Made by a program: the position numbers and the translations under genes. From a virus (taxonomy: Duplodnaviria > Caudoviricetes), in IMG/VR virus record IMGVR_UViG_3300021964_000086, positions 1 through 55,302 of that record: DNA of 55,302 nucleotides. The stretch is one strand, 5' to 3'. The notes under the pieces were generated by a model. The model saw nothing but the letters and a program-made list of their open reading frames with translations. It searched no databases and was not told the origin of the DNA. Numbering within the stretch: position 1 is the first letter of the stretch; each line of letters opens with the position of its first letter. Positions 1-55,302 of the stretch are shown here, piece after piece.

Positions 1-407
1 TCTTGCATGGTATTAATTTCATCTTCACTATACCATTTTGTAAATTCAGAATCATAAACACCTAATTCGATACACTTGTTGATGTGATCTTTCAAATGCG
101 GATGCTCCCATAATCTATGATGGAGAGATTTTCTTAAACTAAAAAGAAGCAAACGAGCAGCCACATATTGATAGTTAGGATTTTCTAGTGAGATTAAATC
201 ACTAGCAGACCTAATGAGAATTTGTTGTATTTCGTCTGTTGAAATTTTATCGTAGAATTGTAAACCACTTGACATTTCTACTTGTGATTCAGATACACCT
301 GTTAAGTCTTTACAGGCGTGTGCAACCATTTCGTGTATTTTTTCTAGATCAAGAGGTTCTGTCCCCCTACTATTTCGTTTAATAACATTAATATTGTCTG
401 GTGACAT
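1..407 (-). CDS. nrdA: Ribonucleotide reductase class Ia alpha subunit, 5' part (ATP-cone); runs off window
   Basis: Manual translation from ATG at 407 (TAATG overlap with primase stop, SD AAGGAGG): MSPDNINVIKRNSRGTEPLDLEKIH...SGLQFYDKISTDEIQQILIRSASDLISLENPNYQYVAARLLL. Confidence 0.93.
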   Translation of the reverse strand, partial: MSPDNINVIKRNSRGTEPLDLEKIHEMVAHACKDLTGVSESQVEMSSGLQFYDKISTDEIQQILIRSASDLISLENPNYQYVAARLLLFSLRKSLHHRLWEHPHLKDHINKCIELGVYDSEFTKWYSEDEINTMQ

Positions 408-1390
408 TAAACCTCCTTGTAATTATTTAATTGTTGATACGCTGATAACTTTGAAAAAGTATTACTATCTATAATAGTTTGAATCTCTGCTGAAGTCATG
501 CCAGCAATAATCATATCGTTGATGTCTTTGTATTTCAATGACTTTGGCCAGATACAGCATTTATAATTTTTTTCTATTAATCGTTGCATTTTTTTTATGA
601 TTTCTTCGTTTCTTGGTTCGTTATCAAATACATAAACTGCATTTTGTTTTAGTGTAGATATTTCTAAATCTGAACCTGCAGCTGCAACAGCATTTGTAAG
701 AAACAAACTATCTATTGGACCTTCTGTTATATATACTTTTTTTGTTACATCTAATCTATCAAGACCATAGATTCTTCTTTTGTTTTCATCTAACTTAATT
801 GTAATATATTTTGGTTGTTCATTACCAAAGGCACGACCTTGAAATGCAAACATTTTGTTTTGATCTAAGAATGGTATTACAACTCTAGGGTGATCTTCTT
901 TGATAACAGGAAACTTATTAGGTATGAGAGTATTAACCCAAGCCATAAACTTATCAACAAGAAAAAACTTGTCAGCATAATCTTGTAATTTTCTTTTTTC
1001 AATAAAAAGTTTATATGCAGGATGTGTAGGAATTTTATCAAGTCGTGTTAAATCTTTTAATTGTTTATCATCAAACTTAACTGGTTCAAATTTAAACTCT
1101 GGTTCTTGTACAGTATTATTATTACCTGATTTATATTTTTCTATGATGTATTCTTTATGTAATTGTGGATCAATATACTCTATAAGTTTGCTAAGTGTTG
1201 TGCCTTTCGAACAGTTATGACATTTGTAAAAAAATTCATTTTTAATTACATAAACAAAACCTCTGGCCTTTGATCTGTTCTTTTTACTATCACCACAATA
1301 CGGACAACGAAAATTAAAAAGATTTCTTGACTTCTTTTTAAATCTGTCTAATCTAGGGGATATATTATAGAGGTATTGTAAATCAATCAT
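407..1390 (-). CDS. gp61: T4-like DNA primase
   Basis: Zn finger NFRCPYCGDS...YKCHNC, TOPRIM motifs EGPIDSLF, FDNEPRN, KDIND. Start reassigned to MIDLQY (1390) because a promoter lies inside the longer ORF. Confidence 0.95.
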   Translation of the reverse strand: MIDLQYLYNISPRLDRFKKKSRNLFNFRCPYCGDSKKNRSKARGFVYVIKNEFFYKCHNCSKGTTLSKLIEYIDPQLHKEYIIEKYKSGNNNTVQEPEFKFEPVKFDDKQLKDLTRLDKIPTHPAYKLFIEKRKLQDYADKFFLVDKFMAWVNTLIPNKFPVIKEDHPRVVIPFLDQNKMFAFQGRAFGNEQPKYITIKLDENKRRIYGLDRLDVTKKVYITEGPIDSLFLTNAVAAAGSDLEISTLKQNAVYVFDNEPRNEEIIKKMQRLIEKNYKCCIWPKSLKYKDINDMIIAGMTSAEIQTIIDSNTFSKLSAYQQLNNYKEV

Positions 1391-1396
1391 GGACAC

Positions 1397-1425
1397 ATTA
1401 TATATTATTTTTGAAGAAAAGTCAA
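1397..1425 (-). promoter_or_regulatory. sigma70-type promoter of primase (probably leaderless)
   Basis: TTGACT-17nt-TATAAT then 6 nt to ATG. Confidence 0.8.
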
Positions 1426-1481
1426 GGGAGAAATGGGTGCGACATTCTGTCAATGATCGCAACCAAAACCCTTATATTGTG

Positions 1482-1673
1482 TTATTTTTTGATATTGTAA
1501 GCAGGAGGGAATCTTCCGTCAATTTTGTATGAGTTATACGCCCAATACCAATCTTTCCCATATTCGCTCTGGCAGAATGACTTAATGCCAGCATCTGAAT
1601 CAGTAGTATCGTTAGAAAAGATATGACCAATATTGAGAAAAAAATCCGCTGCTCTTTGTGTGAGATTGTACAT
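1482..1673 (-). CDS. Small hypothetical protein (FCQSEYGKDWYWAY motif)
   Basis: ORF with SD GAAAGGA before the ATG at 1673. Confidence 0.65.
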   Translation of the reverse strand: MYNLTQRAADFFLNIGHIFSNDTTDSDAGIKSFCQSEYGKDWYWAYNSYKIDGRFPPAYNIKK

Positions 1674-1758
1674 AGCAGTTTTCCTTTCATCTATAATATA
1701 TAACATATTTTTGATGAAAAGTATAGTGTTATGTTGAGAAATCAGATATCTTCGAAAT

Positions 1759-1784
1759 GCATAGACCGTGAATAGTTTCTATGC
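1759..1784. promoter_or_regulatory. Inverted repeat GCATAGA-N12-TCTATGC (regulator site or weak terminator)
   Basis: Perfect 7-bp inverted repeat in the intergenic region. Confidence 0.45.
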
Positions 1785-1786
1785 GT

Positions 1787-2209
1787 TTACCAAATACCCA
1801 TATCCATAGATGCTTGTAGCATAAAGCCTAAAAGGATAGCGCCGCCTATAATTAACCAACGCCATCGCTCTAGGACTCCCACCCTACTATCTAAACGGTT
1901 CGTAACTTGATCAATTGCCTCTCGTAATTCTCTTGACTGTGTACTAATTCTAGAATGTAGTTTTTCTAAATCTTGTTCCCATTCCCTACGCCTTTCTTCT
2001 AGAATGGCAAATAGGTCTTCTTGTGAAGTATCTACTCGTCTGATCTTTTCTTCATGAACGGCAAGCATAGACTTGATACTAGCAGAGATATCTGTCAATC
2101 TTGTAATCGCATCATCTAATCGTTGATGAACTTGATTAGACGAATTACGATCTGCCTTGAGTGTAGCGATATCTTTAATCAGATCCTTGATTTGGTTCCC
2201 GTTCTCCAC
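1787..2209 (-). CDS. Coiled-coil protein with single C-terminal TM helix (XhlA/holin-like candidate)
   Basis: Heptad-rich N-terminus, C-terminal WRWLIIGGAILLGFML; follows the spanin genes. Confidence 0.5.
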   Translation of the reverse strand: MENGNQIKDLIKDIATLKADRNSSNQVHQRLDDAITRLTDISASIKSMLAVHEEKIRRVDTSQEDLFAILEERRREWEQDLEKLHSRISTQSRELREAIDQVTNRLDSRVGVLERWRWLIIGGAILLGFMLQASMDMGIW

Positions 2210-2552
2210 CTTCGTAATACTCCTTATAACTTAATATGATTTGTTGTTGTTCGTATAGTTTATTACGAATGTCAGCGAAGTTTAGTGACAGTTTTTTATA
2301 CCCTTCGTCTGTTACAGCGAACAAGGCATAATCTCCACCTTCTGCTTTCACCTTTTCCATAACCTCATCAACATTATCTTTTGTTACTACAATCCACTCG
2401 ACATCTACTAATGATAGTGGTTCTGGATTAGGAAGATTAAGAGGTTCTCTTTTCTTCTCTATTTTGTAGTTACTAATTTCTTTGACTGCTAGTCCTGAAC
2501 ACCCACTAAGGAGTAGGCCAAAAACTAGGACACTCACGATTAGGCGTACCAT
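2175..2552 (-). CDS. Outer-membrane lipoprotein, o-spanin (Rz1-like)
   Basis: Signal peptide with lipobox LLSG-C, Pro-rich linker; overlaps the upstream TM/coiled-coil gene. Confidence 0.75.
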   Translation of the reverse strand: MVRLIVSVLVFGLLLSGCSGLAVKEISNYKIEKKREPLNLPNPEPLSLVDVEWIVVTKDNVDEVMEKVKAEGGDYALFAVTDEGYKKLSLNFADIRNKLYEQQQIILSYKEYYEGGEREPNQGSD

Positions 2553-2946
2553 TTAATTCTTCCTCTGTTAATGGCGAACCACTTGCAATCTCTACACATC
2601 TAGCTGCACTTTTGCTCGCCCCATTAATAATTCTTTCTACAAGACCGGGTTTGTTTTCTGCAAGATTACCAATATCATGTTTACCTAATCTATTTGATAA
2701 ATCTGCTTTATCTTGTTCTAGTTTCTTATTTACTTCTTCTAATTTAGTTAAAGTATCTCGTATCTTTCGAAAGTCCTCTGCTTGTTTCTCAATAACTTGT
2801 TTTTGTTCTTCAACAGCGCCTTCTAACTTTAATTGATTTTCTTTTAGTATTGCGTTATCTTTTTGTAATTTCTGAACATACAGGTAACCACCACCAGCAC
2901 CTGCCAACATTACTAAGACTAAACCAATTTTAAGACTACTGAACAT
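2506..2946 (-). CDS. Inner-membrane i-spanin (Rz-like)
   Basis: N-terminal TM helix, long coiled coil, two C-terminal Cys; overlaps the lipoprotein gene. Confidence 0.75.
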   Translation of the reverse strand: MFSSLKIGLVLVMLAGAGGGYLYVQKLQKDNAILKENQLKLEGAVEEQKQVIEKQAEDFRKIRDTLTKLEEVNKKLEQDKADLSNRLGKHDIGNLAENKPGLVERIINGASKSAARCVEIASGSPLTEEELNGTPNRECPSFWPTP

Positions 2947-3697
2947 CCTCTACCATCTTCTCTCTACATAGACGATAGTAAACACCCATATTGTGATCTT
3001 GGAAAGCATCCCAAGTTTTATTTTGCATAAGACCTCTGTAAGTTCCTTTTAACCATTGCATAAACATAAAACCACGATTGAATCCCTCTCTAGGTAAACC
3101 ATCAACATCAAAATAGATAAAGTGACCACCATCACCAGAAACATGATTATATCCTAACCATTCTGGTGGTACTCTTGTCACGATATCATTATTATTGCGA
3201 TATCTATATCTCTCTTTTGATTTAAAAGATTGAATAAACTTTTTACCACCAACTCTTGGTGATCCGTATGTATATAAGTGTGTCGTTTCTGTATTCCATC
3301 TACTCGCAGCCAATGTTGCAAGAGCGCCACCTAAACTGTGACCTGTAAAGAATACATGTTCTTTTTTCTGTTTTGTTAACCATTGAGATACATCTTTCCA
3401 TACTTCGTTCAATGCGTCTCTAAATCCTCTGTGAACAAAACCAGTAGGACACTTTACTTTTTTTATTTTTAAATCTGCTTTTATATCGTTCCAGTCTGTT
3501 GGTTCTGTGCCTCTAAATGCCACACAGGCAATCGCACCATCATTCCAACAAAATACTTGTGTGCCATCGACATCAAACATTACTGATTCTGGATCAAATT
3601 CTTTTTGAAATGCTCCTAAATTCTGATAGGCATAGAAACTTGCCTTTGCCATAATTGTAGCATTTTTCCAATTATGTTCTTTACTTACCCCTTGCAT
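2936..3697 (-). CDS. Class 3 lipase (alpha/beta hydrolase)
   Basis: VAFRGTE, nucleophile elbow TGHSLGGALA, YTYGSPRVG, NNNDIVTRVP, C-terminal DH. Confidence 0.92.
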   Translation of the reverse strand: MQGVSKEHNWKNATIMAKASFYAYQNLGAFQKEFDPESVMFDVDGTQVFCWNDGAIACVAFRGTEPTDWNDIKADLKIKKVKCPTGFVHRGFRDALNEVWKDVSQWLTKQKKEHVFFTGHSLGGALATLAASRWNTETTHLYTYGSPRVGGKKFIQSFKSKERYRYRNNNDIVTRVPPEWLGYNHVSGDGGHFIYFDVDGLPREGFNRGFMFMQWLKGTYRGLMQNKTWDAFQDHNMGVYYRLCREKMVEDVQ

Positions 3698-4727
3698 GTT
3701 TTTTCCTCGCTGTTATATTCATCATTGGTTTAAATGTACCCAAACCTGGACCTTTTGCTGTTGCATTAAGAGCATATGCTTTTGTTGGATACGGTGATTT
3801 CATATTACCAATACTTGCAATAGGTCTGTGTTGATCCACAGGTATGAATGAGCCTATAGCGTTCTTTAATGTTTTGAAACCTTGAACATTACCATTCATC
3901 ATTTTTCTCATCATCTTTTGTTGTGTTTCTTGCAACTTGTTATAGAAATGCATTACTGCTTCTGCTGTTGCAACATCCACTTTCATTCTACCACCTTTAT
4001 CGAACACAATCTTTTGAATTTGTTTTTCTTTGATTATGTTTTTTAATATTTCAATATTTTCATGATGATCTGTAAATGGACCATCATATAAAAACTCGTT
4101 TGCTTTTTCTTCTATGGTTTGATGTGTACCTATATTATCAATACTATTTTTAATCTGTTTGATGATATTACCATATTTCTTTTCTTCATCAATGCCATGT
4201 TTCTTCTTTGCCATATTCATAGCAGTCGCATACATTACAGACTTTGCCTTAGCACCATATCTTTTTACAAATTCTGCTTTCTTTGGTTTTAAATCTTTAA
4301 CAAATTTTTCTGCATCATCTAAAACTTTTTTTGGTAAATCTTCAGCTTCTCTGATACCTCTTGATATCTTATGCCATTGACCACCCCCCATACGATTATG
4401 TCGTATTGCTCTAACTTCACCAGATTGTGAGTTTTGTAAAATTAGTATACCTTGTGGATTTTTTATTGCCCATGAATATATCGCACGGTGACCTTCATCT
4501 TCCATATTTAAATACTTTGACCACTTTTCAAACTTCTTCTTGCCTCGTCTGAACATATCAAACAACGCAGGACTAACATTAAACTGTTTTGTTTTTCTTT
4601 TCTTAACTTTTCTTGCCGTAGGTGGCATAGACACAGCACCATCACCAGCCACATTAGCAATTTCTTCTTTCTTTAAAGTTTCCTTTAATGCTAATAACTG
4701 GTTACTAAAATCTGCGAATGTTCTCAT
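3681..4727 (-). CDS. Hypothetical multi-module protein, probable internal head protein
   Basis: N-terminus MRTFADF..LKE..EE; module KKAEFVKRYGAKAKSVMYATAMNMAKK of the kind seen in T4-like marine phage proteins. Confidence 0.55.
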   Translation of the reverse strand: MRTFADFSNQLLALKETLKKEEIANVAGDGAVSMPPTARKVKKRKTKQFNVSPALFDMFRRGKKKFEKWSKYLNMEDEGHRAIYSWAIKNPQGILILQNSQSGEVRAIRHNRMGGGQWHKISRGIREAEDLPKKVLDDAEKFVKDLKPKKAEFVKRYGAKAKSVMYATAMNMAKKKHGIDEEKKYGNIIKQIKNSIDNIGTHQTIEEKANEFLYDGPFTDHHENIEILKNIIKEKQIQKIVFDKGGRMKVDVATAEAVMHFYNKLQETQQKMMRKMMNGNVQGFKTLKNAIGSFIPVDQHRPIASIGNMKSPYPTKAYALNATAKGPGLGTFKPMMNITARKKHARGK

Positions 4728-5332
4728 TATAGTTCGTCTATGTCCTCTATTGTTACTAACAATACATTCTTTGTTCTGTCGTGTATGACTTCAAACACAT
4801 CTTGTCCCATTACTGTATCTTTTGGTGATTGATCTGAAAATACTGAAACAGTATCACCAGACTTACCAACCACTTTATCATCTTCATCAACGCCAACATC
4901 ATTTACAAGTTTGTATTGACCTTTTAATAGTTTATCAGCGAAAGCAATTTCTTCTCTGATTTCGCCATCTTCTTCTTCAAGTAAGTCATTGTCTTTTAAG
5001 TATTTATAAAACTCTTTTTCGACTAATTGTCCGTCACTATCATGATATTCATTAACATGTTCTTTAATAAGAAATAGAGCGGCAGCATAACTCGCCAATC
5101 TGGACTTACCACCAGGAACTTTTTCAATCAATTTCTTTACATTGAAAACTAACCTGTGTAAAATAGTATATGCTCGCCTTTCCTCTATTCGTTCAAGATC
5201 CTTATATTTTTTTAAAACTTTACCTCGTTCATCAATAATACCTAACTTAAATGCTTCAGTTTTATCGAAAGGGGTAACTAGAAGTTTTAAAAAACGAAAT
5301 GTTATAAATGCATCTATTGCCGGACTTGCCAT
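4727..5332 (-). CDS. Conserved T4-like myovirus hypothetical protein
   Basis: FRFLKLLVTPFDKTEAFKLGIIDERGK...HRLVFNVKKLI...LASYAAALFLIKE. Confidence 0.7.
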   Translation of the reverse strand: MASPAIDAFITFRFLKLLVTPFDKTEAFKLGIIDERGKVLKKYKDLERIEERRAYTILHRLVFNVKKLIEKVPGGKSRLASYAAALFLIKEHVNEYHDSDGQLVEKEFYKYLKDNDLLEEEDGEIREEIAFADKLLKGQYKLVNDVGVDEDDKVVGKSGDTVSVFSDQSPKDTVMGQDVFEVIHDRTKNVLLVTIEDIDEL

Positions 5333-5698
5333 CTATATACCTTTTAATGTTTCCATCAGTTTGTCATCTATCGAAATTTGTTTTAGTTCGCTTAAATCAA
5401 TATAATCTAAGAAAACTAAAAATGTTTTCAAGACCGACCAGTGTTCTTGACCTATTTTGAAGAACAGTAAAACCTTTACTGCCTCTGGACCAAAAACATT
5501 TTGCAACACTATGATATGATTCATGATTAAGCGTTCTTTTAATATACCTGTTGTAGAGTGTTTTTTAAACAATCTTTTCAGATATTTAAATCGCTTCATG
5601 TCATCATAAAACTCCTTTTCGCCTACGGCTTGAGGATTATCATAATGTTTTATAGCAAACATAAGGACATTGTCCTTTGTCAGTCTTTCAAATTTCAT
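5333..5698 (-). CDS. Conserved marine T4-like hypothetical protein
   Basis: FAIKHYDNPQ...EFYDDMKRFKYLKRLF...LKERLIMNHIIVLQNVFG. Confidence 0.7.
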   Translation of the reverse strand: MKFERLTKDNVLMFAIKHYDNPQAVGEKEFYDDMKRFKYLKRLFKKHSTTGILKERLIMNHIIVLQNVFGPEAVKVLLFFKIGQEHWSVLKTFLVFLDYIDLSELKQISIDDKLMETLKGI

Positions 5699-5702
5699 TG
5701 AC

Positions 5703-6116
5703 CTACGCTAATTCAGCGTAAACCTTACATGCTCCGTTATCTAATGTTTCGTATCTTAACTTTAATTGTCTTTCAATACCGTCATCATTTTTAACTTCAC
5801 CTGCAGGTTCTTCACCTGTTTTTCCATATACGCCACCAAACTTTGATAGAGGAATGCTTACGCTTCCACTCTTATCAGCCATCTCTGGTAACTCGCCTAC
5901 CATCTCAACACCTAAACCGTGTAACTTACTTCTTAAATGATTTACTGCAGCCATTGGATTAATATGTTCCATGCTTGCAATAGAACCAACAAAATTGTTT
6001 ATTCTCGCAACAATCTCGTCTGATGTAATATCATTTAAATTTAAGTCACTATCACTAGGAGCATTGACTGGAGTAGTTTTTTCACTTATGTTTTGAAATT
6101 CTTTAAATGATTTCAT
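5703..6116 (-). CDS. Hypothetical protein with capsid-targeting-like N-terminus
   Basis: MKSFKEFQNISE resembles the T4 internal-protein CTS; SD AAGGAG. Confidence 0.6.
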   Translation of the reverse strand: MKSFKEFQNISEKTTPVNAPSDSDLNLNDITSDEIVARINNFVGSIASMEHINPMAAVNHLRSKLHGLGVEMVGELPEMADKSGSVSIPLSKFGGVYGKTGEEPAGEVKNDDGIERQLKLRYETLDNGACKVYAELA

Positions 6117-6336
6117 CTAACATCTCCTTTGATTCCCTCAGGTCATCACCCATGATTTCCTGAATAACTTTTTTCTTTTTCTTTTTCTTTCTATCTTTAT
6201 CCATAGCTTCTCTTTCAGCTTTTGCCGCCTTAGATTGTCTATAAGATACCTCTAGTGCTTCTTCTTCAGCTTTTACAGGATCTACTTTTTCAATGTAAAT
6301 AGATCCACCTGCGCCATATCTAACCTTGTTTGTCAT
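6103..6336 (-). CDS. Hypothetical charged protein
   Basis: Start MTNKVRYG with SD GAGGA; coupled to neighbours. Confidence 0.55.
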   Translation of the reverse strand: MTNKVRYGAGGSIYIEKVDPVKAEEEALEVSYRQSKAAKAEREAMDKDRKKKKKKKVIQEIMGDDLRESKEMLDEII

Positions 6337-6526
6337 TTTGTTCCTCATTGGCAGGTAATTCACTTATTAACTGTTCACAAACTTGTATCGCACCTGAAAT
6401 AGCGTTGAGATCAGCATTTGCTTTTCTAATAACATCTTGTGATGTTTTAATTCTATCTTCAACAACTATCTTGTTTTCATTCAAAGTTTCAAGTTTTTTA
6501 TCTAATGTTTCTTTTGTTATAGTCAT
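6320..6526 (-). CDS. Small coiled-coil protein
   Basis: SD GGAG, heptad pattern. Confidence 0.6.
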   Translation of the reverse strand: MTITKETLDKKLETLNENKIVVEDRIKTSQDVIRKANADLNAISGAIQVCEQLISELPANEEQNDKQG

Positions 6527-6540
6527 AATATCTCCAAGTT

Positions 6541-6562
6541 AGGGGGACCCGAAGGTCCCCTT
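6541..6562 (-). terminator. GC-rich hairpin with cUUCGg tetraloop (stabiliser or weak terminator)
   Basis: AAGGGGACC-TTCG-GGTCCCCCT after the stop of the 6568 ORF; no U-tract. Confidence 0.55.
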
Positions 6563-6567
6563 ATTCA

Positions 6568-7239
6568 TTAAGCTAATGTGCAACCTTGATTTGCAAGTAA
6601 GTACCATTGGCTGTTTGTGAACAGACAAATAGCAGCGTCACCTGCATCATTGAAAGTTAGTGTAGAACCTGAACCAAAGTTTGTTGGTGTCAATGTTCCG
6701 TCACCACCATCAGTTACCATTACTAGAAACTTGATCTGTCCTTCGACACCATCAGCTAGTGTTAATGCGTCTGCACCTGTGGTAGTAATCTCTGTGATTG
6801 CTGATACAACATCAACTGCACCTGCACCTGAAAGTGCCTGTGTTAAACCAAATACTGGTGTTGCGTTGATTTGTACTTGATCAGCAGAAGCGTCTACCAA
6901 TAAAGCTGTAGAGTAAGAATTAGTTTCTGCTCTAAGGTCTGTTTGACCACTTGCTTCGTTGATTACAACTTCTCTGTTTGCACCATCAACTCTAAATGCT
7001 TCTTCATCATCATTTGATACAATGAAGTCTGAGTCTGCCGCATCACTATTGAAAGTAATGTTTGAACTTGCACCTGGGTTGATTGTGACTGCTGTAGGTA
7101 TGTTCGCCATGAAACTGGCTACTGATATCTTTTTGTTAATTGGTGTTCCTGACGGATCATCAATAACATGTAGTAAGTCAGCACTTGCGATATTACCTGA
7201 TCCTAGATCAGTAAGTGCTGTAATTTTCTTATCTGCCAT
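6568..7239 (-). CDS. Probable virion structural/fibre-like protein
   Basis: MADKKITALT start, A/G/T/S/D-rich beta composition, downstream of a late promoter. Confidence 0.6.
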   Translation of the reverse strand: MADKKITALTDLGSGNIASADLLHVIDDPSGTPINKKISVASFMANIPTAVTINPGASSNITFNSDAADSDFIVSNDDEEAFRVDGANREVVINEASGQTDLRAETNSYSTALLVDASADQVQINATPVFGLTQALSGAGAVDVVSAITEITTTGADALTLADGVEGQIKFLVMVTDGGDGTLTPTNFGSGSTLTFNDAGDAAICLFTNSQWYLLANQGCTLA

Positions 7240-7345
7240 TTTTTACTCCTATAAACCCTCTCGGGAATGCTACTGGAAGTATGCATACGCTTTTCTTCCA
7301 TCATTGTTATGAGGGCGAATAACTCGCCCTCGATTAATTTATTTA

Positions 7346-7927
7346 TTATGCCGCTACTGTAATAGTACCTGCCGCTGTACCAATGCCAGCAGCATTAGTA
7401 ATTGTTGCGTTGGTAGTAGATGTAGCCACATCTTTGATTGTACCAGAGTTTAGTGATATTGCGTTAGCACCAATTGATAACACATCACCAGCATTTGTGG
7501 CTGCGTTTGCAGCTGCGATTGTTTCTCTAAATACTAATTCGTTTGTACCAGTACCAGAGATGTAATCTGCTGTTAAGTTTCTAGCTGGTGTATCATTTGT
7601 AATCGTTAAGTTTGGTGTACCACCTGATGTATTTACAACAACTGGTTCGTTAAATCTTACTCTTACATCAATGTTACCACCATCTGATTTATCAAAAGAT
7701 GTAGTAATAAACTCGATTTCTGTAATATCTGCAGCACCAAGAGAAGCTGATAGACCGCCAATAGCGACTAAAACTTCTTCGTCTGCTGAGGTATTGTCGT
7801 TTCCTGAAAGTGCTGAACCTGCTTCCCTTACCCAACCTTTAGTATTTGCAAAGACTTCTTTTTTCTCTGCTGTGGTCAAATTCTTAGGTTTGCTTTCGTC
7901 AGAATCACTTGCTCCCCATAGTCCCAT
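7346..7927 (-). CDS. Probable virion structural protein (Ig-like C-terminal domain)
   Basis: MGLWG start; VRFNEPVVV..GTPNLTI..YISGTGTNELVF; late promoter upstream. Confidence 0.6.
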   Translation of the reverse strand: MGLWGASDSDESKPKNLTTAEKKEVFANTKGWVREAGSALSGNDNTSADEEVLVAIGGLSASLGAADITEIEFITTSFDKSDGGNIDVRVRFNEPVVVNTSGGTPNLTITNDTPARNLTADYISGTGTNELVFRETIAAANAATNAGDVLSIGANAISLNSGTIKDVATSTTNATITNAAGIGTAAGTITVAA

Positions 7928-7967
7928 AGTTTTCTCCTTATTAATAAGTTATTTTGTTATAACTCAA

Positions 7968-8558
7968 CTATTTATAACCAATCTTTCTTAGATCAGCAAT
8001 AGCTTGACTTGCTGTCTTATATTTGACTGGAATACCTTTGTTTTTCTTCCATTCTTTAATGTTTCTTCCATAATCATCAACTAGAACATTACCATTCGCA
8101 TAGATTTTTTTCTCTGCTCTACGCACTAGATGTATTCTACTTTGATCAGTCAGTCTTAGATTTCTTTGCAACCATAACAATTTACCCTTACGACTATTCT
8201 TATCATAAGGTGCATAGGCTGAAAGAATGTGTGGATTGTATTTCTCTATATATGACCAGAGTTTCTTACCATCTTTTGTCCATGGTAATGTCGGCCAAAA
8301 CATAGGATAGTTTTCGACAGGTGTCCATTTAGTATCAGTCATAGGTGCGGACAACCAATCTTGAGCGTCTTTATAACCTGCGGCCTGCATGGGACCTGGC
8401 ATACTAGGATCTTTTGACTTCAACTTAAACATATTTGCTATGCCTTGTGAGAAGTCACAAAGAACACCGTCCATATCACAGTAAATAGTAGGGAGACTAT
8501 CTGCTTCTTGGACTAATGTTATTCCTCGAATAGTCTCCGCAAAAGCGGAGTATTGCAT
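7968..8558 (-). CDS. HAD-family 5'(3')-nucleotidase/phosphatase (NT5C-like)
   Basis: IYCDMDGVLCDF motif I, ILS motif II, K motif III, LVDD motif IV. Confidence 0.85.
   Translation of the reverse strand: MQYSAFAETIRGITLVQEADSLPTIYCDMDGVLCDFSQGIANMFKLKSKDPSMPGPMQAAGYKDAQDWLSAPMTDTKWTPVENYPMFWPTLPWTKDGKKLWSYIEKYNPHILSAYAPYDKNSRKGKLLWLQRNLRLTDQSRIHLVRRAEKKIYANGNVLVDDYGRNIKEWKKNKGIPVKYKTASQAIADLRKIGYK
7969..7976 (-). promoter_or_regulatory. T4 late (gp55) promoter TATAAATA
   Basis: Exact consensus 42 nt upstream of the ATG at 7927. Confidence 0.75.
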
Positions 8559-8560
8559 TA

Positions 8561-9244
8561 TTAATCTATCGCCTTACTAATTGCTTTTCTTCTTTTGTGT
8601 AGAAATCTATCGCTGTCATCAACATCGCCATCATTATCAATGTCTTTGTCTTTTCTATCTTTAAACTTCTTCTTTACTGCCTTAGGTTGAACTTTGTCTA
8701 GTCCATCACCATCATCTGATTTATCATTTGTATTATCTTCTACATTGTATTTCTTACCTGAAACAACGAAAGTCTTCTCACCTTTTTCTCTAGCAGCTTG
8801 TAGTGCCTTTCCAAATGCATTACCTTCTTCGTCTTGTTTTGCTTCAGATGTGTAGAACATATCTTTGATTGTATCAACTAAAGATTTTACTTTTGCCATT
8901 TTAGCATTTTCAATCTCTTTGTTTAAATCTTCACCATGAACTTCGATGGGTGTTTTGCCTTTAGCATCTTTTTTGTTTTTATCTCGCATATCTGCAGCAT
9001 CATCTTCGTTCTTTGGTTTCTTACCTTGTTTCTTCATGTTAACAGCAATCGCAGCTTGTTGTGCTGGATTTGCAGCTTCTTGTTTTGCTTTTTCTGCTTG
9101 AACAACAACACTATCTTGAACTTCAGGTTTATCACCTACCATAGCATTTTGTTTGTTTGTGATATCTGCTACCACAGACGCTAGTGATCCTTTCTTTGGT
9201 TCTCCAAAGTAAGTAGGATTCCAGCCTAATGTTTTCTTAGTCAT
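8561..9244 (-). CDS. Charged internal/prohead-core-like protein
   Basis: C-terminal DIDNDGDVDDSDRFLHKRRKAISKAI (DxDxDG) motif; highly charged. Confidence 0.55.
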   Translation of the reverse strand: MTKKTLGWNPTYFGEPKKGSLASVVADITNKQNAMVGDKPEVQDSVVVQAEKAKQEAANPAQQAAIAVNMKKQGKKPKNEDDAADMRDKNKKDAKGKTPIEVHGEDLNKEIENAKMAKVKSLVDTIKDMFYTSEAKQDEEGNAFGKALQAAREKGEKTFVVSGKKYNVEDNTNDKSDDGDGLDKVQPKAVKKKFKDRKDKDIDNDGDVDDSDRFLHKRRKAISKAID

Positions 9245-9254
9245 TTTTGTCTCC

Positions 9255-10505
9255 CTAAAATTTTATCTTGCCTCTTTTGGGCACGATCTTTAATTTGTAT
9301 CTCACTATGTCCACAACTTCTGGTGGCATCATATAATTCAACATGTTAGCAATAGAATCTTTTTCTTCTCTACTACCTCTCATCATCTTTTCTATTCTGT
9401 CAATCACCTTAGGATCAACTTCTTTAAATTTACTTTTTCTGTTCTCATCTAGAGGAAATATTTCTAGATAAGGTATTAATTCTTCTTTGATAGAAGAAAA
9501 CTTCATTCCATGATTCACAACCAAACTTGCTTTCGCAGCTGATGATAGAACTGGTATATCTGCTTTCACAAGTGCCTGTAATTGTGGCTTACCCATTCTC
9601 TGCATCATTTTACTTAACTGTGTAAATCTTGCAGGTTGTAATTCTGTATGATGAACACCTCTTAATGGTTCATATTCTTTTTTCAATCTTTTGATTTGTG
9701 CGGATGTAAATTCAGTTATTAACATATCATTTTTATCTAATGCTTCATTTTTCTCACCTGTCTTATATGAGTATGCTGTTTTTAGATAATCAGTCGCTTT
9801 CGTAATTTTACCTTGCACCCATTCTTCAACATCACCGTCATCACTTACCATTCTTTCAATGCCGTCTAAGAAATGTCTCATCTGATTTACTTGGTTCATT
9901 ATCATATCTACTTCAGCAGCACCACCTGTATCATCACTATCAACTGCCTCACTATAAGTAGGAAACATTTTTCTCATTTTATTAGTGTCAAGAAATTGTT
10001 TTACACCCTTTTTCTTCATTGCAACAGCAGTTTTAGCATTAGGAGCATACACATGATCTTTAGTATCTTTAGTGTTTTTGTTATCTACTTTTGCAGTATT
10101 ACCTCTCACTAAAAATCTATCATTATCATATGCTTGTCCTTCTTGTCTTACTGTGTCTATTTGTTTTTTTAGATCAGCTTTATCAAGTTTATCTTGTGCC
10201 TTTTGAACAGGATCTTCTTGTTCTTCTAGTTCTTTTTTTAAATCTTTAATATTTCTTGCTGTTGTTCCAAATTGTTGTTTTGCAAACTTTAATAAGTTAG
10301 AATCAGAACCAGAAAATTCAATCGCATCATCACCACCAAAAGAAACTTTGTTCTTAGGTAGTTTTTTCATTCTAATACCAAATTTTTTAGCCGCCTGTGT
10401 TAATTTACTTTTAGGCACATCATCATATGATATATCAAAAACTGATACTGTTGCCTCATTCATTTCTCTGAGGATTTCTGCCATTGTTTTATTGTACTTT
10501 TGCAT
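9255..10505 (-). CDS. Multi-module hypothetical late protein, probable internal head protein
   Basis: Late promoter upstream; modules separated by xxE sites; EEWVQGKITKATDYL module. Confidence 0.55.
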   Translation of the reverse strand: MQKYNKTMAEILREMNEATVSVFDISYDDVPKSKLTQAAKKFGIRMKKLPKNKVSFGGDDAIEFSGSDSNLLKFAKQQFGTTARNIKDLKKELEEQEDPVQKAQDKLDKADLKKQIDTVRQEGQAYDNDRFLVRGNTAKVDNKNTKDTKDHVYAPNAKTAVAMKKKGVKQFLDTNKMRKMFPTYSEAVDSDDTGGAAEVDMIMNQVNQMRHFLDGIERMVSDDGDVEEWVQGKITKATDYLKTAYSYKTGEKNEALDKNDMLITEFTSAQIKRLKKEYEPLRGVHHTELQPARFTQLSKMMQRMGKPQLQALVKADIPVLSSAAKASLVVNHGMKFSSIKEELIPYLEIFPLDENRKSKFKEVDPKVIDRIEKMMRGSREEKDSIANMLNYMMPPEVVDIVRYKLKIVPKRGKIKF

Positions 10506-10521
10506 TTTTCTCTCCGTGTAC

Positions 10522-10529
10522 TATTTATA
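10522..10529 (-). promoter_or_regulatory. T4 late promoter TATAAATA
   Basis: Exact consensus upstream of the 10505 start. Confidence 0.75.
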
Positions 10530-10532
10530 CAA

Positions 10533-10886
10533 TTAATTATCTACTGGTGCATTAGCACGCCATTGATAACATGACCAATACCCTGCGGTTGTTTTATCTT
10601 TTTTCTGGTCACAATTATGTCTAGCACGAAAACTTTTTCTCGCACCTGCGTCATCACGATTAATACTCATGTTAGGATCACCAAAAGAAACCTTTACAAC
10701 ATTACCTTTTGCGTTCTTTACATAGACATAAAACTTTTTCGTACCGCCTCTTTTAGGGTCATTTAAAGTTACTTTTTTGCCTTGGTATTCTGCTTCTGTG
10801 ATTCCTTCTTGTTCATGTTCATATATCATACCTTCACATACTAAATCTATTTCTTCAACTTGTTTTAATGTTTTTATCTTATTCAT
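10533..10886 (-). CDS. Conserved viral basic protein (RARH-x-C...YWSC motif)
   Basis: KKFYVYV...KVSFGD...RKSFRARHNC...AGYWSC. Confidence 0.7.
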   Translation of the reverse strand: MNKIKTLKQVEEIDLVCEGMIYEHEQEGITEAEYQGKKVTLNDPKRGGTKKFYVYVKNAKGNVVKVSFGDPNMSINRDDAGARKSFRARHNCDQKKDKTTAGYWSCYQWRANAPVDN

Positions 10887-10888
10887 TA

Positions 10889-12955
10889 TTAACCCCTTAC
10901 CTTTGAGGCTAGATCAGAATCCGCTTTGCCCCATGTACCACTTGATTTAGTCACGAAGCTGTTAACTCTTGCCATACCCCATTGTTGTGGAGTAGTGCCT
11001 GGTCTATGACCTGTTCTCCATGCAGCCATACCTCTGTTATAGACTTTCATCAATACACCATATGGCATACCAGACTTAGCTGCTTTCTTTTTTACGCCTT
11101 CGTTTTCAGATAACAACTCGTCAAACATCTCAGTTACAGTTTGATCTAGTTTAACTCGATACTCTGTGCCATATTGATCTTTGTATTGTTCAATTGTTTC
11201 GTCTAACTCTGACCATGCTTTGATGTCTTTGATTTCTTGTTCTACATCTTCACCAAATTTCTTTTTGAAAGCGATTGTATGTTTAGATGGTTTTGTTTTT
11301 CCACTTGCATCACCAGGTGCTGGTTTGTATGCTGCAGGATTGTCATCATCCATCTTTGTGCCTTTTTTGAAATGAGCATCTCTCGCTGACTTTGTAGATT
11401 TAGATTTGATACCAGAAAAATACTTAGCAGGTTGTGTACCTTCTTTATCTTTGATATCTGGATCTTGTGTTGCTTCGCCTTGTGCTCTTTTTAATTGATC
11501 TGGAGTAGGTGCGCCTTTCTCACCTTTCTTTCTCATTGTCTCGCCACGCTTTCTTTTCATATTAATATTATGCCATAAACCTTTTTCTTCAATTCCTTCT
11601 GGTACCATTTTTGATATCACATTAATCTTAGCATTAGCAATTGCTGCTCTTGTAGGAGCATCAAGATTCTTTAATAGTTTCTTAATCGCAGGTGTTACAT
11701 CTCTCTTAGTTTTCTTAGCCCAAACTTTTTTAAGGTTTGCTAATTGTTTATCTGAAAGTGTGCCTCTTAAAGATTCTTCTAAATCAACTTCTTCAAACTT
11801 TTGAAATTTTCTGTTATCAACAAACTTCGCATAGTCTCTTACTTGGCCAGGTGTTGTGATATTAAATTTTCTTTGTGTGTGTATTTGATTAGCGTTCTCA
11901 GGTCCTTGTGTCCAAGTATCTATACTTGCGATCTTAGGTTGACCTGGTGTTTCAATTGGTAGTTTTCTTGCTTTCTTCTCTGCCTTTTTAGTTTCTTTTT
12001 CTTCGTCATCTGTATTTTTTTGTTGACTATCTTTAGCAGAATTGATTTCCTCTTCAAAAGAAGAAAAAGATTTTAATTGACTACTATTCTTTTGTAACAC
12101 TAATTTCTTTTTATCTACATCCTCAACTTGTATTTCGCTGTCAATATTATTTGCTGGAATAATTTCATTCAACCATGCTTTTTCTACACCACCATCTTCC
12201 ATTTCGTATTGCACATAGTTTGGTCCTCGTTTAATAATTTTACCAACATTTCCATTGTTTGTATTTTCTACCATATCATGCATATTAAATATTTCATTGT
12301 TGTGATAATTTTCTCTAATCAATCGTAATTCATCATCTTCAGGTGCCATCGCTTCATTCACTCCCATACCCTTTTTTAAGTCTTTAAATAATTTCATAGC
12401 ATCTTTCTCCTTAGTGCCTGTAATAAGTCCTTGTTTGAAACTGGTAAAGTCATTTCTTGCAGCAAACTCTCTCATCTTACTCGCACTCATTCCTGTAGCG
12501 CCAGTAGCGTCTGGATCTCTTTCACCAGCACTTACAACCTCTGTTGTATCGAAATTATAATCTTTACCGTTATATTGTTTTATTAGCCTTTTAAATTCAG
12601 CAACTCGATCACTTCCTGCGATCATATAAACATCTGTATATCTTTTATCAAATCTATTTTTCAATATTTCCATAAATGTTCGTTCACTTCCAATTGCTGG
12701 TAATATCTGTATGCCTCTTGGATATAACTTTTTTAAATAATCCACTTTTTGTTTTACTGTTAATGGATTCTTTTTTTTATCCTGACTGGCACTTACATAT
12801 AGCACAGGTAGGCCTTTAACCCGTTTTGCTACTGTAATAATTCTTTCTATTAGTTTTTGGTGTCCAATGGTAGGTGGATTTAATCTACCAAATGCGAATA
12901 CCACGGGTTTACTTTTACCTGTATTCTTTCTTAATAGTTCTTTAAGTGTTTTCAT
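10889..12955 (-). CDS. HxGH-type nucleotidyltransferase (cytidylyltransferase/NMNAT-like) fused to multiple small C-terminal modules
   Basis: FGRLNPPTIGHQKL, GSDR, SAGERDPD, MSASKMR; about 480 aa modular tail. Confidence 0.85.
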   Translation of the reverse strand: MKTLKELLRKNTGKSKPVVFAFGRLNPPTIGHQKLIERIITVAKRVKGLPVLYVSASQDKKKNPLTVKQKVDYLKKLYPRGIQILPAIGSERTFMEILKNRFDKRYTDVYMIAGSDRVAEFKRLIKQYNGKDYNFDTTEVVSAGERDPDATGATGMSASKMREFAARNDFTSFKQGLITGTKEKDAMKLFKDLKKGMGVNEAMAPEDDELRLIRENYHNNEIFNMHDMVENTNNGNVGKIIKRGPNYVQYEMEDGGVEKAWLNEIIPANNIDSEIQVEDVDKKKLVLQKNSSQLKSFSSFEEEINSAKDSQQKNTDDEEKETKKAEKKARKLPIETPGQPKIASIDTWTQGPENANQIHTQRKFNITTPGQVRDYAKFVDNRKFQKFEEVDLEESLRGTLSDKQLANLKKVWAKKTKRDVTPAIKKLLKNLDAPTRAAIANAKINVISKMVPEGIEEKGLWHNINMKRKRGETMRKKGEKGAPTPDQLKRAQGEATQDPDIKDKEGTQPAKYFSGIKSKSTKSARDAHFKKGTKMDDDNPAAYKPAPGDASGKTKPSKHTIAFKKKFGEDVEQEIKDIKAWSELDETIEQYKDQYGTEYRVKLDQTVTEMFDELLSENEGVKKKAAKSGMPYGVLMKVYNRGMAAWRTGHRPGTTPQQWGMARVNSFVTKSSGTWGKADSDLASKVRG

Positions 12956-13766
12956 TTGGTATCCTTACTTTTAGTAGTGGTTTATCATTGAAAGTAATAT
13001 CGCCTTTTTCATTTTTACCAATCTTTTTAATTGTAATTCTTTTATTTTTAAACTTACCACCTAATACTGTGTCACCTACTTTAATTGGTATTTTAATATC
13101 TTCTTTTATCTTTCTTGCTTCTTTTTCTTTCTTTAACCACATTTTTGCTGTGTAATTATCAATAGGTTTTTTCACAATCTTTCTTACCATTTTATAAGCA
13201 TCATCTAAAATATTTTGATTCAATTCATTATTATCAATTACAAAAAAATTTTTCATGCCAAATAATCTCTGTAACTTACCCATATTTTGTTGTATCTGTG
13301 AATGACTTCTTTTTACAAGGTCTATTGGCACTGATCTTGTTCTCTTAGCATTTCTTGCCAAGGCCACATCTAAGTTTGTGTTAACAAATATCATATAACA
13401 ATCATAACCTAATCTTTTTAATCCTGCAAGACCTGTTTCTATTTTTGTTGTATCTCTTGCGGTACTGTCAATCACTAAACCTAATCTACCTTTAATATAT
13501 AAGTCTAATCTTTTAGATGTTAATCTTTTTGATCTAGCACGAAGTAAGTCTCTAAAGTATTCTTCTTCTGGCGGCATGTCTAAAGATAAGTTTGCTTTCT
13601 TCAATGCAATTTCAAATGAAGTATCTGAATTAACATTTTTTAAACCTAGACCTGGAGTTATTCTCGCATTAACAAATGACTTACCAGAACCTGGACCACC
13701 TGCAAGAAAGAATGCCTTGAAGATACCTGGGTCATATAAACCTTCTCGTATAATAAATCTTTCCAT
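12942..13766 (-). CDS. P-loop kinase (zeta-toxin/PNK-like) with small C-terminal domain
   Basis: LAGGPGSGKS Walker A, VNSD, LVIDST, lid ALARNAKRTR. Confidence 0.85.
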   Translation of the reverse strand: MERFIIREGLYDPGIFKAFFLAGGPGSGKSFVNARITPGLGLKNVNSDTSFEIALKKANLSLDMPPEEEYFRDLLRARSKRLTSKRLDLYIKGRLGLVIDSTARDTTKIETGLAGLKRLGYDCYMIFVNTNLDVALARNAKRTRSVPIDLVKRSHSQIQQNMGKLQRLFGMKNFFVIDNNELNQNILDDAYKMVRKIVKKPIDNYTAKMWLKKEKEARKIKEDIKIPIKVGDTVLGGKFKNKRITIKKIGKNEKGDITFNDKPLLKVRIPNENT

Positions 13767-13769
13767 TGT

Positions 13770-14483
13770 TTATACCTGCATTGTCCTTGGATTATCTAAT
13801 ATGATTAAATCAAATATTGCACCAGCACCTGTTGTTGCACCTGCTTTAATTCTTACTTCTAAATCTGTCTTTTCATCAAATTCTAATGGTACAGGATATT
13901 CGTATGTTACAGGATCACCAGATGAACCAAACTTACCTTTAATATTAAAAGCACCATTTTCTGGTCTTGCCAAAAATTCAAACTCACATTCTTTTGCTTT
14001 TTCTAAATTGCCTTGAAATTTAATTAGATATCCTTTTTTACCAGCAGGAATTGTATATAATGCCATAAGTGTTTGACCTTTGCCTGCAAGTATTTGTGCA
14101 GCAGTTTTACTATCTGCTGTTATTGTGAGAACACCCACATTTGATGAGCCTGTATTTGCTGTTACTAATACTGCTCTAAATATTCTAAAAAATTCTACTG
14201 ATCCAGCAGAACCACCTATTGTTAAAGTTTCTGAAACTTCGTTGTAACTAGCATCCAATCCTGACACTAAAACTGTACCATCATTATCTGAACTTGTATC
14301 ACTTGAAGTGACTTGTGCTGTGCCAGCGCTAGAAATATAAGTATAAACATTTGAAGCGTCTATAACACTTTCAAAACTGGTGCCTACTGTTGGATTGTAT
14401 CCAAACTTATTAATATGACTTACACCTCTAACAAGACCTCTTGCAATCTGAAAATTTTGTTCGTTAATATATCCTACAGTCAT
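13770..14483 (-). CDS. Hypothetical beta-rich protein (possible virion protein)
   Basis: IARGLVRGVSHINKFGYN...YTIPAGK; translationally coupled to neighbours. Confidence 0.6.
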   Translation of the reverse strand: MTVGYINEQNFQIARGLVRGVSHINKFGYNPTVGTSFESVIDASNVYTYISSAGTAQVTSSDTSSDNDGTVLVSGLDASYNEVSETLTIGGSAGSVEFFRIFRAVLVTANTGSSNVGVLTITADSKTAAQILAGKGQTLMALYTIPAGKKGYLIKFQGNLEKAKECEFEFLARPENGAFNIKGKFGSSGDPVTYEYPVPLEFDEKTDLEVRIKAGATTGAGAIFDLIILDNPRTMQV

Positions 14484-15709
14484 TAACCTTTCTCCCAGTT
14501 TTTAGCAGCCGTAAAGTTTTGTATAGAAAACTCTAATCTATCTACAAGTTTTACTGCTTTACCTTTTTTATCTACTGCAACATAACCTTCTGGGTTTGTT
14601 GCTTGTAATCCATTTGCTGTTCTTTTAAATGTACCAATACTTTTTGCCTTGTTTAGTTTTGATATAATTACACCTTTTGCTGTCTGCAATGTTTTATATG
14701 TAGCACAAGCAAAGTAAATACTTTCATTATGATTGTCAATAAATTTTAAACCTGTGTCTTGTATTGTTTTGTATTTGTCTTTTGCTTTATCTGTCTTAAC
14801 ACTATCTACTTCTTTTTGTGTTCTCTCTTTGTAAAACTCTCTAAACTTATTTGCTGTTTCTTTTGTACTTGGTAAATCTGTTGCGGCTCTGATAAATGAA
14901 TTAAGATATGTTTTTAATTGCACACCTACAGACAAAGTATTTTTTTCTGTTTTAATTTTGTTTAACATCTCTTTTGACTTCTTTAGTGAACCAGACGCCA
15001 TATTAATAGTCTTTTGTAATTGTTGACTTTCACCAATTGTCATCAATGCATTACCAGATACATCTTTATAACTTGCATCATCAAACCATACATTAGGTGT
15101 TCTTCTTAACTTAGAAACATTGGCACCAAACTTAGCACTTAACTTATCAAAACTTCTACCTTTATATGTTGTATGAAATATAATACCTAATTTACTACGA
15201 TCTATCTTCTTACCAAATGGTGTATTCTCTGGTACCATGTAAACAATTGTATTAGGTTGAAACGAAATCATTTGTTCTTGTTTACCTGAAGGATCTTTGT
15301 ATGTTGTTTTCTTTTTACCAGACTGAGTAAACATTAGATCACCTTGTAGTATTTCTTTCATACCTAAACCAGAAAGATATTGTAAACAATCTCTTAGTAT
15401 ATTGGCAACAGGACCTTCATGATTATTTCTGATATCTTGTATTGAGTAATTTACTTTAGGTGTTTTATTAAAAACAGATTTTGTACCCACAAAGAATTTA
15501 CCATTCTCTGGACTTGGACCACAGACTATCGCTGGAGCACCATCCCATTTTGTAGTCACATTGACTTTACTTGTACTGTGACCAGATAACATACCATTCA
15601 ATGCTTCTAAAAAAGCAATTGCATTTTGACCACCTGCATAACCATTGTTAATGATATCATCTTCCAGATGTTCTAAATGAGTATTCTTATCTTCGTTTAA
15701 TAGTTCCAT
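14483..15709 (-). CDS. Conserved T4-like protein with ligase-like KxDG motif
   Basis: KNTHLEHLED, TTKWDGAPA (motif I-like), QGD, PEGYV (motif IV-like), AVKLVDR (motif V-like). Confidence 0.7.
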   Translation of the reverse strand: MELLNEDKNTHLEHLEDDIINNGYAGGQNAIAFLEALNGMLSGHSTSKVNVTTKWDGAPAIVCGPSPENGKFFVGTKSVFNKTPKVNYSIQDIRNNHEGPVANILRDCLQYLSGLGMKEILQGDLMFTQSGKKKTTYKDPSGKQEQMISFQPNTIVYMVPENTPFGKKIDRSKLGIIFHTTYKGRSFDKLSAKFGANVSKLRRTPNVWFDDASYKDVSGNALMTIGESQQLQKTINMASGSLKKSKEMLNKIKTEKNTLSVGVQLKTYLNSFIRAATDLPSTKETANKFREFYKERTQKEVDSVKTDKAKDKYKTIQDTGLKFIDNHNESIYFACATYKTLQTAKGVIISKLNKAKSIGTFKRTANGLQATNPEGYVAVDKKGKAVKLVDRLEFSIQNFTAAKNWEKG

Positions 15710-17064
15710 TATTTTACTTTTATTCCTGGTGTGTTAATGTATAGTGATTTACCTGCCCAACCACCTGCGGCTCTTGTTCTAGATGTTATTGGTATTGAAA
15801 CATCTATACCTAATAATTTGTATTTGAAATTTAAAGTGAATTGTTGTGACTTACCATCATAGATGTATTTCGTTGCACTATAATTTTTAACATCTTTGTT
15901 TAGTAAAAATTCTTTGTATTCTTCATTACTTGCAACATCTTTTATTGTTGCACTTGATTCTGTTCCTACTAAAAGTTTATATGGACAAGGTGTATCATCA
16001 GCACTATCTGGATACATGTATATTCCTATTGTGTTTAAAAAATACATTAAGTTTTTTGGTTTCTTTAAATATGAACCAAAACCATCAATCAGATTATTTC
16101 TATAACCATAATAAAAGTCATCTTTATAAAAATTTAATTTATCTTTTGCAAACTCTTTTGCCAATGTTGTAAATGCTTTTTTACTAATACTCTCACTAGG
16201 TTTTTCTCTTGAAATATTAAACTTACTTAATGCCTTCTTTGCATTTTTACCTTTCACAGTTTTTGCTGTATCATTCCATGCTTTGTCCATTAGATCGACT
16301 ACATTTTTGTATTGTGTAGCATCATTTAGTTTTTTATAGAAACTGTGAATTGCAGTATTGAATTTAGGTGTGACATCTTTACCTACTGTTGCTTTGTTAG
16401 AATAACCAATATAATCTGTCTTACCTATTTGTAAAATAATATCACTAGGATTGTTTTTATTGATACCACCCGGTTTTCCACGAGCAGTCCAATAATACTT
16501 GATTGGTTTTTTAGGTAAATCTTTTCTAACTGCTTTAGACATCTGATAACCTATGTTGATATCGACTTCAGGTGTTTCATCTCTATCAACCATTTGTTTG
16601 AGAAATTCAAAAGTGACTTCTTGATCTGCACCTTTGACAGTCATGAAGATGCCTGTGCCACCTGTCTTACCACCTATGTCTTTCATAAATGTTTTGGCGT
16701 CTGTGAATTTAGGATACTTTGCAAAATACAAAGAACAAAATTCATTTACATTTGAGGATGCTGTGGAATCTTTTCGTGTCTTCATGCCATAATGACCTAT
16801 GACATCTTTCATTCGAAGACTTACTGAGTATGGTAATTGTTTATCACCATCGAATACTTGAAATGGAAATTTACCCTTATCGCTGATAGATGTGCCTTTA
16901 GGCTTATCAACACTTTTAAACTTTAATTCTTTTTTAGGTTTGACTTCTTTTTTAACAGATTTCTCTATTTCAGGCGTGACAGTATAAAAAGGATTAAACT
17001 GACCCTTTTGTTGATAATCTGGCGATATTGTTAGTTCCCGTAAGTATTCTTTAAACTTTAACAT
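15709..17064 (-). CDS. Putative PD-(D/E)xK-type nuclease with capsid-targeting-like N-terminus
   Basis: MLKFKEYLRE start; NVNE...NPSDIILQ...IGYSNK. Confidence 0.5.
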   Translation of the reverse strand: MLKFKEYLRELTISPDYQQKGQFNPFYTVTPEIEKSVKKEVKPKKELKFKSVDKPKGTSISDKGKFPFQVFDGDKQLPYSVSLRMKDVIGHYGMKTRKDSTASSNVNEFCSLYFAKYPKFTDAKTFMKDIGGKTGGTGIFMTVKGADQEVTFEFLKQMVDRDETPEVDINIGYQMSKAVRKDLPKKPIKYYWTARGKPGGINKNNPSDIILQIGKTDYIGYSNKATVGKDVTPKFNTAIHSFYKKLNDATQYKNVVDLMDKAWNDTAKTVKGKNAKKALSKFNISREKPSESISKKAFTTLAKEFAKDKLNFYKDDFYYGYRNNLIDGFGSYLKKPKNLMYFLNTIGIYMYPDSADDTPCPYKLLVGTESSATIKDVASNEEYKEFLLNKDVKNYSATKYIYDGKSQQFTLNFKYKLLGIDVSIPITSRTRAAGGWAGKSLYINTPGIKVK

Positions 17065-17096
17065 CATTACTCCCATTTATATACTAAAGTAACTAT

Positions 17097-17360
17097 TTAG
17101 TCAAGGAGAAACTTAGGAATACCACCATTTACCTTCCATACTTGATTTTTATTTTGAAAATCTGCAACCTTTTGTGCTTCTTCTCTGAATTTAAAAGTTG
17201 CAACCGTTTTATCTTTGTTTTCTATTACTGAGAAGGTATAACCTCTACCTTTCTTTCGTGTCTTTACAGAATACTCTAGATTAGAACTGGAAGTCTTGGA
17301 ACTTCTTGTATTTTTCCTCGGCGCTGTCTTCTTGCGTTTCTTTAAGGGTGTGTTCGACAT
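17097..17360 (-). CDS. Small basic hypothetical protein overlapping the helicase 3' end
   Basis: SD AAGGAG before the ATG; C-terminal NGGIPKFL. Confidence 0.55.
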   Translation of the reverse strand: MSNTPLKKRKKTAPRKNTRSSKTSSSNLEYSVKTRKKGRGYTFSVIENKDKTVATFKFREEAQKVADFQNKNQVWKVNGGIPKFLLD

Positions 17361-18687
17361 ATTTGGTCTCCTTTGGTTGTATTAAGTTTTGTGCTTGTTG
17401 TTCTATATCAAACAGTTTCATTCTTGCACGATCTACACCTATGATAAACTTACGATTAAGTGTTGGATCATTGTATCTGTTCTTTAATTGTTTGACAAGC
17501 ATCTGCCCTGCCTTTTCTAGTTCTTCACTAGAGATCAACGCAAACATAAAGTCTGCTGTTGCTGGAAGCCCAAAGGATTCAGAGGTATCTTCTAAACCAA
17601 TATCACTGGATACGAAACCACCTCTGGTTGTTTGTGTCGCCGTTACAATAGGAACATCTAATTCAACAGCCAAACCTCTTAGTTCTTCAGCGATTGCTTT
17701 GATATAGGTATAACTGTTTACATTAGAGCCTGCCTTAAATCTAGACGAAGCACATATATTAATATAATCTACAAAAATAATGTCTGGTTTAAATGTTCGT
17801 TTTAATGCTAGTTCATTCACTAAGGCACGATAGTGATTTGCACCTGCACTTGCAGTTGGATATTCTTTAATAATAAGTGTGCCTGTTGTTTTAGATTGTA
17901 ATTGTGTAATCTTATCGCTGAATAGTTTCTTATTCAACATATGTAAATCTTCCATGGAAATGTTAAGTAAGTTTGCATCTATTCTTTCTGCAATTCTTTC
18001 TTCAGCCATTTCCATGGTAATGTATAATACATTTTTGTTTTGTGCCAATGCACTTGCGGCTTGATGACACATAAACAAAGTTTTACCAACACCTGTGCCT
18101 GCCAATGCGACATTCAATGTTTTAGTTGGTAAACCACCTTTTGTGACTTTGTTGAAATAGTCTAGATCAAAAGGTATTCGTGTTTCTCTTTTGTGGTAAT
18201 AGTCAAATCGTTTTTCTATATCCAGTAAATAATCATGCCCCACAGTATTATCAAAGCTAACAGAGAGAGCATCCCGGAGGATTTCTGGTATAGCTTCTGG
18301 AGTGTGTTTTTTATCTTTTCCATCTATGATATGTATGCCTTCCATAACAGCATTATGAACAGCACGGTCTTTACAAAATTTCTCAGTCGTATTGACTAAC
18401 CATTCTAAATCAACCTCTTGTGGATCTAATGATGAAATTAAATCAACAATTTTTTTATACTCGTCTTCATTTAGGTCTTTGCGTTTACCTAAATCAATTT
18501 GTAAAGTTTCTTTAGTTGGTCGTTTATTATACTGTGAGACAAATTTTTGTATCTCAGAAAATACTACTCGCTCATTGCGATCTTCAAAATACTCTGGTTT
18601 AAGAAAAGGTAATACTTTTCTTGTGTAGTCTTCGTTATGTAGTAGATTCCTGAGAGCCGTTCTCTCTATCTTCTCTGCTGTTATCAT
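17281..18687 (-). CDS. gp41: Replicative DNA helicase
   Basis: AGTGVGKT, TMEMAEE, IIKEYPT, FVDYINI, ATQTTR, SESFGLPATAD, QLKNRY. Confidence 0.97.
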   Translation of the reverse strand: MITAEKIERTALRNLLHNEDYTRKVLPFLKPEYFEDRNERVVFSEIQKFVSQYNKRPTKETLQIDLGKRKDLNEDEYKKIVDLISSLDPQEVDLEWLVNTTEKFCKDRAVHNAVMEGIHIIDGKDKKHTPEAIPEILRDALSVSFDNTVGHDYLLDIEKRFDYYHKRETRIPFDLDYFNKVTKGGLPTKTLNVALAGTGVGKTLFMCHQAASALAQNKNVLYITMEMAEERIAERIDANLLNISMEDLHMLNKKLFSDKITQLQSKTTGTLIIKEYPTASAGANHYRALVNELALKRTFKPDIIFVDYINICASSRFKAGSNVNSYTYIKAIAEELRGLAVELDVPIVTATQTTRGGFVSSDIGLEDTSESFGLPATADFMFALISSEELEKAGQMLVKQLKNRYNDPTLNRKFIIGVDRARMKLFDIEQQAQNLIQPKETKYVEHTLKETQEDSAEEKYKKFQDFQF

Positions 18688-18937
18688 TCTTTTCCTTGTC
18701 TATTTCCAATGTTAATATATCACCAATCATGTTAATAAATTCGTCTGAATCTGTGTCCACATCATTTGGGTTCTCATGTACATTGTATTCAAACTTCAGT
18801 CTTAACTTATCATCTTCTTCAATAGGTTTTACTTTTCCGTAAGTATAGATAACATTCTCGTATTTACCATCAGCAATACGAAACCCTGCTTGTTCAAACC
18901 TTGGGTGTTCAACATAACTATACTTCGGAATTTCCAT
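18635..18937 (-). CDS. gp40: Head vertex assembly chaperone-like protein
   Basis: T4 synteny uvsX-40-41; [11 protein letters not shown]...LKFEY. Confidence 0.65.
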
Positions 18938-19943
18938 ATGAATATTCTTTTTTAGCTGCTTCGTCTATTTGTTGTAATATATCGTCTGTAAAATATTTTT
19001 CAGGATCAGAATAGATTGTTTTTGCATATTGTTTAGAGCCATCTGGCAATTCTATTCTTGTTGATACTTGTTTAAAGATACCATACTTACATGCTAAGTC
19101 TAGTAATCCATAGTATTTATCTAAACCTGTATCATAACGCAATCGAACATCAACCATCATATTTTCTTTTGATAATCTACTCTTTTGTGTTTTACAATGA
19201 ATAATATTACCAACAACCTCTGTGCCATCTTTTTCTTTTTTCTTAGAAAGATAAACAATTGTAGATGCGGCATACTTCAAACCAGAACCACCACCCATTT
19301 CTTTTGTAGGCATATAGGCACCCACAACATCATATGTGTGATTGGTAATAACCATTGGCACTTTTGCACGACCAAGTTTTAAAGTTAATACTCTAAACGC
19401 AGCCTTTAATACTTGTGCCCTCGTCATATCTCTCGTTTCTTTTCCGTCTGCTGTGTCTTCTACTTCTTTGGTTGTAGATAACATACCTAAACTATCTAGA
19501 ACTAATAACAATGGTTTTCTATCTGCTTCGTTTTGTTCCATGTATTTGTCTAACACAGTTAGGGATTGTGTTCTAAATTCTTGTACTGTGGTCACAGGCA
19601 TGATAACCATTCTTTCACTATCAATACCTCTATCTTCAATTAATTGTTTTGTTAATGCACTTTCACTTTCAAAATAGATAACACCTGCGTCTGGATTATT
19701 ATCTAAAAAAGATTTACACATACCCAAGACAAAGAAAGTTTTACCTGTTGCACTTTCACCTGCAAGAGCAGTAATCTTATTTGACGGTATGCCTCCATGA
19801 ATACTACCAGATAGTAGAGCATTAAACATATGAGAACCTGTGTTGATAAATGTATCGACATCACCTGCCTCTACACCCTCACTTACTAATGAGGCATATT
19901 CGTTTCCTGTTTCTTTAATTATCTGTTTCAGAAAGTCTGCCAT
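18918..19943 (-). CDS. uvsX: RecA-like recombinase
   Basis: [33 protein letters not shown]. Confidence 0.97.
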
Positions 19944-20127
19944 TGTCGTTCTCCTTTTGTGTTTTTTGTATCATGTATTGTATTTTTTCATATAGTTTTC
20001 CAACAGTTGTACATTCTTCAATACGAATAACACCTCGTTGTAAAGATGCTTGTATTATCTTTATAATTGTGTTATAATCTGCTACTGTTAGATTTTGTTG
20101 TTCTAGTTTGTCCATAAGTTCTTTCAT
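19915..20127 (-). CDS. Small hypothetical protein (true start may be Met5 at 20115)
   Basis: ORF immediately behind a promoter; [22 protein letters not shown]. Confidence 0.6.
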
Positions 20128-20156
20128 ATTATATCAGGTCTCCTATAGTTTGTCAA
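20128..20156 (-). promoter_or_regulatory. Early promoter (CCTGA family)
   Basis: TTGACA-12nt-CCTGA-TATAAT. Confidence 0.8.
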
Positions 20157-21267
20157 GGACTTTTTCATATATAGAATCCGCTATTGCTTTCATCATTAAC
20201 GGTGGTACCATTCTACCTATTCGTTCTGCCCTCTGATTCCATTTACCAGTTAACTTAAAATCGTCTGGCAAAGACATTATTCTTTTCAATTCACCCAAAG
20301 TTAGTTTTCGTGGTTCGTTCCAATGAAACGCCCCAGCATTTGTTTGCCCATTGCCCATTGCTGTTAGTGTAGGTGCTGGTGCATGTTGTGATACTCGTTT
20401 TAAATTGAAGTGATGACCCTTTGGATGATAGTCACCACCAGTTAAAACTTTGTCTGGATCTTTAGGCATCTTACTACCTGTGTCTTTCCAGTATGCTGTA
20501 TTCACAAATTTTTCAGTTAGTTCTTTTACTTCTTCAGAATCATATTCTAATCCTGCTAATGCTTCTTTCAAAGGTATAATCTTATCACTTGGTTCTGGAA
20601 ATACATTTTGTATTGTCATGAAATTTAAACCAACCTTTTCTGTAATATCGTTTCTTATACCAATAAAGATAACTCTTGTTCTTGTTTGAGATACACCATA
20701 GTTCTTACTGTTCATTACTTGCGAACAGACATCATAACCTATCTTCTCAAACTCATTTAATATTTTATTGTAATATTCTTTTGCTTCACCAATCGTTAGA
20801 CCTGCAACATTTTCTGCAACAATGACTTTTGGTCTAATATCATTGGCTACTCGTAGAAACTCAAAGAATAAGTCTTCAATGTTTTCTACCATCATACCAT
20901 CAGAGTATGATTTAGTTTTACCCCAACCATCAGAATGTTTACCACCTGATGAATGAGATAGTTTGCCTGCAACACTAAATGCACTACATGGTGGCGAACC
21001 ATCTAATATATCTATATCAGTTGTTCCTGCAATATCTGTAAAATCTTTACCAGATAGTTTTTTTATATCACCTGGTAGTATTGGTGTGTCTGGATAATTT
21101 TCTCTATATGTATTCTGTGCTTCTTCAACAAATTCGTTAATACAAAGTATCTTACCACCTGCCAATCTATAACCAGTAGAAGAACCACCGCCACCAGCAA
21201 ATGTAGAGATAACATTAAATCTTTCTCTCTTGCTTGATTCTACAACATCTTTTAAATTATACATCAT
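20143..21267 (-). CDS. C5-cytosine methyltransferase-fold enzyme, probable DNA carboxymethyltransferase (paralog 1)
   Basis: FAGGGG, GSPPCSAFS, ENV, QTRTR; motif X reads ERIGRMVPP (Arg replaces the conserved Asn). Confidence 0.85.
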   Translation of the reverse strand: MMYNLKDVVESSKRERFNVISTFAGGGGSSTGYRLAGGKILCINEFVEEAQNTYRENYPDTPILPGDIKKLSGKDFTDIAGTTDIDILDGSPPCSAFSVAGKLSHSSGGKHSDGWGKTKSYSDGMMVENIEDLFFEFLRVANDIRPKVIVAENVAGLTIGEAKEYYNKILNEFEKIGYDVCSQVMNSKNYGVSQTRTRVIFIGIRNDITEKVGLNFMTIQNVFPEPSDKIIPLKEALAGLEYDSEEVKELTEKFVNTAYWKDTGSKMPKDPDKVLTGGDYHPKGHHFNLKRVSQHAPAPTLTAMGNGQTNAGAFHWNEPRKLTLGELKRIMSLPDDFKLTGKWNQRAERIGRMVPPLMMKAIADSIYEKVLDKL

Positions 21268-21656
21268 ACAAAAAAACCTTCTAAAGTAAGTTGTGTTTCT
21301 TTTTTTATTCCTTTTCGTTGTTCGTGTAATTCATGACCTTTATGCATTTCTTTATTTTCGTATGTTTCTATAACATGACAATTCTTACAAAGAACTTTAC
21401 ATTTTCGTATTTCGTCTTTCAATTCTTTCATTCTTTCTTTGTGTAATGTAGTTCCATATTTTGGTATTCTGCTTACTAACACACCCATACCACTACCAAC
21501 AGGTCCATTCTTATACATGTAGTAAGATTTTTGAGTAGGATCTATGTGTGCAAAATCTAGAGCAAGACCGTGTTTATTATAGCCACAAACAGAACAACCT
21601 TTTAAAGTTTTATAATGCCAAAGTTTTCTAGTAAGTCTTTTTCTATATTCCATCAT
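21264..21656 (-). CDS. HNH-type Zn-binding endonuclease
   Basis: CSVCG...LDFAHIDP...EIRKCKVLCKNCH. Confidence 0.8.
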   Translation of the reverse strand: MMEYRKRLTRKLWHYKTLKGCSVCGYNKHGLALDFAHIDPTQKSYYMYKNGPVGSGMGVLVSRIPKYGTTLHKERMKELKDEIRKCKVLCKNCHVIETYENKEMHKGHELHEQRKGIKKETQLTLEGFFV

Positions 21657-24124
21657 GCGAAAAAATCCTCTATTGTATTACTGTCAGAAGCGTCTATCTT
21701 CCAATTGATAGCGTCAAGTATAAATCGTAAAGGTTCCATAAATGATTTTGTAAACTGTTGTTCGTAATCTATGAGACCGTGCATTTCAAATTCTTTAGGT
21801 AATTTTGCCATAAAGGTAATGACATTGGCATTCCACATATTCTTTCGTAAATGTACAAACTTACCTTTATCACCTTCATAGAATTGTTGAAACTTATGTG
21901 AAACTTTTTTTGTTTTAAGTAAATGATTATATAACAATGCACCTTTCACATGCATTGGTGTGCCTTTCTTGTAGATAGATGTGCTGTCACCATATTTCTT
22001 TACACCATTCACACTACGAGGAAACGCAATGTCTTCTGGTGGCAATAGTTCAAACTCTCTACGAAAGTTTACAATAAACTCTTTCATTTCTTTTTGATCA
22101 CCACCCATAATAACTTTAAAACTTTCTTTGAGTTTATCTCTACATGGTAAAGGTGTTGATGTCTTTACTGCTTCAATGCCCATAATCTTTAGTTTTGGTT
22201 CTGGATATTGAACACCCTCTGAATTATGAACATTCAGAATATATCTTTTCTTCGCTGTCCAGATACCTTTGTCTGCAATTGCCTCTCGTTTCATAACCAT
22301 TTTGTGTTCGAATACATTCATATATTTAGCAAGTTCTTGATACGCCTTATCAATAAATGGTTCTAGTTTTTGAGCACAGAATTGATCTAATGCTTTTACA
22401 ATTTTTTTCTTATCAGTTGCACCAGACATTTTAACAAGTGGTGCCATGTTGATATAAACGGAATCTGTATCTGAAGCAATAATGTAATCTTCATTATCTG
22501 TTTTGTATAGTTTATTAAAATATTGATTTAGTTTTTTCTCTATCCAACGAATATTCAATTGACCAGAAGTTGTAATCGCCTCTGCCATTCTGTGATCGTA
22601 ATATCTAAAGTATTTGTTACCAATCGCACCATAGGCACTATTAAGAGAAATCTTTTTGGAATGTTGAACAAGATAATATCGTCTTGCTAGTTTTTCATAC
22701 TTAGGATCTTTTGTGTTAGCATATTGTTGTTCTGCCTCGAGCATTTTCTTTTTATAAACAGTTCTATCGTTATATTCTTTTTGTATGATACGAGGTAAGA
22801 AACCTTGTTTATCTGTTTTATACATTGTGCCATTAGCAGCCACACAATTACTATCAGAGGTATCTACTTCTTTATCTAACAAATCATTAATGTCAATATT
22901 CTTTTTGTCTGGTAAAATTGTTTCAGGTGAAATATTATATTGCATAATCAAATGCGGATATAGTGAATTCAAATCAAAAGACACAACCCAATCATGGAAA
23001 CCTACTTTAGGATCTTTTACATAAGCGCCAACCAATTCTGGTGAAGTAGGATTCATATCACGCATTGGCACAATGATATTATCTTTTAGTAGTTCATTGA
23101 ATATAATTGTATCCCACATTCTAACTTGTGAGAATACATCTTCATAGTTTGCCTTGGCGTTATATGACATTGTCAATGCCAATTCAATAAGTTGTAATCT
23201 GTCTTCTAGTTTATCAACAAGTTCAACATCTTGTATATTATAATCAATAAAAGATTGTATATCCTGTTGATACCATTCTTTGAAAGTATCATATGGATTA
23301 TCATCTTTTTGTTCGCCAAGTTCGACTTTACCAATATGATCTAGTCGATAACTTTCTTGATTCTTAATTGTAAATTTACGATAGAGTTGTAGGTAGTCAA
23401 GTTGAGCAATACCTAGTAATCTAAAATATGTTTGTGTTTTACCTTGTTCGTAAGTTTCATCTTGTTGTATAATATTCCAAGGCGACATGCGTTTCATAGA
23501 ACCTTCGCCTAGTATTTTGCCCATGCGTTTTACTAGATAAGGAATATCAAAGTATTTACTATTCCAACCAGTAAGAACATCTGGAGTATATGTTTGCCAA
23601 AATTTTAAAAACTGTTTAAGTAAATCTCGTTCATTTTCGCATTTTATATAATGGACATTTTTTTGTTTTATTGTATAGTCTGCCATACCCCAAACTAATA
23701 TTTGTTTTTTAACTTGATCTTTTACAGTAATACAGATCATCTTTTCAGCACAGTCTTCTACATTAGGAAAACCATGTTCACTTTCAACCTCAATATCAAT
23801 TGTGTAAATACGAATTTTATCTTTATCGTATTCTACATTACCTGGCCAATAGTCTGCCATGTATTGATATTGAAATCTATCTGTGCCGTGAATGAAGTTT
23901 GGATGTTCTTCGTATCGTTTGATTGCCTGTCTGGCTTCTTTGATTGATTTATATGATTTAGATTCTAGACCAATGCCTGTTAAAGATTTATAACGACCTT
24001 TACCTTTTGTAGGTATGTAAAGGCGAGGAACATAAGGAACACGATCCTCGCATCTTTTACCATTGTCGATATATCTAACAAGTAACTCATCGCCATAAGG
24101 CGACACATTGGTGTAAAAATTCAT
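21653..24124 (-). CDS. gp43: Family B DNA polymerase
   Basis: DIEVES exo I, GWNSKYFD, YNIQDV, SFDLNSLYPH, KISLNSAYGA, ASDTDS, KKRY, C-terminal TIEDFF. Confidence 0.98.
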   Translation of the reverse strand: MNFYTNVSPYGDELLVRYIDNGKRCEDRVPYVPRLYIPTKGKGRYKSLTGIGLESKSYKSIKEARQAIKRYEEHPNFIHGTDRFQYQYMADYWPGNVEYDKDKIRIYTIDIEVESEHGFPNVEDCAEKMICITVKDQVKKQILVWGMADYTIKQKNVHYIKCENERDLLKQFLKFWQTYTPDVLTGWNSKYFDIPYLVKRMGKILGEGSMKRMSPWNIIQQDETYEQGKTQTYFRLLGIAQLDYLQLYRKFTIKNQESYRLDHIGKVELGEQKDDNPYDTFKEWYQQDIQSFIDYNIQDVELVDKLEDRLQLIELALTMSYNAKANYEDVFSQVRMWDTIIFNELLKDNIIVPMRDMNPTSPELVGAYVKDPKVGFHDWVVSFDLNSLYPHLIMQYNISPETILPDKKNIDINDLLDKEVDTSDSNCVAANGTMYKTDKQGFLPRIIQKEYNDRTVYKKKMLEAEQQYANTKDPKYEKLARRYYLVQHSKKISLNSAYGAIGNKYFRYYDHRMAEAITTSGQLNIRWIEKKLNQYFNKLYKTDNEDYIIASDTDSVYINMAPLVKMSGATDKKKIVKALDQFCAQKLEPFIDKAYQELAKYMNVFEHKMVMKREAIADKGIWTAKKRYILNVHNSEGVQYPEPKLKIMGIEAVKTSTPLPCRDKLKESFKVIMGGDQKEMKEFIVNFRREFELLPPEDIAFPRSVNGVKKYGDSTSIYKKGTPMHVKGALLYNHLLKTKKVSHKFQQFYEGDKGKFVHLRKNMWNANVITFMAKLPKEFEMHGLIDYEQQFTKSFMEPLRFILDAINWKIDASDSNTIEDFFA

Positions 24125-24130
24125 AATATA

Positions 24131-24159
24131 ATTATATCAGGTTTTGACAATAAAGTCAA
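24131..24159 (-). promoter_or_regulatory. Early promoter of gp43 (leaderless)
   Basis: TTGACT-12nt-CCTGA-TATAAT-6nt-ATG. Confidence 0.82.
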
Positions 24160-24399
24160 TTAAATTGTAGTGTCTTTGAAATATTTTTCTAGAATTTCTA
24201 GTTGGTCATCATATTGAGCAATGATGTTTAATTCTTTTTCTATCGTTTCAAGAATATCACCATGTTCACCTATACCAACAGATTGATTAAGATAGATATC
24301 CACATTTGCTTTGTGTTTTTCTATATGACCTTTGGCATGTGCCACTAAGGCATCATACATTATCTTTTTCATCGCCATTCTCGTTTCCTTTCTTTCCAA
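24160..24399 (-). CDS. Conserved small hypothetical protein
   Basis: HAKGHIEKHKANVDIYL..SVGIGEHGDI.E.IEKEL; start may be a downstream Met. Confidence 0.7.
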   Translation of the reverse strand: MERKETRMAMKKIMYDALVAHAKGHIEKHKANVDIYLNQSVGIGEHGDILETIEKELNIIAQYDDQLEILEKYFKDTTI

Positions 24400-24784
24400 T
24401 ATTATATTTTGGTTCTAATACCCATTCATGTTTTTCTTTGAAGGGTAAAACTTTGATTTGTGATAGGGGTGCTTTACTTTCCACAATCCCTACCAATTCT
24501 ATCAAACCCCAATCGCTTAATAGTTGTGCAATTGTATTTCGTCTCTCAATATCGTTAACAAAAATATTTGCGGTCTTGCCATCTAAAGCAAACAGTTCTT
24601 TAAAGTGTACAATAAAGTATCTACCTTGTTTGTGTAGTATGTGACACGATTGATAAATCTTTCGTTCTTTTCTACTTGCTACACCTATTCTGGTTAGTGT
24701 CTCTCTAATTTTAAGGAAATCATCTGGCTCTTTTATCTTTACTTCGAGCATACTGTCTGGTTTCCATTCTATAACTTCACTCAT
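24353..24784 (-). CDS. regA: Translational repressor RegA
   Basis: PDDFLKIRETLTRIGVAS...QSCHILHKQGRYFIVHFKELFALDG. Confidence 0.97.
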   Translation of the reverse strand: MSEVIEWKPDSMLEVKIKEPDDFLKIRETLTRIGVASRKERKIYQSCHILHKQGRYFIVHFKELFALDGKTANIFVNDIERRNTIAQLLSDWGLIELVGIVESKAPLSQIKVLPFKEKHEWVLEPKYNIGKKGNENGDEKDNV

Positions 24785-25173
24785 TTTCTCCCACCTTTAT
24801 ATAATCTCTCTTTTATATAATCAATCTGTTTTTTAGTCATTAAAGATAAAGCCTCTTGTGCCTTCTTATTAGAATAACCAAAGTGTTGTTTTACAACATC
24901 TAGGTCTTTTATCTTTGAAGACTTTAACCATTTACTAAATCTTTTTCTAGACTTTATACTATTTAGATAAAATGAGAATTGCATATGCTTCGTAGCATGA
25001 TGTAACCTATTCATTTCGTTAGCATACATGATTGTATCGGAGAAATAAGACAAACCTTTATTAATTATAAAAGGTGGATACTTTTTTTCCCAATCTCTAT
25101 CATCAGTATCAAGTAGTTTTTCTTTACTGTAATTGATTGCTGTGAGATACTTTGTTAGGCTGTAGTCACTCAT
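24781..25173 (-). CDS. gp62: Clamp loader small subunit
   Basis: YPPFIINKGLS..ANEMN..KRFSKW; synteny. Confidence 0.93.
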   Translation of the reverse strand: MSDYSLTKYLTAINYSKEKLLDTDDRDWEKKYPPFIINKGLSYFSDTIMYANEMNRLHHATKHMQFSFYLNSIKSRKRFSKWLKSSKIKDLDVVKQHFGYSNKKAQEALSLMTKKQIDYIKERLYKGGRK

Positions 25174-26114
25174 TTGAATTTACATTCGGTCATTATCTCG
25201 GTGAGACAAGCAACCATGTTTAATTCAGGATCTGCTACAAAGGCATTCTTATATTGATACTCTGCCAGAAGAATAACCATAGGTGGAATACTTTGTGGTT
25301 GTAATTCTGTATAAAAGTTTTGATATAAGTCTTTGTATAAACCAGCAGGGTCTTGGTCAATGTGATCTACAACCCATTTTCTCATATCACCAAAGTGTCT
25401 ATCTTTTAATGCCTTGTTTAAAGACTTGATATTTGCTTCAGCAATATTAACAAGAATACCTGTATCTATTTTACCTGATACAGAATATCTTTGTAGTTCA
25501 TTGATAGTTCGTCTAAAGTCTGGATAAAACTTAATAATAAGTTCTGCCAATACCTTTGGTTCAAACTCAATGTTCTCTTGTTCTAAGATTGTGGATAATC
25601 GTTTGTGAAATAAACCTGCTAGTTTTTCTTTATCTTTTTTCTGAATAGAAAAATTAATTACAGTACATCTAGAATGGATTGCAGGTATAATTTTATTCTT
25701 ATAATTACATGTAAAAATAAATCTACAATTATTACTAAATGTTTCTATAAAGTTTCTTAGGGCAGGTTGAACACTCTCAGCATTCATGTAATCTGCTTCG
25801 TCAACAATAACCACTTTAGGTTTACCTGTCTCATGTAGAGACACAGTTGAAGCAAAGTTTTTGATTTGATTTCTAACGACATCAATGGAACGACCTTCGT
25901 CAGAACCATTGATCATCATTACATCACAACCAAGTTCATTACATAATGCTTTGGCAACAGTAGTTTTACCAGTGCCGGCAGTACCAGATAATAATAGATT
26001 TGGTATTTCTCCTTGTTTGAGTATGGACTTAAAAGTCTTTTTTATCTCAACAGGTAGAATACACTCGTCAATTGTGGAGGGTCTATAAGCCTCCACCCAT
26101 AATAAATTTTCCAT
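25170..26114 (-). CDS. gp44: Clamp loader large subunit
   Basis: LWVEAYRP, GTAGTGKTT, IVDEAD, HSRC, PDFRR. Confidence 0.96.
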   Translation of the reverse strand: MENLLWVEAYRPSTIDECILPVEIKKTFKSILKQGEIPNLLLSGTAGTGKTTVAKALCNELGCDVMMINGSDEGRSIDVVRNQIKNFASTVSLHETGKPKVVIVDEADYMNAESVQPALRNFIETFSNNCRFIFTCNYKNKIIPAIHSRCTVINFSIQKKDKEKLAGLFHKRLSTILEQENIEFEPKVLAELIIKFYPDFRRTINELQRYSVSGKIDTGILVNIAEANIKSLNKALKDRHFGDMRKWVVDHIDQDPAGLYKDLYQNFYTELQPQSIPPMVILLAEYQYKNAFVADPELNMVACLTEIMTECKFK

Positions 26115-26116
26115 TA

Positions 26117-26785
26117 TTACCCCTCATACTTAGATGTATTTTCTAGGGCAATCCAATATTCTACTGATTTATTTTTGTGTTTGAAATTAGAAATAAGTTT
26201 AGATGATATTGCCACAGTATAATCGCCTGGTAACATTTTAAAATGTTCTGTCTTAAAATGAAATTCAAACTTTTTATCTGTCGTGCCTACTTTAACATCA
26301 TAGGTATTGGCAGTATCGTTTTTCTTATCAACGGCAGACATAATGATATCTTCACCCACAGATTTGACAGCAATGTCTGGTAGTTGTAACATAGACGCAG
26401 CCTTTTTAACTTTTGTTAAATCAGTTTCTGTCAATGTAAATTCAACCTCAGTTGCAGGCATCTTAACATCTTTTTGGGGAGTTGTAAGAATAGATTCATC
26501 AGCAAAGAAGTATTTTGATTTTGTTGATGTGCCTTCTTCGTTGATTGTCATGTGTTTTTCATCAAAAGAAAACACAGGTTTATTGAATAAAGATAACATA
26601 CCTAAAAACTCTGATAGATCGTAGATAGCAATATCTTGTGGAAATTCTTCTTCGACACCAGCAGTTGCGAGTATGTTCTTCATTGTAGAGATAGTTTTAA
26701 TTTCTTTACCTGAAGTAATCTTTAAGTTAGGATTAATCTCACTAAAGTTTTTTAGTATCTCTTTTGTATTATCACTCAGTTTCAT
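26117..26785 (-). CDS. gp45: Sliding clamp
   Basis: MKLSDNTKEILKNFSEIN...IYDLSEFL...LPGDY...YWIALE. Confidence 0.95.
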   Translation of the reverse strand: MKLSDNTKEILKNFSEINPNLKITSGKEIKTISTMKNILATAGVEEEFPQDIAIYDLSEFLGMLSLFNKPVFSFDEKHMTINEEGTSTKSKYFFADESILTTPQKDVKMPATEVEFTLTETDLTKVKKAASMLQLPDIAVKSVGEDIIMSAVDKKNDTANTYDVKVGTTDKKFEFHFKTEHFKMLPGDYTVAISSKLISNFKHKNKSVEYWIALENTSKYEG

Positions 26786-26800
26786 TATATAGTTCTCCTG

Positions 26801-27103
26801 TTAGTTGTTTCTAAATTTTTCACTAGCGACAGAACCAAGTGGTGGTTCTTGGTAGTGATCTTGGGACAATTGTATAATAGCATAATGAATAACTTTCATA
26901 AGGTCTTTCTTATTCTTGCCATCCTTTTTGCCATATCGTTGAGCATATTTTAAAATATTACCCATACAGAAACCTTCACCATGTCCCTGGTCAATGATGA
27001 TTTCAGTAGCTTGTTTTTGAGATTGTGCGTAATGAGACGAATAGGTTCCGTCTATGTAATCTTTTATATCTTGTAAAATTATATCTTCTTTAAATTTATA
27101 CAT
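26801..27103 (-). CDS. DUF3310-like small protein
   Basis: HY...GFCMGNILKYAQRYGKKDG...DLMKVIHY. Confidence 0.8.
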   Translation of the reverse strand: MYKFKEDIILQDIKDYIDGTYSSHYAQSQKQATEIIIDQGHGEGFCMGNILKYAQRYGKKDGKNKKDLMKVIHYAIIQLSQDHYQEPPLGSVASEKFRNN

Positions 27104-27109
27104 GTGTCC

Positions 27110-27138
27110 ATTATATCAGGTTTCAATTCAAAAGTCAA
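27110..27138 (-). promoter_or_regulatory. Early promoter of the gp45-44-62-regA operon (leaderless first gene)
   Basis: TTGACT-12nt-CCTGA-TATAAT-6nt-ATG. Confidence 0.82.
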
Positions 27139-27160
27139 GGGCGGAGTGGTTACCGCCCTT
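27137..27160 (-). terminator. Hairpin after hsp20
   Basis: AAGGGCGG-TAACCACT-CCGCCCTT followed by GACTTTTG. Confidence 0.6.
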
Positions 27161-27167
27161 ATCTATT

Positions 27168-27587
27168 TTATGCAATATCAATTGTTCTTGGTTTTTTAGC
27201 TTCTGGAACTATTTTTTCCAATGCGATTGATAACATACCATCTTTCATTTCAGCGCCTCTAACTTCTACATCATCAGCGGTTGTGAATGATCTTGTAAAA
27301 TGTCTTTTGGCAATACCTCTATGAATTGTATCTTTATCTTCCTCATCTTTGTGAGTTGATTTAATTGTGATAGTATTGTCGGCATATTTCACCTCAATAT
27401 CATTTTTATTATAACCAGCAAGTGCCATTTCAATTGTCCAATTGAGATCGTCTTTACCTTTCACGATATTGTATGGTGGGAATGAATTTGATCTATTATC
27501 TACATAATGATCAAACTGTGAGAACAGATCATCAAATCCAATTGTAAATGGTCTGAGATCGTTCCAAATAGATAAGTTTCTTGTCAT
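27168..27587 (-). CDS. hsp20: Small heat-shock protein Hsp20 (IbpA-like)
   Basis: IGFD, FPPYNI, IEMALAGY, HRGIAKRHFTRSF, DGMLSI.LEKIVPE. Confidence 0.96.
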   Translation of the reverse strand: MTRNLSIWNDLRPFTIGFDDLFSQFDHYVDNRSNSFPPYNIVKGKDDLNWTIEMALAGYNKNDIEVKYADNTITIKSTHKDEEDKDTIHRGIAKRHFTRSFTTADDVEVRGAEMKDGMLSIALEKIVPEAKKPRTIDIA

Positions 27588-27650
27588 AGTTTCCTCCTTG
27601 TTAGCAAGTTAACTTAATGTTAAAATTGAGACCCTTACGGCGTCTCATTA

Positions 27651-27683
27651 TATTTATATAGTTATTAATCATAAAATTTCAAG
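27651..27683 (-). promoter_or_regulatory. Overlapping RpoH-like promoter and T4 late promoter of hsp20
   Basis: CTTGAA-16nt-CTATAT overlapping TATAAATA (27651-27658). Confidence 0.6.
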
Positions 27684-27792
27684 TGGTAGTTTTTTCTAGG
27701 ATTCACTATCCAGAGGGAAACTACCAAACCCGAAATGTGTTGTCTTTACGAGAGGCAACACTCATAGAGGACTTACGAACCGCCTCTATGAC
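27684..27792 (-). ncRNA. Candidate structured RNA (three consecutive hairpins)
   Basis: Stems 27762-27791, 27737-27761 and 27684-27726 directly downstream of a late-promoter-like CATAAATA (27793-27800); no ORF. Confidence 0.45.
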
Positions 27793-27801
27793 TATTTATG
27801 C

Positions 27802-28056
27802 TTATGCATAAACTGATGGTTCTAAAGCGGCAAAACCAGCAGCGATTAGCGCTTTAGATGGAGTACCTATTCTGTAATAAGTACCTGATTTGTTTTTGTT
27901 GATATAGACACAATGGCCTTCCTCACGGATTTTATCAACAACCGCTCTAGGCTTAGAGAGGTTAAATTTAGTCTGTGCTTCTTTCCAAGTCACAGACTGG
28001 CCTCTTAACAAAGCGTTAAGAAACTTAGTGCTATTAGCAAGAGTTTTTCTACCCAT
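27802..28056 (-). CDS. Winged-helix DNA-binding protein
   Basis: Start MGRKTL with SD GAAAGG; VTWKEAQTKFNLSKPRAVVDKIREEGHCVYIN...YRIGTPS. Confidence 0.7.
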   Translation of the reverse strand: MGRKTLANSTKFLNALLRGQSVTWKEAQTKFNLSKPRAVVDKIREEGHCVYINKNKSGTYYRIGTPSKALIAAGFAALEPSVYA

Positions 28057-28081
28057 AATATAAGGTCCTTTCTTTATTTGG

Positions 28082-28291
28082 TTAGTTGTCATCAAGTCGC
28101 TCTTGTAGGCGTCTTAATTTGTTTACACGCTTGATTGATTCTTTTTTCAAGCGTTGTCTTTTTAACGAAGGCTTTTCATAATATTGCCTTTGTTTTAATT
28201 CTTTTAACAAGCCATCTTTCATAACTTTCTTTTTTAATTGTCTCATGGCTTTATCTACATTGTTGTTTCTAACTTTAACTTCCAATACCAT
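28082..28291 (-). CDS. rpsU: Ribosomal protein bS21
   Basis: VRNNNVDKAMRQLKKKV..DGLLKELKQRQYYEKPS..R. Confidence 0.93.
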   Translation of the reverse strand: MVLEVKVRNNNVDKAMRQLKKKVMKDGLLKELKQRQYYEKPSLKRQRLKKESIKRVNKLRRLQERLDDN

Positions 28292-28292
28292 T

Positions 28293-28856
28293 TTATATTT
28301 TCTCCGGTATGTAATCTACTGATAAATCATAACCACCGTATGGATTTTCATTCATAGTAACTTTTTTTACACTAGGTTGTTTTTCAAAATATTCTTTCAT
28401 TGCTTCCTCGCCTAGTGTTCCTTTTTTAATCATTGTGTTTTTATCAAAATACTTTTTAGTTTTGTAATGTTTATTTTCCCAATTAGTATTACCTAAATGT
28501 CTAAATCTTTTTTTCCACACATCAGATAAAGTACCCACTCTTTTTATCCATGGTAAATTTTGAGGTATGTTATACCATATACCATCTTTAGATTCTTTTA
28601 CATTATCAGGATTTGTATAATATTTTTTACCATCTTTAGTTAACCAGTCATATATTTTTTTTGCAGGTGCTCTTATTATCTCACCTTCTCTAATATGACC
28701 AATTGTAGGTTTAACTTTGTAATCACCTGTACCTATAAAGTAAACCCAATCTTTATTTAACAAATTATCAATCTGTGATTCTCTTTGAGGAAAACTTACT
28801 ATGTATTTTGAATACATAAGTGTTTGAGTTTTAACCTCTACTCTTATAGTCTTCAT
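28293..28856 (-). CDS. Putative PD-(D/E)xK nuclease-like protein, apparently circularly permuted
   Basis: VEVKTQ at the N-terminus, KGTLGEE...GYDL at the C-terminus; start taken at MKTIRV after the hairpin. Confidence 0.5.
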   Translation of the reverse strand: MKTIRVEVKTQTLMYSKYIVSFPQRESQIDNLLNKDWVYFIGTGDYKVKPTIGHIREGEIIRAPAKKIYDWLTKDGKKYYTNPDNVKESKDGIWYNIPQNLPWIKRVGTLSDVWKKRFRHLGNTNWENKHYKTKKYFDKNTMIKKGTLGEEAMKEYFEKQPSVKKVTMNENPYGGYDLSVDYIPEKI

Positions 28857-28860
28857 AGAA

Positions 28861-28880
28861 GGTGGGGATTTCTCCCCACC
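28861..28880 (-). terminator. GAAA-tetraloop hairpin after the cobS-like gene
   Basis: GGTGGGGA-GAAA-TCCCCACC then TTCT. Confidence 0.55.
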
Positions 28881-28908
28881 CACGAGGTCTACATTATGAA
28901 CGATAGAT

Positions 28909-30081
28909 TTAAGCAAGGTCGCCCTCACTTTCCTCACTATCATTGGAAGGTCCTTGATTTAATTCGCTAATATCGACACCACTGTCAATCTTAGTGTATA
29001 GATCAAGGAAACTGTTTTTTGTGTCTTCGTCAAAACGATTTACACAAACCTCAACCGCTTTAAGTTTGTTCTTAAAGATGGCAAAAGCATTAACGATATG
29101 AACCAATCGTCTAGTGGCGATGATCTCATCTATACCACCATCGAAGAAAGTCTTACGAATAACCTCTGCCCACTTAACTAGGTTAGTAGTGTATTGAGTA
29201 TCTTTAAGACCATAATGGCTCATTACATTGTCTAAGATTTTTGTTTCAATCTTAGCAGAAGGATATGCCTGTTCAAAAGTCACAGGAAATCTTTCTAGAA
29301 ATGCCTCGTTAAGAATGTTGGTACCAATGAATCTACCGTCATCAGAACCTTTACCCTTAGTATTGGCGGTTGCGAAAATTTGAAACCCGTCTTTAGGTTC
29401 AACAAACTGACCTATCTTTTTAAGAAAGATACCATTACCTTCTAAGATTGGTTGTAAACACATAATCTTATTTGAGGCAAGGTCAATTTCGTCTAACAAT
29501 AACACGGCACCTTTTTTCATTGCATTGATAACAGGACCGTCATGCCAGACAGTTTCACCGTCTTGTAATCTGAAACCACCAAGTAAATCGTCTTCGTCAG
29601 TTTCGATTGTAATATTAACCCTAATCATTTCTCTAGAGAGTTCGGCACATGCCTGTTGAACACCAAGAGTTTTACCATTACCAGATAGACCAGTAATGAA
29701 TGTAGGATAAAAGATACCAGACTTAACAATGTTTTTGATATCTTTGTAATTACCAAAAGGCACAAAGGTGTCTTCTTTGTTAGGCACCAAGTTCTCAGTG
29801 GCACTTTCAGTAGTTTGAATTTGTTTAGAGATTTTTTGTTTAACCTCTGGTAGTGAAATTTCTTGTTTCACATTCTTAGAAGGATTTACAATACCATTCA
29901 CAGGCAATTTGTAAAGACCTCTAGATAATCTAAACTGAGGATTTTTGACTAACCACGCAGGTGCGTTTGGAATACCTAACGCAAGAGTGACCTCTCTAAT
30001 CTGTTGTCTAGTTACCGTGTCGGTACCAAATTTATCATGTATGGCTTTTACATAATTAATTTGTTTTTCATTTAGTTTCAT
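28909..30081 (-). CDS. MoxR/CobS-like AAA+ ATPase
   Basis: GLSGNGKT, LLLDEID, ATANTKGKG, NEAFLERF. Confidence 0.92.
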   Translation of the reverse strand: MKLNEKQINYVKAIHDKFGTDTVTRQQIREVTLALGIPNAPAWLVKNPQFRLSRGLYKLPVNGIVNPSKNVKQEISLPEVKQKISKQIQTTESATENLVPNKEDTFVPFGNYKDIKNIVKSGIFYPTFITGLSGNGKTLGVQQACAELSREMIRVNITIETDEDDLLGGFRLQDGETVWHDGPVINAMKKGAVLLLDEIDLASNKIMCLQPILEGNGIFLKKIGQFVEPKDGFQIFATANTKGKGSDDGRFIGTNILNEAFLERFPVTFEQAYPSAKIETKILDNVMSHYGLKDTQYTTNLVKWAEVIRKTFFDGGIDEIIATRRLVHIVNAFAIFKNKLKAVEVCVNRFDEDTKNSFLDLYTKIDSGVDISELNQGPSNDSEESEGDLA

Positions 30082-30108
30082 AATATAGCCTTTCTTAATT
30101 ATAGTTCC

Positions 30109-30137
30109 ATGCTATCAGGTCTTAACCCAAAAGTCAA
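30109..30137 (-). promoter_or_regulatory. Early promoter (CCTGA family)
   Basis: TTGACT-12nt-CCTGA-TAGCAT. Confidence 0.75.
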
Positions 30138-30205
30138 GGGAATATTTAATTTTTTTTGGTAGGTGCGACAATATTGACCAACTGTTGCAAAAATGCAACA
30201 CTTTT

Positions 30206-30220
30206 GTTCGTATTTTGTTC
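30206..30220. promoter_or_regulatory. Alphaproteobacterial-type LexA box
   Basis: GTTC-GTATTTT-GTTC (GTTC-N7-GTTC) in intergenic DNA. Confidence 0.5.
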
Positions 30221-30223
30221 TCA

Positions 30224-32491
30224 TTACGCAACCCTCTCAATAAATTTGTTTAAGAATATTCTAGACATTTTCTGTTGTTTAAAACCTTTAGAGAATATCT
30301 GTTTCATTTTACTTGCCGACATATCTGAAGTAATAACTGCCTCTTGACCTTGTATTCTCAGATTAGTTCTAGGCATTACAAATAATTCGTCATAACCAAT
30401 ATTCTGTTGTATCCAAACTTTGTTTTTTCTGATTTCTGCTTTCGCATCATCATATGCTTGATAACTTTGTTTGTTAGTAAAGTGGTTAATATCCCAATAG
30501 TTTAATTTTTTACCTGCGATATAATAACCAATCACAGTAGAACCTGTTTTCATTTTAAAGTATTCTAAAAAATGTTTGTGATAAGCGTGGAAATGAGTTT
30601 CTTTATGACCACCGTATTTGAAAGTATGAGTACCGTCTTTGATATTAATATCATACTGGTAAGTTTCTTTACCAACAATTTTACCATCAGTATCTTGAAT
30701 AGTCATCTTACCAGAAGTATGACCAGAGCCATCTGTTAAAAAGATAGTATTCATTTTTTGAATTTTGTGTTTTGATTGAAATTCATTTACTACATTGATT
30801 GCTTGATAGATTGCACTATCGAGTGGTGTGCCACCAAGTCTTAATGAGTGAGGACATTCAAATCTATCAGCAAATGGATCATAAGTACCATCGTTATATT
30901 CTTTTCTAGACATAGCATATGGCATGTAAGATTTAGCGATACCAAATAGATTTGCCATTGCCTCATTATATTTAACTGTCTTCATATCTGAATTTACAAA
31001 GTTTAATAATGATACATCTTCTAATATCAATTGACCTTCTTGATCATAATGATAAGGATATCTTTCATAATAGTTTCTAACTTCCCAACGATTGTATTGT
31101 TCTTTTTTGTTTGGTGTAAAGTTTGATCTGTTGTGATCTGAGAAAGCATAAACAGAGAATGGTATGTTTACTGCTTTACAGAACATTACTAGGTTCATAG
31201 TCTGAACGATAGTGTCATACATCTTGTCACCCATAGAACCAGACCAGTCAATGATCATAACCATACCGTGATTTTTTGCACCAGGTTCGATATTCATTCT
31301 GGCAAATATATCATCATTGTATTTGTAAGAGTGTAAAGCATTGGTATTAATTACACCAGTTCTAGCAGTTCTAGTCTTGATATAATTGTCTGCGGCTTTT
31401 CGCATCTCAAACTCTTTGACCATAAGATTTACAGTTCTCATTTGTTCTTGTTTGAATTGTTTAAACTCTTGTAATCTTTTTTCAAGAGGATAAGAAGTAT
31501 TTGCTTGATCAATCTTTAGTTTTAAATGTTCATAAGGAACAACAGCACTTTTACATTTAGGTAATGTCAAATAGATTTGTTCTTTTGTTTTTTCATCTAC
31601 TTTGGCAATAGATTTCTTTTGTTGTTCTAATGCTTCGTCAGTAATTGAGATATTACCTTTTGGTTTGTAACCACCTTCACCACTACCTAATGATTTTTGT
31701 TTTGCTGCGTGTTCTTGTTTTTCTTGATCGCCTTCTTCTTGTGAGGCACCCATTGTTTCGTTTTCATCTTCTGATTTATCATTATCAGATTCAGAAGAAG
31801 AAGAATTTTGTTGTTCTGGTTCTTGTTGTTCGTCTTGACCTTCTTGTGATTGTGATTGTTCTTCGTCTTCTCCCTCAACCAAATCACTAGACATATCATT
31901 TAATTGTGACTGCATTTCTTCTTGTTGTTCTTCGTCAAATTCTTCGTTTTCAGAATATGCATAAATGTCTTTTGTTAACTTAACTACATCAGACCAAGTG
32001 TTAAGATTATTTGATCTGGTAATAAATTCTTGTTCTTGTTCGTTAAATTCTATTTGTTGAGTAGTGCCTGATTTAGAAAAGATATTAAGTCTATCAATAA
32101 ATCGTAAACCATTAACATCTTTTTCTTTGATCATAAAGAAATCTTTTTCTACTAATTCATTGTAACCATTGAAATAAGATTTTCTTAAACCAGGATATTT
32201 GTTTTTCATTTTCTTATCAATACGAATGTCTTCAACAACATTAAAATAAGAATGTGGAATTTTATATTTCTTACTATCGAAATTTTGTGGAGTATATAAT
32301 GCGTGACCTACTTCGTGACCAACTAATAAATCATATAAGTCATTTGACATTTCTTCCCATATTGGAAGACATAATGTTCTAGTCTTAGGAATGAAATATG
32401 CTGTCTGTACTTTTTGATGAATAACATTAATGTTTTCAGTCGCAAGTAGTTTAGCAAGATTTGATTTTTGTGTTTTTGATATTTTGTTCAT
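30224..32491 (-). CDS. CobT-like protein: HExxH metallopeptidase-like domain, acidic linker and VWA domain
   Basis: HEVGHALYT, NVVEDIRI, Q/E/S-rich linker, MIDAS DWSGSM, GGTPL, FLTDG. Confidence 0.88.
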   Translation of the reverse strand: MNKISKTQKSNLAKLLATENINVIHQKVQTAYFIPKTRTLCLPIWEEMSNDLYDLLVGHEVGHALYTPQNFDSKKYKIPHSYFNVVEDIRIDKKMKNKYPGLRKSYFNGYNELVEKDFFMIKEKDVNGLRFIDRLNIFSKSGTTQQIEFNEQEQEFITRSNNLNTWSDVVKLTKDIYAYSENEEFDEEQQEEMQSQLNDMSSDLVEGEDEEQSQSQEGQDEQQEPEQQNSSSSESDNDKSEDENETMGASQEEGDQEKQEHAAKQKSLGSGEGGYKPKGNISITDEALEQQKKSIAKVDEKTKEQIYLTLPKCKSAVVPYEHLKLKIDQANTSYPLEKRLQEFKQFKQEQMRTVNLMVKEFEMRKAADNYIKTRTARTGVINTNALHSYKYNDDIFARMNIEPGAKNHGMVMIIDWSGSMGDKMYDTIVQTMNLVMFCKAVNIPFSVYAFSDHNRSNFTPNKKEQYNRWEVRNYYERYPYHYDQEGQLILEDVSLLNFVNSDMKTVKYNEAMANLFGIAKSYMPYAMSRKEYNDGTYDPFADRFECPHSLRLGGTPLDSAIYQAINVVNEFQSKHKIQKMNTIFLTDGSGHTSGKMTIQDTDGKIVGKETYQYDINIKDGTHTFKYGGHKETHFHAYHKHFLEYFKMKTGSTVIGYYIAGKKLNYWDINHFTNKQSYQAYDDAKAEIRKNKVWIQQNIGYDELFVMPRTNLRIQGQEAVITSDMSASKMKQIFSKGFKQQKMSRIFLNKFIERVA

Positions 32492-32503
32492 AATATACTG
32501 CTT

Positions 32504-32532
32504 ATGCTATCAGGTCTTGATCTATTTGTCAA
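32504..32532 (-). promoter_or_regulatory. Early promoter (CCTGA family)
   Basis: TTGACA-12nt-CCTGA-TAGCAT. Confidence 0.75.
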
Positions 32533-32589
32533 GGACAAAAAACTCTTATTTTTCAAGGGTTTAAGCAGGGTGCGACAATCCGCACACCC

Positions 32590-33273
32590 CTATTTTATCG
32601 CAATAACCCCATAAAAATTGAAGTTTTGCCAGAAAACATGTAAATCCTTGAAACCTGCGTCTTCACACATTTTAAACATTTCTGTTTTTGTGTTTGGTTT
32701 CATCATATGTCGTAATTGGACCTCTTTGTCTAAAATCTCTGTATCTGTAAAATGTTGTCTTTTATAATCATAATACATAAAAGTCATCATATCTTGAATT
32801 TTAGGATTACAACTAAAACTTTTTTCTGAGAAGATAAACGCACCACCATCATTCAAACCTTGATAAATTTTCCAGATTGTTCCTGCTCGATCTTTAGGTG
32901 GCATAAATTGTAATGTAAATAAAGAAGTCACTAAACTAGCATTTTCTATATCACATTGTCTAATGTCTTCCATTTTATAATAAAGATTATTCCATTCTGA
33001 TGATACCAGATCCTCTGCGTGACCATCAGCAAAATCTGATTCTATCTCTATACCAACATAAGTGGCATATGGCACATGTTCATTATTTTGTTTGATCATT
33101 GCCTTAAGCATTTTACCAGAACTACAACCTAGATCAACAACATTGGTATGATCTTCAACAAAATACTTAGACATGCTTACGACATCATGCCAGAGATTAT
33201 TATAACCTCTTACTGATTTTTCTATGTGGTTATCAAAACCTTCGCCTGCTGTTGCAAATGTAAATTTCGTCAT
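32590..33273 (-). CDS. cmoA: CmoA-like carboxy-S-adenosylmethionine synthase
   Basis: F..HI.KSV.GY, DLGCSSG, DIENAS, FTLQF, KIYQGLNDGGAFIFSEK, QNFNF match E. coli CmoA blocks as recalled; start MTKFTF (ATGA overlap). Confidence 0.85.
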   Translation of the reverse strand: MTKFTFATAGEGFDNHIEKSVRGYNNLWHDVVSMSKYFVEDHTNVVDLGCSSGKMLKAMIKQNNEHVPYATYVGIEIESDFADGHAEDLVSSEWNNLYYKMEDIRQCDIENASLVTSLFTLQFMPPKDRAGTIWKIYQGLNDGGAFIFSEKSFSCNPKIQDMMTFMYYDYKRQHFTDTEILDKEVQLRHMMKPNTKTEMFKMCEDAGFKDLHVFWQNFNFYGVIAIK

Positions 33274-34070
33274 ACTGCCTTTCCCCAATACTGACATATT
33301 CCTGCTACGGACTTATATCTGTTATTTGGATTTATTCTACTATTATTTAGCAATGTTTCAAATCGCTTGTCTATTCCTGCACCTAATTGTAAATTAATAT
33401 GTTTCTTGAAATTAAACTTCTTAAATTCAATAAAGTCATTTACGACATGATGCTTCTGGAATGGTTCATTCAACTCATACCAATTCTTACTGTAAAAGAA
33501 ATCTCTTACTGCTTTCGATAGATATGGTGTAATAAATTTTTTATTGTGTTTATCTGCAACACCTTTGTGCCATAGATAACCAGCAGACTTATCTGGTAAA
33601 AAATAATCATTTCTAAATTCATCAAACTTTTCTTTTGTCTTGCCTTTTGTGTAATGTAGTATTGCTCTTTTTGATATACCATAATAACCATCAGCTGCCC
33701 AACCACTCAATACATCATTTTGTTTTATCTCTGGATACAAATACATAAATGGAAATACACACTCAAAATGTGTTTTCTTTTTACAGTTATAATCTTTTGC
33801 TAATCTAAAAAAGTCTTCTTCTAAATTATTCGTTGGTACCACTTTCAATGTAAATGGCCACTTAAATATTTGTGCCACCTCAGCAGCCTTATCACTATCA
33901 TAACTAGAATTTGTATCTAAACAAAAAGAATAGGCATGAACTTTCTTTCCTAACTCGTGTGCTGCAAAAGCAACACTTAAACTATCTACACCACCAGATA
34001 GTAATACAGCAACTTCATCTTCTTTTGATTGTGCTTCGATAACTCTTTTTAGTATTTGTCTAATCACCAT
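33270..34070 (-). CDS. Asparagine-synthetase-C-terminal-like ATP-dependent amide ligase (no glutaminase domain)
   Basis: PP-loop VAVLLSGGVDS, LSGWAADGYYG, TPYL. Confidence 0.8.
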   Translation of the reverse strand: MVIRQILKRVIEAQSKEDEVAVLLSGGVDSLSVAFAAHELGKKVHAYSFCLDTNSSYDSDKAAEVAQIFKWPFTLKVVPTNNLEEDFFRLAKDYNCKKKTHFECVFPFMYLYPEIKQNDVLSGWAADGYYGISKRAILHYTKGKTKEKFDEFRNDYFLPDKSAGYLWHKGVADKHNKKFITPYLSKAVRDFFYSKNWYELNEPFQKHHVVNDFIEFKKFNFKKHINLQLGAGIDKRFETLLNNSRINPNNRYKSVAGICQYWGKAV

Positions 34071-34963
34071 TAAAACCCTGGAAGTGTTGCTCCACTATTA
34101 ACTAATTTTTTAACTGCGGCATTGCGTGAATTTGCACCAGTCATTAACATTAATTTTTCTTCCACAACTTCAAATATTCCTGTGCCGTATTCCATTACTG
34201 TTCTTTTTACTTTGTTTGGTTCATAACCCATGTATTTTATTACTTCTTTTGGAAAAGTTTTTTTATGTGGTTCTGCATAACTATAATGTAAATCATTAAC
34301 CCACCTTAATATATCTGGATTTTTAAAAGCCATAATTGGGTTTGCACCAAGTTCATTAGCAACTTCTAAAAACAAATGTCCTGAACCTTTTTTTGCACCT
34401 TTTGATTGTATTGCCTCTGCGTAATAATTTTGTTTAAGAATTGTTTTAGCAGTATCTTTATCTACATTATGTTCTTTCATTGCTTGAGGTGTTAATCTAT
34501 ACATAAAGGTTTGTAGAGAACCTAGCAGTGTATCTGCACCATCGCCTTGAATTAAATCAACACCTTTAACATCAATTTTTTCAAGACACAATTTAAATGT
34601 TAAATAATATACTACATTAAATAGTGTTGTGATACTTTGATGTCCTTTAATTAAATGTAAGTTATCCATTACTTCTTCTAATGTGGTCAAAACAAGTTTA
34701 TTATTAATACCTAATTTTTCTGCTGTGTCTTGTGACACTTTAACATCATGAGTATCCTTAACTACACCTACTGTAATTGAATCTTTTAAACCAAAATATT
34801 TTTTTGCTATACAACCCAACAACATTGAATCAACTCCACCTGATAACATTAAGACAGGAGGTTTGTTTTTAAATTTTCTATCTCGATTAATAATAAATTT
34901 CAAATCATTAATCAACTTTATGGCACCTTCTTCGTAAGTATCAAATTTAATTATTTCTCTCAT
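34070..34963 (-). CDS. Second asparagine-synthetase-like amide ligase
   Basis: PP-loop LMLSGGVDS, IQGDGADTLLG. Confidence 0.8.
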   Translation of the reverse strand: MREIIKFDTYEEGAIKLINDLKFIINRDRKFKNKPPVLMLSGGVDSMLLGCIAKKYFGLKDSITVGVVKDTHDVKVSQDTAEKLGINNKLVLTTLEEVMDNLHLIKGHQSITTLFNVVYYLTFKLCLEKIDVKGVDLIQGDGADTLLGSLQTFMYRLTPQAMKEHNVDKDTAKTILKQNYYAEAIQSKGAKKGSGHLFLEVANELGANPIMAFKNPDILRWVNDLHYSYAEPHKKTFPKEVIKYMGYEPNKVKRTVMEYGTGIFEVVEEKLMLMTGANSRNAAVKKLVNSGATLPGF

Positions 34964-34969
34964 TTTGTT

Positions 34970-36088
34970 TTATAATCTCCTTAAAACATTCTCATATATG
35001 TTGTTAGATAATGCTTTCATCATTAGTGGTGCAACCATACGACCAACTCTTTCTGCTTGTTGATCAAAATCCCCTTGTAATTTAAAGTCATCTGGTAAAC
35101 CCATTACTCTCTTTAATTCTTTAATTGTTAATTTACGATTACTGTCATAATGAAACACACCAGACAGACCTTTCTTTTGCCCTGCCTGTGTAAGTGTTGG
35201 GCAAGGTAGATCAGGTGCTGGTCGTATCATATTAAACATAGATTGTTTAGGATTGATATCTATAAATTCAGGATCACTAGGTTTTCTATGTTTGTCTGGA
35301 CTGAAAGGTAATAACTCAATCCACTTCTTTTGAAAACTACCTTGCACAAAATCTAATAACATTTGTACTTCTTCAGGATCGTTTTCTAAATCTTCTATTG
35401 CTTCTCTTAATGTTGGTTGTTTTGATTGTGGTTCTGGATATATGATACTATCCATATTCATAAAGTTAATACCAACTTTCTCCATGATATCATTTCTAAC
35501 TGCAACGAAGAAACATCTCTTTCTTGCCTGTGGTGTTCCATAGTCTGCGGCGTTTAACACTTTACCAACTGCTTCATAACCAATACTATCAAATTCATTT
35601 ACAATACGATTAAAATATTCTTTTGCCTTACCCATGGTGATACCCGCAACATTCTCACCAATGATAACTTTTGCCTGAACATCTTTTGCAACTCTTGTAA
35701 ACTCAAAGAATAGGTCTTCAATGTTATCAACTTGTTTATCGTCTGAATACTTTTTAGTTTTATCCCAACCCTTTTCTCTTTTGCCTGCAACACTAAAAGC
35801 ACTACAAGGTGGCGAACCATCAAGTATATCTAACTCGCCTTGTTGTATTCCTGCGGCCTTGAGTAAATCATGACCAGTCAGTTCTTTAATATCGTTAGGT
35901 AATATTGGCGTATCAGGATAATTAGATTTATATGTATCAATTGCACTTTCAACAAATTCATTAACTGCAAGTATATTACCACCTGCAAGTTTATAACCTG
36001 TTGAAGACCCACCACCTCCTGCAAATGTTGATATTACAGTAAATAGTTTGCGATCTGCTGATTTATATACATCTTCTAAAAAATACAT
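34970..36088 (-). CDS. C5-cytosine methyltransferase-fold enzyme, probable DNA carboxymethyltransferase (paralog 2)
   Basis: FAGGGG, GSPPCSAFS, ENV, PQARKR; motif X ERVGRMVAP. Confidence 0.87.
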   Translation of the reverse strand: MYFLEDVYKSADRKLFTVISTFAGGGGSSTGYKLAGGNILAVNEFVESAIDTYKSNYPDTPILPNDIKELTGHDLLKAAGIQQGELDILDGSPPCSAFSVAGKREKGWDKTKKYSDDKQVDNIEDLFFEFTRVAKDVQAKVIIGENVAGITMGKAKEYFNRIVNEFDSIGYEAVGKVLNAADYGTPQARKRCFFVAVRNDIMEKVGINFMNMDSIIYPEPQSKQPTLREAIEDLENDPEEVQMLLDFVQGSFQKKWIELLPFSPDKHRKPSDPEFIDINPKQSMFNMIRPAPDLPCPTLTQAGQKKGLSGVFHYDSNRKLTIKELKRVMGLPDDFKLQGDFDQQAERVGRMVAPLMMKALSNNIYENVLRRL

Positions 36089-36094
36089 AATGTG

Positions 36095-36123
36095 AGTATA
36101 TCAGGTTATTACAGATTTGTCAA
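36095..36123 (-). promoter_or_regulatory. Early promoter of the modification operon (leaderless)
   Basis: TTGACA-12nt-CCTGA-TATACT-6nt-ATG. Confidence 0.8.
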
Positions 36124-36396
36124 GGACGAAAAAGTCTTTAGTTTTTCACGCTTTTTCTTCACCCTTGTCTCAATATCTTCATATTTTACTAACCCCTTTT
36201 CTTCAAGTAATTGCAACATACACATAACATCACCTGCTTCTTTTGTAAGATTTTGTAAGGCATCTGTGTCAAATTGAGGTTGAGTACCAAATCTTACGAT
36301 TTTCATACATTCTTGGGTTAGTTCACCACATTCTTCAGCCATAATGGCAAGAAGTTCTGTTCGTTCTTGTACTGTCATTTTGGGTCTAAGTTTCAT
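36109..36396 (-). CDS. MazG-like nucleotide pyrophosphohydrolase
   Basis: MAEECGELTQ...KEAGDV. Confidence 0.75.
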   Translation of the reverse strand: MKLRPKMTVQERTELLAIMAEECGELTQECMKIVRFGTQPQFDTDALQNLTKEAGDVMCMLQLLEEKGLVKYEDIETRVKKKREKLKTFSSLTNL

Positions 36397-38099
36397 TCTA
36401 CTACCTTTGTAAAGTTTCCTACCTTTTCATATTTTATTATATTCTTAAATCTATCTGCTATCATATCTGTTTTGTGTGATATAATAAAGACATTCTCATT
36501 TTCTAATGTATTCAATATTTTTAAAAAATCATCTGTGCCTTGACCATCAAGACTACTATCAAATATCTCATCTAACATTAACAGATTACATGATATACTA
36601 TTTTTCATCTTTGCAATAGCACGCCATGTAAACAATAATGCTAAATTAATTCTCATCTTTTCACCTTCACTAAAACTTGCATATGTAAATTCATCACGAT
36701 ATCTACTTCTTATTGTTTCTTTAAACTCATTATCTAATTTAAAATTAACAAAGAAATCCATACTTGCCAAATATTTGTTAATTAATTGATTGATAATTGG
36801 TAAGTATTGTTTGATAACTTTTGTCTTAATACCAGAATCCATTAACATTGTTTTGGCTGCTTGTAAATAATCAAGTTCCTCTGTTTTAATTAATTTGTTT
36901 TTTTCTTTTACAGAATGTTCTTCTTCTAATTGTTTTAGTTTACCTAATGCTTCACCATCTTCACTAGATTGTTTTTTTAGTTCTTCAATCTTATGTGCTA
37001 ATTTTGTGTTAATATTGTTTAACTCAACTTTTGATTGACCAAATTTAGCAATGTCAATTTCTGTTGTTCGTATATCTTGTTCAACGCTTTTAATTTTATT
37101 TAATCTGTTAGAAATTACTTGTATTTCTTTTTGAACATCTTCCATTGCTTGATTCCATTTCATTAACTCTTTATTGTTTTCTGAAATCAATTTGTCTTTA
37201 TTTGATAAAACTTGTTGACAGGTAGGACAGTTATTGTTGTCATCATAAAACTTTTTATGTTTATTACATTCTTTAAGTTTAGTATGAAACTGTGCTTGAA
37301 AATTATTAAGTTTGTCTATTTTATTGTTTGCGCCATCTTTATCATTTATTGATTCTTTAAGTTTTTGTATTTCGTGTTGTAATCCTTGTATGTGTGTATT
37401 ATATTTGTCTATGGCACTTTTATTATGATCTATTTTTTGTATTTCACTTTGTACTTCTATATCTGATCTATTACTTAAATTATTGATATATTCTTTTTGT
37501 GTATCTATTTTATTTTGAACAATATCCAACTCTCTTAATATGTCTTTGACTTGTTCGTCCATTTCTTTTATTCTTATCTTTGTCAGCATACTCATTACAG
37601 AGAATACTTTAATGTCAAGTATATCTTCAATAATCTCTCGTCTGTGTGCTGTCTTTAATTCCATAAACGGAACAAAGGTAGATGCACCAAGTATAACTAC
37701 TTGTGTAAAACTACGATAATTAAATTTAAGTATTTGTTGTTCTAACTGTTTTTGATAATCAGCAATTGTAGCATCTTGATTAAGTAATTCATCATTTAAA
37801 TAAATCTCGAATATATTAGGTTTGATGCCTCGTCTAATTTTATAACGATTAGATGATATACGAAACTCTAACTCAACCTCTGTGCCACCAAGATTGATAC
37901 TGTTGATTAATTGATCTTTCTTTATTTCTCTAAAAGGTTTATTAAACAAAGCAAAACACAAAGCGTCTAGTATAGTAGATTTACCTGCCCCATTGTGACC
38001 AACAATTAATGTTGTAGAATTATCATTCAAATTTGTTTCAATAAAACTATTACCAGAAGACAAGAAGTTTTTCCATCTTATTTTTTCAAATATTATCAT
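36393..38099 (-). CDS. gp46: Recombination endonuclease SMC-like subunit
   Basis: GHNGAGKST, CPTCQQ hook, FSEGEKMRI, LDEIFDSSLD, ISH. Confidence 0.97.
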   Translation of the reverse strand: MIIFEKIRWKNFLSSGNSFIETNLNDNSTTLIVGHNGAGKSTILDALCFALFNKPFREIKKDQLINSINLGGTEVELEFRISSNRYKIRRGIKPNIFEIYLNDELLNQDATIADYQKQLEQQILKFNYRSFTQVVILGASTFVPFMELKTAHRREIIEDILDIKVFSVMSMLTKIRIKEMDEQVKDILRELDIVQNKIDTQKEYINNLSNRSDIEVQSEIQKIDHNKSAIDKYNTHIQGLQHEIQKLKESINDKDGANNKIDKLNNFQAQFHTKLKECNKHKKFYDDNNNCPTCQQVLSNKDKLISENNKELMKWNQAMEDVQKEIQVISNRLNKIKSVEQDIRTTEIDIAKFGQSKVELNNINTKLAHKIEELKKQSSEDGEALGKLKQLEEEHSVKEKNKLIKTEELDYLQAAKTMLMDSGIKTKVIKQYLPIINQLINKYLASMDFFVNFKLDNEFKETIRSRYRDEFTYASFSEGEKMRINLALLFTWRAIAKMKNSISCNLLMLDEIFDSSLDGQGTDDFLKILNTLENENVFIISHKTDMIADRFKNIIKYEKVGNFTKVVE

Positions 38100-39145
38100 A
38101 TCTCTAAATCTCCTGCTTCTGTGTATAATGATTTCATTAATTTTTTCAATCTACTTTTTTCTAAATCTGTTTCAAGTTCATCAATATAATTATCTAATAG
38201 TGTAGGTGTATCTTCACTTTTTTCTGCAATATCATCTGCCACAGTAGAAGCATCTAAATCTGAATAATCTTCAATAATTTTTATATCATGTACATTGGTA
38301 TGTTTATAGAAACCATCAAGCCACTTATCAAACAAATAATAATCTTTTTTCTTTTCTACAATTACTTTGAGATATTTGTCTCTGTGTTCATCATAATTGT
38401 AAAGAAGTTTATATTCGTTTTCTTCATCATTATAATATATCTTCTCGTGTATAGTAAAAGGATTCTTAATATATTCTAATTCTCTTGTTTCTGTATCTAA
38501 TATGTGAAAACCTTTTTGACAATTATAATCATTCCAAATAAATTCATATTGACTACCTAGATAAAAGATATGACCATCATCAGATTTTTTATGAAAGTGA
38601 CCAGATAATACTTTTTCAAATCTACGAAATAGTTTTTTATCTAATCCACTATCTGCAAATGCACCATTAAACATTTCAAAACCTTTGACTTCTAAATGAC
38701 CTAAAACAATATCAGCACTTTCTTGTTCTAACATCATTGTCGTTTGTTCTAAGTTTTCTGGCGTGACCCAAGGAATATACAACATTCTCATGCCACCTTT
38801 TTCTATGACCGTAGGTTCTGCATAAACATTTCCCCAAGACATTAATTCTTGTGGAGCATTTATTTCATTTGTATTTTTATAATAGGTGTCGTGATTACCA
38901 ATGATAATATCTACATTTAAATTTTTTATACGATTAACAAACTTATTGTTAAAATCGTTTAATGTTTTAAAGTTTACAAATTTACGCCTATCTAATACAT
39001 CACCTAGATGTATGACATTTTCAATATTATGTTTCTCTAAGTATGGAAAAAATATCTCTTCCCAAAACTTATAGAAATACTTAGCGTAATTTGGGTTATC
39101 ATTACGAGCACCAAAGTGTGTGTCGTTAATTAAAGCAATTTTCAT
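38096..39145 (-). CDS. gp47: Recombination nuclease, Mre11-like
   Basis: DTHFG, LGDVLDRR, GNHD, GHFH. Confidence 0.97.
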   Translation of the reverse strand: MKIALINDTHFGARNDNPNYAKYFYKFWEEIFFPYLEKHNIENVIHLGDVLDRRKFVNFKTLNDFNNKFVNRIKNLNVDIIIGNHDTYYKNTNEINAPQELMSWGNVYAEPTVIEKGGMRMLYIPWVTPENLEQTTMMLEQESADIVLGHLEVKGFEMFNGAFADSGLDKKLFRRFEKVLSGHFHKKSDDGHIFYLGSQYEFIWNDYNCQKGFHILDTETRELEYIKNPFTIHEKIYYNDEENEYKLLYNYDEHRDKYLKVIVEKKKDYYLFDKWLDGFYKHTNVHDIKIIEDYSDLDASTVADDIAEKSEDTPTLLDNYIDELETDLEKSRLKKLMKSLYTEAGDLEI

Positions 39146-39148
39146 AAT

Positions 39149-39697
39149 TTACATAAAAAATTCTAATTTAGTAATCTTCTTTCTTTTAAGTTTAGGTTTA
39201 TCTTTCTTTACTGGTTCTTCTTCTATAATCATATTCTTTCTTAAAAAGTCAGCATATGAATTTTGATATTCTTCGTTATCACCTTCTTGTCTAACTATTT
39301 CATCAAGACCTGATTTAAGTATAAGTTTTTGTTTAATTGTTGTTTGTTTCTTTTCTTTTTGTATTCTTCTTATAAATGCATAATATATAATTTGTGTAAA
39401 ATATGCAAAAGGATTACTTGATTTCTCTGGATCAAAATTTGCTACATAAGTTAAACAATTTTCTATACCATCAGATATCATATCTTCTTTGTATGTGTAG
39501 TTTATAAAATTTGGTCTGTAAGATAAGTGATTTGCAATCTTTAAAAAACATTCACCTATGTAATCGCTAATGGGTGGATCTTTTCTATTTCTATTTCTTG
39601 CGGATAATACTTTCTTACGATACTTTTTCATTTCTTCTAGAAATTTTTTATTATCTACATAATGCTCTGTCTTTTTTCTTTTCAATTGTACAGTCAT
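39149..39697 (-). CDS. gp55: Late-transcription sigma factor
   Basis: HYVDNKKF, YIGECFLKIA..LS.RPNF..Y..EDMISDGIENC, NPFAYFTQI. Confidence 0.96.
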   Translation of the reverse strand: MTVQLKRKKTEHYVDNKKFLEEMKKYRKKVLSARNRNRKDPPISDYIGECFLKIANHLSYRPNFINYTYKEDMISDGIENCLTYVANFDPEKSSNPFAYFTQIIYYAFIRRIQKEKKQTTIKQKLILKSGLDEIVRQEGDNEEYQNSYADFLRKNMIIEEEPVKKDKPKLKRKKITKLEFFM

Positions 39698-39720
39698 AGT
39701 ATTACTCCTAAATTTAAATT

Positions 39721-39749
39721 ATTCTATCAGGATATAGTATATTTGTCAA
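39721..39749 (-). promoter_or_regulatory. Early promoter of gp55-47-46 (CCTGA family)
   Basis: TTGACA-12nt-CCTGA-TAGAAT. Confidence 0.8.
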
Positions 39750-39805
39750 GGGTTATATACAAGATTTTGTAAAATAATTTTTTTTGATTTTTTTGAATTT
39801 TTTTC

Positions 39806-39834
39806 TTGACAAATGACATTTTGCCTTGTATAAT
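39806..39834 (+). promoter_or_regulatory. Perfect sigma70 promoter on the antisense strand
   Basis: TTGACA-17nt-TATAAT preceded by T-tracts. Confidence 0.75.
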
Positions 39835-39865
39835 CCGGTATGTCCGGTTTGCAAGAGATATAGTA

Positions 39866-40321
39866 TTAGTGAGACTTAATCTTACCTTTGAGATACTGTA
39901 TCGTTTGATAGTATTCTTCATCTGACATTTCATCTAATACTTGTTCAAATGGTTTATCTGATTGACCTTTTGAAGGTAGAGGTTGTAATTCTTTTTTCAT
40001 TGATGGATATAATCCCATTCTAACATTATTATAATATTCTGTCAAGTTATCATTTGGTTTTCCTATTGTCATTATATGAGTTTTATGTAATGAATACACT
40101 TTGTCTATTGTTTGAAAAGTCCAAGGTGTAAGTGACATTCTTTCTTCAACAAAATATGTTTTATCATCAACAGCATTTTCATGTATTCTAATTTTATAAG
40201 GTTCATGTAATCTAACAAAATCAGAGCCTTCTTCGACTGTCATACCAGCGATTACTTGCTGATTGTTTGATAACATGATTACTCTTGGACTAGGTATTGT
40301 TGTTGTTTTTGTTTCTGTCAT
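39866..40321 (-). CDS. Conserved hypothetical protein (Sm-like fold candidate) between uvsW and gp55
   Basis: IMLSNNQQVIA..LHEPYKI..LTPW..Y; T4-like synteny. Confidence 0.6.
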   Translation of the reverse strand: MTETKTTTIPSPRVIMLSNNQQVIAGMTVEEGSDFVRLHEPYKIRIHENAVDDKTYFVEERMSLTPWTFQTIDKVYSLHKTHIMTIGKPNDNLTEYYNNVRMGLYPSMKKELQPLPSKGQSDKPFEQVLDEMSDEEYYQTIQYLKGKIKSH

Positions 40322-40329
40322 ATAAGTAT

Positions 40330-41799
40330 TTATCTTATGTCAACATGATCAAGTTCATAGTCAAGTTCTTGTTCAGAGTACACATTTATTCTTTCCATAA
40401 AGTGATTAAGGGTAAAGTTTCTTTGCTCTTTCCATGAGAAATCATCAGCAACATCATACAAAGTTGCTTTAACTTTATTGTCACCAAGACGCAACCCACG
40501 ACCAAGAGACTGTAAAATTCGTACTTTAGATTTGGTAGGACTTGCAAATATAACATTGTGAAGATTCCTAATATTAATACCAGTAGAAAAGGTTCCGTAA
40601 CTCGCAACGATAATGGCATTGTTTTCATTTTCTGTAATACTCCTGACTGTTTCACGATCTTTGGTTTCTGTGCCACCATAGACGAAAAACAGTTTTCGTG
40701 TTTGATGATCTAAGGTATCACCTATGAGACTGTGTAATACTCGACCATGTTTTTCTACATATTGAAATAAAACTAAAGTATTACCAGTTCTTGTTTTTGT
40801 TAGATTGCGAATGAATCTATTGCGTTTCTCATGTGACACTATATAGTCCATTTCTTCTTGGTAGTTTAGTTTCTTCACATGTTTACATTCATCTTGTGAA
40901 TATTTCAGTATGAGACATTGTATTTGTAAGTCCGCTAGTTGTTTCTTATCTATCAGTTCTCGTGTAGAAATTACACTATGCACGGTACCAAACAAACCCT
41001 CTAAAACTAACTTATGCACTTTACTATCATCTAATGTACCAGTAGTGCCTATACGATATTTCGCATTAACACAAGCACTCATAATTTTTTGTAATTCTTT
41101 AGATTTGTATAGATGTGCTTCGTCACCTATGACACAATCAAACTTTTCAAAATACTTTTTATCAAAGGTGGCAAGTGATTGCCATGTCGATATCACAACA
41201 GGTTTACTATCATCTATTTCATAACCATAGTATTTTCGTTGTACAAACTTTTCTGCTTCCCAACCATAATCTTCAAAATCTTTATACATTTGTTCTACCA
41301 AAGATGTGGTGGGTACGATTAACAAACATTGTTTCTCTAATGAGGTAAGTAATCGTATGATACAATAAATGATTAATGACTTACCTGATGCAGTAGGTGA
41401 TAGTAATATTGCTCGTTTATGATTGATCGCATGAGAAAACGCTGAGAGTTGATAATCTCGTATTTTGATTGAATCCTTAATAATTTTGTCTGCGAACTTA
41501 GAAAAAGTGTTGCTCAGCACGCCGCTAAGCGTGTTTTCAAGACCCTCTCGTATGATTGTACCCCCCGTATTTTGCATAAAATGTTCAACATAAGGCAACA
41601 GTCCGTAATATAACTTACCAGTTGCTTTTGAGAATAATCGTATCTGACCATCCCATCGTTTGGCACGAACACTTGGCATAAATGAAGCACCAGGTACTTT
41701 GAAAGTAAAAAATTCAGATAGTTCTTGCAGTAAACCTAAATCTTCACTTGTACACTTGATATAAGATTCATTATACTTTGTTATTTTTAATTCTCTCAT
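40330..41799 (-). CDS. uvsW: SF2 DNA helicase UvsW
   Basis: RDYQ, SPTASGKS, GDEAH, TGTL, FSTGIN, QSLGRGLR. Confidence 0.96.
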   Translation of the reverse strand: MRELKITKYNESYIKCTSEDLGLLQELSEFFTFKVPGASFMPSVRAKRWDGQIRLFSKATGKLYYGLLPYVEHFMQNTGGTIIREGLENTLSGVLSNTFSKFADKIIKDSIKIRDYQLSAFSHAINHKRAILLSPTASGKSLIIYCIIRLLTSLEKQCLLIVPTTSLVEQMYKDFEDYGWEAEKFVQRKYYGYEIDDSKPVVISTWQSLATFDKKYFEKFDCVIGDEAHLYKSKELQKIMSACVNAKYRIGTTGTLDDSKVHKLVLEGLFGTVHSVISTRELIDKKQLADLQIQCLILKYSQDECKHVKKLNYQEEMDYIVSHEKRNRFIRNLTKTRTGNTLVLFQYVEKHGRVLHSLIGDTLDHQTRKLFFVYGGTETKDRETVRSITENENNAIIVASYGTFSTGINIRNLHNVIFASPTKSKVRILQSLGRGLRLGDNKVKATLYDVADDFSWKEQRNFTLNHFMERINVYSEQELDYELDHVDIR

Positions 41800-42598
41800 T
41801 TAATTCTTCGTATGAAATGTTTGACCAATATTTTCTTTCTAATTTTTCTATCTCTGGTATAGGTTCACCCACATGTATAAACTCGTGATCCGTGTCATAT
41901 TTGTTTATTAGTTTAATTGTGTGTTTTATCCAGTTTTGAGGATCAATCGCTTGTGCTTGAGACCCTACATATCCTGTTGTGCCTTTGTAGATGTTGTTCA
42001 CTTGTTTTGACTTCGAATGATAATCGTATCCTATCAGATATATCTTGTTGTCCACATCTGCTGCCATTAACGCAATCAAGACACCTGCGTTTGTCTTCTC
42101 TTGTTGGTACTTGCCCAATCCCATTACTTTGTCTTTTTTCTTTGTCCATGTTATTTTATATCCTTCTTGATCTTCACCAAAATGTAACTTAAAATCATCT
42201 TCATGCCAATCTTTGTGTTTTTCACGAAACTGCCTCATTACATCTACATTATTTGCCCAACATGTAAAGAATCTTTTCTTTTCTCCTGGCCATTCATGTT
42301 CATCTGTATAATCTTCTATATTATCTACATCACCTATAAACTTTTTTATTATCTCTGGTTCAAACAATTTGTCGTACATAGTGTGTGGATTTTTTTCCCA
42401 TGCTCGTAAATAAACAGTATGATCAAATGCATAACCACTACGATATATCTCATGACAGATATTGTAATCCATACCTACTAATACATCTGGTGCAAAATCT
42501 CTATACAATCCATTACAACCATATATCTTACCAAATGATCTAAGTTGTTCTAAATCAAAGTCTTTTCGACTTTCTCCATTACCTATACAGAATATCAT
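41771..42598 (-). CDS. Hypothetical Rossmann-like protein (MAF/DUF115/GT29-like N-terminus)
   Basis: IGNGESR...YGCNGLYRDFAPDVLVGMD...IYLIGYD. Confidence 0.55.
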   Translation of the reverse strand: MIFCIGNGESRKDFDLEQLRSFGKIYGCNGLYRDFAPDVLVGMDYNICHEIYRSGYAFDHTVYLRAWEKNPHTMYDKLFEPEIIKKFIGDVDNIEDYTDEHEWPGEKKRFFTCWANNVDVMRQFREKHKDWHEDDFKLHFGEDQEGYKITWTKKKDKVMGLGKYQQEKTNAGVLIALMAADVDNKIYLIGYDYHSKSKQVNNIYKGTTGYVGSQAQAIDPQNWIKHTIKLINKYDTDHEFIHVGEPIPEIEKLERKYWSNISYEELNERIKNNKV

Positions 42599-43092
42599 TT
42601 TTTTACCTCAAAATTTAAATTAATATTTACTCTCATATTTTGATCTGTTTGTGTAACTGATCTATGTGGTGTTCCGCCATCAAAAACTATTGCTTGATTT
42701 TCGATAGAATTAAACTTTGTGCCATTTTCAAATTCTGTGTAACCATTATTTGTATTAATACTTAATAAACAAACTTTATGTTTTTTGTGTTGATCTATAT
42801 GATATTCATGTTTAACATGTTTGTGTTGATTAGTGTACCAATTTGCTTTTGCTCGAATTAAAATATCTTTAGTAATTTTTAGTTTTTTAATTATAGGATC
42901 TATTATTCCTTCAAATATCTCTGGTGTTGTATTCACTTCATAACTGTGATGAAATAAATGAAAAAACATAAACTGTCTATCTGAACGAAGCGCAACAGCA
43001 TCATTATAATACCAAGGCATTCTAGGACTTAACATAAAATCTTGTATTTCTTTAAAAGTCTTTTTAGGTAAAAAGTTTTTGTATATTTTCAT
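42595..43092 (-). CDS. 2OG-Fe(II) oxygenase
   Basis: RAKAN, HID (HxD), NGYTEF, PHRS, RVNINLNF. Confidence 0.85.
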   Translation of the reverse strand: MKIYKNFLPKKTFKEIQDFMLSPRMPWYYNDAVALRSDRQFMFFHLFHHSYEVNTTPEIFEGIIDPIIKKLKITKDILIRAKANWYTNQHKHVKHEYHIDQHKKHKVCLLSINTNNGYTEFENGTKFNSIENQAIVFDGGTPHRSVTQTDQNMRVNINLNFEVKK

Positions 43093-43520
43093 TACATACT
43101 ACCCATAGTAAACTTTTTCCATTCTATTGCATTTTTAATTTGAAATGTACGATTGTTTATTTGTTTTAATGTGTTTTCACAATAATTACATATTTGTTTG
43201 AGATACTCAATCTTTTGTCTTGACTTCATAATATCTTCATCAGCATCAATAAACTTATCTACATCTTGTCGTAATACCTTTAAATCAAAGTTTGTATCTT
43301 TGTATTCTTGTGGTTCTGCTTTACCAGTATAGAACAACCACTTTTTTAAATGTAGTTGTGAATGATCGCCCTCTGCTTTTTTTAACATAAGAGCATATGT
43401 AGAATATGTTTTGAGATATTGAGAATGTAGTTGTGGGGTCTTTAGACTTTCTAGGTCTAGTTCAGTATCATCAATTTTCAGGTCTTTCTCGACCTGAGCT
43501 TGTAGCTCATCAAGTGTCAT
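43092..43520 (-). CDS. uvsY: Recombination mediator UvsY
   Basis: DLKID..LDLESLKTPQLHSQY...YTGKA...RTFQIKNAIEW.KF. Confidence 0.93.
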   Translation of the reverse strand: MTLDELQAQVEKDLKIDDTELDLESLKTPQLHSQYLKTYSTYALMLKKAEGDHSQLHLKKWLFYTGKAEPQEYKDTNFDLKVLRQDVDKFIDADEDIMKSRQKIEYLKQICNYCENTLKQINNRTFQIKNAIEWKKFTMGSM

Positions 43521-43548
43521 AATTTAATCCTTTGTATTATATAGTAAA

Positions 43549-44148
43549 CTAAAAAGGGGTCGTATATTTGTGTAGTTTATAACCAAATGTTACTGTTGCA
43601 GTAAGATATTCTACATCAGTTGCACTTTGATTATAATTTAAACCAGATAATGATTTAGGATATGTATCTTCAAAAGTTAACTCAACAATTGGAATATTTC
43701 TTGCTGACAATATAATCATTTTTGCATCTGAAAATATTGCACCATCATTAGTTGCTGTTGTTACTCTACCAGCATCTTGAAGATTTGTTTGTTGAGATAA
43801 TGGCATACGATCACCGCCATCTGTAATTAGTTCACGATATTTGTCATCACTATCCATTTGTGCAAGACCAGCCATCCAGTCATGTACACTTCGATAATTT
43901 GTCAAATCTTCGTCAACAATAAAAGTTACAGATAAGTCTTCAAATGTCATATCATTACCAGGTATTCTTACAGGCATTAATCGTGTAGGTTGATTTAATT
44001 CTGTAAGTGTAATACCAGGAATATTTGCCTGAATAGAGTTAAATTCTACTCTAGGCAGTTTGGTAATTTGAAACTTAAACTTTGTAGGATCTGCATAGTC
44101 TAATCCAGACCCACTTGGTTGTTTACTTGATAATGTTGTATCTGTCAT
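43549..44148 (-). CDS. gp3: Tail tube terminator/completion protein
   Basis: FKFQI.KLP.VEF..Q.ANIPGI...FIVDEDL.NY..VHDW; start MTDTT behind late promoter CATAAATA (44156-44163). Confidence 0.85.
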   Translation of the reverse strand: MTDTTLSSKQPSGSGLDYADPTKFKFQITKLPRVEFNSIQANIPGITLTELNQPTRLMPVRIPGNDMTFEDLSVTFIVDEDLTNYRSVHDWMAGLAQMDSDDKYRELITDGGDRMPLSQQTNLQDAGRVTTATNDGAIFSDAKMIILSARNIPIVELTFEDTYPKSLSGLNYNQSATDVEYLTATVTFGYKLHKYTTPF

Positions 44149-44166
44149 ATAATAGTATTTATGCAT

Positions 44167-44200
44167 AAAAAAAGGGGGAGTTTTGACGCCCCCCCCTTTT
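44167..44200 (-). terminator. Rho-independent terminator after gp23
   Basis: G-rich/C-rich stem followed by T7 on the minus strand. Confidence 0.8.
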
Positions 44201-44219
44201 TAATTAAGTTGAAAAAGTA

Positions 44220-45488
44220 TTACATTAAGTTAGTTACTTTAACCATTCTGTAATAGATGTTTGACTGATCAGTTCCAACATCAGTAGCCTGTGCTGAAGA
44301 CTCAGCGAAAGGATTTCTGATTAAACCATATCTGGTTTTGAAACCAATTTTTGGTTGGAATGTATCTTCTCCAACTGCTCTCACCATTTGTAGTGGAACA
44401 TATGGACAATAGAACATACCAGCGTCATAAGGTGATGTACCTTTATAACCTACAACATAGTATTGAGCAGCAGTATTGTTTGATGCATATGGATCAATAT
44501 ATACTTTGTATCTGCCGTTTAATGTACCAGCAAAAGTATTACCAGTATCATCTACATTTAGGCTATTGTTAAGAGCAGGAGTGTAATCTAATACACCAGC
44601 CATTTGTAATGCAGAAGCAACATCAGAAGAACAGATAATGATGTTACCTTTTCCTCTACGAGTTTCTTGAGCGATTACATTAGCATCTCTCTCTACTTGG
44701 AACATTAAACCTTTGAACTTCTCAACAGACCATCTACCGTTTGAATCAGTATCTAAGTCAAATGTACCTGAAGTTGTAGTGTTAATGTTTGCACCTTTTT
44801 TTGCTTTTTCGTAAATTGTTCTTACTACTTCTCTGTTGATCTCAGCAAGGATCTCAGCAGATAAGATGTTAGCCAATTCAGTTTCAGCGTCTAAACCGTG
44901 GATCGCTTTTAAGTCTTGAGCAAGTTCCATTGTGTACTCAGCTTTTAACTGTCTAGTTTTAGCTGTTACAGTTGACTTCTCAATACTGAAAGCCATCTCA
45001 GCGAATGATGAAGAAGCTTCAGCAGTTGCTGTTGCAATACCAGTACCAGCTGTTACGCTAGTTGTAGTATCGTTCATTAAACCTGGGTTTAGGGCAGCAG
45101 AACTATGAGTACCAGTTCCAGAGAAATCTGAATCTGCTTCGTTGAATAGCGCTTCTGTGCCTGAGTTTGAAGTAAATCTGGACTTCATTGCAAAGATCAG
45201 ACCAGTTGGTCCAGTCATTGGTTGAACGCCACAGATGTCGTATGCGATAAGATTAGGCATTGCTCTTCTTACCAATGAGATTAGGATTGGATCCCAGTTT
45301 GCTACAGCACTGTCACCAGTAATGTTTGCAATCTCACCGAGGAATGCTTTGTCTTCTTTCGCAGCTTTTTCTTGGTTTTCAAGGATAACAGCAGTTACCG
45401 CTTTCTTGTAAGGGTTTTCTATTTTTGGTAGATCGCCATGCTCAAGAACCGGAGCCCACTTTTCCTGTAAGTTTTGCGAATTAAACAT
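44220..45488 (-). CDS. gp23: Major capsid protein
   Basis: LVRRAMPNLIAYDICGVQPMTGPTGLIFAM, LKAEYTMELAQDLKAIHGLDAE, QPKIGFKTRYG. Confidence 0.99.
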   Translation of the reverse strand: MFNSQNLQEKWAPVLEHGDLPKIENPYKKAVTAVILENQEKAAKEDKAFLGEIANITGDSAVANWDPILISLVRRAMPNLIAYDICGVQPMTGPTGLIFAMKSRFTSNSGTEALFNEADSDFSGTGTHSSAALNPGLMNDTTTSVTAGTGIATATAEASSSFAEMAFSIEKSTVTAKTRQLKAEYTMELAQDLKAIHGLDAETELANILSAEILAEINREVVRTIYEKAKKGANINTTTSGTFDLDTDSNGRWSVEKFKGLMFQVERDANVIAQETRRGKGNIIICSSDVASALQMAGVLDYTPALNNSLNVDDTGNTFAGTLNGRYKVYIDPYASNNTAAQYYVVGYKGTSPYDAGMFYCPYVPLQMVRAVGEDTFQPKIGFKTRYGLIRNPFAESSAQATDVGTDQSNIYYRMVKVTNLM

Positions 45489-45509
45489 TGTGTTTATCTC
45501 TCCTTAGTT

Positions 45510-46769
45510 TTAATTTCCGTAGATATCTCTACTTTTTCCCCTACTGATTGCAGCCGCATATCTAGACATTGAATCACTCATATCAGATACTATGTTACCA
45601 TCATTGGAATTTTGTTGTACTGTGTCAACATTTTCTGTTGATTCAGGTGCTTTTGCTTGACCAAAATATGACTCTTTAATAGTTGCCAATTTTTTAGCAT
45701 AAGCATCAGCGTTCTCGAAAGATACATCTTCAGTTAAAGATTTGATCTTCTCTTTTTCAGTATCAGCTAAGCCTTCTACTGCTTGTTCAAAGATTTCGTC
45801 TTTTGTATATCCTTCGATTAACTTTTTGTCTTCAATAGACTTCTCAGTCATCTCATTGATCTTAGCTTTCATTTCTTCAAGCTCTTTTTCTTTTGCTTCC
45901 AGAATGTCATATTTCTCATCTGGAACATCAATGTAATGATCTTCGAATAACTGTTTTAGACCACCAATAAAGTCTTCAGCGATTTCGCCCTTGATACCTT
46001 TTTCGATAGCAAGTTCGTTATCAGCCATCCACTGTTCTACAATGTAGTTCAGATAGTTGTCGACTTTAGTTGTTAGTTCTTCTTTTACAGTTGCTTTTGC
46101 TTCGTCTAATTCTGAAGCGTATTCGCTTTCTAATCTTTCGATTTCAGATTTTACTTTAGACTTAACAGCAGCTTCAAAGATTGTAGCAGCCTTTGTTTTA
46201 AATTCTTCGGATAAAGAATCATCACCAGAAACTAAAGCATTAACATCATCTGATACATCAATAGATTTTACTCTTTGATCTACAGCTTCTTTGTTAATTT
46301 TTTTGCTTTCTTCCTTCTCTTCCTCATCATCTGATTCATCGTCACCATGCATAGCAGACATGATTTTTTTGTAAGAAGCAGCAATATCTGCTTTCTTCAT
46401 TTTGTTCATGTTGTCATACATTGCTTGAATCATACCAGATTTTGTCTTTGGCATTTCCATGATTTCGTCTTCGTCTTCTTTATCGTCTTCTTTTTCGTCC
46501 TCGTCACCGTTGTCCGCAGCCTCTTTTACTTTTAGAGGTTTTTCTGCTGGTGCGGCACCTTTTGTAGGAGCAGATGAGTCTTTCTTAACCTTGTCGTCTG
46601 CCTTGTCTTGACCTGGTTTTTGATCAGGTTTAACAAGTGCGGGTCCAAGATCCTCATAGTCGCCGCCTTTTTCCATCGGATCTGCTTTACCAGCGGATGC
46701 CTTTGGTGCGTCTGCGCCCTTAGGAGCTTCAGAAACGATTTCTTGTTCGTTTTTGATTTCTTCAGCCAT
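45510..46769 (-). CDS. gp22: Prohead core scaffold protein
   Basis: LSEEFKTKAATIFEAAV, VDNYLNYIVEQW..N.LAIE.GIK. Confidence 0.95.
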   Translation of the reverse strand: MAEEIKNEQEIVSEAPKGADAPKASAGKADPMEKGGDYEDLGPALVKPDQKPGQDKADDKVKKDSSAPTKGAAPAEKPLKVKEAADNGDEDEKEDDKEDEDEIMEMPKTKSGMIQAMYDNMNKMKKADIAASYKKIMSAMHGDDESDDEEEKEESKKINKEAVDQRVKSIDVSDDVNALVSGDDSLSEEFKTKAATIFEAAVKSKVKSEIERLESEYASELDEAKATVKEELTTKVDNYLNYIVEQWMADNELAIEKGIKGEIAEDFIGGLKQLFEDHYIDVPDEKYDILEAKEKELEEMKAKINEMTEKSIEDKKLIEGYTKDEIFEQAVEGLADTEKEKIKSLTEDVSFENADAYAKKLATIKESYFGQAKAPESTENVDTVQQNSNDGNIVSDMSDSMSRYAAAISRGKSRDIYGN

Positions 46770-46819
46770 TTGTAATTACTCTCCTAATTTGATATCAAAT
46801 TTTTGCGTATAACTATTTA

Positions 46820-47473
46820 TTATTTTGTTAATTTTCGCATAAAGCTTTCAAAGGCATGTGCCTCTGCTTTTGCTTGACGCTCTCTCGTTTCACGCTCAAT
46901 TTGTTCTTTTATTTCAGAAACATCTTGTTCTTTGATGATTCCGTTGTCCCAAATCCACTCTTTTCCTTCCATGACACCGTTGACGAATGCCTGTGGAGCA
47001 GAAGGATCTGCGACTATATCGGCTGCAGTCGCTAAATAAAAATCAGATTTTACATAGTTGGTACCGCCTTTATTCTCTAGAGAACCCATGCCTCTAGAAG
47101 AAACTCCTAGTTGTGCGCCTTCATCTATTAATGATTTGACGATTTTTCCATATGGAGTATCAGTAATCTTTGCTTCACCGATGTAATTACCTTTACTATC
47201 GCCTTCTAATTTAGTAATAATATGTGATACTCTTTCTAGATTAACAGTTGGTCCATCAGGATGTCCTAATTCACCAAATGCTCTTTTACGCTCAACAAAT
47301 TCTTTGTTGTATCTTTTAACTTCTTTTTCTAATACTTCCATAGGGTAAACACGACCATTACGGTTTTTGATGTTTGCCTGCATGAAAATACCTTTGATTT
47401 TATGAGACTTTTTACCATTATCTTCTTCAACGATATATTGTGCCTCGTTTATTTCTTCTCTAATCAGTTTCAT
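46820..47473 (-). CDS. gp21: Prohead protease
   Basis: KNRNGRVYP, GELGHP, GVSSRGMGS, DIVADPSAP. Confidence 0.97.
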   Translation of the reverse strand: MKLIREEINEAQYIVEEDNGKKSHKIKGIFMQANIKNRNGRVYPMEVLEKEVKRYNKEFVERKRAFGELGHPDGPTVNLERVSHIITKLEGDSKGNYIGEAKITDTPYGKIVKSLIDEGAQLGVSSRGMGSLENKGGTNYVKSDFYLATAADIVADPSAPQAFVNGVMEGKEWIWDNGIIKEQDVSEIKEQIERETRERQAKAEAHAFESFMRKLTK

Positions 47474-47505
47474 GTTGCGTATTTTCCCCTTTAGTTCTAT
47501 TTATG

Positions 47506-47892
47506 TTACCTAACCTCTAAAATGATGCTATAACTGTCATTTGCAACGAAATTGTGTGTCGAAAACAGTATATCACCCGTTGGTGAGGTCGCATTGTTGG
47601 CAATCTGTATTGCAGGTGTTTGTAAATCTATTGTACCTTGACCTGCAAGAAAGAGTGCTGTTGCGTTAGTAGTTCCATCAAATAGAATTTCAACGGACCC
47701 CTTAGGATCCGTTGTATTGATACTATAAATTACTCTTGCGATTTTAGTAGATGATGACGCATGATTAAGTGCGCTTGCATCTACCTTAGTGACAAGACTT
47801 TCTCCTGTGCCGTCTGAGAAGTTTGTAAACTTCATCACGGTTTTAGAACCGCTTACATCAGTAATTGTTTGACTTGTTACGGTATCAGCCAT
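47506..47892 (-). CDS. Hypothetical beta-rich head-operon protein (paralog A)
   Basis: KFTNFSDGTGES..KVDAS...TGDILFST. Confidence 0.65.
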   Translation of the reverse strand: MADTVTSQTITDVSGSKTVMKFTNFSDGTGESLVTKVDASALNHASSSTKIARVIYSINTTDPKGSVEILFDGTTNATALFLAGQGTIDLQTPAIQIANNATSPTGDILFSTHNFVANDSYSIILEVR

Positions 47893-48296
47893 TATCTTGT
47901 TTGTCCTGAGTTATCATAACCTTTTGATTTAGTTACTTCGATTATGATTGTTCCTGTTGCCGCAGAAGCATTGTTGATCAGTATATCACCAGTCACACCA
48001 GAACTCTCTGGGTTTGTGATCAGTGGTTGTTTGCCATGATATCCATACTCACCACTACCATGTAATGATATTGCGTGATCATTTGAACTTGCATCAAACA
48101 ATAATTGTATATCACTTGTTGCTGCGGTTGTATTCCATTTAATACTTCTTATGTGTAATGTTGGGTTAGACGAATGACCTCTTAAGGTACTTGCGTCAAC
48201 ACATACAACATTTGAATTGGTATCGTTATTGATTTCGAACATTCTTACTGTTCTAGTCGCACTATCTACCAAATTTCTTGCGTTTACTATAGCCAT
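47892..48296 (-). CDS. Hypothetical beta-rich head-operon protein (paralog B)
   Basis: VCVDASTL...TGDILIN; SD GGAG. Confidence 0.65.
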   Translation of the reverse strand: MAIVNARNLVDSATRTVRMFEINNDTNSNVVCVDASTLRGHSSNPTLHIRSIKWNTTAATSDIQLLFDASSNDHAISLHGSGEYGYHGKQPLITNPESSGVTGDILINNASAATGTIIIEVTKSKGYDNSGQTR

Positions 48297-48308
48297 TTTT
48301 ACTCTCCT

Positions 48309-48560
48309 TTATATGGTTAGGCCTGTTTCTTTTTCGAAATAAGCTTCTATATCTGTTGGTTGTACTCTATATTTTTTTGCTACATCTTTCATAATCTTAG
48401 GAAAGGTAGTCAAAACTTTTTGTGGTGTCTTTGCCATCATAGCAAAAACATCATCTACGGCCTTCTTAACTTTAGGCGCTAATTTTCGATAATTAAGAGA
48501 ACGCTTGTGTTCGTCTTTTTCTTTAATCGTCAATCTCAGCTGGTTCAGCGTTATCGCCAT
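48309..48560 (-). CDS. Small prohead core protein (gp68 position)
   Basis: Synteny gp20-67-68; LTIKE cleavage-like site. Confidence 0.5.
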   Translation of the reverse strand: MAITLNQLRLTIKEKDEHKRSLNYRKLAPKVKKAVDDVFAMMAKTPQKVLTTFPKIMKDVAKKYRVQPTDIEAYFEKETGLTI

Positions 48561-48729
48561 CTTGTTCCTCAGGTTCTTTATTCATGATAGTGCCTGCCAA
48601 GTCTTTTCTCTTAGCGTCTAACTCACTACCTACTTTGTCTGCGAGTGCAGCCTTAAATTCTGTTTCTGCTGATACATTATCACCAGCGTCTAAAGCATCA
48701 ATCATGCTTTTAGTATTTTCTATGCTCAT
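48523..48729 (-). CDS. gp67: Prohead core protein gp67-like
   Basis: Small acidic protein directly after the portal gene. Confidence 0.65.
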   Translation of the reverse strand: MSIENTKSMIDALDAGDNVSAETEFKAALADKVGSELDAKRKDLAGTIMNKEPEEQDGDNAEPAEIDD

Positions 48730-50258
48730 GCGAATTGTCCTCCTTCGTCATTATCACCTTGATTTGGTGCTTCTTGTTTTTCATTTTCAATTTTTTCTTT
48801 TTGTTCTTCTATTTCTTCATCATTCATTTTAAGAACATGTTTCATTGCCCATTCTTTAGAATAAACATTACCAAGAATTTCACTATCTTTCATATTACGA
48901 AATATTTCCATTCGCTCTTTGAATATTTCGTTTTCTTTTATTTCAGAAAAATAACCATCTTCAACATATTCATACTTAATTGTTTGACTTAGTGAATTAT
49001 CCCAATCCTCGATAGTTATAATACCTTTGAGAATAAGTTGTGTTTTAAGTAAGTCATGAAATAAACTATTAAATCTATTTCTTAATCTTTGCACAAACTT
49101 TGTAAATTTAAGTTCGTCTCTACTTACTTCAGTTGAACGACCTAATTGTAAACCACCAGATGCTTCACTATCAAGTCTGCTGTACGGTACATTCAACGAT
49201 TGAAACAATTTCTTTTGAAAATATTTGATGTCATCTATCTCACCAAGATTAGAACCACCTGGTAATGTAGTGATCTCTGTTCCTCTACCACCCTCTCGTC
49301 TAGGTAGCCAGAAGTCTTCGAGCATAGACATGTATTGTCTATCATCTCTTATTTCACCTGTACTTGCATCATATACAAGTTTGTTTCGATATCTATTCAT
49401 TACATCTTTGAGGTATTGTTCTGCTTTTACTTTTGGTAAATTACCTACATCAATGTAGAATATTCTTCTTTCAGGTGCTCTTGATATACGATAGATAACA
49501 ACACTATCTTCAATCATTCGCAGCTGATTAACTGGTTTGATTGCCTTATGTAAATAAGACAATACTAAATTCTTTTGTTGATCTACAAGACCACTTGGAC
49601 AATATGCAATCGCATCTTTTGTAATTTTAAGACCTGATGTTGCACTTGCGCCAGGTTGTACACCTTTTTCATTATAGATAAAAAACTCATCAAATTCAAC
49701 GACTTGAGGTTTTTTTGGATCTTTTGGTGCGAACTCTTGACCTGGTTTTTGTTTTGGTGCTCTTACTTTTTTAATTTTTCTTGGGTCAATATAACGCAGC
49801 TCTGTTATTCCTGCTTTTGTATTTTTTGGATCAATAAGTTTGTGATAAACTATTCTACCATCAACATACCATCTACGAAATATGTCATGACCTTTTTGTT
49901 CAAATTCCAATAATGAAACAATATTTTTAAACTCGTCTGAAATTCTTTTCTTTAGTGTTGATGAAAATGGAACTTTATTCATGTTGAGACGAATAACTTC
50001 TTGGTTATCATCTACTACAATTGATTCATTAATAATATCTTCAATTGCTTGATCACACTCTGGGTGCATAGCAATTTCTCTGTATCTACGAATTAAATCT
50101 GATTCGTTATTTACTTTTCCTTCGATATCAAGATAAGTTCCAAAGTGTCCTCCACCCATGATAGTCTGTGTGCCGTCATCTGCTGTAGGTGAGGTAAACT
50201 GTTGACTGTTAGGTTTGAGGTCTTTCCTCTTGATTTCGAAACCAAATATTTCTGCCAC
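48726..50258 (-). CDS. gp20: Portal vertex protein
   Basis: YLHKAIKPVNQLRMIEDSVVIYRISRAPERRIFYIDVGNLPK, EDFWLPRREGGRGTEI; GTG start. Confidence 0.98.
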   Translation of the reverse strand: MAEIFGFEIKRKDLKPNSQQFTSPTADDGTQTIMGGGHFGTYLDIEGKVNNESDLIRRYREIAMHPECDQAIEDIINESIVVDDNQEVIRLNMNKVPFSSTLKKRISDEFKNIVSLLEFEQKGHDIFRRWYVDGRIVYHKLIDPKNTKAGITELRYIDPRKIKKVRAPKQKPGQEFAPKDPKKPQVVEFDEFFIYNEKGVQPGASATSGLKITKDAIAYCPSGLVDQQKNLVLSYLHKAIKPVNQLRMIEDSVVIYRISRAPERRIFYIDVGNLPKVKAEQYLKDVMNRYRNKLVYDASTGEIRDDRQYMSMLEDFWLPRREGGRGTEITTLPGGSNLGEIDDIKYFQKKLFQSLNVPYSRLDSEASGGLQLGRSTEVSRDELKFTKFVQRLRNRFNSLFHDLLKTQLILKGIITIEDWDNSLSQTIKYEYVEDGYFSEIKENEIFKERMEIFRNMKDSEILGNVYSKEWAMKHVLKMNDEEIEEQKEKIENEKQEAPNQGDNDEGGQFA

Positions 50259-50283
50259 TACTATTTCTCCTTATACTATATTT

Positions 50284-50305
50284 AGGGCGCCTCGAAAGAC
50301 GCCCT
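50284..50305. terminator. Hairpin between gp19 and gp20
   Basis: AGGGCGCCT-CGAA-AGACGCCCT (UUCG loop on the minus strand), abutting TAAATA. Confidence 0.55.
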
Positions 50306-50314
50306 TTTTCAACA

Positions 50315-50842
50315 TTATGTTGTAGTGTTTGATTCCCAGTATTGGTATCTCCAAGTACATTCAAATGTTTCTAGAGTTGTTGCCTGCTCATATGATAGAT
50401 CAACCTGACCTACAGTAGTTGGAAACAGTCCTCTGAAAGTGTAAGACTTGATTGTATTACCGTTTCTATCTAAGTGATCGACAAAAGCATCCACTTGATA
50501 GTCAACAGGATTTACAAGTCCTTCGTTATCTGAATGGTTGTTTATACCATTTGACCATCTTTCAATAGCATTTCTGATTAAAAAATCAGTATCGTTAATG
50601 ATAGTTGTAGTCCAAGTTTGGAATGTTCTATCACCTGCCATGTAAATAGGTCTACCACGGAAGTTTACAGTTAATTCACCAATTTCACTTGATGGTAAGT
50701 TAGTTGCTTGACATAAAAATGCCATGCTCTCTGTCTCACCACCTACTTGTGCAAAACCAGGGAAAGGCATAGTGACTTTAAACTGATTGTTTCTAGCACC
50801 TCCGCCTTTAAGTTTAGAGATAAAATCTGTTACATTAGCCAT
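50315..50842 (-). CDS. gp19: Tail tube protein
   Basis: GGGARNNQF, FRGR..AGDRTF.TW..TI.ND.DF. Confidence 0.96.
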   Translation of the reverse strand: MANVTDFISKLKGGGARNNQFKVTMPFPGFAQVGGETESMAFLCQATNLPSSEIGELTVNFRGRPIYMAGDRTFQTWTTTIINDTDFLIRNAIERWSNGINNHSDNEGLVNPVDYQVDAFVDHLDRNGNTIKSYTFRGLFPTTVGQVDLSYEQATTLETFECTWRYQYWESNTTT

Positions 50843-50852
50843 TTTCTACCTC

Positions 50853-52835
50853 CTATGCCCCAGCCACTTCACTAAATGCCACACCACTTCGTGTAGCGAT
50901 AAAGTTTAGTTTGATGAAGTTGATTGAACGATTTGGTTTGATAAAGATATCAGCAACAAATTCATTTCTATCAATTACTTCCGCTGTGTTATTTGTTTCG
51001 TCACAGACTACTGAGAAGTCTGTAAGTCCCCTTCTACCTTGAATATCTCTTAGGAAAGGTTCTACAAGATTTCTAAATTGTGCTCTAGTGAACTCATCAT
51101 TGAACTCAAAGAGTTGGAATTTAGCAGCTGTAGAAACTGCTTTCTCTAAAGTGATAAACAATCTTCTAACATTAATTCTGTTAAATGCAGAAGGTTTGCT
51201 TAATGCTGTTTTATCGCCGAATAATACAGTACCTTGACCAGGGAATGTTACAACGGGATTCACTCTTGCTTTGTAGAGATCATCTCTTTGTGTCTGGTTA
51301 GGGTTAAATGCAAGTTTAACAACACCTCTAATTTGTCCTCTACTGAAACCAGCAGGTGAGAAATGAGGATCTGCTACTGTATCTGTTCTTGCACATAGAC
51401 CAGCGATATCGCCATTTAATGGAACAAATCTATATACATCATTATACTTGTCGTACATATACTTGTAACCACTATCAATAACGGCATATGATGAACTTGC
51501 AAGTCCATCAGCAAAAGCTTTAACATTTGCTGTTGCAGCAATAGGATCTGATACATTTACAACATCTGCTCTTGCAGGTGAGATAAATGCTACAACATCT
51601 TTTCTTTGTTCAGCAATGTCAATTATTTTTTCTGCTTTTGTGTCGCCTGTAGCGTCTGAGTTGGTCTGTGAAGGACCAGCGATTAAGAAGTTAATGTCCA
51701 CTGATTCCGCATCTTGGAATTTTTCATATGCAGTTGCTAATTCACCATTAGTAGGAACATTATCGTCTGTACCACCACTTAATGAACTTGAAAAGACATC
51801 AAATGCATTTGTTGAACTGTTATCAAAAGTAGTACCAGTTTTTGTGTTACCAGCAGTTGATAAAGTTGTTTCGTGATCCATCCAATAAACATACTCACTA
51901 TTTCTGTAAATTACATCTACATAGAAGTTTGAGTTACCTTGTGCGTCTTTGGCGTCTGAAGCTTGAGACATTCCTTCAAATGTTTCAAGTATAGTTCCAG
52001 CAGTACCTGTGATACCACCGTCTTCGTCAACAACAGCGACATGTAATTCGTCATTTGATCCACCAGCATTTGATACATCATCAGTAGTTGTTGGCGCACC
52101 ATCAAAATTGAAATAATATTCCCAATATCTTTTGATGTGTGCGTTGTCAGCTACGGCGTGTCTTAATCCGCCTGTTTGTGTTGTACCAGTCGCAGGATCA
52201 AATCTTGCAATGGTTAATAAGTGTGTTGAGATTGCTGTTATTTTATAGTAATGACCTGAAGGTGCAGCAGTAAAGTTACCACTGATATCACCAAACTCTA
52301 GTATGTCACCCACTTGTACCTCTGTACCGTCATCAATTGTGATAGTTGTATCGCCAATAGCCGCAGTAGCGTCATTGACTAAATTATCACTTGCGATAGA
52401 CGAAGCAAAAGCAGTTGTGTTTGTACACATAGAGACTTTTAGGTTATTACCTTTTGTACCAGCTTCTCGAGCAGCCCAGTTGCCAACGGCAGCTTGACCA
52501 CTTCCATAGTTGTCTAAGTAATGAGTTGTATTCTTAATCTGTAATCCACTGCCATCGTCAGTAGCATTTAGATTACCAGTAGTTGCTCTCACCACTCTTA
52601 AGGCATTTCCGTACTGTAAAAAGTTGGTTGCACTAAAAAAATATTCGAATGTGTTCGCATCTGGTTTACCAAATCTTTCAACATATTCGTTTTCACTTGA
52701 AACCGTTACGATTTCGTCCATCGGCCCTTTCTCACTAACAACCGCTATCGCACCAATTGAAGTTGATACGGCAGGGATTACATTAGTCAGATCCTTTTCA
52801 GTCACTAGAACGCCTGGTGATACTAAAAAAGCCAT
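50853..52835 (-). CDS. gp18: Tail sheath protein
   Basis: SPGV...EKDLT, YDKYND.YR.VP.NGD.AG, RINVRRLF, IKP.RSINFI.LNF.ATRSG. Confidence 0.98.
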   Translation of the reverse strand: MAFLVSPGVLVTEKDLTNVIPAVSTSIGAIAVVSEKGPMDEIVTVSSENEYVERFGKPDANTFEYFFSATNFLQYGNALRVVRATTGNLNATDDGSGLQIKNTTHYLDNYGSGQAAVGNWAAREAGTKGNNLKVSMCTNTTAFASSIASDNLVNDATAAIGDTTITIDDGTEVQVGDILEFGDISGNFTAAPSGHYYKITAISTHLLTIARFDPATGTTQTGGLRHAVADNAHIKRYWEYYFNFDGAPTTTDDVSNAGGSNDELHVAVVDEDGGITGTAGTILETFEGMSQASDAKDAQGNSNFYVDVIYRNSEYVYWMDHETTLSTAGNTKTGTTFDNSSTNAFDVFSSSLSGGTDDNVPTNGELATAYEKFQDAESVDINFLIAGPSQTNSDATGDTKAEKIIDIAEQRKDVVAFISPARADVVNVSDPIAATANVKAFADGLASSSYAVIDSGYKYMYDKYNDVYRFVPLNGDIAGLCARTDTVADPHFSPAGFSRGQIRGVVKLAFNPNQTQRDDLYKARVNPVVTFPGQGTVLFGDKTALSKPSAFNRINVRRLFITLEKAVSTAAKFQLFEFNDEFTRAQFRNLVEPFLRDIQGRRGLTDFSVVCDETNNTAEVIDRNEFVADIFIKPNRSINFIKLNFIATRSGVAFSEVAGA

Positions 52836-52886
52836 TTGTTTTTCTCCTTAGATTTATAGGTTTAATTAATTAAATCTTACTGAAAC

Positions 52887-52894
52887 TATTTATA
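52887..52894 (-). promoter_or_regulatory. T4 late promoter TATAAATA
   Basis: Exact consensus upstream of gp18. Variants NATAAATA also at 7340, 27793, 40327, 44156, 46814, 47498. Confidence 0.8.
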
Positions 52895-52905
52895 AATATC
52901 AAGTT

Positions 52906-54537
52906 TTACCAACCTCGTTTGACTCTCACAGGCGACCAAGTTGTTCCGTAAGCGTCTTTAAAAGTCTCTGGATCTTCTAGTCCATCATCTATAAATCCAA
53001 ATGGTGCCATATCTTGTTCTAACATATTTTGTTGTTCATCTACAAGTCTTGCTCTTATGTCTTGATCTGTTAATTCTTTGAAATATGTCTGATTAGATAA
53101 CCATGCAAACATAACTAAACATGTAACCAAATCATCACTAGAACCTTCTTCAGCCTCATATTTTTCTTTACCTTTGAGAATATATGTCGATAATTCTGCA
53201 ATGATATCAAAGTCTTGTATAATAAGTTTATCGTGTTCTATTAATGCTTTGAGATTAGAACAACCAATCTTCTTTGTTGCTTTTGTTGTTCGTAATCCTA
53301 ATTGTGATTGTTTACCACTAAATCCTGTACCGGCAATCTGTCCAGAACGACCTCGTTGATTAACCATAATCAGATTATCATATTCTAAATCATATTGCAT
53401 TGTGTCAGCGACTTGACCACCAATGTCATTAACTTCAATTAACACCTCTGCTTGATTATAACTTGTCGCAATTTTATGAATAATTTGCGGAAAGATTAAA
53501 GGTTTAATTTCGTTGTTTTTATATTTTGCTACAATTTTATATGGTATGCTTGTTGCATCTGTGACAACAAACGCACTATAATCATTTACGGTGCCTCTTG
53601 CAACATCAACAGTAATTACATATCTGTGACCTTTTTGTGGCATCTCATAAACATCTAAACCTGCGTTAGATTGTGTTGGTATTATATGAGACATTGTTCT
53701 TAGTTTAGAACTATTAATAAGTGTATCAACACTACCAAGAAACTCACATTCAAACTCTGTTCTAAATTGTTGTTCACTTGTATTTTTTATTGTCTCTTGT
53801 TTCCACTTTTCGTCACGACCAGGAACTTCAGACCAATGTACTTCAATTGGTTTATAACTATTACGCTCATGTATGGCATCATTCCATAACTTATAAAACA
53901 TATTCATTCCATGTGGTGTAGATACAATCATTACTTTAGAACTTTTACCAGAAGAAATTGTAGGATAAACTGAACTAAAAAATTGTTCTGCAATATTATT
54001 TGGTACATAAGCAAACTCGTCTAGAAATATTACATTATAAGAACCACCACGAACAGCACTTGATGATGTGGCAGCTGCAAGTATTCGACTACCATTCTCT
54101 AATTCTAAACTACCTTTATTCCAATTTATTATACCTTGTTGTAACCACTTAGGTAAATTTTCGTATGCAAGTTGTAGTCTACCCAATAAATCTCTAGCAA
54201 TTGCAGCTTTGTTAGCAAGTATAGCTATGTTTACATTAGGATTAAATATGGCATAGTGTAATAGGTATGCAATAATTGTAGTTGATTTACCAGTCTGTCT
54301 TGGTAATTTACAAATACTAAAACGATTATTATGAAATGTATCAACCATTTCTTTTTGAAAGTTATATAATTTAAATTGTTGTAATCCGTGATCAAGTGTA
54401 ACGATCTGAATATAATTTGTAATAAAGTGAATAGGGTTTTCTTGACAGCGTATAAATTCTTCTACTTGCTTTTTAGTAAACTTTACTTTTTGATTGGCTG
54501 CCTTAAGATTAGGATTACCTAGATATGTCTTTTCCAT
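52906..54537 (-). CDS. gp17: Terminase large subunit
   Basis: YLGNPNLK, PRQTGKST, LDEFA, STPHG, VDVARG, DDLV. Confidence 0.98.
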   Translation of the reverse strand: MEKTYLGNPNLKAANQKVKFTKKQVEEFIRCQENPIHFITNYIQIVTLDHGLQQFKLYNFQKEMVDTFHNNRFSICKLPRQTGKSTTIIAYLLHYAIFNPNVNIAILANKAAIARDLLGRLQLAYENLPKWLQQGIINWNKGSLELENGSRILAAATSSSAVRGGSYNVIFLDEFAYVPNNIAEQFFSSVYPTISSGKSSKVMIVSTPHGMNMFYKLWNDAIHERNSYKPIEVHWSEVPGRDEKWKQETIKNTSEQQFRTEFECEFLGSVDTLINSSKLRTMSHIIPTQSNAGLDVYEMPQKGHRYVITVDVARGTVNDYSAFVVTDATSIPYKIVAKYKNNEIKPLIFPQIIHKIATSYNQAEVLIEVNDIGGQVADTMQYDLEYDNLIMVNQRGRSGQIAGTGFSGKQSQLGLRTTKATKKIGCSNLKALIEHDKLIIQDFDIIAELSTYILKGKEKYEAEEGSSDDLVTCLVMFAWLSNQTYFKELTDQDIRARLVDEQQNMLEQDMAPFGFIDDGLEDPETFKDAYGTTWSPVRVKRGW

Positions 54538-54931
54538 TTTTCTTTATCAATTTCTGTAATTCTGCTGTTGACCCAACAAATAAATTATTTTCAACCTTGT
54601 TGGGTCCTTTAACTACTTCATCATTTAGTTTTTTCATTTTCTCTTGTAACACCAAAAGTTTCTCTGTCACTTCACCTACATTTTTAATTAGTGTTCCTGC
54701 GACTTCATATGCTCGTGGGTGGTCGGTGTCTTTTGCCAATTGCACAATACCATCAATGGCATCTTGACCCCTTTCAACAAGATTGTATAGATTTTCACGA
54801 CTATATTTGTAATCGCTATCTATATCCTCTTTTTCTTTGGGACGAGGTATAACTGGTTTATTCTCAACGGGCACGACATTTTTTTCTGTAATGTCTAGTA
54901 TCTCGTTGAGTTTATCCTCAACCTTTTTCAT
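54515..54931 (-). CDS. gp16: Terminase small subunit
   Basis: DY.YSRENLY, HPRAYEV, NNLFVGSTAELQK. Confidence 0.94.
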   Translation of the reverse strand: MKKVEDKLNEILDITEKNVVPVENKPVIPRPKEKEDIDSDYKYSRENLYNLVERGQDAIDGIVQLAKDTDHPRAYEVAGTLIKNVGEVTEKLLVLQEKMKKLNDEVVKGPNKVENNLFVGSTAELQKLIKKNGKDISR

Positions 54932-55302
54932 TAGCTATCTTTATCTGTACCAGAAGCAGGATCATATGTGTCAGCATCTTGGAAAAAAGAATGTTCTTCG
55001 TTAAATCCAAAGTTATCATCAGCATCTGCTGTTGTTGGATTAGGTGCGACAACCAATCTCTGTTCTCTTTTTGCTTCGTTAACTGCGGTACTGGTATATT
55101 GATCAACCTGAACTCTTTTAATAATTTTTTGACTTGTGACAGGTCCATACAAATACATTTTTGCTGTAAAGTTTAATGTGTACATAATAACTCGTCTTTC
55201 AGTAAATGCACCATCATAACTATCTTCATATGAAACATCATTTAATACGATAGGTACATCTCTTACTACTTCTAATGTAGGTAAGACATTGAGTGTTATT
55301 GT
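54931..55302 (-). CDS. gp15: Tail sheath stabiliser/completion protein, 3' part
   Basis: Frame open to the window edge: RDVPIVLN.VSYEDSYDG.F.ERR.IMYTLNFTAK.YLYGP; upstream of gp16. Confidence 0.9.
   Translation of the reverse strand, partial: TITLNVLPTLEVVRDVPIVLNDVSYEDSYDGAFTERRVIMYTLNFTAKMYLYGPVTSQKIIKRVQVDQYTSTAVNEAKREQRLVVAPNPTTADADDNFGFNEEHSFFQDADTYDPASGTDKDS

What the first reader, a model, noticed from the sequence alone, without database searches (positions are those of the whole stretch)
32590..36123. Cytosine carboxymethylation/hypermodification operon: Cx-SAM synthase, Arg-switched C5-MTase and two amide ligases
Seen: one promoter drives four tightly packed genes, namely a C5-MTase-fold enzyme, two PP-loop Asn-synthetase-like proteins lacking glutaminase domains, and a CmoA homolog. 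The MTase keeps the catalytic PC and ENV motifs, but motif X reads GRMV instead of GN(A/S)V. Established: CmoA makes carboxy-SAM from SAM and prephenate, and a basic residue at this motif-X Asn (engineered M.MpeI N374K) makes a C5-MTase transfer carboxymethyl groups. Inference: the phage writes 5-carboxymethylcytosine and then amidates the carboxyl with amines or amino acids as anti-restriction camouflage. I recall a recent report of a similar CmoA/CmoX/CmoY trio in a Synechococcus phage (verify), so the core may be known. Two divergent ligases in tandem suggest a two-step or branched, probably undescribed base.
Basis: partly seen in the sequence, partly recalled or inferred. Interest (0 to 1): 0.93.

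Follow-up and report, generated by a model that had tools for sequence, protein, structure and literature searches.

The report
Phage carboxymethylcytosine operon with extra ligase
A marine T4-like phage carries the recently described gene set that puts a carboxymethyl group on DNA cytosines and caps it with glycine, plus a second, very different ligase and a second transferase that hint at a further, still undescribed DNA base.

Summary
Four tightly packed minus-strand genes follow a repeated promoter-like motif. They are a C5-methyltransferase-fold enzyme with SPPC, ENV and GRMV motifs, two glutaminase-less PP-loop ligases, and a CmoA homologue.

The core is already published (PMC12783734): CmoA, CmoX and CmoY of Synechococcus phage S-B43 make 5-carboxymethylcytosine and then its glycine amide. 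The window's proteins are clear orthologues:
- CmoX matches PDB 8YF3 at E 1.7e-114, with Arg350 kept.
- CmoY is 48% identical to SpCmoY.
- CmoA is 54% identical to SpCmoA.

The new element is the 297-aa ligase "L1" (34070-34963). It is only a remote full-length paralogue of CmoY (hhalign 93.5%, 20% identity).
- L1 is absent from the closest relative's otherwise identical operon and from 80 of 80 sampled CmoX loci.
- It recurs beside CmoY, CmoX and CmoA in other T4-like lineages and in an unrelated polA-type phage.
- All 14 loci where L1 lies beside Cmo genes also hold CmoY.

I infer that L1 adds a second amide, most likely on the glycyl carboxylate. This is untested.

A second CmoX paralogue lies at 20143-21267.

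Verdict: a new variant of a known kind, of moderate interest.

The parts
36099..36126 (-). Promoter-like motif TCCTTGACAAAT-N9-CCTGATA (contains TTGACA-17-TATACT), inside the 3' end of the MazG-like gene and 10 nt upstream of the CmoX1 ATG region
   Evidence: best consensus site, 11 of 12; 5 copies of the extended motif in the window against 0.02 expected; sequence.
34970..36088 (-). CmoX1: cytosine C5-carboxymethyltransferase homologue (372 aa) with SPPC, ENV and GRMV (Arg350)
   Evidence: PF00145 E 6.8e-54; 8YF3 SpCmoX E 1.7e-114; motifs invariant. The residues the paper names (F25, E47, F48, D69, C98, R350) are all identical in the alignment.
34070..34963 (-). L1: 297-aa PP-loop (SGGVDS) adenylating ligase of a separate family. 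It is a remote paralogue of CmoY and has no glutaminase domain.
   Evidence: weak Asn_synthase and NAD_synthase matches. BLAST against CmoY finds only the PP-loop region; hhalign 93.5%, 225 columns; family size; genomic context.
33270..34070 (-). CmoY orthologue (266 aa): ATP-dependent 5cxmC-glycine amide ligase homologue
   Evidence: 48% identity to SpCmoY, E 1e-81. S-B43, S-B05 and RB11-B are the best phage hits; 38 family-invariant columns are kept.
32590..33297 (-). CmoA homologue (Cx-SAM synthase). The probable true start is the ATG at 33273 (227 aa).
   Evidence: 54% identity to SpCmoA. TIGR00740 E 8.8e-37; the only PDB hits are CmoA structures. ATGA overlap, the same junction as in L023.
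32508..32535 (-). Next perfect copy of the promoter-like motif, in the 98-nt gap before the CobT-like gene. It marks the end of the four-gene unit.
20143..21267 (-). CmoX2: second carboxymethyltransferase-type paralogue (374 aa) with SPPC, ENV and IGRMV. It lies between the DNA polymerase and the UvsX-like gene.
   Evidence: phrog_116; sequence; 54% identity to CmoX1; 8YF3 E 7e-148; two PF00145 hits in the record.

Best explanation
**The locus.** It is a CmoA/CmoX/CmoY-type DNA cytosine hypermodification operon in an HTVC008M-like marine T4-type myophage.

**The pathway.**
- CmoA converts SAM plus prephenate to carboxy-SAM.
- CmoX1, and the unlinked paralogue CmoX2, use a motif-X arginine to hold the cofactor's carboxylate. 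They transfer a carboxymethyl group to C5 of cytosines in duplex DNA, probably in two different short sequence contexts.
- CmoY adenylates that carboxylate and joins glycine, giving 5-glycylcarboxymethylcytosine.
- These steps are inferred from close homology to enzymes that were assayed in phage S-B43.

**The fourth gene.** L1 is a second ATP-dependent PP-loop amide ligase of a distinct family, acquired as an accessory insertion.
- My preferred reading is that it acts after CmoY. It would adenylate the new free carboxylate of the glycyl group and cap it with ammonia or another amine.
- The final base would then be a neutral or extended amide that has not been described.
- This last step is inference from gene context only.

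**Confidence by part.**
- Core pathway: about 0.9.
- L1 belongs to this pathway: about 0.65.
- L1 acts after CmoY: about 0.4.
For: **Core pathway.**
- CmoX1 matches the SpCmoX crystal structure chain 8YF3 at E 1.7e-114. SPPC, ENV and all cofactor-contact residues named in the paper are conserved, including Arg350.
- CmoY is 48% identical to SpCmoY. CmoA is 54% identical to SpCmoA.
- The paper shows wild-type SpCmoX accepts only Cx-SAM, and that SpCmoY needs ATP and glycine.

**L1 is a competent adenylating enzyme.**
- The PP-loop SGGxDS, the GDGAD motif and a C-terminal Lys (K235) are invariant across 16 family members.
- S, D, S of the loop and the Lys are still invariant in 25 remote members.

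**L1 is related to CmoY over its whole length.** hhalign gives 93.5% probability, E 2e-7, over 225 columns.

**L1 is linked to the system across deep divergence.**
- L1-CmoY-CmoX-CmoA is found in L004-L009 and L020 (L1 55-73% identical).
- L114 has L1 43%, CmoY 41% and CmoX 35% identical, with the Arg kept.
- The order CmoY-L1-CmoX-CmoA is found in L120, a polA/primase/ParB phage whose L1 is only 29% identical.
- In the L1 tree, CmoY-adjacent members sit at three or more separate places, including the deepest branch.

**Dependence on CmoY.**
- All 14 loci in which L1 lies beside a Cmo gene also hold CmoY. These are the window, L004-L010, L012, L020, L105, L107, L114 and L120.
- Only 43 of 80 sampled CmoX loci hold CmoY.
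- CmoY is not altered by L1's presence. The window's CmoY is 89% identical to that of L023, which has no L1. CmoY from L1-bearing loci keeps all family-invariant residues.

**Chemistry.** The CmoY product carries a free carboxylate, the substrate type of this enzyme class.
Against: - No biochemical, mass-spectrometric or transcript data exist for this phage.
- 16 of 37 other L1-family loci have no Cmo gene in the DNA held. L109 has 10 kb on either side. There L1 sits among replication or baseplate genes. These contigs are fragments (5-11% complete for the five checked), so absence of Cmo genes elsewhere cannot be judged. The data equally do not show co-occurrence.
- The 14 co-occurring loci represent only about 7 independent lineages.
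- L1 is absent from 80 of 80 of the CmoX loci closest to the window. It is also absent from 5 large CmoX-bearing records that are 33-90% complete. The system therefore works without it.
- Nothing computed here distinguishes 'after CmoY' from 'in parallel with CmoY'.
- The amine is unknown.
- The CmoA NCBIfam score is below the curated cut-off (127 against 193 bits).
- Host assignment rests only on 65.6% identity of the gp46-like protein to HTVC008M.
Confidence: 0.55

Rival explanations
1. Branched pathway. L1 competes with CmoY for the same 5cxmC carboxylate and attaches a different amine. It might do so preferentially at the sites written by one of the two CmoX paralogues. The genome would then carry two different amide bases.
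For: - L1 and CmoY are full-length remote paralogues, so they may bind the same DNA base.
- The window has two CmoX paralogues with divergent central regions.
- The paper notes ligase clusters with distinct active-site residues and proposes alternative amines.
- L1 has an acidic residue (GDGAD) where CmoY has a hydrophobic one (GWAAD/GIGAD).
Against: - No locus with L1 plus CmoX but without CmoY was found (0 of 14). An independent alternative ligase should sometimes occur alone with CmoX.
- L1 occurs with either CmoX subtype, so it is not paired with one paralogue.
Confidence: 0.2
2. L1 is unrelated to DNA base modification. It would be a phage PP-loop enzyme acting on a tRNA, a nucleotide or a small molecule (NAD-synthetase-like, QueC-like or TilS-like) that merely sits in a variable genomic island.
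For: - 16 of 37 L1-family loci show no Cmo gene nearby.
- L1 also matches NAD_synthase weakly (E 3.6e-6).
- The gp46-to-CobT interval is a variable island with many architectures.
Against: - L1 is immediately adjacent to CmoY, with overlapping or abutting ORFs, in 12 of the 14 L1-plus-Cmo loci. The two exceptions are L010 (3.8 kb away) and L107 (about 220 nt away).
- This includes L120, a non-T4 phage at 29% identity with the gene order flipped.
Its PDB matches cover the N-terminal part only.
Confidence: 0.15
3. L1 is a non-catalytic or scaffolding partner. For example, it could tether CmoY to the replisome through L1's conserved C-terminal tail.
For: - 28 of 34 L1 homologues end in LP[IVL] or LPG[FL].
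- The window's CmoY, unlike 38 of 56 homologues, has no C-terminal tail.
Against: - The PP-loop, GDGAD and the catalytic-type Lys are invariant in the family. This argues for catalysis.
- No interaction test could be run.
Confidence: 0.05
4. The C5-MTase-fold enzymes are ordinary SAM-dependent 5mC methyltransferases, and the CmoA homologue serves tRNA modification.
For: Pfam and NCBIfam name them only as DNA_methylase/dcm. PHROGs calls the CmoA family 'tRNA methyltransferase'.
Against: - Arg replaces the motif-X Asn in both paralogues.
- Wild-type SpCmoX, 52-61% identical, accepts only Cx-SAM.
- A CmoB partner was not looked for, so its presence or absence in the window was not tested.
- CmoA is translationally coupled to CmoY.
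Confidence: 0.03

Closest known systems
CmoA/CmoX/CmoY system of Synechococcus phage S-B43 (Yang et al., Nat Commun 2025, PMC12783734; structure 8YF3)
   Same: - All three enzyme families are present, with 48-54% identity by BLASTP.
- The same catalytic and cofactor-binding residues are kept, including Arg350.
- The ligase is glutaminase-less.
- A MazG-like gene lies just upstream in both phages.
- Both are T4-like marine myophages.
   Different: - Gene order is CmoX-L1-CmoY-CmoA here and CmoA-CmoY-CmoX in S-B43.
- The window has an extra ligase family, L1. It found no hit in the S-B43 record or in any isolated phage except weak Listeria contig hits.
- The window has a second, unlinked CmoX paralogue. 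CmoX2, not the operon's CmoX1, is the closer relative of SpCmoX (E 7e-148 against 1.7e-114).
- The backbone is pelagiphage-like, not cyanophage-like.
Engineered M.MpeI N374K carboxymethyltransferase (cited in PMC12783734; not read here)
   Same: A basic residue at the motif-X Asn position lets a C5-MTase fold use Cx-SAM (paper's Discussion).
   Different: It is an engineered Lys rather than a natural Arg. It is CG-specific, whereas SpCmoX is GC-specific. The specificity of the window's enzymes is unknown.
Asparagine synthetase B / beta-lactam synthetase / carbapenam synthetase C-terminal (PP-loop) domains
   Same: - The best PDB sequence matches of the L1 profile are 1CT9 (E 0.0015), 1JGT and 1Q15.
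- L1 shares the SGGxDS loop and the G-x-G-[AS]-D motif.
- The adenylate-then-amine chemistry is shared, from established knowledge of the family.
   Different: - There is no N-terminal glutaminase domain.
- Only about 120 residues align.
- The substrate is presumably a DNA base side chain, not a free amino acid.
Bacterial CmoA/CmoB tRNA cmo5U34 pathway
   Same: CmoA is homologous over its full length to solved CmoA structures 1IM8, 4IWN and 4GEK (E 1e-28 to 4e-30).
   Different: The Cx-SAM consumer is a DNA C5-MTase-fold enzyme, not CmoB. The NCBIfam score is below the equivalog cut-off.

Membership tests
CmoX (DNA cytosine C5-carboxymethyltransferase) | C5-MTase fold with the SPPC catalytic motif (paper's search criterion) | tested here: met
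   PF00145 E 6.8e-54. S92-P93-P94-C95 is invariant in alignment A2. CmoX2 also has SPPC.
CmoX (DNA cytosine C5-carboxymethyltransferase) | Arg at the position of SpCmoX R350, replacing the motif-X Asn (paper's search criterion) | tested here: met
   GRMV aligns with SpCmoX VGRMV in the 8YF3 alignment. CmoX2 has IGRMV.
CmoX (DNA cytosine C5-carboxymethyltransferase) | Cx-SAM contact residues F25, E47, F48 and D69 of SpCmoX | tested here: met
   They are identical at the aligned positions F22, E44, F45 and D66.
CmoX (DNA cytosine C5-carboxymethyltransferase) | Transfers carboxymethyl from Cx-SAM and not methyl from SAM | not testable with these tools
   This needs an enzyme assay or nucleoside LC-MS.
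CmoA (Cx-SAM synthase) | Full-length homology to characterised CmoA | tested here: met
   54% identity to SpCmoA. The only PDB hits are CmoA structures. TIGR00740 is matched over 14-239 of 239 positions.
CmoA (Cx-SAM synthase) | Score above the NCBIfam equivalog cut-off | tested here: not met
   127 bits against a 193.3-bit cut-off. The model was built for bacterial enzymes. The assayed SpCmoA was not scored here.
CmoY (5cxmC-glycine ligase), for the 266-aa protein | Close homology to SpCmoY, a PP-loop and no glutaminase domain | tested here: met
   48% identity, E 1e-81. SGGVDS is present. Only the N-terminal part of the Asn_synthase profile is matched. 38 invariant columns are shared.
CmoY (5cxmC-glycine ligase), for the 266-aa protein | Active-site residues that bind the glycine carboxylate (paper's Supplementary Fig. 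8) | not tested
CmoY, for L1 (297 aa) | Sequence-level membership of the SpCmoY cluster (the paper's SSN at about 30% identity) | tested here: not met
   - BLASTP against the window's CmoY gives E 0.02 over 17 residues.
- Against SpCmoY it gives 27% over 113 residues.
- The CmoY-invariant C-x-K-K-T-x-x-E-C motif is absent.
- Only a profile-profile relationship is seen.
- L1 is a separate family that probably works like CmoY.
Asparagine synthetase B family, for L1 | N-terminal glutamine amidotransferase domain plus a full synthetase domain | tested here: not met
   There is no GATase hit. PF00733 is matched only at profile positions 17-147 of 354. TIGR01536 scores 43 bits against a 267-bit cut-off.

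The most novel reading that the evidence does not exclude
L1 defines a second step of cytosine hypermodification. After CmoY makes 5-glycylcarboxymethylcytosine, L1 adenylates the glycyl carboxylate and adds ammonia or another amine. The result would be a not yet described base, such as a glycinamide or dipeptide-like side chain on C5.

Both ligase families may also be delivered to newly made DNA by C-terminal tails that resemble the sliding-clamp-binding tails of gp43, gp55 and gp33. The two CmoX paralogues would widen the set of modified sequence contexts.
Probability: 0.35. Interest if true: 0.75.

Novelty: new variant of a known kind. Interest (0 to 1): 0.55.

Why it matters
The CmoA/CmoX/CmoY pathway was published only in December 2025. 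That paper ends by asking what other amides phages build on the carboxymethyl handle.

This locus gives a concrete, cheap test case.
- The well-conserved accessory ligase family has 128 homologues at E <= 0.001 in the word-indexed search. All those with a listed source are metagenomic, and none was found in an isolated phage.
- It travels with CmoY in unrelated phages.
- It predicts a new nucleoside mass when co-expressed in E. coli.

If confirmed, it would:
- add a second enzymatic step and probably a new natural DNA base;
- supply a new ligase for DNA functionalisation;
- show that pelagiphage-like viruses, among the most abundant in the ocean, hypermodify cytosine.

If L1 does nothing to DNA, the locus is simply one more of the thousands of Cmo loci the paper already counted.

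Tried and rejected
**Unproductive searches.**
- Megablast of the locus against isolated phages found nothing.
- tblastn of L1 against isolated phages gave only 27%-identity hits to unannotated Listeria phage contigs, taken as generic PP-loop similarity.

**Does the 'lone L1' clade have a hidden CmoY or CmoX?**
- The 268-aa neighbour in L013 is not CmoY-like (hhalign probability 0.2%).
- HMMs of L1, CmoY and CmoX found nothing extra in the L1 loci L003-L022 and L103-L120.
- Pfam shows the neighbours are gp59, gp32, gp44, gp45, RNase H, lysozyme, gp5, gp6 and gp53.
- Whole-record searches of five such contigs found no CmoX, but the contigs are 5-11% complete.

**Remote L1-like proteins.**
- An alignment of 25 was too diverse for a locus search.
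- A 4-sequence subset found nothing in viral or genome contigs.
- P0132 alone found nothing.
- P0272 gave the informative locus L120.
- The cluster look-up gave no useful names.

**Other.**
- The ESM Atlas gave only Asn_synthase-type viral clusters and holds no structure for L1.
- I first typed the promoter motif with the wrong spacer and got 0 hits. The corrected pattern was run.
- GpC is not depleted (observed/expected 1.02), so composition gives no hint of target specificity.
- No intrinsic terminator was found.

**No verdict.** A complex prediction for CmoY with L1 could not be run, so there is no result either way.

**Supplementary files.** Those of PMC12783734 were not open. Supplementary Fig. 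8 and the SSN data may already contain the L1 family as an unnamed ligase cluster.

Full report
**1. What is there**

The window is an entire 55,302-base viral record that CheckV estimates at 38% complete. All large ORFs lie on the minus strand. They encode T4-type replication and structural proteins: DNA polymerase, clamp loader, DnaB-like helicase, major head protein, terminase and tail sheath.

The gp46-like nuclease subunit is 65.6% identical to that of Pelagibacter phage HTVC008M. It is 51% identical to Methylophilales phage Melnitz and about 46% to cyanomyophages. The phage is therefore an HTVC008M-like marine myovirus. The host is only inferred.

Their junctions are a 6-nt gap, a TAATG overlap, and an ATGA overlap if CmoA starts at 33273. 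That junction sequence is the same in the closest relative.

The unit is bracketed by two perfect copies of a longer promoter-like motif, TCCTTGACAAAT-N9-CCTGATA, at 36126-36099 and 32535-32508.
- The motif occurs five times in the window against 0.02 expected.
- The plain sigma-70 consensus count is not above shuffles (41 against 41.8).
- The evidence for a promoter is therefore the repeated extended motif, not the consensus match.
- No terminator-like site was found.

**2. The core is the published Cmo system**

I read the Results and Discussion of Yang et al. (PMC12783734). They show that in Synechococcus phage S-B43:
- SpCmoA makes carboxy-SAM.
- SpCmoX is a C5-MTase homologue whose Arg350 replaces the motif-X Asn and contacts the cofactor carboxylate. 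It writes 5-carboxymethylcytosine at GC sites and accepts only Cx-SAM.
- SpCmoY is an asparagine-synthetase-like ligase that adds glycine with ATP.
- Virion DNA carries the glycyl amide.

The authors counted 5,615 candidate CmoX, 4,257 CmoA and 2,251 ligase sequences.

The window's 372-aa protein matches the SpCmoX crystal chain 8YF3 at E 1.7e-114. The next best match is M.HaeIII at 2e-23. SPPC, ENV, GRMV and the named contact residues (F25, E47, F48, D69, C98, R350) are all identical at the aligned positions.

The 266-aa protein is 48% identical to SpCmoY. The 235-aa protein is 54% identical to SpCmoA. At E <= 0.001 it finds only the three solved CmoA structures in the PDB. Its NCBIfam score is below the equivalog cut-off.

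Neither ligase has a glutaminase domain.

**3. The extra ligase, L1**

*3a. A separate family.* The 297-aa protein is not a recent duplicate of CmoY.
- BLASTP finds only the PP-loop.
- Profile-profile comparison relates the two families over 225 columns at 20% identity (probability 93.5%, E 2e-7).

*3b. Size and conservation of the family.*
- The word-indexed search gave 128 homologues at E <= 0.001. The sources listed are metagenomic collections.
- The exhaustive profile search gave 544 hits at E <= 0.001, 47 at <= 1e-10 and 20 at <= 1e-30 among 50% cluster representatives.
- SGGxDS, GDGAD and a C-terminal P-x-x-K lysine are invariant. This fits an active adenylating enzyme.
- The best solved relatives are only AsnB-type synthetase domains at E 0.0015 and worse.

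*3c. An accessory gene.*
- The closest relative, L023, has gp46, MazG, CmoX, CmoY, CmoA and CobT at 89, 67, 91, 89, 79 and 67% identity. Its CmoX abuts CmoY directly, and there is no L1.
- None of the 80 best CmoX loci, out of 438 found in IMG/VR, holds L1 or any other SGGxDS ORF within the held flanks.
- Five large CmoX-bearing records also lack it. The positive control on the window's own record scored 1e-151.

*3d. Recurrent linkage to the system.* I examined 37 further L1 loci: 20 viral and 17 metagenomic, of which L116 appears to duplicate L021.
- 11 have CmoY immediately downstream and 1 has it 3.8 kb away.
- 16 have no Cmo gene although at least 1 kb of downstream flank is held.
- 9 are too short to tell.
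- Linked cases include L114 (L1 43% identical, CmoX 35% with SPPC and GRSV).
- They also include L120, found through a remote L1-like protein (29% identity). L120 is a family-A-polymerase/primase/ParB phage with the order ParB-CmoY-L1-CmoX-CmoA.
- In the L1 tree, CmoY-adjacent members occupy three or more separate positions, including the deepest branch.

Every one of the 14 loci where L1 lies beside a Cmo gene also has CmoY.

*3e. Mosaic origin.*
- The window's L1 is 73% identical to the L1 of L004-L006. The CmoY, CmoX1 and CmoA of those loci are only 59, 50 and 54% identical to the window's.
- The unlinked CmoX2 is 73-74% identical to the CmoX of L004-L006.
- I infer that an L023-like CmoX1-CmoY-CmoA operon received L1, and perhaps CmoX2, from an L004-like lineage.

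**4. Mechanism**

*Shown elsewhere and transferred by homology:* Cx-SAM synthesis, C5 carboxymethylation and glycine ligation.

*Inferred here:* L1 is a second amide ligase of the same pathway.

I favour action after CmoY for three reasons.
- The CmoY product presents a new free carboxylate.
- L1 is never seen with CmoX in the absence of CmoY.
- CmoY is unchanged by L1's presence: it is 89% identical to the CmoY of L1-less L023, and all family invariants are kept.

L1 has an acidic residue in the G-x-G-A-D motif where CmoY has a hydrophobic one, and it lacks CmoY's invariant C-x-K-K-T-x-x-E-C motif. A different nucleophile is therefore likely. From memory, the corresponding AsnB residue is a glutamate near the ammonia exit. 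That makes ammonia a candidate, but this is a lead and not a test.

The branched alternative and a non-DNA role remain open. The 16 'lone' L1 loci are the main evidence against my reading. They are uninformative rather than contradictory, because the five such contigs checked are 5-11% complete.

**5.

A second CmoX paralogue lies at 20143-21267.
- It is 374 aa long and 54% identical to CmoX1, with SPPC, ENV and IGRMV.
- It is closer to SpCmoX than CmoX1 is (8YF3 E 7e-148).

Tandem or paired CmoX paralogues are common. 15 of the 80 sampled loci hold two CmoX genes. The two genes probably have different target motifs. This is not mentioned in the paper's main text.

**6. A lead: C-terminal tails on the ligases**

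In this window the pattern [LI][EDNQ].[FL][FLM].?$ occurs at the C-terminus of only 3 of 59 ORFs of at least 100 aa:
- the DNA polymerase (…TIEDFFA);
- the gp55-like sigma factor (…KLEFFM);
- a 130-aa gp33-sized ORF (…TLEGFFV).

In T4, the hydrophobic-acidic C-termini of gp43, gp55 and gp33 are the gp45 sliding-clamp ligands (passages of PMC2988020).

Tails in the Cmo proteins:

| Protein | Homologues with complete 3' ends | Acidic-hydrophobic tail | TLF-type tail | LP[IVL] or LPG[FL] tail | None |
|---|---|---|---|---|---|
| CmoY | 56 | 24 | 13 | 1 (SpCmoY itself, GTLPL) | 18 |
| L1 | 34 | 0 | 0 | 28 (window: ATLPGF) | 6 |
| CmoX | 100 | 0 | 0 | 0 | 100 |

The window's own CmoY and that of L023 have no tail. 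The ligases may therefore be recruited to the clamp. This is untested, and the paper's main text does not mention clamp or C-termini.

**7. Verdict**

The finding is real and correctly read. Its core is already known. The locus is a new variant through an accessory second ligase family, with a second transferase elsewhere in the genome.

Only PMC12783734 uses the name CmoY in this sense in the searched library. Only two papers combine carboxy-SAM, bacteriophage and DNA modification. I therefore found no description of a two-ligase Cmo locus.

Noticed in passing
window 20143-21267 (-): A second CmoX-type carboxymethyltransferase paralogue lies between the DNA polymerase and the UvsX-like gene. 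It has SPPC and IGRMV, is 54% identical to CmoX1, and is closer to SpCmoX than CmoX1 is. It is 73-74% identical to the CmoX of L004-L006, the same level as L1 to their L1.
   Followed up: yes
window 21653-24124, 39149-39697, 21264-21656, 34070-34963; loci L004-L120: The CmoY and L1 families often carry short C-terminal tails after a variable linker. Examples are TLEEFFV, SLDQFLT and RTLFD for CmoY, and xLPI for L1. They resemble the clamp-binding C-termini of this phage's gp43, gp55-like and gp33-sized proteins. CmoX never carries such a tail (0 of 100). This suggests the ligases may be recruited to the sliding clamp.
   Followed up: partly
window 20132-20159, 32508-32535, 36099-36126, 39725-39752 (all -), 39803-39830 (+): The extended promoter-like motif TCCTTGACAAAT-N9-CCTGATA occurs five times against 0.02 expected. 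It is probably this phage's early-promoter consensus. Several copies sit inside the 3' end of the preceding gene.
   Followed up: partly
loci L023-L102 (interval between gp46 and CobT homologues): The gp46-to-CobT interval is a variable island. About 18 loci have CmoX alone, with no CmoA and no ligase, so they would depend on host Cx-SAM. 15 of 80 loci have two CmoX paralogues, usually in the order CmoY-CmoX-CmoX'-CmoA. 43 of 80 have CmoY.
   Followed up: partly
L002 (Erwinia phage pEa_SNUABM_23) 980-5858: A CmoY-like ligase (36% identical) sits with a CmoA-like methyltransferase (26%), a DUF1611 protein and an Ala_racemase_N-like protein. No CmoX was detected at E <= 1e-5. This may be a different amino-acid-based modification pathway in Alexandravirus jumbo phages.
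   Followed up: no
window 36109-36396 (-): A MazG-like pyrophosphohydrolase lies directly upstream of CmoX1. The same is seen in L023 and L028, and a 'pyrophosphatase' lies two genes upstream of cmoA in S-B43. The link to the pathway is unknown, and MazG is common in marine myophages.
   Followed up: no
window 21264-21656 (-): A 130-aa ORF with no Pfam match ends in TLEGFFV and overlaps the CmoX2 start. Its size and tail fit a gp33-like late-transcription co-activator.
   Followed up: no
window 32590-33297 (-): The longest CmoA ORF overlaps CmoY by 28 nt. The ATG at 33273 gives an ATGA stop-start overlap that is conserved in L023, and it matches the N-terminus of SpCmoA better.
   Followed up: yes
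whole window: CpG is depleted (observed/expected 0.61), while GpC, the target of SpCmoX, is not (1.02).
   Followed up: no
window 10889-12955 (-): A 688-aa protein matches PHROG families annotated as cytidyltransferase (phrog_3041, E 3e-148). It was not examined further.
   Followed up: no
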